A stretch of DNA of 25,421 nucleotides, taken from IMG/VR virus record IMGVR_UViG_3300032233_001217, positions 1-25,421 of that record. One strand, 5' to 3'. Below are positions 1 through 25,421 of the stretch, piece after piece; positions within the stretch are counted from its first letter, which is position 1, and each line of letters opens with the position of its first letter. The position numbers and the translations under genes are program-made. The notes below the pieces were generated by a model. The model did no database searches and had not been told where the DNA came from. It was given only the letters and a program-made list of their open reading frames with translations. The DNA comes from a virus. Lineage: Duplodnaviria > Caudoviricetes.

Positions 1-797
1 ACCTCGTGCGGCCGGCGGTACGGTGCCGGCCTGTACTGGTCTTTCCAGACCTTCGGTGGCGGCTTGTCGTCTGGACGGCGGCCAGGCTCACGGTGCGTGC
101 CGCCCTTGTCCTGGCACCGCTGCAGCCAGCCCACGATGAACCGTCGCCAGTTCCTGCGGCCGGCCCGCTTTGGGTTTGCCTTGAGCCACGCCGTGGCCTT
201 GGCCAGCTCCTGGTCGAGCACGGCACCAGGGAACGCAGTTGCCCACTCGGCACGGTCTGCGTCCGTGATTCCAGTCCACCCAGCGCCAGAATCCCAATCC
301 ACAGCAGACTTCGCCGGCGAGCGAGACGCCTTCGGCGGCTTGCTCGTCGGAACCGGCGCAGCCGGTTGTATTTCTTTTCTCCTGTCCTCTCCTGTCTTCT
401 CCTGTGGTGACGGTGGTGCGTCACAACCCTGTGACGGTGCAGCGTCACGCGAGCGTCCACGGTAGGAATCCTGCCTGCGGGCGTGCATGGCCCGTGCCTT
501 TGCGGACCCAGAAAACCGGCGATCCCAGCCCTGAATGACGATGGTGCCGTTCAAAAACGACACCCAGCCGACCCGCTCAACAGCGAGCCAGAACGCTTCG
601 TCACCACCAGCGACAGTCGCCACGCGCCGGGGCGTAGCCCGGATCGTGCCGTCCGACGAGTTGAGGGCAGCCCATGACCACAACTGGATAAGACGCCAGC
701 CGACCACCTCAATAGGCAGCCCGGTCTCGTCCACCAGCTCGAGCACCTCGGGCTTTGTGCCAAGGTTGCAGTCAAGGGGAATCCATTCACCGGCCAA
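1..797 (-). CDS. Phage replication initiator / replisome organizer (YdaU/DnaT-like), 3' end cut by the window edge
   Basis: Not in the ORF track because it runs off the edge. My translation from TTG at 797 (SD AAGGAG upstream) gives MAGEWIPLDCNLGTKPEVLELVDETG...RLIQLWSWA...AVERVGWV...IQGWDRRFSGSAKARA...PQEKTGEDRRKEIQ..., open to base 1. The MAGxWI...PEV N-terminus and charged linker are typical of lambdoid-type initiators. Confidence 0.75.
   Translation of the reverse strand, partial: MAGEWIPLDCNLGTKPEVLELVDETGLPIEVVGWRLIQLWSWAALNSSDGTIRATPRRVATVAGGDEAFWLAVERVGWVSFLNGTIVIQGWDRRFSGSAKARAMHARRQDSYRGRSRDAAPSQGCDAPPSPQEKTGEDRRKEIQPAAPVPTSKPPKASRSPAKSAVDWDSGAGWTGITDADRAEWATAFPGAVLDQELAKATAWLKANPKRAGRRNWRRFIVGWLQRCQDKGGTHREPGRRPDDKPPPKVWKDQYRPAPYRRPHE
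371..448. repeat. Putative replication origin inside the initiator gene
   Basis: Two 18-bp palindromic units GTGACG-N6-CGTCAC at 407-424 and 431-448, next to a pyrimidine-rich tract (371-405) with three 10-bp-period TCTCCTGT repeats (378, 388, 398). Confidence 0.55.
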
Positions 798-808
798 GAG
801 AAGTCTCC

Positions 809-1279
809 TTAAAACGCAACGCTTTCCAGAAAAGCAGCGTCAGCATGCAGAGAGTCCAGCCACCTAACCGCGTCGGCAGGATTCGCGGCCCACTTCGCAA
901 CCAACTGCTGCCATTGGGCGTTGCACAGCGGGACGCTCTTGCTCCCGCTGGCGAAGTAGACGGTGCACGCCTCAACATCTTCCTTGGTGTCGATAGCGCG
1001 GGTAAATGGGACGTTGTGCCTGCACACTGCGACCGCGTCACCAGTTGGCCTGCGAGACAGCCGCGTGTAGGCAAGCTCCTGCCCACGAGACAGCGACTCA
1101 AGGTCGCTGCTATCACGGCTGAACTCAGCAAAGAGAAAGCATCCGCTCGACTCGACATAGAAGTCGATGTCGCTCGGCGTGATTCCACGAGCCAGCACGC
1201 CGTTCCAACCGCTGCTGTCGAGCATCTTGCCTTGGGCGTACGCCTCTTGGCACAGAATCCTTCCGCCAGAAGTGCTCAC
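809..1279 (-). CDS. Hypothetical protein, possible PD-(D/E)xK / VRR-NUC-like fold
   Basis: 156 aa with PSDIDFYVE...FLFAEF...LSRGQELAY. GTGA overlap with the upstream MTase stop. The expected catalytic Lys is absent (AEFS), so the fold call is weak. Confidence 0.5.
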   Translation of the reverse strand: MSTSGGRILCQEAYAQGKMLDSSGWNGVLARGITPSDIDFYVESSGCFLFAEFSRDSSDLESLSRGQELAYTRLSRRPTGDAVAVCRHNVPFTRAIDTKEDVEACTVYFASGSKSVPLCNAQWQQLVAKWAANPADAVRWLDSLHADAAFLESVAF

Positions 1280-2403
1280 TTCGTTACCTCCGTGATGAAA
1301 CCAAACGACGAGAACGAATCCGCGAAGTCGTCAATTGCGCTACCAAAAAACACAATGGCTTGCCCTTGAAGCGGTGCGGCAGAAGGCTTGGACGGGTGCC
1401 AAAACTTCACTCTTCCCCGCGGAAAGCAGATGGCTGATGCCTGCTCGGCCAGCGACTGAAACCACCTTGTTTCGGTGGCGTTATTCACCAGCACAACCGC
1501 CTTCGTAACGGACCCGATGGCATATGAATCGCACAGCTTCTCGACAAACTGACCAATAAGGCCCGACTCATACGGCGGGTTCATCCACAGAGTTCCCTGC
1601 CATTCCTTCTCGAGGCCGCTGTCTTCTGCCGTGTAGTAAGTCGCGGCCCGCACAAGCTCGTTGGCAATAGGGTTCGATGCAGGGTCTAGGTCAATCTTGC
1701 CAAGCACATGGCGGGCGGCCTCGATGTATTCCTTGGGCGTATACCACTCGTTGTCGCCGCTGTTGTTGGCGACGTGCGGCTTCGACTTCACTGCCTCCAC
1801 GGCCTGCTCGACCTGTTCCGTCGTCGGCTTCTCGGGCAGGGACTGAGCGGCCGCGACGATGGCGTGCTTCGGCGCGTCGATCTCACCAGTGACGATCTCG
1901 CGTTCGATGCCGAGCGTCTCAACGGCCTCGGCAAACTTGCCATCACGGCGGATCGTCTTTTCGTCTACGCCGTGCTCTTCGGCAAGAGCCTCGGCAGTGT
2001 TTGGGATGGACATTTTGTCCGCCCCAAAATCACGACCAGCACGTCCTCCTGCGTCCTTCTTCGTCCTGTTGTAGCGCCGTCCGCGGAGCAGGCTCATCTG
2101 CCGCGCGTCAAGGTTTCGCCTTCCAAGTTGGTTCCGGTCTATCCAGTCCTCGGCCTCGTCTCGGGCCTTGAATCGCAGTTCGTGAACGTCAAACGGCAAC
2201 CCCAGCCGCGTGCAGATCTCATAGCGGTTGTGGCCGTCGAGCAGCGTGAGCGTTCCCTTGCTGGCCCAAACCACCAGCGGGTCGCGGGCACCGCCGTGCT
2301 CCACAATGTTCTGCTCCAGTTGCTGCCGCTCTTCTGCAGACAGCGGCGGGATCAGCGAAGCAAAAGCGGCGTCAACGATGATGTCTTCAAAAACCTGCGG
2401 CAT
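1276..2403 (-). CDS. ParB-like N-terminal domain fused to phage DNA N6-adenine methyltransferase (Dam-like)
   Basis: N-terminal LIPPLSAEE...DPLVVW...LLDGHNRYEIC...NQLGRRNL (ParB/Srx-like). C-terminal NEWYTP...IDLDPAS...WMNPPY...TETRWFQ...GRVKF. Start set at ATG 2403 (SD AAAGGAGG) instead of 2436. Confidence 0.85.
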   Translation of the reverse strand: MPQVFEDIIVDAAFASLIPPLSAEERQQLEQNIVEHGGARDPLVVWASKGTLTLLDGHNRYEICTRLGLPFDVHELRFKARDEAEDWIDRNQLGRRNLDARQMSLLRGRRYNRTKKDAGGRAGRDFGADKMSIPNTAEALAEEHGVDEKTIRRDGKFAEAVETLGIEREIVTGEIDAPKHAIVAAAQSLPEKPTTEQVEQAVEAVKSKPHVANNSGDNEWYTPKEYIEAARHVLGKIDLDPASNPIANELVRAATYYTAEDSGLEKEWQGTLWMNPPYESGLIGQFVEKLCDSYAIGSVTKAVVLVNNATETRWFQSLAEQASAICFPRGRVKFWHPSKPSAAPLQGQAIVFFGSAIDDFADSFSSFGFITEVTK

Positions 2404-2453
2404 GTCTGCCTCCTTTCGTGTCGTGTTGCCAAGCACCTACCGTGGCACGCTCG

Positions 2454-2762
2454 TCAAGATGTCATTCGCCACACCCGCTCCGGTCGCCCGCTCGCTGACG
2501 GCCTGGTCGTGCCCGTCGTCTCCACCAGCCCGGCACGCGAAAGCCCGTGCATGCGACGCGCCACCTGCTGCTCGCTCAGCCCACAGCGGCCGGCAATCTC
2601 GTCCTTGGTTCCCGGCCCAGCGGCCAGCGCCTCGAGGATCTTCCGCTCATGGTCGCCGCGAAACTCGCGGGCCATGGTGCCGGCGATCTTCGACGTCACC
2701 GGATCGGTGCTGCGGAAGAGCGGCAGCGCATCCATAGGCGGTGTGTAGAAGTCGTTGCTCAT
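2454..2762 (-). CDS. Winged-helix HTH DNA-binding protein
   Basis: RSTDPVTS leader, then ILEALAAGPGTKDEIAGRCGLSEQQVARRMHGLSRAGLVETTG...SGRPERVW. ATGA overlap with the HNH gene stop. Confidence 0.75.
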   Translation of the reverse strand: MSNDFYTPPMDALPLFRSTDPVTSKIAGTMAREFRGDHERKILEALAAGPGTKDEIAGRCGLSEQQVARRMHGLSRAGLVETTGTTRPSASGRPERVWRMTS

Positions 2763-3352
2763 GTCACGGCCTCGCGCACGAACGAGTTAGCAAACGCAAC
2801 GCCATCACAAATCACGGATGGCTCGTTATCGCTAGACAGGAGCTTTCTCCACCCTTGGTTCCACGCCTTTTTGGCGTGGCTCCTTGATGGCGGCGGCACT
2901 GGCTGACCAATCCAGCTCTTGGCACGCTCGGCTTCAATAGCCAGCACTATGCGACGAGCCTTTTCGTAGGCCGCAGAAGCAGACTCAACGTCAGCAAAGC
3001 TGCCGAGATACAGAGTGCATCTCCAAAGACAGATGTGAGAAAAATACGGTAGCGTCCCTGGCTTTGGCTGAACGCCTTCTGGCAAACGTCCGCCGTTTGA
3101 TCGCGCGCGAGACCGACAGTTCAGCGAGCCAGTCGCCGGACGCAAGTTCTCAATGCGGCAGTCAAGCTTGTCTCCGTTGATGTGGTCCAGCATTGCCGGG
3201 ACATCTCCATCATTTGCCAAGCCCCAGACGTAACGGTGCAGCGTGACCATGCGCCCGCCGACTCTGCTGCAGGCATAGCCAACACCGTTCGGCCTCCAGC
3301 GATAACGCAGCACTTGTTCCCGGTATCGCTCATCAATAATGAAAACGCTCAT
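2759..3352 (-). CDS. HNH endonuclease with AP2-like DNA-binding domain
   Basis: LHRYVW...LDHINGDKLDCRIENLRPAT (HNH_3-like) followed by GV...YLGSFADVESASAAYEKAR (AP2-like). SD AAGGA upstream. Confidence 0.85.
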   Translation of the reverse strand: MSVFIIDERYREQVLRYRWRPNGVGYACSRVGGRMVTLHRYVWGLANDGDVPAMLDHINGDKLDCRIENLRPATGSLNCRSRARSNGGRLPEGVQPKPGTLPYFSHICLWRCTLYLGSFADVESASAAYEKARRIVLAIEAERAKSWIGQPVPPPSRSHAKKAWNQGWRKLLSSDNEPSVICDGVAFANSFVREAVT

Positions 3353-3524
3353 GTCTCACGTCCTTGTGTTTCGGCCCCGTGACGTGGGGCATTCGGTCGA
3401 GTCACCGCCGGCAACGGAGGTGGTGCGGCCTCGACTGCCGTGGTTACTCGCCACCTTCGGCTGGGCTGCCCACGCCGCCGGATTTGGCAGCGACTGCGGC
3501 CAGGGCGGGCCGTTGTGCGTTCTC
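3353..3524 (-). ncRNA. Structured intergenic leader / possible cis-regulatory RNA
   Basis: About 170 nt non-coding with four consecutive stem-loops (3374-3390, 3396-3435, 3437-3461, 3473-3492). Two mismatches are G.U only on the minus strand. No known RNA family recognised. Confidence 0.3.
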
Positions 3525-3767
3525 CTATCCGTCACTCATTGGTCCGGGCTTGTATGAAACAGGCTGAGTCGATGGCCGTGGCCCGGCCATGCTGTTGACG
3601 ATTCGCGTGTATTCGCTGAGCAGGCTGGCGTACCGGCTCGCCTGGTCGTCAGCGTCCTCGCCAAGCCGCCTGACGGCGGTTGCCAGCTTCGGCTGCCCGA
3701 TGCTTGCCAGCCGTTTGGCAACGTCTTCGTGCGTCAGCCTCTCGGTGGTGTTCACGTAGATCGCCAT
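3525..3767 (-). CDS. Hypothetical protein (80 aa)
   Basis: MAIYVNTTERLTHEDVAKRL...PGPMSDG. TGATG coupling to the upstream gene and SD GGAGGAG. The ORF-track extension to 4079 overlaps other genes. Confidence 0.6.
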   Translation of the reverse strand: MAIYVNTTERLTHEDVAKRLASIGQPKLATAVRRLGEDADDQASRYASLLSEYTRIVNSMAGPRPSTQPVSYKPGPMSDG

Positions 3768-3934
3768 CAGTCGGACTCCTCCTGTGCGGCGATCTGCTCG
3801 AGCACCGGCAGGGCCGCCTCGCACAACGTGCGAAAGGACAGCAGCTCTTCGGCAGGCGTCTGCTCGTTCTGGGACAGGGCACGCCGCATCACCTTGGCGA
3901 TGGAGCGGGCAGCAACTGCGTTGGCGTCGCTCAT
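3767..3934 (-). CDS. Hypothetical protein (55 aa)
   Basis: Below the ORF-track cutoff. MSDANAVAARSIAKVMRRALSQNEQTPAEELLSFRTLCEAALPVLEQIAAQEESD. ATGA overlap upstream and TGATG overlap downstream fill the gap exactly. Confidence 0.65.
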   Translation of the reverse strand: MSDANAVAARSIAKVMRRALSQNEQTPAEELLSFRTLCEAALPVLEQIAAQEESD

Positions 3935-4728
3935 GCGTGCACCTTGCCTTCGTTCTCAAGGAACTCCACGCGGGCGTGGATCTGGTCGAGCAGCTCGTCG
4001 GCCTGGAACGGCGTGAACGCCTTTTCCTTGAGCCGCTTGTCGATGTGGCCACGCATGCGGTCGAGCTTGGCGATGTCACGCTCAGCGTCGATCGCGGCCT
4101 TGGCCACCTCGTACGGGTCGACTCGCTCCTCAGCCGGCTGCGGCGTCGCAGGACGCACGACGACCGGCTCAGAAGTCACCGGTGCCGCCGGGTAGTCGTG
4201 GGCCTCTTCGGCCGTCACCATGCCACGCAAGGCGTCTGGGAAAGCGTCCCGCAGGGCGAAGCCCCTTGCCCGCATCTGGAGCATGCGGCGCGGGTACTGG
4301 GTCCACGGGCCGCTTTTGCCCCACAGCCCAGCTTTCTTGGCGTCGGCCACGGTGAACTTCACCACGGTGGGCGTCGGGTAGCCACGCCGCTTTGCAGTGC
4401 ATGTGGCCACCATCTGCTCGCCGTCGCCATCCACCGACTCGGTGACGTACTCGCAGACCGGGCTGGCCTTGACCACGGCCAGGGCGGCGTCTCCGAAAAT
4501 GCTCGGCCGCCCGTTTACCACGGCAATCGACTGCAGGGCCTGCATCGGCGACAGCCCGATCTCGGCCCCGGCCTGGATCGCAAGCACGCAGCTGGCTGGC
4601 TTGCCTTTGAAATCCTTCGGGGCGAAGTCGGACGAGGCGACCATCTCCCCAAACTTCATCGCATCGGCCATCGTTGCGAGGGCCAGACCCCTCGCAGGCG
4701 TCGTTGTAGTGCTTAGCTCCGTGCTCAT
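3931..4728 (-). CDS. RecT-like single-strand annealing protein
   Basis: APKDFKGKPASCVLAIQAGAEIGLSPMQALQSIAVVNGRPSIFG...FTVADAKKAGLWGKSGPWTQYPRRMLQMRARGFALRDAFPDALRG is the familiar phage RecT-like pattern. Start at ATG 4728 (SD AAAGGA). Confidence 0.85.
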   Translation of the reverse strand: MSTELSTTTTPARGLALATMADAMKFGEMVASSDFAPKDFKGKPASCVLAIQAGAEIGLSPMQALQSIAVVNGRPSIFGDAALAVVKASPVCEYVTESVDGDGEQMVATCTAKRRGYPTPTVVKFTVADAKKAGLWGKSGPWTQYPRRMLQMRARGFALRDAFPDALRGMVTAEEAHDYPAAPVTSEPVVVRPATPQPAEERVDPYEVAKAAIDAERDIAKLDRMRGHIDKRLKEKAFTPFQADELLDQIHARVEFLENEGKVHA

Positions 4729-4730
4729 GT

Positions 4731-4855
4731 CGTGTCCTTTCGCGTTGCGTCCTTTGTGAAAGCCGGTGTCCCCGTCCTGGGTAGCCGGCAGCTGCGTCCT
4801 TGCGTTGCCCGGTTCCACCGGGGCTCCGTGTTCGTGGTGGTTGATTCCCTCTTGC
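4731..4855 (-). ncRNA. GGA-rich leader / CsrA(RsmA)-binding RNA candidate
   Basis: Eight GGA in 114 nt (4735-4848), several in short hairpin loops: CCCGG-TGGAA-CCGGG, GC-AAGGAC-GC, CCC-AGGAC-GGG. AGGAC recurs four times. Confidence 0.45.
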
Positions 4856-4917
4856 GCGGTGTGGGTGAGTGGCTCCCCACAGGGCGGGGGCCGAGAATAA
4901 AAAGGTTGGGGGGGGGG

Positions 4918-4933
4918 GCAAGTCTCGTGCCAA
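4918..4933 (-). promoter_or_regulatory. Sigma-54 (-24/-12) promoter
   Basis: TTGGCACG-AGAC-TTGC matches the YTGGCACG-N4-TTGC consensus. It is intergenic and oriented toward the recT operon. Confidence 0.6.
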
Positions 4934-4953
4934 ATGCCCCGCAATTTCTGCGG

Positions 4954-5184
4954 TTATCGCACCCGCTCGAGCTCTTCCGTGTAGAGGTGCAGCCGCCCCT
5001 CTGCGGTGTCGACCAGCCAGCCGTCACGCTCAGCGCCGAACACCGTGCCGTCTTGGTATCCGCCGCCGAAAGCCTTCGGGCAGCGGACGCGATCGCCGGC
5101 CTTTGGCTTCCACGCGCTGCCGTACATCTCGGCCATGGCGGCCTGGGCGGCAGCGGCTTCGCGGTGGTGGGGATCGTTACTCAT
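4954..5184 (-). CDS. Hypothetical protein, SH3/KOW-like C-terminus
   Basis: 76 aa with WKPKAGDRVRC...GTVFG...WLVDT...LYTEELERV. SD AGGAGG. Confidence 0.65.
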   Translation of the reverse strand: MSNDPHHREAAAAQAAMAEMYGSAWKPKAGDRVRCPKAFGGGYQDGTVFGAERDGWLVDTAEGRLHLYTEELERVR

Positions 5185-5214
5185 CGTGGGTGCCTCCTGC
5201 GGTTTGGGTTGCGT

Positions 5215-5242
5215 ACTGTACGTCTGTTCCTTGAAGAGTCAA
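5215..5242 (-). promoter_or_regulatory. Putative sigma-70-type promoter
   Basis: TTGACT-N16-TACAGT upstream of the 4954-5184 gene. Confidence 0.4.
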
Positions 5243-5301
5243 GTAGGCAAAAACGGCCGCAAAACAATGCTGTGAGAAGTCGAATCCGTGTACACGATTC
5301 C

Positions 5302-5317
5302 GTATCGATAGCGTTAG
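5302..5317. promoter_or_regulatory. Operator-like repeat, copy 1
   Basis: GTATCGATAGCGTTAG, related to copies at 5448-5463 and 5764-5779. Confidence 0.55.
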
Positions 5318-5322
5318 TTCAC

Positions 5323-5394
5323 TCAACCAAGCTGGCCCGCGGCGAAGATCCGCAGCACTACCAGCAACAGCTCGAACCAGACCTCAGCGTTCAT
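5323..5394 (-). CDS. Small hydrophobic peptide (23 aa)
   Basis: MNAEVWFELLLVVLRIFAAGQLG. SD-like AGGTGG, an upstream promoter candidate and a hairpin leader. Confidence 0.45.
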   Translation of the reverse strand: MNAEVWFELLLVVLRIFAAGQLG

Positions 5395-5444
5395 CGCACC
5401 ACCTGTGTCGGGCCGTGCCTGTCATCACCGTGATGACGAGCGGC

Positions 5445-5474
5445 ACAGTAGCGTTATCGTTAGTTCGTGGTCAA
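5445..5474 (-). promoter_or_regulatory. Putative sigma-70-type promoter containing operator-like copy 2
   Basis: TTGACC-N18-TACTGT. GTAGCGTTATCGTTAG (5448-5463) covers the spacer and part of the -10. Confidence 0.45.
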
Positions 5475-5507
5475 GGGACGCTCGCAAAGATTTCTGAACG
5501 GCACAAA

Positions 5508-5753
5508 CTACCGAGACTTCCGGCGTTTGCGGGTGGGCTTGGGTGCCTCGCGCTGGCCTACGCTGCGGACCGACAGCGAGCCGCGTAGGGCTCGAGCTGC
5601 TGCCGCGTCGACCAGCCAGGCCCGCTCGCCAGCCTTCCAGCCGGCAAGGTCGCCCCGCCCCAGAAGCAGCCGGATCCAGCCGACGGTGCAGCCGGCGGCC
5701 TCTGCGGCCTCGGCAACTGTCAGCCACTCTTTGTCCGGCGATGCCACAACCAT
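5508..5753 (-). CDS. Excisionase-family (HTH_17, MerR-like) DNA-binding protein
   Basis: EWLTVAEAAEAAGCTVGWIRLLLGRGDLAGWKAGERAWLVD plus a basic tail. Divergent from the integrase. Start set at ATG 5753. Confidence 0.75.
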   Translation of the reverse strand: MVVASPDKEWLTVAEAAEAAGCTVGWIRLLLGRGDLAGWKAGERAWLVDAAAARALRGSLSVRSVGQREAPKPTRKRRKSR

Positions 5754-5760
5754 GCCCCAG

Positions 5761-5788
5761 AATGTATCGACAGCGTTAGGTGAGTCAA
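5761..5788 (-). promoter_or_regulatory. Putative promoter for a leaderless HTH transcript, containing operator-like copy 3
   Basis: TTGACT-N16-TACATT ends 7 nt before ATG 5753, with no SD. GTATCGACAGCGTTAG at 5764-5779. Confidence 0.5.
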
Positions 5789-5993
5789 ACCGCCGCGAAG
5801 CCAAGTATTCGCAAGCCGCCGGCAGCACGTCCGAAACGACGCCGCCGGCAACTCGCATTGCCCCTCGCACTCGAAAGTCTGTACAGTATGAAACAGCCCG
5901 CCAAGGGCAGATTGTTCCAGCGGACGGGGTGCAGATTGGACAACTGTACACGTACCGTAAACTAGCGTCCCTTGGCAAAAAAGGAGACGCCGA

Positions 5994-6926
5994 ATGACCC
6001 TGCGAGAACTACTGCTAGACCGAGTCGCGCCGCTGAAGAATCTGTGCGACAGGACCGTTGCCATGTACGAGGCAACGCTCGACCGATTCCGCGACTTTCT
6101 GGGCCACGAGCCGACCGTCGATGATCTCGACGACCTGACCGCGGCCAAGTTCCTGCGCTGGCGTCAGACGACGCAGCATAGCAGGTTCAAGATGATTAGC
6201 CCGGCGAGCCTCGCAAAAGACTCTGCCCACCTGCGAAGCCTGTGGACTTGGCTCGCCAAAAAGCGATGGAAGAAGACCAACGGCGAGCTGCTCGAGTTCC
6301 CCGACTACGCCCGTCCCCGCGTCCCCAAGCCCCGCCCTGTGGCCTACACGGTCGACGAGCTCAGCGCCCTGGTCAGGGCCGCCCGGCATCGCAAGGGCCT
6401 CGTGGCGGGCAAGCCGGCCGCCTGGTACTGGATGACAAAGTTGCAGGCCATGTTCCAGACTGGCGAGCGGATCGGGGCCGTGCTGGCCCTGCGGTGGCGG
6501 GAAGTCGACTTAGAGCGGTGCACGATCACGTTCCTGGCAGCAACACGCAAGGGCCGCCAGGAGACCATTACGCGGCAGATCACGCCCGAACTGGCTCGTC
6601 AGATGGCTGTAAGCCAAGGCCCGCCAGACAGCCTCGTATGGCCTTGGTTGGAGGATCGCCAGATCCTGTCCTGCTACGCCAGCCTGAAGGTGCTGTGCCG
6701 CACGGCAGGCGTCCAATACCACCCGTTTCACTCGATTCGCAAATCGACTGCGTCATACCTCAAGCTGGCCGGCAAGTCGGCCAAGAAGCAGCTGGGGCAC
6801 AGCAGTGAGGAGATGGCTGAGACGCACTACTACGACGAGCGGATAACTGGGGTGGAATCGGCCCTCGACTTCCTGCCGACGCTCGACCTGACCGGGCCTG
6901 GCAAGCGGGGAGGCGACGCGGGGTGA
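5994..6926 (+). CDS. int: Tyrosine recombinase / integrase
   Basis: Catalytic set TGERIGAVLALRW (R), TRK (K), FHSIRK (HxxR), LGHSS (H), THYY (Y), with a SAM-like N-terminal domain. SD AAGGAG. Confidence 0.9.
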   Translation: MTLRELLLDRVAPLKNLCDRTVAMYEATLDRFRDFLGHEPTVDDLDDLTAAKFLRWRQTTQHSRFKMISPASLAKDSAHLRSLWTWLAKKRWKKTNGELLEFPDYARPRVPKPRPVAYTVDELSALVRAARHRKGLVAGKPAAWYWMTKLQAMFQTGERIGAVLALRWREVDLERCTITFLAATRKGRQETITRQITPELARQMAVSQGPPDSLVWPWLEDRQILSCYASLKVLCRTAGVQYHPFHSIRKSTASYLKLAGKSAKKQLGHSSEEMAETHYYDERITGVESALDFLPTLDLTGPGKRGGDAG

Positions 6927-6964
6927 AAGGACGAAACCCTACGCTGCCTCAACCCGCCGCCCGG
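6892..6964 (+). other. Long imperfect hairpin at the convergence of int and the late/middle operon
   Basis: CCGGGC..GCGGG-GAGGCGACGCGGGGT / loop GAAAGGACGAA / ACCCTACGCTGCCTC-AA-CCCGC-C-GCCCGG. It spans the int stop codon and has no U-tract. Confidence 0.5.
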
Positions 6965-6965
6965 C

Positions 6966-7157
6966 TCAGTCTCGGCCCTGCCAGTACGTGATCCGCTCCT
7001 CGGCCCGGGCGAGCTCGCACAGGAGGCGGGCTCGCTCGGCCAGCAGTCGGATCACGTCGGCCGCCAGCGTGCCCGAGGTGCCCGTGAATGCACCCTGGAA
7101 CCGGCGCGCCCGGTGCTTCATGCGGACCAGTTCGTCCTCGGTAAGCGGCTCGCTCAC
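6966..7157 (-). CDS. Hypothetical protein (63 aa)
   Basis: MSEPLTEDELVRMKHRARRFQGAFTGTSGTLAADVIRLLAERARL. GTGA coupling to the upstream gene. Confidence 0.65.
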   Translation of the reverse strand: MSEPLTEDELVRMKHRARRFQGAFTGTSGTLAADVIRLLAERARLLCELARAEERITYWQGRD

Positions 7158-7609
7158 GCCGTGACCTCAAACAGAAGTTTCTTTTGAGTCGGATGCTTGT
7201 CGACTCGCGGGCGGCTTTGGCAGCTCCAACTGCCGCCGCCACGTTGACCGAGGCACTTCCACCCAGCGGCCTTGAGCGTCACGCCAGGCTCTGAGTCCAA
7301 AATGTACGTTATGCACCGCCGATACCCCATGGACTTTGCTGCACGCCACGCAGCACCATAGAGGCACGAGCAAGCGTTAGGGCATCCGTCGCTGGCAAGT
7401 CTTGTGACCTCAAGCGTCCATCCATCGTCATTAGCACGGGCCACTGGGCGTCCAACCATGCACACGCCTCTGACAGTGCCGGATTGATCTGCGACCGCAA
7501 GCGAGAACTTGTGGCCCACTGGCGGACGGTGATGGCGATGATGCTGTTGTACAAAAGACACAGCCTCCGAGAAGTCGCACGGCACAACGCTCAGTCGAGG
7601 CTGGGTCAC
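7154..7609 (-). CDS. Mom-like (XF1762-type) GNAT-fold DNA modification protein
   Basis: EAVSFVQQHHRHHRPPVGHKFS...VGRPVAR..DDGWTLEVTRLASDGCPNACSCLYGAAWRAAKSMGYRRCITYILDSEPGVTLKAAGW. Start at GTG 7609 (GTGA overlap). Confidence 0.75.
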   Translation of the reverse strand: MTQPRLSVVPCDFSEAVSFVQQHHRHHRPPVGHKFSLAVADQSGTVRGVCMVGRPVARANDDGWTLEVTRLASDGCPNACSCLYGAAWRAAKSMGYRRCITYILDSEPGVTLKAAGWKCLGQRGGGSWSCQSRPRVDKHPTQKKLLFEVTA

Positions 7610-8073
7610 TTTCCCTGCTGCTCCATCTTGATCAGGCAGATCAGCGCCCAGTTGGCGGCATCCAGCAGGGCGTTGGTCGGGTCGACGGGCTGGCCCTGGG
7701 CGTACTTCTGCATCCGCACCACGCAGTCGCTTAGGTCGCACAGTGCTCGACGCCACGGCTCAACGCCGCACTTTGCCGATGCGGTCACGTTCTCGAAGGC
7801 GTCTTCAGCGCCGCCGTACTGGGCGGTTTTCTCGTAGTGCAGAGCTCGCAGCCGCTCAAGGGCATCGAGCCACTCAAGGCTGCCGTATGCCCGAGGCTCA
7901 CGCAGAAGAGAGTCTCCACGCATTGGCCGACCCTCGCAGCACGGCGTCGGCTCGGGGTCGCCCTGGTCGAGCTTGTACCCGATGAGCTTCTCGTCAGCCG
8001 GGTCCGTGTTGTCGAGCCTGTCCTTTACCGCCGCCCGCATCTGTCGGTTGGCGTCCTCCAGCGTCGTGGTCAT
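7606..8073 (-). CDS. Nucleotide-modification-associated domain 1 (DUF1599/Nmad1-like) all-alpha protein
   Basis: LHYEKTAQYG..EDAFENV...LSDCVVRM...LLDAANWALI resembles the Nmad1 pattern K..DYG..N...DK..R...DxANYA, with substitutions. Confidence 0.6.
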   Translation of the reverse strand: MTTTLEDANRQMRAAVKDRLDNTDPADEKLIGYKLDQGDPEPTPCCEGRPMRGDSLLREPRAYGSLEWLDALERLRALHYEKTAQYGGAEDAFENVTASAKCGVEPWRRALCDLSDCVVRMQKYAQGQPVDPTNALLDAANWALICLIKMEQQGK

Positions 8074-9155
8074 TCCTTGGCCTTTCTCAAGTCCCTGTCA
8101 CAGAACAGCGGGTAAGCCCGCGTCACCTCTCGGCGTCCGCCATCAATGATTGCCATCCCTTGGCATGGCCGCTCTGGAGAAGCGACCCGTTCAGCGTATG
8201 GAGAATGTCCAATGACGCTCCCGTTGGCTATGTAGCGAGCACCTCTCAGCCAGCCCCACGAGTGGTAATGCCCGAAGATCGTCAGGTCGGCCTTGCGGCC
8301 TGCGTCCCACCGGGCAATCGCCTTGCTCGCCGGCAGTGCCAGGCCGTAGACGCCGCCCGCGTACCGGATGCTGTGGCCGTGCGTTGTGCGAAGCGTGAAC
8401 CCATCTAGGTCGACGTAACCAAGGTGCCCTTCAGCAATCTGCCACCGCACGTTTTTGTTGGTCTCTTCGCGGGCCAGCGTCCAGTACATGAGCTGCTCCC
8501 ACGAGTGATCAAGCTCGGTGGCAATGCGGTTTTTCTCAGTGCTTCGCCCGTGGTTGCCGGCGTTGGTGCAGACGATCACCTCGTCGGCGTGCTGGGCGAC
8601 GCTGTTGATGAGGGCACGCATTCGCTCGGCAATCCACCGCGTGGCGTTCATCGGCGATAACTGGGCCACCTCAACGCAGTCCGGGTGAATGTGGCCAGTA
8701 ATCAGGTCGCCGCCAATCCAGATGACGACCCGCCGGATGTCGGCCTGGTTCCGCTCGTGCTCGAGGCAGTCTAGGAACCGCTCCTCCAGCTCGGCCATCC
8801 GCAGTTGACATACGTCAAGGCTGTAGTCGTTCTCGCCGTTGACCGTCTCGGGCAGCACCCGCTCTTCGCAGTGGATGTCCGACAGCATCAGGATGGCCGT
8901 GGCGTCGTGCTTAGCCCGCTTCTTGGGCCTACCGTTTTTGGGTAGGGCCACGGGCGTTACGCCTTGCAACGCCGTGAAACGGTCGCCCCGCTCACGCTCG
9001 CGGTCAATCTGCTCAAGGGCCGTCTTGTACTTGGACCGTAGGCCAGCCACCTCAGCCCGCAGCCGGGCGAGCTCGGCATCGGCCGTCAGTTGCTGCTGGG
9101 CCGCCGCTTGTGCAAGCACGGCATCGCTTAGGGTTTGCCTTCTCGGTCTAGCCAT
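8070..9155 (-). CDS. Calcineurin-like metallophosphoesterase with N-terminal coiled coil
   Basis: All five motifs present: LSDIH, GGDLITG, AGNHGR, THGH, FGHYH. Confidence 0.88.
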   Translation of the reverse strand: MARPRRQTLSDAVLAQAAAQQQLTADAELARLRAEVAGLRSKYKTALEQIDRERERGDRFTALQGVTPVALPKNGRPKKRAKHDATAILMLSDIHCEERVLPETVNGENDYSLDVCQLRMAELEERFLDCLEHERNQADIRRVVIWIGGDLITGHIHPDCVEVAQLSPMNATRWIAERMRALINSVAQHADEVIVCTNAGNHGRSTEKNRIATELDHSWEQLMYWTLAREETNKNVRWQIAEGHLGYVDLDGFTLRTTHGHSIRYAGGVYGLALPASKAIARWDAGRKADLTIFGHYHSWGWLRGARYIANGSVIGHSPYAERVASPERPCQGMAIIDGGRREVTRAYPLFCDRDLRKAKE

Positions 9156-9391
9156 CCCTCAACTCCTTGGATGCCACACACTGGTAGGCCACGCGACTGC
9201 ATCTCGGCCCTAATGGCTCGTGCCATCGCTCGCTTCTGAAGTCCAGTTTTGCCGCTCTCCCAATCGACTCGCAGCTGCTCGAGCTCGGCGACCACGTCGG
9301 CCGGCAGCAGGCGATACCAGGGCAGCGATCCGTGCCGCGTGTTCGTGGCCCTAGCGAGAATGGCGGCAGAGAGTTTCTTAGTCTTTGCCAC
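9128..9391 (-). CDS. Hypothetical protein, possible helical DNA-binding protein
   Basis: 87 aa from GTG 9391 with SD AAGGAGGT. It overlaps both neighbours briefly. Confidence 0.65.
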   Translation of the reverse strand: MAKTKKLSAAILARATNTRHGSLPWYRLLPADVVAELEQLRVDWESGKTGLQKRAMARAIRAEMQSRGLPVCGIQGVEGWLDREGKP

Positions 9392-9668
9392 GCGGCACCT
9401 CCTTGTAGCCAAGGTTTGTCAGCGTTCTCCGCACCACCTTTGCCGCCTCGGTCACCGCCTCTTCGCTAATGCTCGGACCGAGGCTCGCATGCAGCAGCTC
9501 GTGCACGATCGTCTCAAGTCGGGCACCACCACGCAGCCGCTCGTCAATCAGAATCCGTGGCCGCTGAGCGTTGTCGAAATACGTCCACCCGCACGCATCG
9601 CCCGTGAGCTTAGTGAACCGCAACAGCCACCGCTTGCCGTCGATGGTGACGTCGTGGTCCTCGGGCAT
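9378..9668 (-). CDS. Small HExxH zinc metallopeptidase-like protein
   Basis: ACGWT...RILIDERL...LETIVHELLHA...SEEAV. ATG 9668 with SD AAAGGA. Confidence 0.75.
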   Translation of the reverse strand: MPEDHDVTIDGKRWLLRFTKLTGDACGWTYFDNAQRPRILIDERLRGGARLETIVHELLHASLGPSISEEAVTEAAKVVRRTLTNLGYKEVPRGKD

Positions 9669-9702
9669 CGGAAGTCCTTTCGCCCGCACTATGGCGAGGG
9701 TG

Positions 9703-9966
9703 TCAACCGATCCCGACGCGGCGGCCCAGGTCGTTCAGCTGCTGCTGTCGTTTCTTGCATCCGCAGTCTTTGACGCCAAGGGCCGCACTGACTCGCTCGG
9801 GCGTGATTCCGACAGCCGACAGGCCGGCGGCCACCATGTCGCCCAGGCCGCGCTTGGCCGGCTGTTCGCAGACGCATCTGCCACGATGCGGTGCCGATTG
9901 ATCTGGCACTGCAGCGCCGCAAATGAAGCACGTCCACACGCCCGCAACTTTTTTGATGGCTCGCAT
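9703..9966 (-). CDS. Cys-rich hypothetical protein
   Basis: CFIC, CVC, GLGDMVAAGLSAVGIT...DCGCKKRQQQLN. TAATG coupling to the upstream gene. Confidence 0.7.
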   Translation of the reverse strand: MRAIKKVAGVWTCFICGAAVPDQSAPHRGRCVCEQPAKRGLGDMVAAGLSAVGITPERVSAALGVKDCGCKKRQQQLNDLGRRVGIG

Positions 9967-10508
9967 TAGTACACAAAGGTTGCGGAGATCGAGAACTGCG
10001 TGGCCGTGTTAAAGCAGTTGGCAATGCCGGGGCCGACAGTGACATCCCCGCCCACAGGACAGCAGATACCGTCTTCGTTCGTGACTCCACTGACGAACAT
10101 GTCAACAGTGGGAGAGACGGGTTGAAAGAATCCCGGGATGGAGCAAAAGTCGCAAGTGACTGGAATGATAGTGAACTGCAGAATGATACAACCCGCCATG
10201 CAGAAAAGATTAGATTGGATTGTTACCGTTCCACCTGCGGTATCAACAGTGGTAGCCTTGCTCCAGGGAAATCCAAAATCTTCGTCAGCCGCCGTAATCT
10301 CAACCTCAAATGTCCCAGTGCACGGTCCAAGAAGTGAGAAATCGAAGGTGATCACGATTGACTGCAGATTGCACGAACTCGAGACAAAGACGTCTCCTTC
10401 GGCAGTCCCGCACTGGCAGCACGTGGACTGGCAGCAGCACGCCTGCTCAGTGCCGACCTTGCCATCACGCAGGACGACCGTACCGTCTTGAAACGTGATG
10501 AGCGTCAT
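9966..10508 (-). CDS. Cys-rich beta-strand protein, putative tail tip / receptor-binding protein
   Basis: 180 aa from ATG 10508 (ATGA overlap). 15 Cys including ACCCQSTCCQC. Located at the end of the tail module and visibly more AT-rich than its neighbours. Confidence 0.55.
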   Translation of the reverse strand: MTLITFQDGTVVLRDGKVGTEQACCCQSTCCQCGTAEGDVFVSSSCNLQSIVITFDFSLLGPCTGTFEVEITAADEDFGFPWSKATTVDTAGGTVTIQSNLFCMAGCIILQFTIIPVTCDFCSIPGFFQPVSPTVDMFVSGVTNEDGICCPVGGDVTVGPGIANCFNTATQFSISATFVY

Positions 10509-10996
10509 CCGCCAGCCGTGGCACAGGTGGTGATGTTGAACCACTTGACACACCCACCGCCGTCGTGGCCAAGCATCTGCGTCGACGTATGTGCGTAACC
10601 AGGAAACACACGGAAGTCGACGCCGCCAATGAGTGAGACACAGGTGCCGCAGTCGCCCTGGGCGTCAACCGGATGCCACGCAAAGCCGTTGTGCCCGAGA
10701 GCCACCCAGCGTGCCGTGCAGTGCGTTCCGGTGCTGAACTGTATGTAGTGGTTGTAGGCCACCATCGTCATCGCGGTGGCTACGCTGTTGGGCTGCCCGT
10801 TGTACAGCGTCACTACAGCAGTCGAACCAACCGGCCAGCTGCTGCCTTCGTGCTTGGCGATCAGCAGTCGCACGCCTGGCGACCGGCCGCCGTAGTCGGG
10901 ACCGCCGAGGATGGGCGTGTCTTGGTTACGCTCGACCATGCGGACGACCTTGCCGATCCGCTTGGCGTCGTTTTCGTTGAAGCCGAAAACTGTCAC
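10505..10996 (-). CDS. Putative minor tail protein
   Basis: 163 aa, downstream of the tape measure, with a Cys-containing C-terminus. Function inferred from position only. Confidence 0.55.
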   Translation of the reverse strand: MTVFGFNENDAKRIGKVVRMVERNQDTPILGGPDYGGRSPGVRLLIAKHEGSSWPVGSTAVVTLYNGQPNSVATAMTMVAYNHYIQFSTGTHCTARWVALGHNGFAWHPVDAQGDCGTCVSLIGGVDFRVFPGYAHTSTQMLGHDGGGCVKWFNITTCATAGG

Positions 10997-10999
10997 AGG

Positions 11000-11380
11000 C
11001 TACTCCGAGAAGACGACATACCGCAGAGGCAGGGCAGTGCCGTAGCTCTTGGCCCCAATGGTGATGGTCTTTTGAAGCGGCGCGACTGCCGGCTGACCAC
11101 GACGCAGCGAGACAAACTCGTGCAGCGTGGTGCCGTCGTACTTGCCCAAGGCGATGTAGGCCGTGCCAGAGGTGGCCGTCGAAAGATTGCGGAACGCAGC
11201 GTAGCCAGCCGTTATCACGTCGCCGAGCGACAGCGTCTCCACGTTTGTGCCGATCTGGACGATGCCACCCGCCGAACCCTGCACGGCCTGGTCGAACTGC
11301 AGGCCAGACGCGGCAAAGCTTTCCTCGTGATTGCCGTTCTTGCACCGCACCGAAACGGCTACGTTCAGTTCATTGGCCAT
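11000..11380 (-). CDS. Putative minor virion structural protein
   Basis: 126 aa, rich in G/T/A/V with beta-like patterning. SD AAGGAG. Tail-module position. Confidence 0.6.
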   Translation of the reverse strand: MANELNVAVSVRCKNGNHEESFAASGLQFDQAVQGSAGGIVQIGTNVETLSLGDVITAGYAAFRNLSTATSGTAYIALGKYDGTTLHEFVSLRRGQPAVAPLQKTITIGAKSYGTALPLRYVVFSE

Positions 11381-11390
11381 TGCTTGCTCC

Positions 11391-12311
11391 TTAGATTCCG
11401 CAGTCTGAATAGATTTGATCCATGTTCACCTTTTGGTACGGGTACAGATACCGCACCAAGGGATCGCTGCCGATGGTCAGCTGGCCGCCGTTACCGTCGA
11501 GCGGCACGGGCTGTCCGACCGGGTTGCCTGCCTTGTCAAGGATGGCCTTACGGTCGCCGCCAACCACTTCATTAAATCCAGCGTCGAAGTACTGGATTTC
11601 CCACAAGTCGGGCTTGTAGACAAAATCAATACTGATGGACCACACGTTGTTTTTTTGGTCGTACTCGCCATTCCATCCGGTCATGCGAACCGAGTACTCG
11701 GGGCCGCCCAAAAAAAGCCCGTCGTTGCACGTGTTGGTGTACCGCAGCAGTTGGTCGAATCGCGGGTTGAGCACCTGCGTGTTGGTGTAGGTCAGCCGCA
11801 CCAGGGCCGACTCCTCCTCGAGCCCGTCCACCGGGTCGCCAGCCGAGTTGCGGGCCGGCAGCTGACCCGCATTGCTGAACGCTGGCACGTCTTCAAGTCG
11901 CTTCCAGCCGATTGCTGGCTTTGTCACCTGCTGACTTGCAATAGTGATTTTCTGCCACGTCTCAGGATCTGTGCCCTCTGGCTGCTCTGACCCGCCGTCT
12001 TGTGGATCTTTGGCGTCGTAACGCACCTCCATGACAACGGCTCGCTCGTTGTCCTTGAAGTACGACAGGGAACGTGACGTAACGTTCAGCGTTACCCCAT
12101 TCACAACCGTCTGGTCGTCAATCTGCGGCAAAGCAGAGCCGCCAAGATTGGTCCAGACTGTTGTGTCTGCCAGAATCTCGTTGAATGACGGATCTTTGGT
12201 ATCCGACAGAATCAGCAGCTCTTGCGTTGCGGAAATCTGCTTCGTGCCCTTGTCCGCTTTGGACTCAGAGATTTTCAGCGACCGCAGGATGCGAGCGTCG
12301 GTCAGTGCCAT
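11391..12311 (-). CDS. Putative distal tail / hub protein
   Basis: 306 aa immediately after the tape measure, with NSAGDPVDG and PVPLDGNG motifs. Function inferred from synteny. Confidence 0.6.
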   Translation of the reverse strand: MALTDARILRSLKISESKADKGTKQISATQELLILSDTKDPSFNEILADTTVWTNLGGSALPQIDDQTVVNGVTLNVTSRSLSYFKDNERAVVMEVRYDAKDPQDGGSEQPEGTDPETWQKITIASQQVTKPAIGWKRLEDVPAFSNAGQLPARNSAGDPVDGLEEESALVRLTYTNTQVLNPRFDQLLRYTNTCNDGLFLGGPEYSVRMTGWNGEYDQKNNVWSISIDFVYKPDLWEIQYFDAGFNEVVGGDRKAILDKAGNPVGQPVPLDGNGGQLTIGSDPLVRYLYPYQKVNMDQIYSDCGI

Positions 12312-12313
12312 GG

Positions 12314-13915
12314 CTACACCGTGATTGCTGCGAGGCCAAACCCACCCGAGCCAGCAAGGTTGCCGTTGAGCTCGTCCAGCTGGTCAACCATCTCGCCCGT
12401 GTTCTCGGCTGTCTCTTTCTGAGCGTCTCCCTCAAGGCGCGGGTCGGCACCACGCATGATGGAGTTACGGAAGGCTTCACCATCCGACGTGCCAACCACG
12501 ATGGCTTTGAGGGCCTTCGTACTGGCGGCCAACTGCGTCGAGATGCTTTGACCAGCGCTTGTGCCTGCGGCAGCTCCGGCCTGCTGCATTTGTGCCGTGA
12601 CGCTGGCAAACTCAGCATCAAAGGCAGCGAACGGGTCGGTTATGTTCTGAATGCCGGCCCCGAAGTTGTCGGCTGCTGCCTGGCCCCACAATGCGGCCTC
12701 GTCGCCGGCGGCGGTCGAGAGTCCGGACACGGAGTCGGCTGCACTTCGCAGCGATGACGACAAGCCAACGTCTATCCCGGGCAGGGCTTCGGCTGCATCA
12801 GCCATGGCAGACAGCATGTTCTGCAGAGCCAAAGTCACGCCCTCAAACGCCTTCAGGGCACCGGCAACGAAGACGCCAACAAACGACGACAGAATCTGAA
12901 AGGCTCCAGTTAGACGTACGACATGGCCCGCTAGCAGGCGGATGTAATGAGTTAGCCCATCAGCCATTGTTTGGGCGATGCTGAAGCCGCTTTTGTTCTC
13001 GGCAAAAAACTTTACAAACAGGTTGGCGACCGTGGCAATCGCTGGTGCCAGCCCAGCAAGAAACTGGTTGATGAATCCTTGAAACACCATCGACGTGCGG
13101 CCGATAGAGTCGTTCATCATCTCAATGCCCTTGACCTGCGAATCGGTCAAGTTAAGGCCCAGCTGCTCACGCAACTTGGCAATGTCCGAATAGGCACCAG
13201 ACGCCACATCGGAGATCAGCCCCATGGCCGCCGCACCTTGGCGGCCGAAGATCGACATGGCTGCGGCCGTACGCTCGGCGGCGGTAGGCAACGCCATAAT
13301 GCGTTGTGCGATCAGCTCGAACTGACGCTCAGGAGACAGCGCCTGCAGGTCATTAAGCGTGAGCCCGATCCCAGCGAAGGCTTTCTGAGCTGACTTGCTT
13401 CCGTTGGTCAGGTTGCCAAGGTTGCGAGTCATCACCGTGAGCAGGCCAGACATTTGCCCGATGCTCACACCAGCTTCGTCAGCGACCTGGCTAAGGTTCT
13501 GAAATGTCGTCATTGACATGCCAAGGCGCTGAGCCGATTTTGACGCCTCGTCCAAATCGCGGGCGGCCGATCCCAAAGCGGCAAAAAACGATGTGATGGA
13601 TGTTACGATTGCCAGCGGTATCAGCAAAGCCTTTATCGTCACTATCAGCAGCTGGATCGACCCACGAAACAGATGGGTGGCAAGAGCACCGTTTTTGAAC
13701 GACAGTGCGACTGTCCCAAGCAAGCCGCCAACGTCAGAAAACAACACGCTGCCGTCTGCAACTTGGGCGCTGAGTGCAGCCAGGCTGCCATTCATGCCAC
13801 CCACAGAAGACGAAAAGCCGGTGAGCTGCTTGCCGGCCCGGCTCAGGCCAGCCGTGAGCCCGCCCGTGCTGGCGGTGATCGAGACGTTGACGCGGCCGAA
13901 GTTCTTAGCAGCCAT
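12314..13915 (-). CDS. Tail tape measure protein
   Basis: 533 aa, Ala/Gly-rich and helical. N-terminal GRVNVSITASTGGL and LSPERQFELIA...AAAMSIFGRQG motifs. Follows the chaperone pair. Confidence 0.88.
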   Translation of the reverse strand: MAAKNFGRVNVSITASTGGLTAGLSRAGKQLTGFSSSVGGMNGSLAALSAQVADGSVLFSDVGGLLGTVALSFKNGALATHLFRGSIQLLIVTIKALLIPLAIVTSITSFFAALGSAARDLDEASKSAQRLGMSMTTFQNLSQVADEAGVSIGQMSGLLTVMTRNLGNLTNGSKSAQKAFAGIGLTLNDLQALSPERQFELIAQRIMALPTAAERTAAAMSIFGRQGAAAMGLISDVASGAYSDIAKLREQLGLNLTDSQVKGIEMMNDSIGRTSMVFQGFINQFLAGLAPAIATVANLFVKFFAENKSGFSIAQTMADGLTHYIRLLAGHVVRLTGAFQILSSFVGVFVAGALKAFEGVTLALQNMLSAMADAAEALPGIDVGLSSSLRSAADSVSGLSTAAGDEAALWGQAAADNFGAGIQNITDPFAAFDAEFASVTAQMQQAGAAAGTSAGQSISTQLAASTKALKAIVVGTSDGEAFRNSIMRGADPRLEGDAQKETAENTGEMVDQLDELNGNLAGSGGFGLAAITV

Positions 13916-13918
13916 GGC

Positions 13919-14227
13919 TTACGTCCTCACCTGCTGGAGGATTTGCCACATCTCGTCCTGCGACTGCGGACGCTGCTCAATGGGCATGAAGTCCCACGGT
14001 TTCAGGGGCGGCTTTCCCTTGGGACGGTTCGCGTTGTACTGCTGTGCCATGAGTACCGCGTCCCTGAGCCACTCGTCACCCCACGGCATCAACGTGAATG
14101 CAGCCATCCAGCCGTACAGCTGGTCGACGCTCATCGTTTCAGCCAGGCCGCCCGGATCTTCGACGTTCCAGATGCCGAGCTTGAGGGCCAGGCGGTACAG
14201 AAAGAGGATGATCGGACGGCGCTCTAG
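13919..14227 (-). CDS. Tail assembly chaperone, frameshifted extension (gpT-like part of gpGT)
   Basis: The -1 frame continues KKLERRPIILFLYRLALKLG...MSVDQLYGWMAAF..PWGDEW. It has no independent start. Confidence 0.8.
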   Translation of the reverse strand, partial: LERRPIILFLYRLALKLGIWNVEDPGGLAETMSVDQLYGWMAAFTLMPWGDEWLRDAVLMAQQYNANRPKGKPPLKPWDFMPIEQRPQSQDEMWQILQQVRT

Positions 14228-14574
14228 TTTTTTGTGGCGTCCTCCAGAGCGTTGCCACCGATGCCGTTGAGCTTGAAGCCTTCGTCGACAATGGCCTGCA
14301 CGATGTCCGTGTCGAGCTCGCCGAGCCACTCGGCGTCGCCTTCCTCAAACATCTTGGTGCCGTCTTCGTTGACGCACACCAGGGCCACGAACCGTGCCCG
14401 GATGTTGGTCAGGTTGACGCCGCCTACCTTGCCGCCTGTAACCATTTGCTCGAAAGCATCGCGGTCTTTGGCGGTCATCTTGGCGACGTAGACCGTGCCG
14501 AGCTCGGGCACTTCTACTGGCACACGCGGCCTAACGCCACGCTTGGCCTTGATCTGCTCACGGGTGAGAGCCAC
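14224..14574 (-). CDS. Tail assembly chaperone (gpG-like)
   Basis: MALTREQI...VEVPELGTVYVAKMTAKDRDAFE...ALVCVNEDGTKMF...ATKN. Lies between the tail tube and tape measure genes. Confidence 0.85.
   Translation of the reverse strand: MALTREQIKAKRGVRPRVPVEVPELGTVYVAKMTAKDRDAFEQMVTGGKVGGVNLTNIRARFVALVCVNEDGTKMFEEGDAEWLGELDTDIVQAIVDEGFKLNGIGGNALEDATKN
14227..14233 (-). other. Programmed -1 frameshift slippery heptamer A AAA AAC
   Basis: GCC ACA AAA AAC TAG at the end of the chaperone gene. A -1 shift enters the 13919 ORF. Confidence 0.85.
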
Positions 14575-14593
14575 AGTCCGCGCCTCCTGCTGA

Positions 14594-15004
14594 CTAGCCG
14601 ACGTTCAGGTTGCCGCTGAGCTTGATGGTCAGCGAGCCGGTCATCATGTCGTCCTTCGGGGCCGACGCCTCGAAGGCAGACGCAAAGCCATAGGCCGACC
14701 ACTTCGCCGTGGTCGTACCGCCATTGGCGAAGATGATCGTGCAGACCTGAGCGGTGCTCACGTTGGTCAGCAGGTTGATGGGGTTCAGCGACGGGTCGTG
14801 GTGGATCTCGAGCGTCAGCTCGCCCGGATCGTAGTACTCACTGCCGATAAACTCCTTGCCGCCGCTGGTCAGGAGGTGCGAGGCGTCGACCACGTCACGC
14901 GACACGCCACCAAGCGAGACGCTGTTGACAGCGTACTGCGTTGCAGCGGAGCCAACGAGGGTGCCGAACGTGACGTAGGTGCCCTGTCCGATGTCTTTCG
15001 CCAT
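14594..15004 (-). CDS. Major tail tube protein
   Basis: 136 aa with SRDVVDASHL...KEFIG...DPGELTLEI...MTGSLTIKLSG, a siphoviral tube pattern. Confidence 0.85.
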   Translation of the reverse strand: MAKDIGQGTYVTFGTLVGSAATQYAVNSVSLGGVSRDVVDASHLLTSGGKEFIGSEYYDPGELTLEIHHDPSLNPINLLTNVSTAQVCTIIFANGGTTTAKWSAYGFASAFEASAPKDDMMTGSLTIKLSGNLNVG

Positions 15005-15021
15005 GGTCTGAGCCTCCCTGC

Positions 15022-15435
15022 TCAGGGTTCACTGTAGGTGACTTCTACTTGCAAATCCGTGCGGTAGATGGGGAGCTGCTCCCCGCTCGCTGCCGGCTCT
15101 GTCTGGTCGTCCTCGCTCACGCAGGATGCCAGGCGGATGGCAGACGTGCTCTTGTATTGTAGGGCTGCCTTTACGGCCCGAGCGAGGTTTCGCACCTCGA
15201 GCAGGTTGTCGGAGATGCAGGAAAACGTGTACGTGGCACGGATCAAACTGCCGGCCCCAAGCATGTGCGTAAACGGCGTCTTGAGCTGCGAGTCTCGGTT
15301 GAACACGATGCACGGGAACGCCGTGCCCTGCGGGGCCTGCACCTGGTAGATGCGGCTGCCAGCCTGCAGGGCGACCTCGGCGTCGGCCGTCAGCACCTGC
15401 AGCAGGGACTCGTCGATGTGGGTGACAGTAGCCAC
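15022..15435 (-). CDS. Tail terminator / tail completion protein (DUF3168-like)
   Basis: GSRIYQVQAPQGTAFPCIVF...RNLARAVKAAL, plus synteny. Confidence 0.8.
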   Translation of the reverse strand: MATVTHIDESLLQVLTADAEVALQAGSRIYQVQAPQGTAFPCIVFNRDSQLKTPFTHMLGAGSLIRATYTFSCISDNLLEVRNLARAVKAALQYKSTSAIRLASCVSEDDQTEPAASGEQLPIYRTDLQVEVTYSEP

Positions 15436-16028
15436 TATTTCAACCTCTTAGCCGCACGCCGCATGGCCTCGGCTTCTGCTTTAGCCAGAGCACTGACGAG
15501 CTCGGTCTGCAGGGCGTCCCGGATGCGTGGCAGCGTCTGGTCCGCCCACGCTGCGAACTTGCCGGTACCGGCGAAGCCACGCACCTGGCGGAAGAAGATC
15601 GACCCGCCGTCTTCGCCGCCAACCAGAGACACCTTGCCCATGAGGTACTTGTATTTCTTGGCCATCGCCATCGGCACCTTGAGTGCTCTGCGATTCTTCG
15701 GCGTACGGGTCTTGACGCCGTTCTCAATCCACCAGGCGTGATAGCCAGACGCCTTGCCGTTCTGACCGCTCTTGTCGCCACGCCGGAAACCGAGCACGGC
15801 CGTCTGCGTCCTGCCTTTGACCTTGGCTTCCGTGACCACGCCGACTGACCGCTTGAGGTTGCCGGTCGGCCCACGGGCAATCAAGGCTTTTACGGGCTGG
15901 ATATATGGCTTGGTGACCTTGTTGACCGAGGCCCGCAGGTACTTTCGCTGCAGCCCGATTGGCAACGCCTGGAAACCCTGGAGGACTTCCTTGATGCCGT
16001 CGACCGACATGCCCAGCTGCACAGCCAT
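15435..16028 (-). CDS. HK97 gp10-like neck/tail component
   Basis: SVDGIKEVLQGFQAL...GPTGNLKRSV...YHAWWIENG. Start ATG 16028 (TGATG coupling). Confidence 0.8.
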   Translation of the reverse strand: MAVQLGMSVDGIKEVLQGFQALPIGLQRKYLRASVNKVTKPYIQPVKALIARGPTGNLKRSVGVVTEAKVKGRTQTAVLGFRRGDKSGQNGKASGYHAWWIENGVKTRTPKNRRALKVPMAMAKKYKYLMGKVSLVGGEDGGSIFFRQVRGFAGTGKFAAWADQTLPRIRDALQTELVSALAKAEAEAMRRAAKRLK

Positions 16029-16348
16029 CAGTCCACGACCTCCGTGACCAGCAGCTCGTGCTCCTCGCGTCGGCCCCGCTCGACGACCGAGTCGATCTCG
16101 AACGTGCGGCTCTCGCTCACCAGCCGCATCTTCGGCTTCAGCCCAGGCGTGTACCGCATCCGCACCCGGTGCGTTACAGTGCCCTCGTTCTGCAGGCTGG
16201 CAACACGCTCGGCACCGGACAGCGGCAGCAGTGCGATCCACCTGGTGGCGAACGTCGAATAGGTGAACGTCGGCTCGCCGATGCTGTTGACGCCCTCGGT
16301 TGGCGACTGGATCTCGGCTCTCTGGTCCATGATGCCGGCTTTCAGCAT
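16028..16348 (-). CDS. Head closure protein (SPP1 gp16-like)
   Basis: MLKAGIMDQRAEIQ...PLSGAE...THRVRMRY..GLKPKMRL...FEIDSV. Confidence 0.85.
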   Translation of the reverse strand: MLKAGIMDQRAEIQSPTEGVNSIGEPTFTYSTFATRWIALLPLSGAERVASLQNEGTVTHRVRMRYTPGLKPKMRLVSESRTFEIDSVVERGRREEHELLVTEVVD

Positions 16349-16351
16349 GGC

Positions 16352-16765
16352 TCACGTCCCGTACAGCACGAGGGTGTAGGAGGCTGTGCCGGAGGTGAAC
16401 TGTGGCTCTAGGGTTATTGTCTGCCCAGCTGGTTTCCAGTCACACACAGCAGCATTGCCATTTGAGCGTGCGCGGCTGTACGTGTCGTCCTCGTCCGATG
16501 CCGTGCAATCTCGGCTGCACTGAAAAGCCAGCCGCGACACATTAGAGAACTGCACAACCTGCCCAGAAGCGTCGCGGTAAGTGAGTCCTGACGCGCAGTT
16601 TATGGACGTACCAGAGACGCCAATCGTGCCGGTAACGACTGCCACCTTGCCACTGCTGTAGCTGCTGGTGTCAACCAACGAAATCTTCTTCAGCGACTGC
16701 ACGCCCGTGGCGTCAGACGAGTCTGCGAAGTTCACGTCGATGGCGATGCGGCCTTCGATGCTCAT
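16352..16765 (-). CDS. Hypothetical beta-rich protein within the neck module
   Basis: 137 aa from ATG 16765 (ATGA overlap), S/T/G-rich. Sits between the connector and head-closure genes. Confidence 0.65.
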   Translation of the reverse strand: MSIEGRIAIDVNFADSSDATGVQSLKKISLVDTSSYSSGKVAVVTGTIGVSGTSINCASGLTYRDASGQVVQFSNVSRLAFQCSRDCTASDEDDTYSRARSNGNAAVCDWKPAGQTITLEPQFTSGTASYTLVLYGT

Positions 16766-17415
16766 GTGTACTGCTTCCACTTAAGAGGCTCGAGCAGCGC
16801 CGCCACACCCATCGGCACATTGTCGCCCACATTCCCTACCGCTTCACGGTTGGCGTACCAGTGACCGACCAGCATCTTGATCGCGTGTACAGCCGGCTTG
16901 GGCACATTGGCCGCCCCGCCGTAGCCGGCTAGGTACGTGATCTGCAAGCTCTTGTCGTCTACCCGCACGCTCGGCCACACGTTCAAGTACGTGGGGTAAA
17001 GTAACGCCGGCACGTGGTCCCGATCCAGCCGAAAGCCCTGCGTGCCCGACTGAGCCCACGTCAGCGTCTGCGTGGCACCGCCAGTGTCGACATACGAGAT
17101 AGTCACCGTGGCGCTCGCGGCAGTCGCGTTCAATCGCACTGGCGGGCGCGGAAGCTCAATGCGTGTCCCGAAAAAGTCATCGAACGCCACGGTGTACGTC
17201 TTGTCGGCGAATGTGCGGTCGCAGTAGTCCTCGCACCAGGTCGTCGCCGCGTCGATCAGCAGCCCGATGTATGAATCGTCATCGGTCGTATCGACAACTC
17301 GCAGATGCTCCTTGGCATCCGCCACGCTGACCGGACGGTCTCCGGTGCCGCTGGCGGTGCTGACCACCAGGCTGCGGTACTGGCTCGCAATCGTGCCCCG
17401 GTAGAACAGGCTCAT
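16762..17415 (-). CDS. Head-tail connector protein (gp6 / phiE125 gp8-like)
   Basis: PVSVADAKEHLRV..DDSYIGLLIDAATTWCEDYCDR...ITYLAGYG...AIKMLVGHWYANREAV...ALLEP. Confidence 0.9.
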   Translation of the reverse strand: MSLFYRGTIASQYRSLVVSTASGTGDRPVSVADAKEHLRVVDTTDDDSYIGLLIDAATTWCEDYCDRTFADKTYTVAFDDFFGTRIELPRPPVRLNATAASATVTISYVDTGGATQTLTWAQSGTQGFRLDRDHVPALLYPTYLNVWPSVRVDDKSLQITYLAGYGGAANVPKPAVHAIKMLVGHWYANREAVGNVGDNVPMGVAALLEPLKWKQYT

Positions 17416-17642
17416 TGGGCTTTCTTCCTGCGGCCTCGAGGAGCCTTGGCGACCGGCGCTACGGCCCGCTCCAGCTGCTCGGGCTCCGGGGCCGTGGCGA
17501 ACTCAATGACCGGCTCACGCACGATGTCGGCCTTACCGAAGAGCTCGAGCGAGCGGGCTACGCCCTTGGCGAACGTGTAGACGCGGCCCGTCTTGTACGC
17601 CCCGTAGGGCCGGCGGAACCGCACTTGTGCCGTCTCAATCAT
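17412..17642 (-). CDS. Small hypothetical head-module protein
   Basis: VRFRRPYGAYKTGRVYTF..GVARSLELFGKA with a basic tail. ATGA overlaps at both ends. Confidence 0.65.
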   Translation of the reverse strand: MIETAQVRFRRPYGAYKTGRVYTFAKGVARSLELFGKADIVREPVIEFATAPEPEQLERAVAPVAKAPRGRRKKAQ

Positions 17643-18406
17643 TGCCACACCTTTTCCGGCGGCTTGCCGCCACGGTCCCAGAAGTCACCAGGATGCTGGA
17701 CCAGCCCACGCATGTTCTGGTCGGGCCACTTGAACTGAACCTCGGCATGTCCGATGCACACCCGCGTGCAGACGCCTGCCTTCACGCCAGCCTTCTCGGC
17801 CACCTGCCAGAAGTGAATGTCGTCGTCGATCCGCTCTGGACCCCACTTGCCTTCTTTGTCGGGCTTTCCCAAAAACCACGGATGCGGCATCCGCTTGAGT
17901 GCCGCTGCCCTAATCATCGTGAATCCGAAGTGGGCCGTGTTGGCTTTGACGATGTTGTGCAGGATAAACCAGTCACGCGGGGCCTCGGCCATTCGCTCGC
18001 CGTTGGTCGCCGCCATGGTGAACAGCGGTTCGTCTGTGCGACGCTTCATCTGCAACGCCGCCACGACGTCGTAGTCACTGGCCGTGGCGTACTGCAGCAG
18101 GCGTGGAACCGCGTCTGCTTCAAAGATCGTGTCGTAGTCGAGCGTCAGAATCCACAGCGGTGGCTCCTTCGGATCGTCGTCGAGCTCGACCATGTCGGTG
18201 AGCACACGTTCCAAGCATTGGCCCCAGAAGGCACCCTCAAGCCGTACCGGCGAGATGCCGTACGGGATGAGGCCCCGAGGCCAGCAGAACATGTGGTCTT
18301 GCCAGCCGAGCCGAGGCACGGACATGGCACACATGACACGCACTGGCCCTGAGCCAGTGTCAAGCACGGCAGGCTTCACGCCCGCCACAGGTGACGCCGC
18401 GCCCAC
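17639..18406 (-). CDS. GT-A fold glycosyltransferase (family 2-like)
   Basis: WILTLDYDTIF (DxD), DVVAAL, AHFGFTMIRAAALKRMPHPWF, DDDIHFW, VCIGH. SD GAGGAGG. Confidence 0.75.
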   Translation of the reverse strand: MGAASPVAGVKPAVLDTGSGPVRVMCAMSVPRLGWQDHMFCWPRGLIPYGISPVRLEGAFWGQCLERVLTDMVELDDDPKEPPLWILTLDYDTIFEADAVPRLLQYATASDYDVVAALQMKRRTDEPLFTMAATNGERMAEAPRDWFILHNIVKANTAHFGFTMIRAAALKRMPHPWFLGKPDKEGKWGPERIDDDIHFWQVAEKAGVKAGVCTRVCIGHAEVQFKWPDQNMRGLVQHPGDFWDRGGKPPEKVWQ

Positions 18407-18448
18407 GGCATCCTCCTCTGGTTGGAGTAGTCGTCAATCAGCCAGCGA

Positions 18449-18904
18449 TCACTTGGTCACGAACGTCGTGACGTTCGCGTCGGTCGCATTCACGCAGCCC
18501 TTCTCGCCCTTGCCGAGCCGGGCTGCCACCACGATCGTGTTGTTGGAGGCATTCGCGGTGGCCGACGCACTGGGCGTCACAGACACCTGCACATACCGCC
18601 GCAGATCCTTGGTCGAGAAGTTGAACCGCGTGACGTTGACCGTGGCGGTGTTGGCCACGCCAGCAAGCGTGTAGTCGGTTCCCTGCACCAGACCGCTGAT
18701 CGTGGTGTAGGAGCCGTCCGTGTCGCTGTGCTGCACCGTCACCACGCTCGGGGCCGAGGTGTGTGCAATCGACCGGTAACCGACGTCGATGCTGACCTGG
18801 TCGAAGCCAAGGCAGTCGATGGCGACCGTGTGCGTGCCGTTGGAGGCAACGCCAGCGGCGGCAGACAGGCTCACAACACTCTTGCTGTTTGCAACGGGGT
18901 GCAT
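18449..18904 (-). CDS. Putative capsid decoration / cement protein
   Basis: AIDCLGFDQV...VTVQHSDTDGSYTTI...LRRYVQVSVTP, directly after the major capsid gene. Confidence 0.65.
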   Translation of the reverse strand: MHPVANSKSVVSLSAAAGVASNGTHTVAIDCLGFDQVSIDVGYRSIAHTSAPSVVTVQHSDTDGSYTTISGLVQGTDYTLAGVANTATVNVTRFNFSTKDLRRYVQVSVTPSASATANASNNTIVVAARLGKGEKGCVNATDANVTTFVTK

Positions 18905-18937
18905 GTCAGGGTCTCTCCTTGGAAATCAATCAGTGTG

Positions 18938-20221
18938 TCAGAGCCGCAGCGAGACAACGGGGCCGGCGTTGGTCGCGTCGCCGATGTCAGAGGTGACCAC
19001 GTCGAACCGGACAGACGCCACGAAGTAGGTCTGATCGAACTCGATGTAGCGGTCGGTAGAGGCACGCACGGCGATCTGCGACCGCAGGCCGAAGTGCGTG
19101 GACATCTTCATGTCACCGAACAGGGCAATCACCTGGTCGCTGGTCGGGGCCGTCCGCATGCTGTTGTTGAAGTAGACGGGGTAGCCGAGGAACCGACCCT
19201 CGCTGACGCCGCCAGCGATCTCGGCAGCCGACAGACCCTTCTCAAGCATCAGGGGCAGCATGCAGGTGCTGTAAACCTGCGGAGTCACGTACCAAGCCGC
19301 GGTGGGCCGGGCGTAGCTGGGCAGCTTGCCGACCGTCTCGACGAAGTCGTCGATGGTCAGGGCCGAGAGCGAGCTCTCGCCGGAGTCGTTCTCGCCAGCA
19401 AGCGACTCGTTCTCAAACCGCCACTGGATGCCACGGATGCCGCCGTGCGTCGAAGTGCCGTCACCAGCGAAGCCGGCGTCGTCGATCTTGCGGCTTAGGG
19501 CCAGGGCGAACTCCTGAGCCACGAGGCCGGCCAGGTCGATGACCGAGTCTTCGATCAGGCTGTTGGGCACGCGGGTCGCCACGCGGCAGTCCTTCGTGGA
19601 CAGCAGCACGTTGTCGGTCGCCATGTCACTGGCGGTCGTCTCGGTGTTGTCGTTCACGAAGTAGGCAGTGTTGCCGCCAGTCCGACGCGGGATGTAGAGC
19701 GTGTTGCTCGACATCGGAATCACGTTGGCCTGCTGCGGGATCGCGGTGAACTGATCGACCAGGCGGATCACGGTCGAGGCGAACGTCTCGGGGATGAACA
19801 CCGCACCCTTGGCGTTGTCGTTGCTCGACAGCGCCCGCTCTTCGACGTTCCGCTCGTACCACGCACGATCCTCAGTGCGGTTGAGCAGGAAGCCGCGAAT
19901 CCAACGGCCGCAGACCTCGGCATCGTCAGCCGACGCGAAGCCACGGACCCGGCCGACGTGCGGCATCTTGCGAGCGACGGGAGCCTCGGCCTCAACGGCC
20001 ACGGGCTTGGCCGACGCGGCGACCTTGCCACGCAGGCTGGCGATCTTCTCGGCGATGGCGGTTTCCTGGGCGAGCCGCTGCTCGAGCTCGGCCGCCTCGG
20101 CGGTCAGCTTCTCGACGTCGGCCACCTGGCCTTCGGTGCGATCCTCGACCTTGGACAGGTCGTCGAGCATGGCAGCCACAGCGGCTGCACGGTCTTGGAG
20201 CTTGTTGAGCGAGGCGGCCAT
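18938..20221 (-). CDS. Major capsid protein, HK97 family (with N-terminal coiled-coil delta domain)
   Basis: GAVFIPETF...VPNSLIEDSVIDL...GDG...GRFLGYPVYFNNSM...LFGDM...RFD. ATG 20221 with SD AAGGGAG. Confidence 0.93.
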   Translation of the reverse strand: MAASLNKLQDRAAAVAAMLDDLSKVEDRTEGQVADVEKLTAEAAELEQRLAQETAIAEKIASLRGKVAASAKPVAVEAEAPVARKMPHVGRVRGFASADDAEVCGRWIRGFLLNRTEDRAWYERNVEERALSSNDNAKGAVFIPETFASTVIRLVDQFTAIPQQANVIPMSSNTLYIPRRTGGNTAYFVNDNTETTASDMATDNVLLSTKDCRVATRVPNSLIEDSVIDLAGLVAQEFALALSRKIDDAGFAGDGTSTHGGIRGIQWRFENESLAGENDSGESSLSALTIDDFVETVGKLPSYARPTAAWYVTPQVYSTCMLPLMLEKGLSAAEIAGGVSEGRFLGYPVYFNNSMRTAPTSDQVIALFGDMKMSTHFGLRSQIAVRASTDRYIEFDQTYFVASVRFDVVTSDIGDATNAGPVVSLRL

Positions 20222-20263
20222 CCTTGGCACTCCCTTATCGGGTGACAGATCCGTGTCTGTCAC
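20216..20263 (-). promoter_or_regulatory. CsrA-type GGA hairpins in the capsid translation initiation region
   Basis: Perfect 8-bp stem GTGACAGA-CACGGA-TCTGTCAC (20242-20263), AGGGA in the SD, and GCC-AAGGAT-GGC overlapping the ATG. Confidence 0.45.
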
Positions 20264-20293
20264 TCACGCTACGGGACGCAGGCCGCTAAGCCA

Positions 20294-20482
20294 TCAAGGT
20301 TGTTTGTACGGTACAAAAGACCGACGCCACACAGTCAGCGCTGGCACGATGGCCTTGGCCTTGTACTCGCACGTCTGGCACTCCAAATACCGCACCTGAC
20401 GCTGTTCGTCGAGTGGGTGACTGGAGCGTGTACGGATGCGTCCCTTCCCACATTTGGGGCAGGGATCACCGGGCTTTGCCAC
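20294..20482 (-). CDS. Ogr/Delta-like zinc finger protein
   Basis: CPKCGKGRIRTRSSH...RQVRYLECQTC. GTG 20482 with SD AGGAG. Confidence 0.7.
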   Translation of the reverse strand: MAKPGDPCPKCGKGRIRTRSSHPLDEQRQVRYLECQTCEYKAKAIVPALTVWRRSFVPYKQP

Positions 20483-20627
20483 GCATGAAGCTCCTGAGTC
20501 GCGCGGCTCGAAGCCGCATGGATGCCTTGACGACGTCGGGTCCGACCTCGCGTGGCATCGACTCAGGTGTAGCTTGCTCGGCAAGCCACAGCACGGGCGA
20601 CATCATGGCCACTACGAACGCTCTCAC
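20466..20627 (-). CDS. 53-aa orphan paralogue of the prohead protease C-terminal segment
   Basis: Not in the ORF track. MRAFVVAMMSPVLWLAEQATPESMPREVGPDVVKASMRLRAARLRSFMRGKAR aligns with protease VAMRSYQAWLEEQ and AAIRLTSARLKSFVR. GTGA coupling to the protease stop. Confidence 0.55.
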   Translation of the reverse strand: MRAFVVAMMSPVLWLAEQATPESMPREVGPDVVKASMRLRAARLRSFMRGKAR

Positions 20628-22018
20628 GATTGATTGCCGTACACCAAGTCCTTGACTTCATCTGCGGTTGCCAAGGCGCTATGTCCCTTGGAATCAGTCA
20701 GGGTCACCATGGAAACCCAACCCTTGCCAACCTTCTTCGTGACGGTTGGGCCAACCTTGTAGCCCAGTTGCTTAAGTGCAGTCGTCGACTGATCGATGGT
20801 CAGTCGCTTCTTGTCCTTGGGGATTTTCACGTTGTGCTTTGCAGCAGGTGCTTGCAAGCCTCCAGGGCCAGGGCCAGCACCAGGAGCAGGGCCACCGCCA
20901 TCACTGCCGGACCCGCCGGACTCGCCAGACCCGGAATCTCCAGATCCACCACCCTTCCCGCACGTGTTGCCTGATTGAAAGCCGCCGCTGCCAGTACCGC
21001 AGTTACGTACGAACGACTTCAGGCGAGCAGACGTCAGCCGAATGGCGGCACTCATGGCCGCCGCCGCTTGCTGCTTGCGTGCTTGCTCAGCCACGCCATC
21101 AATCTTCTCGCATCCACATCGCTGCTCTTCCAGCCATGCCTGGTACGACCTCATGGCCACCGCAGCAGACGTAGACGGGTACGCCGGCTGCACCACTGGT
21201 CCCATCTCAAAAAGTCCAGCGGCTTCCACGACCTCTCGGATCGCCTTGCCTGTCTCGTCTGTCGTGAAGCGCTCGCCGCCACGCTGCGAAACCGTGAACG
21301 AAAAGCTGCTGCCACGCAGATTTTTTGAACGCACGAGCGCAAGGACATCACGGCCAGCCTGCGTGTCTGGCGGCTCCACGACGTAACTGATGCCGCGATC
21401 ATCGACGCTGATCTCAAGCGTGCCCGCAGACTCGCGTCCGAGCAGCCAGTTTGGGTCGTGGTTGAAATACGACACGATCTCGCCCTTGCCTCGCTGGCGG
21501 CGCAGGATCTTGTCGAACGCACCGGGCATAATCCGCTCCCGGAACCCTCCCAAGTCAACGCTGAGGCGGTTGTAGGGAATCGCCAGCCCGCGAATGACCT
21601 CGCGGCCGTTCGACCTCGTCTCGACGACGATCTCGTCATCAGCGTCAAAGCACACGTCACGCTTTTCAATCATGCCTTCCATGGCATTACTCCTGTCGTC
21701 TTCGCGGTCTAGTTGTTCGACCTTCCTGGCAGACCACTGCTGGCCAGCGTCACCCGACCACAGCATCCACGCCACGAAGCCCGGCGTTTCCTCGCCTTGC
21801 TTGTTCCAGTCGGGCCGCCTGTCGGACTCGTGCCGGGCGAACCACGCATTCATCTCTCGAACGTGGTCCTCTGTGAGCTCCTGGCGGGCAGCGATGATGT
21901 TGGCACGCCGGACGGTCTCGGGCTTGAGCCCGTCGCCGCTCTTGCCTTCGTTGTGCAGCCGCAGCCCCGTACGGGCCGCCTCTGCCATGCCGGCCGTGGG
22001 CTTAAGGTCAACCGCCAT
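20624..22018 (-). CDS. HK97-family prohead protease (S78) with extra N- and C-terminal domains
   Basis: Core GLAIPYN...DLGGFRERIMPGAF...FNHD..LLGR...GSSFSF...EMGPVVQPAYP. About 110-aa N-terminal domain (AWFARH...GFVAWMLWSGDAG). C-terminal CGTGSGGFQSGNTCG, Gly linker and basic domain. Confidence 0.88.
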   Translation of the reverse strand: MAVDLKPTAGMAEAARTGLRLHNEGKSGDGLKPETVRRANIIAARQELTEDHVREMNAWFARHESDRRPDWNKQGEETPGFVAWMLWSGDAGQQWSARKVEQLDREDDRSNAMEGMIEKRDVCFDADDEIVVETRSNGREVIRGLAIPYNRLSVDLGGFRERIMPGAFDKILRRQRGKGEIVSYFNHDPNWLLGRESAGTLEISVDDRGISYVVEPPDTQAGRDVLALVRSKNLRGSSFSFTVSQRGGERFTTDETGKAIREVVEAAGLFEMGPVVQPAYPSTSAAVAMRSYQAWLEEQRCGCEKIDGVAEQARKQQAAAAMSAAIRLTSARLKSFVRNCGTGSGGFQSGNTCGKGGGSGDSGSGESGGSGSDGGGPAPGAGPGPGGLQAPAAKHNVKIPKDKKRLTIDQSTTALKQLGYKVGPTVTKKVGKGWVSMVTLTDSKGHSALATADEVKDLVYGNQS

Positions 22019-23246
22019 TTGGAATGTCCCCCTGATCGTCTGCCGGCTGATCAGCAGGAGCGACGTCGGCAGGCGGCGCTGCCGGCTGAGCGTCAGGCGC
22101 TGGCGGCGTCTCGTCTTCCGGCATCGGCCCGAGGTTCTCCTTTTGCCGCACTTCCTCGGGCGTCATCCAGCCATTCCGAACGGCAACCTCGTACGCCTGG
22201 TAGCGGGTCGTGATGTCGCTACGCAGCAAGCCCTCGACCAAGAACTCCGCGTACAGCTCGTCATCGTCGCCGATGATGTCCCGCTCGATGGCACCTTCGA
22301 TGCGACGCAGCCAGGGCTGGATGGTGAACTTCTCGAAGCTCACCATCTCGCTGGCAAGGTTGCCCCACGTGGCCCGGCCCAACTCCTGCACCATGTGTGG
22401 CGGCATCTTCCAGATCCGGCACACGGCCAGCAGCGCCTGCATCCAGAGCTCGGCCAGTTGGCTCTCTTGGTTGGTCGCCGAGACGGTATCGACCTTGAGG
22501 CCGTTAGAGAGCACCGCCACCTCGCCGGCCCGAGACGGGCCACGGTGACGGTTGTTCCACTGCTCACGCAGCTGCTCGCGGACCTCGCGTGGCAGGGCCT
22601 GCTCGGTGTGCAGCACCACGCCCGGCTGAGCGTTGTTGCGGTAGAACGTGGCGGCGTACTGCTCAAGCGACCGGGCCAGGCTAATCGCGTCCTTGCCGAG
22701 ATCCACGGGCACGGCACCGTTAATGCCGTCGAACGACAGCCACCGCACGTGCATGATCTGGTCGTCGCGGTAGACCACCTGGCGGCCAGTGCCCGGCACG
22801 CGGTACAGGTACGTCAGCGTCTTGTCGTCTTCCTGCCTCACCTCCATGCCAGACGGGTGCAGCGGGTGCAGCTCGGTCACGCTGCCGGCCGCACCGGGCA
22901 CCTTGAGGTTGTAAGCCGACCCGTAGAAGCCCAGGTGCAGGCACATGCCCTCTACCCACTCGTAGCGTGTCTGCCACGAGTTGGGCCGCTTGGCCAGCAC
23001 GCGGTACAGCGGCAGGTTGCGGGCTCGCTCGACTCGCTCATCATCAATCCGGCGGTACAGGTGCAGCGGCAGGCTGGCGACGGTCTCGGCGATCACGCGA
23101 GCACAGGCGAACCAGATGCTCGTCTTCATCGCCGTCTCAGGCGTGACCCGCACGCCCTGGTCGCCGGCGAGCATCACCAGATCGTCCCAGCGGCTCGTCC
23201 GCTCCTCGAGCCACTTGATCTCAGGGACGGCGGTCTCTGTGCTCAT
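22008..23246 (-). CDS. Portal protein, HK97 family
   Basis: ACARVIAETVASLPLHLY...RPNSWQT...IMHVR..SFDGINGAVP...N.AQPGVVL...PWLRRIE...GWMTPEEVRQKENL. Confidence 0.95.
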   Translation of the reverse strand: MSTETAVPEIKWLEERTSRWDDLVMLAGDQGVRVTPETAMKTSIWFACARVIAETVASLPLHLYRRIDDERVERARNLPLYRVLAKRPNSWQTRYEWVEGMCLHLGFYGSAYNLKVPGAAGSVTELHPLHPSGMEVRQEDDKTLTYLYRVPGTGRQVVYRDDQIMHVRWLSFDGINGAVPVDLGKDAISLARSLEQYAATFYRNNAQPGVVLHTEQALPREVREQLREQWNNRHRGPSRAGEVAVLSNGLKVDTVSATNQESQLAELWMQALLAVCRIWKMPPHMVQELGRATWGNLASEMVSFEKFTIQPWLRRIEGAIERDIIGDDDELYAEFLVEGLLRSDITTRYQAYEVAVRNGWMTPEEVRQKENLGPMPEDETPPAPDAQPAAPPADVAPADQPADDQGDIPNGG

Positions 23247-23250
23247 AGCC

Positions 23251-24591
23251 TCACCAGAAGGAGATTTCCGGCATCTCAGTCGGCTTCTGCTGCTCGCCCA
23301 TGTGGATGCCGCACGCCATGGCCAACGCGACCGACCCGTCGATACGCTCGGTGCTCTTGGCCTTGGACAGCTTGACGTTACCCGAGGCGTCCATCTGCAC
23401 GGCCGCGTTGCCTAGTTGCCAGCCTAGCAGCCTGTTTCCCGCAAGCCGCAGTTTTCCCTCGACTAACAACGCCTCGAGACGCTTGGTCGGCGAGCTCATC
23501 GACGCGAACCCTTGCCCGAACATCACGACCGGCAAGCCCTCGCCGGCGAGCTGCTGGGCGAGCATGGTGGCGTTCCATCTGTCGATGCCCAGCCCGCGAC
23601 AGCGGTGCCTCTCGCAGAAGGCCATGATGTCGCGCTGAATGACGCTGTAGTCGGTGCTGCGGCCGTCAGTGATCGTCAGCCACCCATCGCGGGCCCACTG
23701 CGAGTAGGGCACCCGGTCTTCACGCTCGCGCCGGGCGGCGTTCTCGCCTGGAATCCAGAAGTGTGCGTAGACGTCGACGTGCCCGTCATCGGCCGGGAAC
23801 CACGCCACAAACGCTGACGTGTCGAACGTGCTGGCCAGGTCGAGCCCGGCCCAGAACTCCCGGCCCTCGAGCGGCTCGGGCGGGCCACCCATGCACGTCT
23901 CGATCTGGTCGGGCCGCACCCACTTCACATCGGTGGTGGTAGGCACGTTGAGCCGATACCGCAGGAAAGATGAGAGCTTTGTTGCCGAGTTGGCCGCCTC
24001 GCGGCAGTCGGCTGCGAAAGACTCCTCGCTGATGGTCTCGCCCAAAGACGGATTTGCACGGTGCCAAACTTTGGGCGACTGCCAGTCATCCTCCCGGTCG
24101 GCAGCGTAGATGCACCCGAAGAAGCTCGGGTCGAAGGTCGGGTCGGCGATGCACCGCTCGGCGTAGTCGTGCTGCTCCCACCAAAGGTGTGACTTGTTGA
24201 ACTCGCCGGCCGTCGTGATTGACAGCACCAGCGGCTGCCGCCGGGCCGCACCGCCGTATCGCAGGGCATCCCACAGCCGGCGGTCCCCGCGCTGGGCGTG
24301 CAGCTCGTCGAACAGCAGGCAGTGAATGTTGAGACCCTCGGCCCGGAACGCATCCGCCGAGAGCACCCGATAGAACGAGTTGCTGGCCCGGTGAATGATG
24401 CTCTTCCGGCTGTCGACCACCTCGAGCACCTTGCTCAGCGCTGGCGACGAGCGGACCATCGACGCCGCCTCGCGGTAGATGATCCCGGCTTGCTCGCGGT
24501 CGCTGGCCGCACCGTAGATCTCGGCCCCCGGCTCGCCATCTGCCAGGAGCACGTACAGGCTGATGCCAGCCAGCAGAGTTGACTTGCCGTT
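23251..24591 (-). CDS. terL: Terminase large subunit, 3' segment
   Basis: The frame is open upstream of the ORF-track GTG and reads NGKSTLLAGISLYVLLADGE...AASDREQA...LLFDELH (Walker B)...ITTAG...GLDLAS...RIDGSVA. It lacks the N-terminus and first half of Walker A. Confidence 0.92.
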   Translation of the reverse strand, partial: NGKSTLLAGISLYVLLADGEPGAEIYGAASDREQAGIIYREAASMVRSSPALSKVLEVVDSRKSIIHRASNSFYRVLSADAFRAEGLNIHCLLFDELHAQRGDRRLWDALRYGGAARRQPLVLSITTAGEFNKSHLWWEQHDYAERCIADPTFDPSFFGCIYAADREDDWQSPKVWHRANPSLGETISEESFAADCREAANSATKLSSFLRYRLNVPTTTDVKWVRPDQIETCMGGPPEPLEGREFWAGLDLASTFDTSAFVAWFPADDGHVDVYAHFWIPGENAARREREDRVPYSQWARDGWLTITDGRSTDYSVIQRDIMAFCERHRCRGLGIDRWNATMLAQQLAGEGLPVVMFGQGFASMSSPTKRLEALLVEGKLRLAGNRLLGWQLGNAAVQMDASGNVKLSKAKSTERIDGSVALAMACGIHMGEQQKPTEMPEISFW

Positions 24592-24634
24592 GCGTCCCCT
24601 TGGCCCCCACGACTTACGCCGCAGGGGCCAAGGG
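24589..24634 (-). other. 46-nt hairpin insert interrupting the terL Walker A motif (candidate translational bypass element)
   Basis: AAG AAA AAT [CCCTTGGCCCCTGCGGC GTAA GTCGTGGGGGCCAAGGG GACGC AAC] GGC AAG TCA ACT. Removing 46 nt restores IPKKNGKST. Confidence 0.85.
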
Positions 24635-24904
24635 ATTTTTCTTCGGTATCTCGATGTATGCCTGGCGGTACTGTCGCGTACCGTCCGGCTTACACCGGCC
24701 GAAGATTTCTCCTAGGACGTACCTCTGCCATGGGAGCAGCAGGAAAGGCTGCCCGGCCGTCTGGCCTTTGGAGTGCTTGAGCACCTTCTCGAAGAAGGCG
24801 TACACCCGCTCGGCCTTGGCTTTGTCGAAGCCGGGCCGACTCTCACCCGTGGGCGGTGAAGAACTCTTCAAGCTCGTCTTTTTTGACTTCGACTTGCGTG
24901 GCAA
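24635..24904 (-). CDS. terL: Terminase large subunit, 5' segment (start uncertain)
   Basis: DKAKAERVYAFFEKVLKHSKGQTAGQPFLLLPWQ..LGEIFG...RQYRQAYIEIPKKN is the typical Terminase_1 N-terminus. Without recoding it ends PLAPAA-stop at 24614. Candidate starts are TTG 24904, TTG 24871 and GTG 24805. Confidence 0.85.
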
Positions 24905-25310
24905 GTTTCGTCCTCGACGACGGGGTCAGACCGAACTCGCTTAACAGCGACGCCTTCTGCGAGACGAGCGACCGATACATCGGCCCGGCCGGGTTTGGCT
25001 TCACGCCTCCCAAGTCGGTGTGCATCACAGCGCCGCCGGCCCGCAGCTGCAGCAGGCACGACTGCTCGGCCGAGTGCACCTCGCACAGCGTGGCCAACGC
25101 CTCGCCATCGCCCAACGTCAAGACTCCCATGCGGGTCAAGATGCCGGCGAGCTCGTGCCACTTCTCCACGGCGACCTGGTCCACCTCGAGCCGCTTTGGC
25201 ATCGGCGGAATGCCAGGCGGCAGGCTCGGCTCGACCTTGCGTTCCCCGCGATCGGTTCCCTCAAGAATCTTCAGAGCGGTGGGCTTGGGTCTGCGGCCGG
25301 CTTTAGCCAT
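24843..25310 (-). CDS. terS: Terminase small subunit, P27 family
   Basis: GRRPKPTALKILEG...AVEKWHEL...GVLTLGDGEALATLC...NPA...EFGLTPSSRTKL. SD TAAGGAG. Confidence 0.92.
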   Translation of the reverse strand: MAKAGRRPKPTALKILEGTDRGERKVEPSLPPGIPPMPKRLEVDQVAVEKWHELAGILTRMGVLTLGDGEALATLCEVHSAEQSCLLQLRAGGAVMHTDLGGVKPNPAGPMYRSLVSQKASLLSEFGLTPSSRTKLATQVEVKKDELEEFFTAHG

Positions 25311-25331
25311 GGCGGCCTACTCCTTAGCGGC

Positions 25332-25347
25332 ACAAATAGCGTGCCAA
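25332..25347 (-). promoter_or_regulatory. Possible second sigma-54-like element upstream of terS
   Basis: TTGGCACG-CTAT-TTGT has one mismatch at -12 and shares ATTTGGCACG with the 4918-4933 site. The predicted +1 would fall within the SD, so this is uncertain. Confidence 0.3.
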
Positions 25348-25421
25348 ATCGTGTGAGAAAAACCCCGGCGATTTCGATGCCGCGCACGCGCGGTGGCCCT
25401 GACGAGGTTTATATCGGTTCA

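Follow-up and report, generated by a model that had tools for sequence, protein, structure and literature searches.

We found that the large terminase gene (terL) of the phage fragment analysed here (the window, 25.4 kb, 62% GC, about half a genome) is split inside the codons of its Walker A motif, the ATP-binding loop, by a 46-nt insert that folds into a long hairpin. At least 39 distinct versions of this insert (38 of an Asn or Gly class plus one in locus L660), 46-51 nt long and occurring in all three reading frames, were recovered from terL genes that were 45-96% identical to that of the window. Judged from these sequences, ribosomes probably skip the insert by programmed translational bypassing and would so produce a 535-aa terminase with an intact P-loop. 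Bypassing is favoured because two conserved copies of a codon move together with the hairpin.

The minus strand of the window encodes terS, terL, portal, protease, capsid and tail genes. The small terminase gene terS (24843-25310, minus strand; PF05119, E 7e-18) overlaps the start of terL. The 5' coding part of terL (24635-24904, minus strand) comprises 90 codons from a putative TTG start, assigned by comparison with the intact homologue P0001, to the residues YIEIPKKN, and matched PHROG terL families. The 3' coding part (23251-24588, minus strand) continues in the +1 frame with 445 codons from GKST onwards and matched PF03354 and PF20441 (TerL_ATPase and TerL_nuclease). The two parts add up to 535 aa, which is the length of P0001 and bears out the size of about 535 aa that the preliminary description had expected upon skipping. 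The downstream portal, prohead protease and major capsid genes (18938-23246, minus strand; Pfam matches) were uninterrupted. Further away, a gene for an HNH_3 endonuclease (2762-3352, minus strand) adjoins one for a Dam-family methylase (1279-2436), and none of the fetched loci contained a homologue of this endonuclease. A tyrosine integrase was encoded on the opposite strand (5994-6926, plus strand), and a RecT gene was located at 3931-4944. With integrase and RecT, the window could represent a temperate phage, whose recombination functions could shift the cassette.

On the minus strand, the codons CCG AAG AAA AAT are followed by the 46 nt of the insert (24634-24589), of which the last codon is AAC, and then by GGC AAG TCA ACT. 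The A-rich Lys-Lys codons AAG AAA (24638-24643) precede the predicted take-off codon AAT (Asn, 24635-24637), and the stem opens at the next base, as it does in all three classes. The hairpin (24597-24634, minus strand) is made up of a 5' arm (24634-24618), a GUAA loop (24617-24614) and a 3' arm (24613-24597), which form 17 uninterrupted pairs; an 18th pair would be U·G with the last base of AAT. Within the loop, at codon 7, lies an in-frame TAA (24614-24616, minus strand) that would terminate non-skipping ribosomes. The spacer GACGC (24592-24596, minus strand) leads to the predicted landing codon AAC (Asn, 24589-24591, minus strand). The interruption of Walker A, the 17-pair stem directly after AAU and the loop with its UAA had all been described before and were confirmed. 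The minimum free energy of the insert was -37 kcal/mol (z -6.8), a value reached by none of 200 shuffles, and the opposite strand reached merely -26 kcal/mol. No other uninterrupted stem in the window reached 15 pairs, and a search against Rfam gave no match within window positions 23000-25421.

The insert is real, and an assembly artefact was excluded. Run X1, which may be the source of the window, contained contigs that crossed it with 0 differences, and divergent contigs from two other studies (X2 record 10 and X3 record 17) bridged it without a large gap. A contig from a third other study (X11 record 7) also covers it, with one flank of only 8 nt. Other contigs in the same runs skipped 47 nt; because they differ at many further positions, these represent insert-free strains. 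Two runs that may be of RNA had no coverage of the insert.

Our searches yielded at least 142 overlapping locus records with at least 48 distinct contexts. When the downstream protein of the window served as query, the site was seen in 75 of 80 loci, 73 of them intact and 2 with an insert. A scan that used only the flanking codons gave at least 29 matches, 27 of which were homologous hairpin inserts in terL, and further inserts came from hairpin-based and additional context scans. A protein-only search in another clade, which was blind to the insert, returned 47 loci with the site: 30 carried an insert, 14 had none and 3 had an intein at GK|S. In L660, whose terL also contains an intein, a related hairpin sits between two CCG codons, four codons further upstream. 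Scanning for an AAY...AAC gap pattern gave 71 matches, all by chance and none a terL insert. A scan for upstream-class inserts returned the L660 contig again and nothing else new among the 120 matches listed, and a Pro-class core scan gave no terL among the 120 matches listed. Hairpin-core scans of metagenomes and GTDB found mostly unrelated palindromes, with terL accounting for 9 of 117 and 1 of 120 matches listed. Strong sites of the element model occurred once each in four of five records searched and not in the fifth, and none of the five had a strong second copy in another gene.

Other hairpins were also encountered, and long ones occur elsewhere in four phage records. A near-perfect 25-bp palindrome outside terL, superficially like the hairpin core, recurred in the metagenome scan (L305, L307, L318 and others). 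Two related records, L806 (minus strand position 670) and L812 (minus strand position 17793), had an identical 18-bp hairpin outside terL in an apparently intergenic position. In a search for the host, the best matches reached 47% across 401 Planctomycetota genomes and 44% across GenBank phages; among 30 Planctomycetota loci, the 29 with a readable motif had no insert. The sole GTDB bin with an insert carried seven rpoB-family matches, and one tRNA-Trp was found in four phage records.

The check that had been suggested on related terL genes showed that the inserts recur with covarying stems, vary in length and keep a matched codon, even where the insertion point is shifted. In 33 aligned inserts 98.8% of cells were paired, and 6 of the 17 pairs showed double-sided changes. 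None of 500 shuffles had as many paired cells, in a test that is inflated by relatedness, and slid controls reached 40-52%. The first 15 pairs across the family comprised 502 Watson-Crick, 77 G·U and 2 A·C pairs, and the sense strand was the more stable one in 37 of 38 inserts. This excess of G·U on the coding strand shows that selection acts on the structure of the mRNA strand and argues against a polymerase jump on a template hairpin. Loops were 4-7 nt long, and the GNRA type that had been taken for a feature of the element was restricted to the Asn class. The core stem opened right after the codon, with uninterrupted extension into the codon mostly by 0-1 bp and by 3 bp or more in few inserts. 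Neither flank pairing nor a bulge-helix-bulge was present in the consensus fold. A downstream barrier stem was unsupported, the region being less structured in insert-bearing genes (p 0.009). The A-run was also considered as an antisense terminator, but a terminator scan found none at the site.

The amino acid encoded directly before the stem was repeated past it, as Gly in 34 inserts, Asn in 4 and Pro in 1. The spacer between stem and repeat was 5-8 nt long (11 nt in L660, the Pro class). A hop between matched codons over a hairpin, as put forward in the preliminary description, is strongly supported by the comparison, but not as an Asn-specific process, given that just 4 of 39 inserts use Asn, all four with the match kept. 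Positions 1-2 of the Gly class were GG in 34/34 take-off and 33/34 landing codons, with variation at position 3 and in the spacer. Over the whole family the first two bases matched in 38 of 39 pairs, and 31 of 39 were same-tRNA pairs. Under standard wobble rules the other 8 of 39 codon pairs are not readable by one tRNA; seven cross wobble classes (e.g. GGC to GGA), and L290 goes from GGC to TGC. The landing triplet of L290 and L631 (G004), TGC instead of GGN, might reflect two-of-three landing or a dead allele. The sequence GG was absent from all 34 Gly spacers (2.6 expected, P 0.04), 18 of which contained AA; Asn-class spacers were without AA. L660 has a decoy CCG, in frame, at the base of its stem. 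The SD-like AAGGGGA reported ahead of the landing codon is present in the window, but it lies mostly within the stem, is variable and is not conserved in the family, which had no conserved spacer motif that could act as a landing-codon SD.

The A-site codons after take-off were GTC in 22 cases, GCC in 9 and others in 7, and GTC, GCC, CCC, TCC, CGC and CTC each make up at least 0.6% of window codons. With neither a stop nor a rare codon in the A site, the usual bypass trigger is missing. The loop stop is not the trigger either, because 18 of 39 inserts are without it. An in-frame stop was found in 13/13 inserts of 3n length and in 8/26 others (Fisher p 3e-5, with members that are not independent; 5:0 in independent pairs by a tree-based comparison, p 0.06). 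The stop-less inserts were 47, 49 or 50 nt long, never 48 or 51. Stops in all 3n inserts together with their absence from 18 of 39 point to the stop as a safeguard.

Upstream of take-off, the Lys-Lys codons were AAA AAA in 32 of 37 distinct contexts, against a background of 19% AAA among the Lys codons of the same genes. In the protein-only sample GAG GTG preceded the insert in 19/19 distinct contexts versus 3/7 insert-free ones. We infer that this SD-like sequence, 12 nt before take-off, may have a role. The window further has an upstream stem-loop (24652-24697, minus strand; -27.7 kcal/mol, z -5.5) that ends 14 nt before the take-off codon. Compared with synonymous recodings, it was stable in 4/4 Asn-class genes (z -2.9 to -3.8), which comprise only three distinct sequences and show no double-sided changes. 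The same region of insert-free close relatives had z above -2.1 in all 15 scored (20 of 23 rows covered), and a single one of the 34 Gly-class genes had an upstream stem-loop at z of -2.5 or below. By analogy, the Asn-class stem-loop is a candidate counterpart of the 5' SL of T4 gene 60. The insert-free allele L009, with a Cys codon, retains part of this stem-loop (z -2.1) and has possibly lost an insert recently.

Several lines of evidence bear on the function of the split gene. All 85 downstream ORFs that end within their locus were at least 400 aa long, and 27 more were cut by locus ends. The dN/dS comparison of both halves that had been recommended gave 0.04-0.25 over 22 pairs; for the window terL against close relatives it was 0.05-0.16, and 0.05-0.07 for the 3' part. 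These values indicate purifying selection on both terL halves. In each of three records rated 96-99% complete, a single TerL nuclease match and a single strong element site were present; by this measure near-complete relatives (n = 3) are without a second terL. The Walker A motif is tightly conserved, with 113 of 120 intact homologues matching it. In annotations, hairpin-split terL genes appear as truncated or broken, although they are probably functional.

On the tree we counted 15 changes of insert state, of which well-supported branches force at least 10 (quick and FastTree trees, with distant outgroups dropped for the count). Over the 30 codons upstream, the window shares synonymous codons with L012 (28/29) and L167 (25/29), and downstream of the insert it resembles the insert-free L001-L005. 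This upstream and downstream likeness speaks for transfer in the form of a recombinant patch, and recombination appears to carry the cassette between terL alleles along with about 90 nt of the sequence upstream. LAGLIDADG-containing inteins were present at terL GK|S in L651, L655 and L660, at a distance of one or two codons from where the hairpins sit. They occurred in 0/30 loci with Gly inserts versus 3/17 others, which is a weak hint that insert and intein might be mutually exclusive. A large zinc-finger HNH protein (304-331 aa), present beside a small cos-type HNH, is encoded directly before terS in L012 (747-1658) and L537 (2596-3588, minus strand), and also in the insert-free L015 (74% identical). 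A linkage to homing nucleases was unsupported, as the large HNH of two insert lineages also occurs in L015.

The following ribosome steps were modelled on T4 gene 60 and on the A-site docking of which stem-loops are capable according to the accessible text of PMC7282821. The ribosome would slow down with peptidyl-tRNA-Asn on AAU and the 17-bp stem in the A site. The tRNA would then release, in the Asn subtype possibly aided by folding of the upstream stem-loop behind the ribosome, while decoy codons would be concealed within the folded hairpin. Re-pairing would take place at AAC, the first match past the stem, and decoding would restart at GGC. Ribosomes that melt the stem would halt at the loop UAA, and a terminase with a broken P-loop would not be produced. 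Against bypassing speak the missing A-site trigger, the 8 of 39 pairs that are not same-tRNA, the lack of a conserved SD, an upstream stem-loop that is neither general nor supported by double-sided changes, the modest link of stop and frame in independent pairs, the L660 decoy and a possible origin of the matched codons as target-site duplications. The idea that bypassing limits or regulates the packaging enzyme found no support. A wider proposal, on which we are evenly divided, is that the insert is a portable, structure-driven bypass cassette unrelated to T4 gene 60. Its hairpin alone would drive a hop of about 50 nt from the preceding Pro, Asn or Gly codon to the first match, and recombination would carry it through the terL intein hotspot in a large group of uncultured phages, where it possibly shields the site from homing endonucleases. 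The 39 natural variants in an essential gene separate codon identity, spacer length, loop stop and upstream stem-loop, so that it is directly testable whether the hairpin alone triggers take-off.

The explanation that comes closest is a micro-intron, cut and ligated from the mRNA by an unknown protein, with the repeated codon as a relic duplication or a guide to the junction. It would account for the mRNA-strand covariation, the free length, the stops in 3n inserts and the eight imperfect codon pairs, and would amount to an unknown route of bacterial mRNA splicing. We nevertheless regard it as unlikely: the junction letters vary by class (AA, GG, CC), both codon copies are conserved at positions 1-2 where splicing requires one, and neither the consensus fold nor Rfam provided a splicing structure. 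There were no RtcB or RNA_ligase matches in 5 phage records, although a host enzyme is possible. Removal could also occur in DNA, if a polymerase slipped over the hairpin and some progeny genomes supplied the terminase. Insert-free alleles in the same runs, with joints that skip 47 nt, and the 15 state changes would fit such excision. It is made very improbable by the identity of the skipping contigs as other strains, by repeats that are just 2-3 nt long, in codon phase and free at the third position, and by retention of the insert in long-lived clades.

Translation of the insert by frameshifting or stop readthrough, adding 15-17 residues to the P-loop, has hardly any probability. The +1 frame is open through the insert of the window, but L012, which differs by one base, has a TAG there. 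A frameshift cannot be general because 25 of 39 inserts, that of L012 among them, close the resume frame; the insert lengths also span all three frames, and intact homologues keep the Walker A motif. Just as implausible in our view are two separate polypeptides, made by termination and re-initiation and then assembled. Annotators do place downstream starts in P0092 and P0024, database proteins that begin inside or after the hairpin. We consider these to be mis-called starts of split terL genes. Two polypeptides are also at odds with a break that lies within Walker A and with the lack of a conserved start codon near the junction, and would leave the codon matching without explanation. We hold it to be next to impossible that the insert arose in assembly or that it disables terL in defective phages. 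The absence of an insert from nearly all relatives found with the window protein (73 of 75) would agree with inactivation; independent studies nevertheless hold the insert, the dN/dS values are low, the complete downstream ORFs are intact and the insert is common in another clade (30 of 47 loci). The +1 frameshift with 15 added residues and the inactivation that had been listed as alternatives at the outset are now largely excluded.

Bypassing remains the preferred reading, and we compared the insert with known systems on the basis of the accessible text of the sources cited. Long hairpin gaps in terL were not described anywhere in the literature searched, which left most subscription papers outside its coverage, and the word "terminase" occurs 0 times in the accessible text of bioRxiv 10.1101/2022.08.31.505936. 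Group I or II and bulge-helix-bulge introns do not match inserts of 46-51 nt with no Rfam match and no flank pairing. The TerL1-a/b P-loop inteins (PMC5050341) are mobile elements inserted at the same Walker A hotspot. Inteins undergo in-frame translation and splice as protein, whereas the terL insert is a non-coding RNA structure with a frame break or a stop in 39/39 cases.

A terminase is also the gene affected in Streptomyces phage Hau3 / StrepC.1, where a frame-breaking non-coding block is a candidate for UUA bypass (PMC10732093). Judged from the printed Hau3 g6/g7 sequences (...KGWG / KDPL...; PMC10732093), this break too lies in the Walker A region. That block is 7-10 nt long, with a UUA trigger and a link to host development, and concerns 3 of 100 genes (PMC10732093). 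In contrast, the terL insert measures 46-51 nt, forms a hairpin, has no rare codon and does not start with UUA. The byps of Magnusiomyces capitatus mitochondria are closer in size (27-55 nt) and tolerate two-of-three codon matches; they are present in 81 copies in 12 genes and have an unused A-site codon (PMC5009743, bioRxiv 10.1101/2022.08.31.505936). The terL insert differs in being single-copy per genome with a common A-site codon.

Efficient long-distance bypassing in bacteria was limited to T4 gene 60 and its homologues in the account of PMC5009743, which treats further counterparts as a long-standing question. The 50-nt bypass cassette of gene 60 (bioRxiv 10.1101/2022.08.31.505936; PMC5009743) shares the matched codons with the terL insert. 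Among gene 60 homologues take-off shifts by one codon with matched pairs, and codon pairs are always same-tRNA (bioRxiv 10.1101/2022.08.31.505936). The terL insert resides in another gene, and most of its gap is taken up by one GC-rich 17-bp stem, which begins at the A-site codon. Unlike gene 60 it has no A-site stop or hungry codon, no conserved mini-SD and no established MobA-like nuclease, and 8 of 39 pairs are not same-tRNA. By analogy, the terL insert would work like T4 gene 60 while standing outside that family, because it has no A-site stop, mini-SD or linked nuclease.
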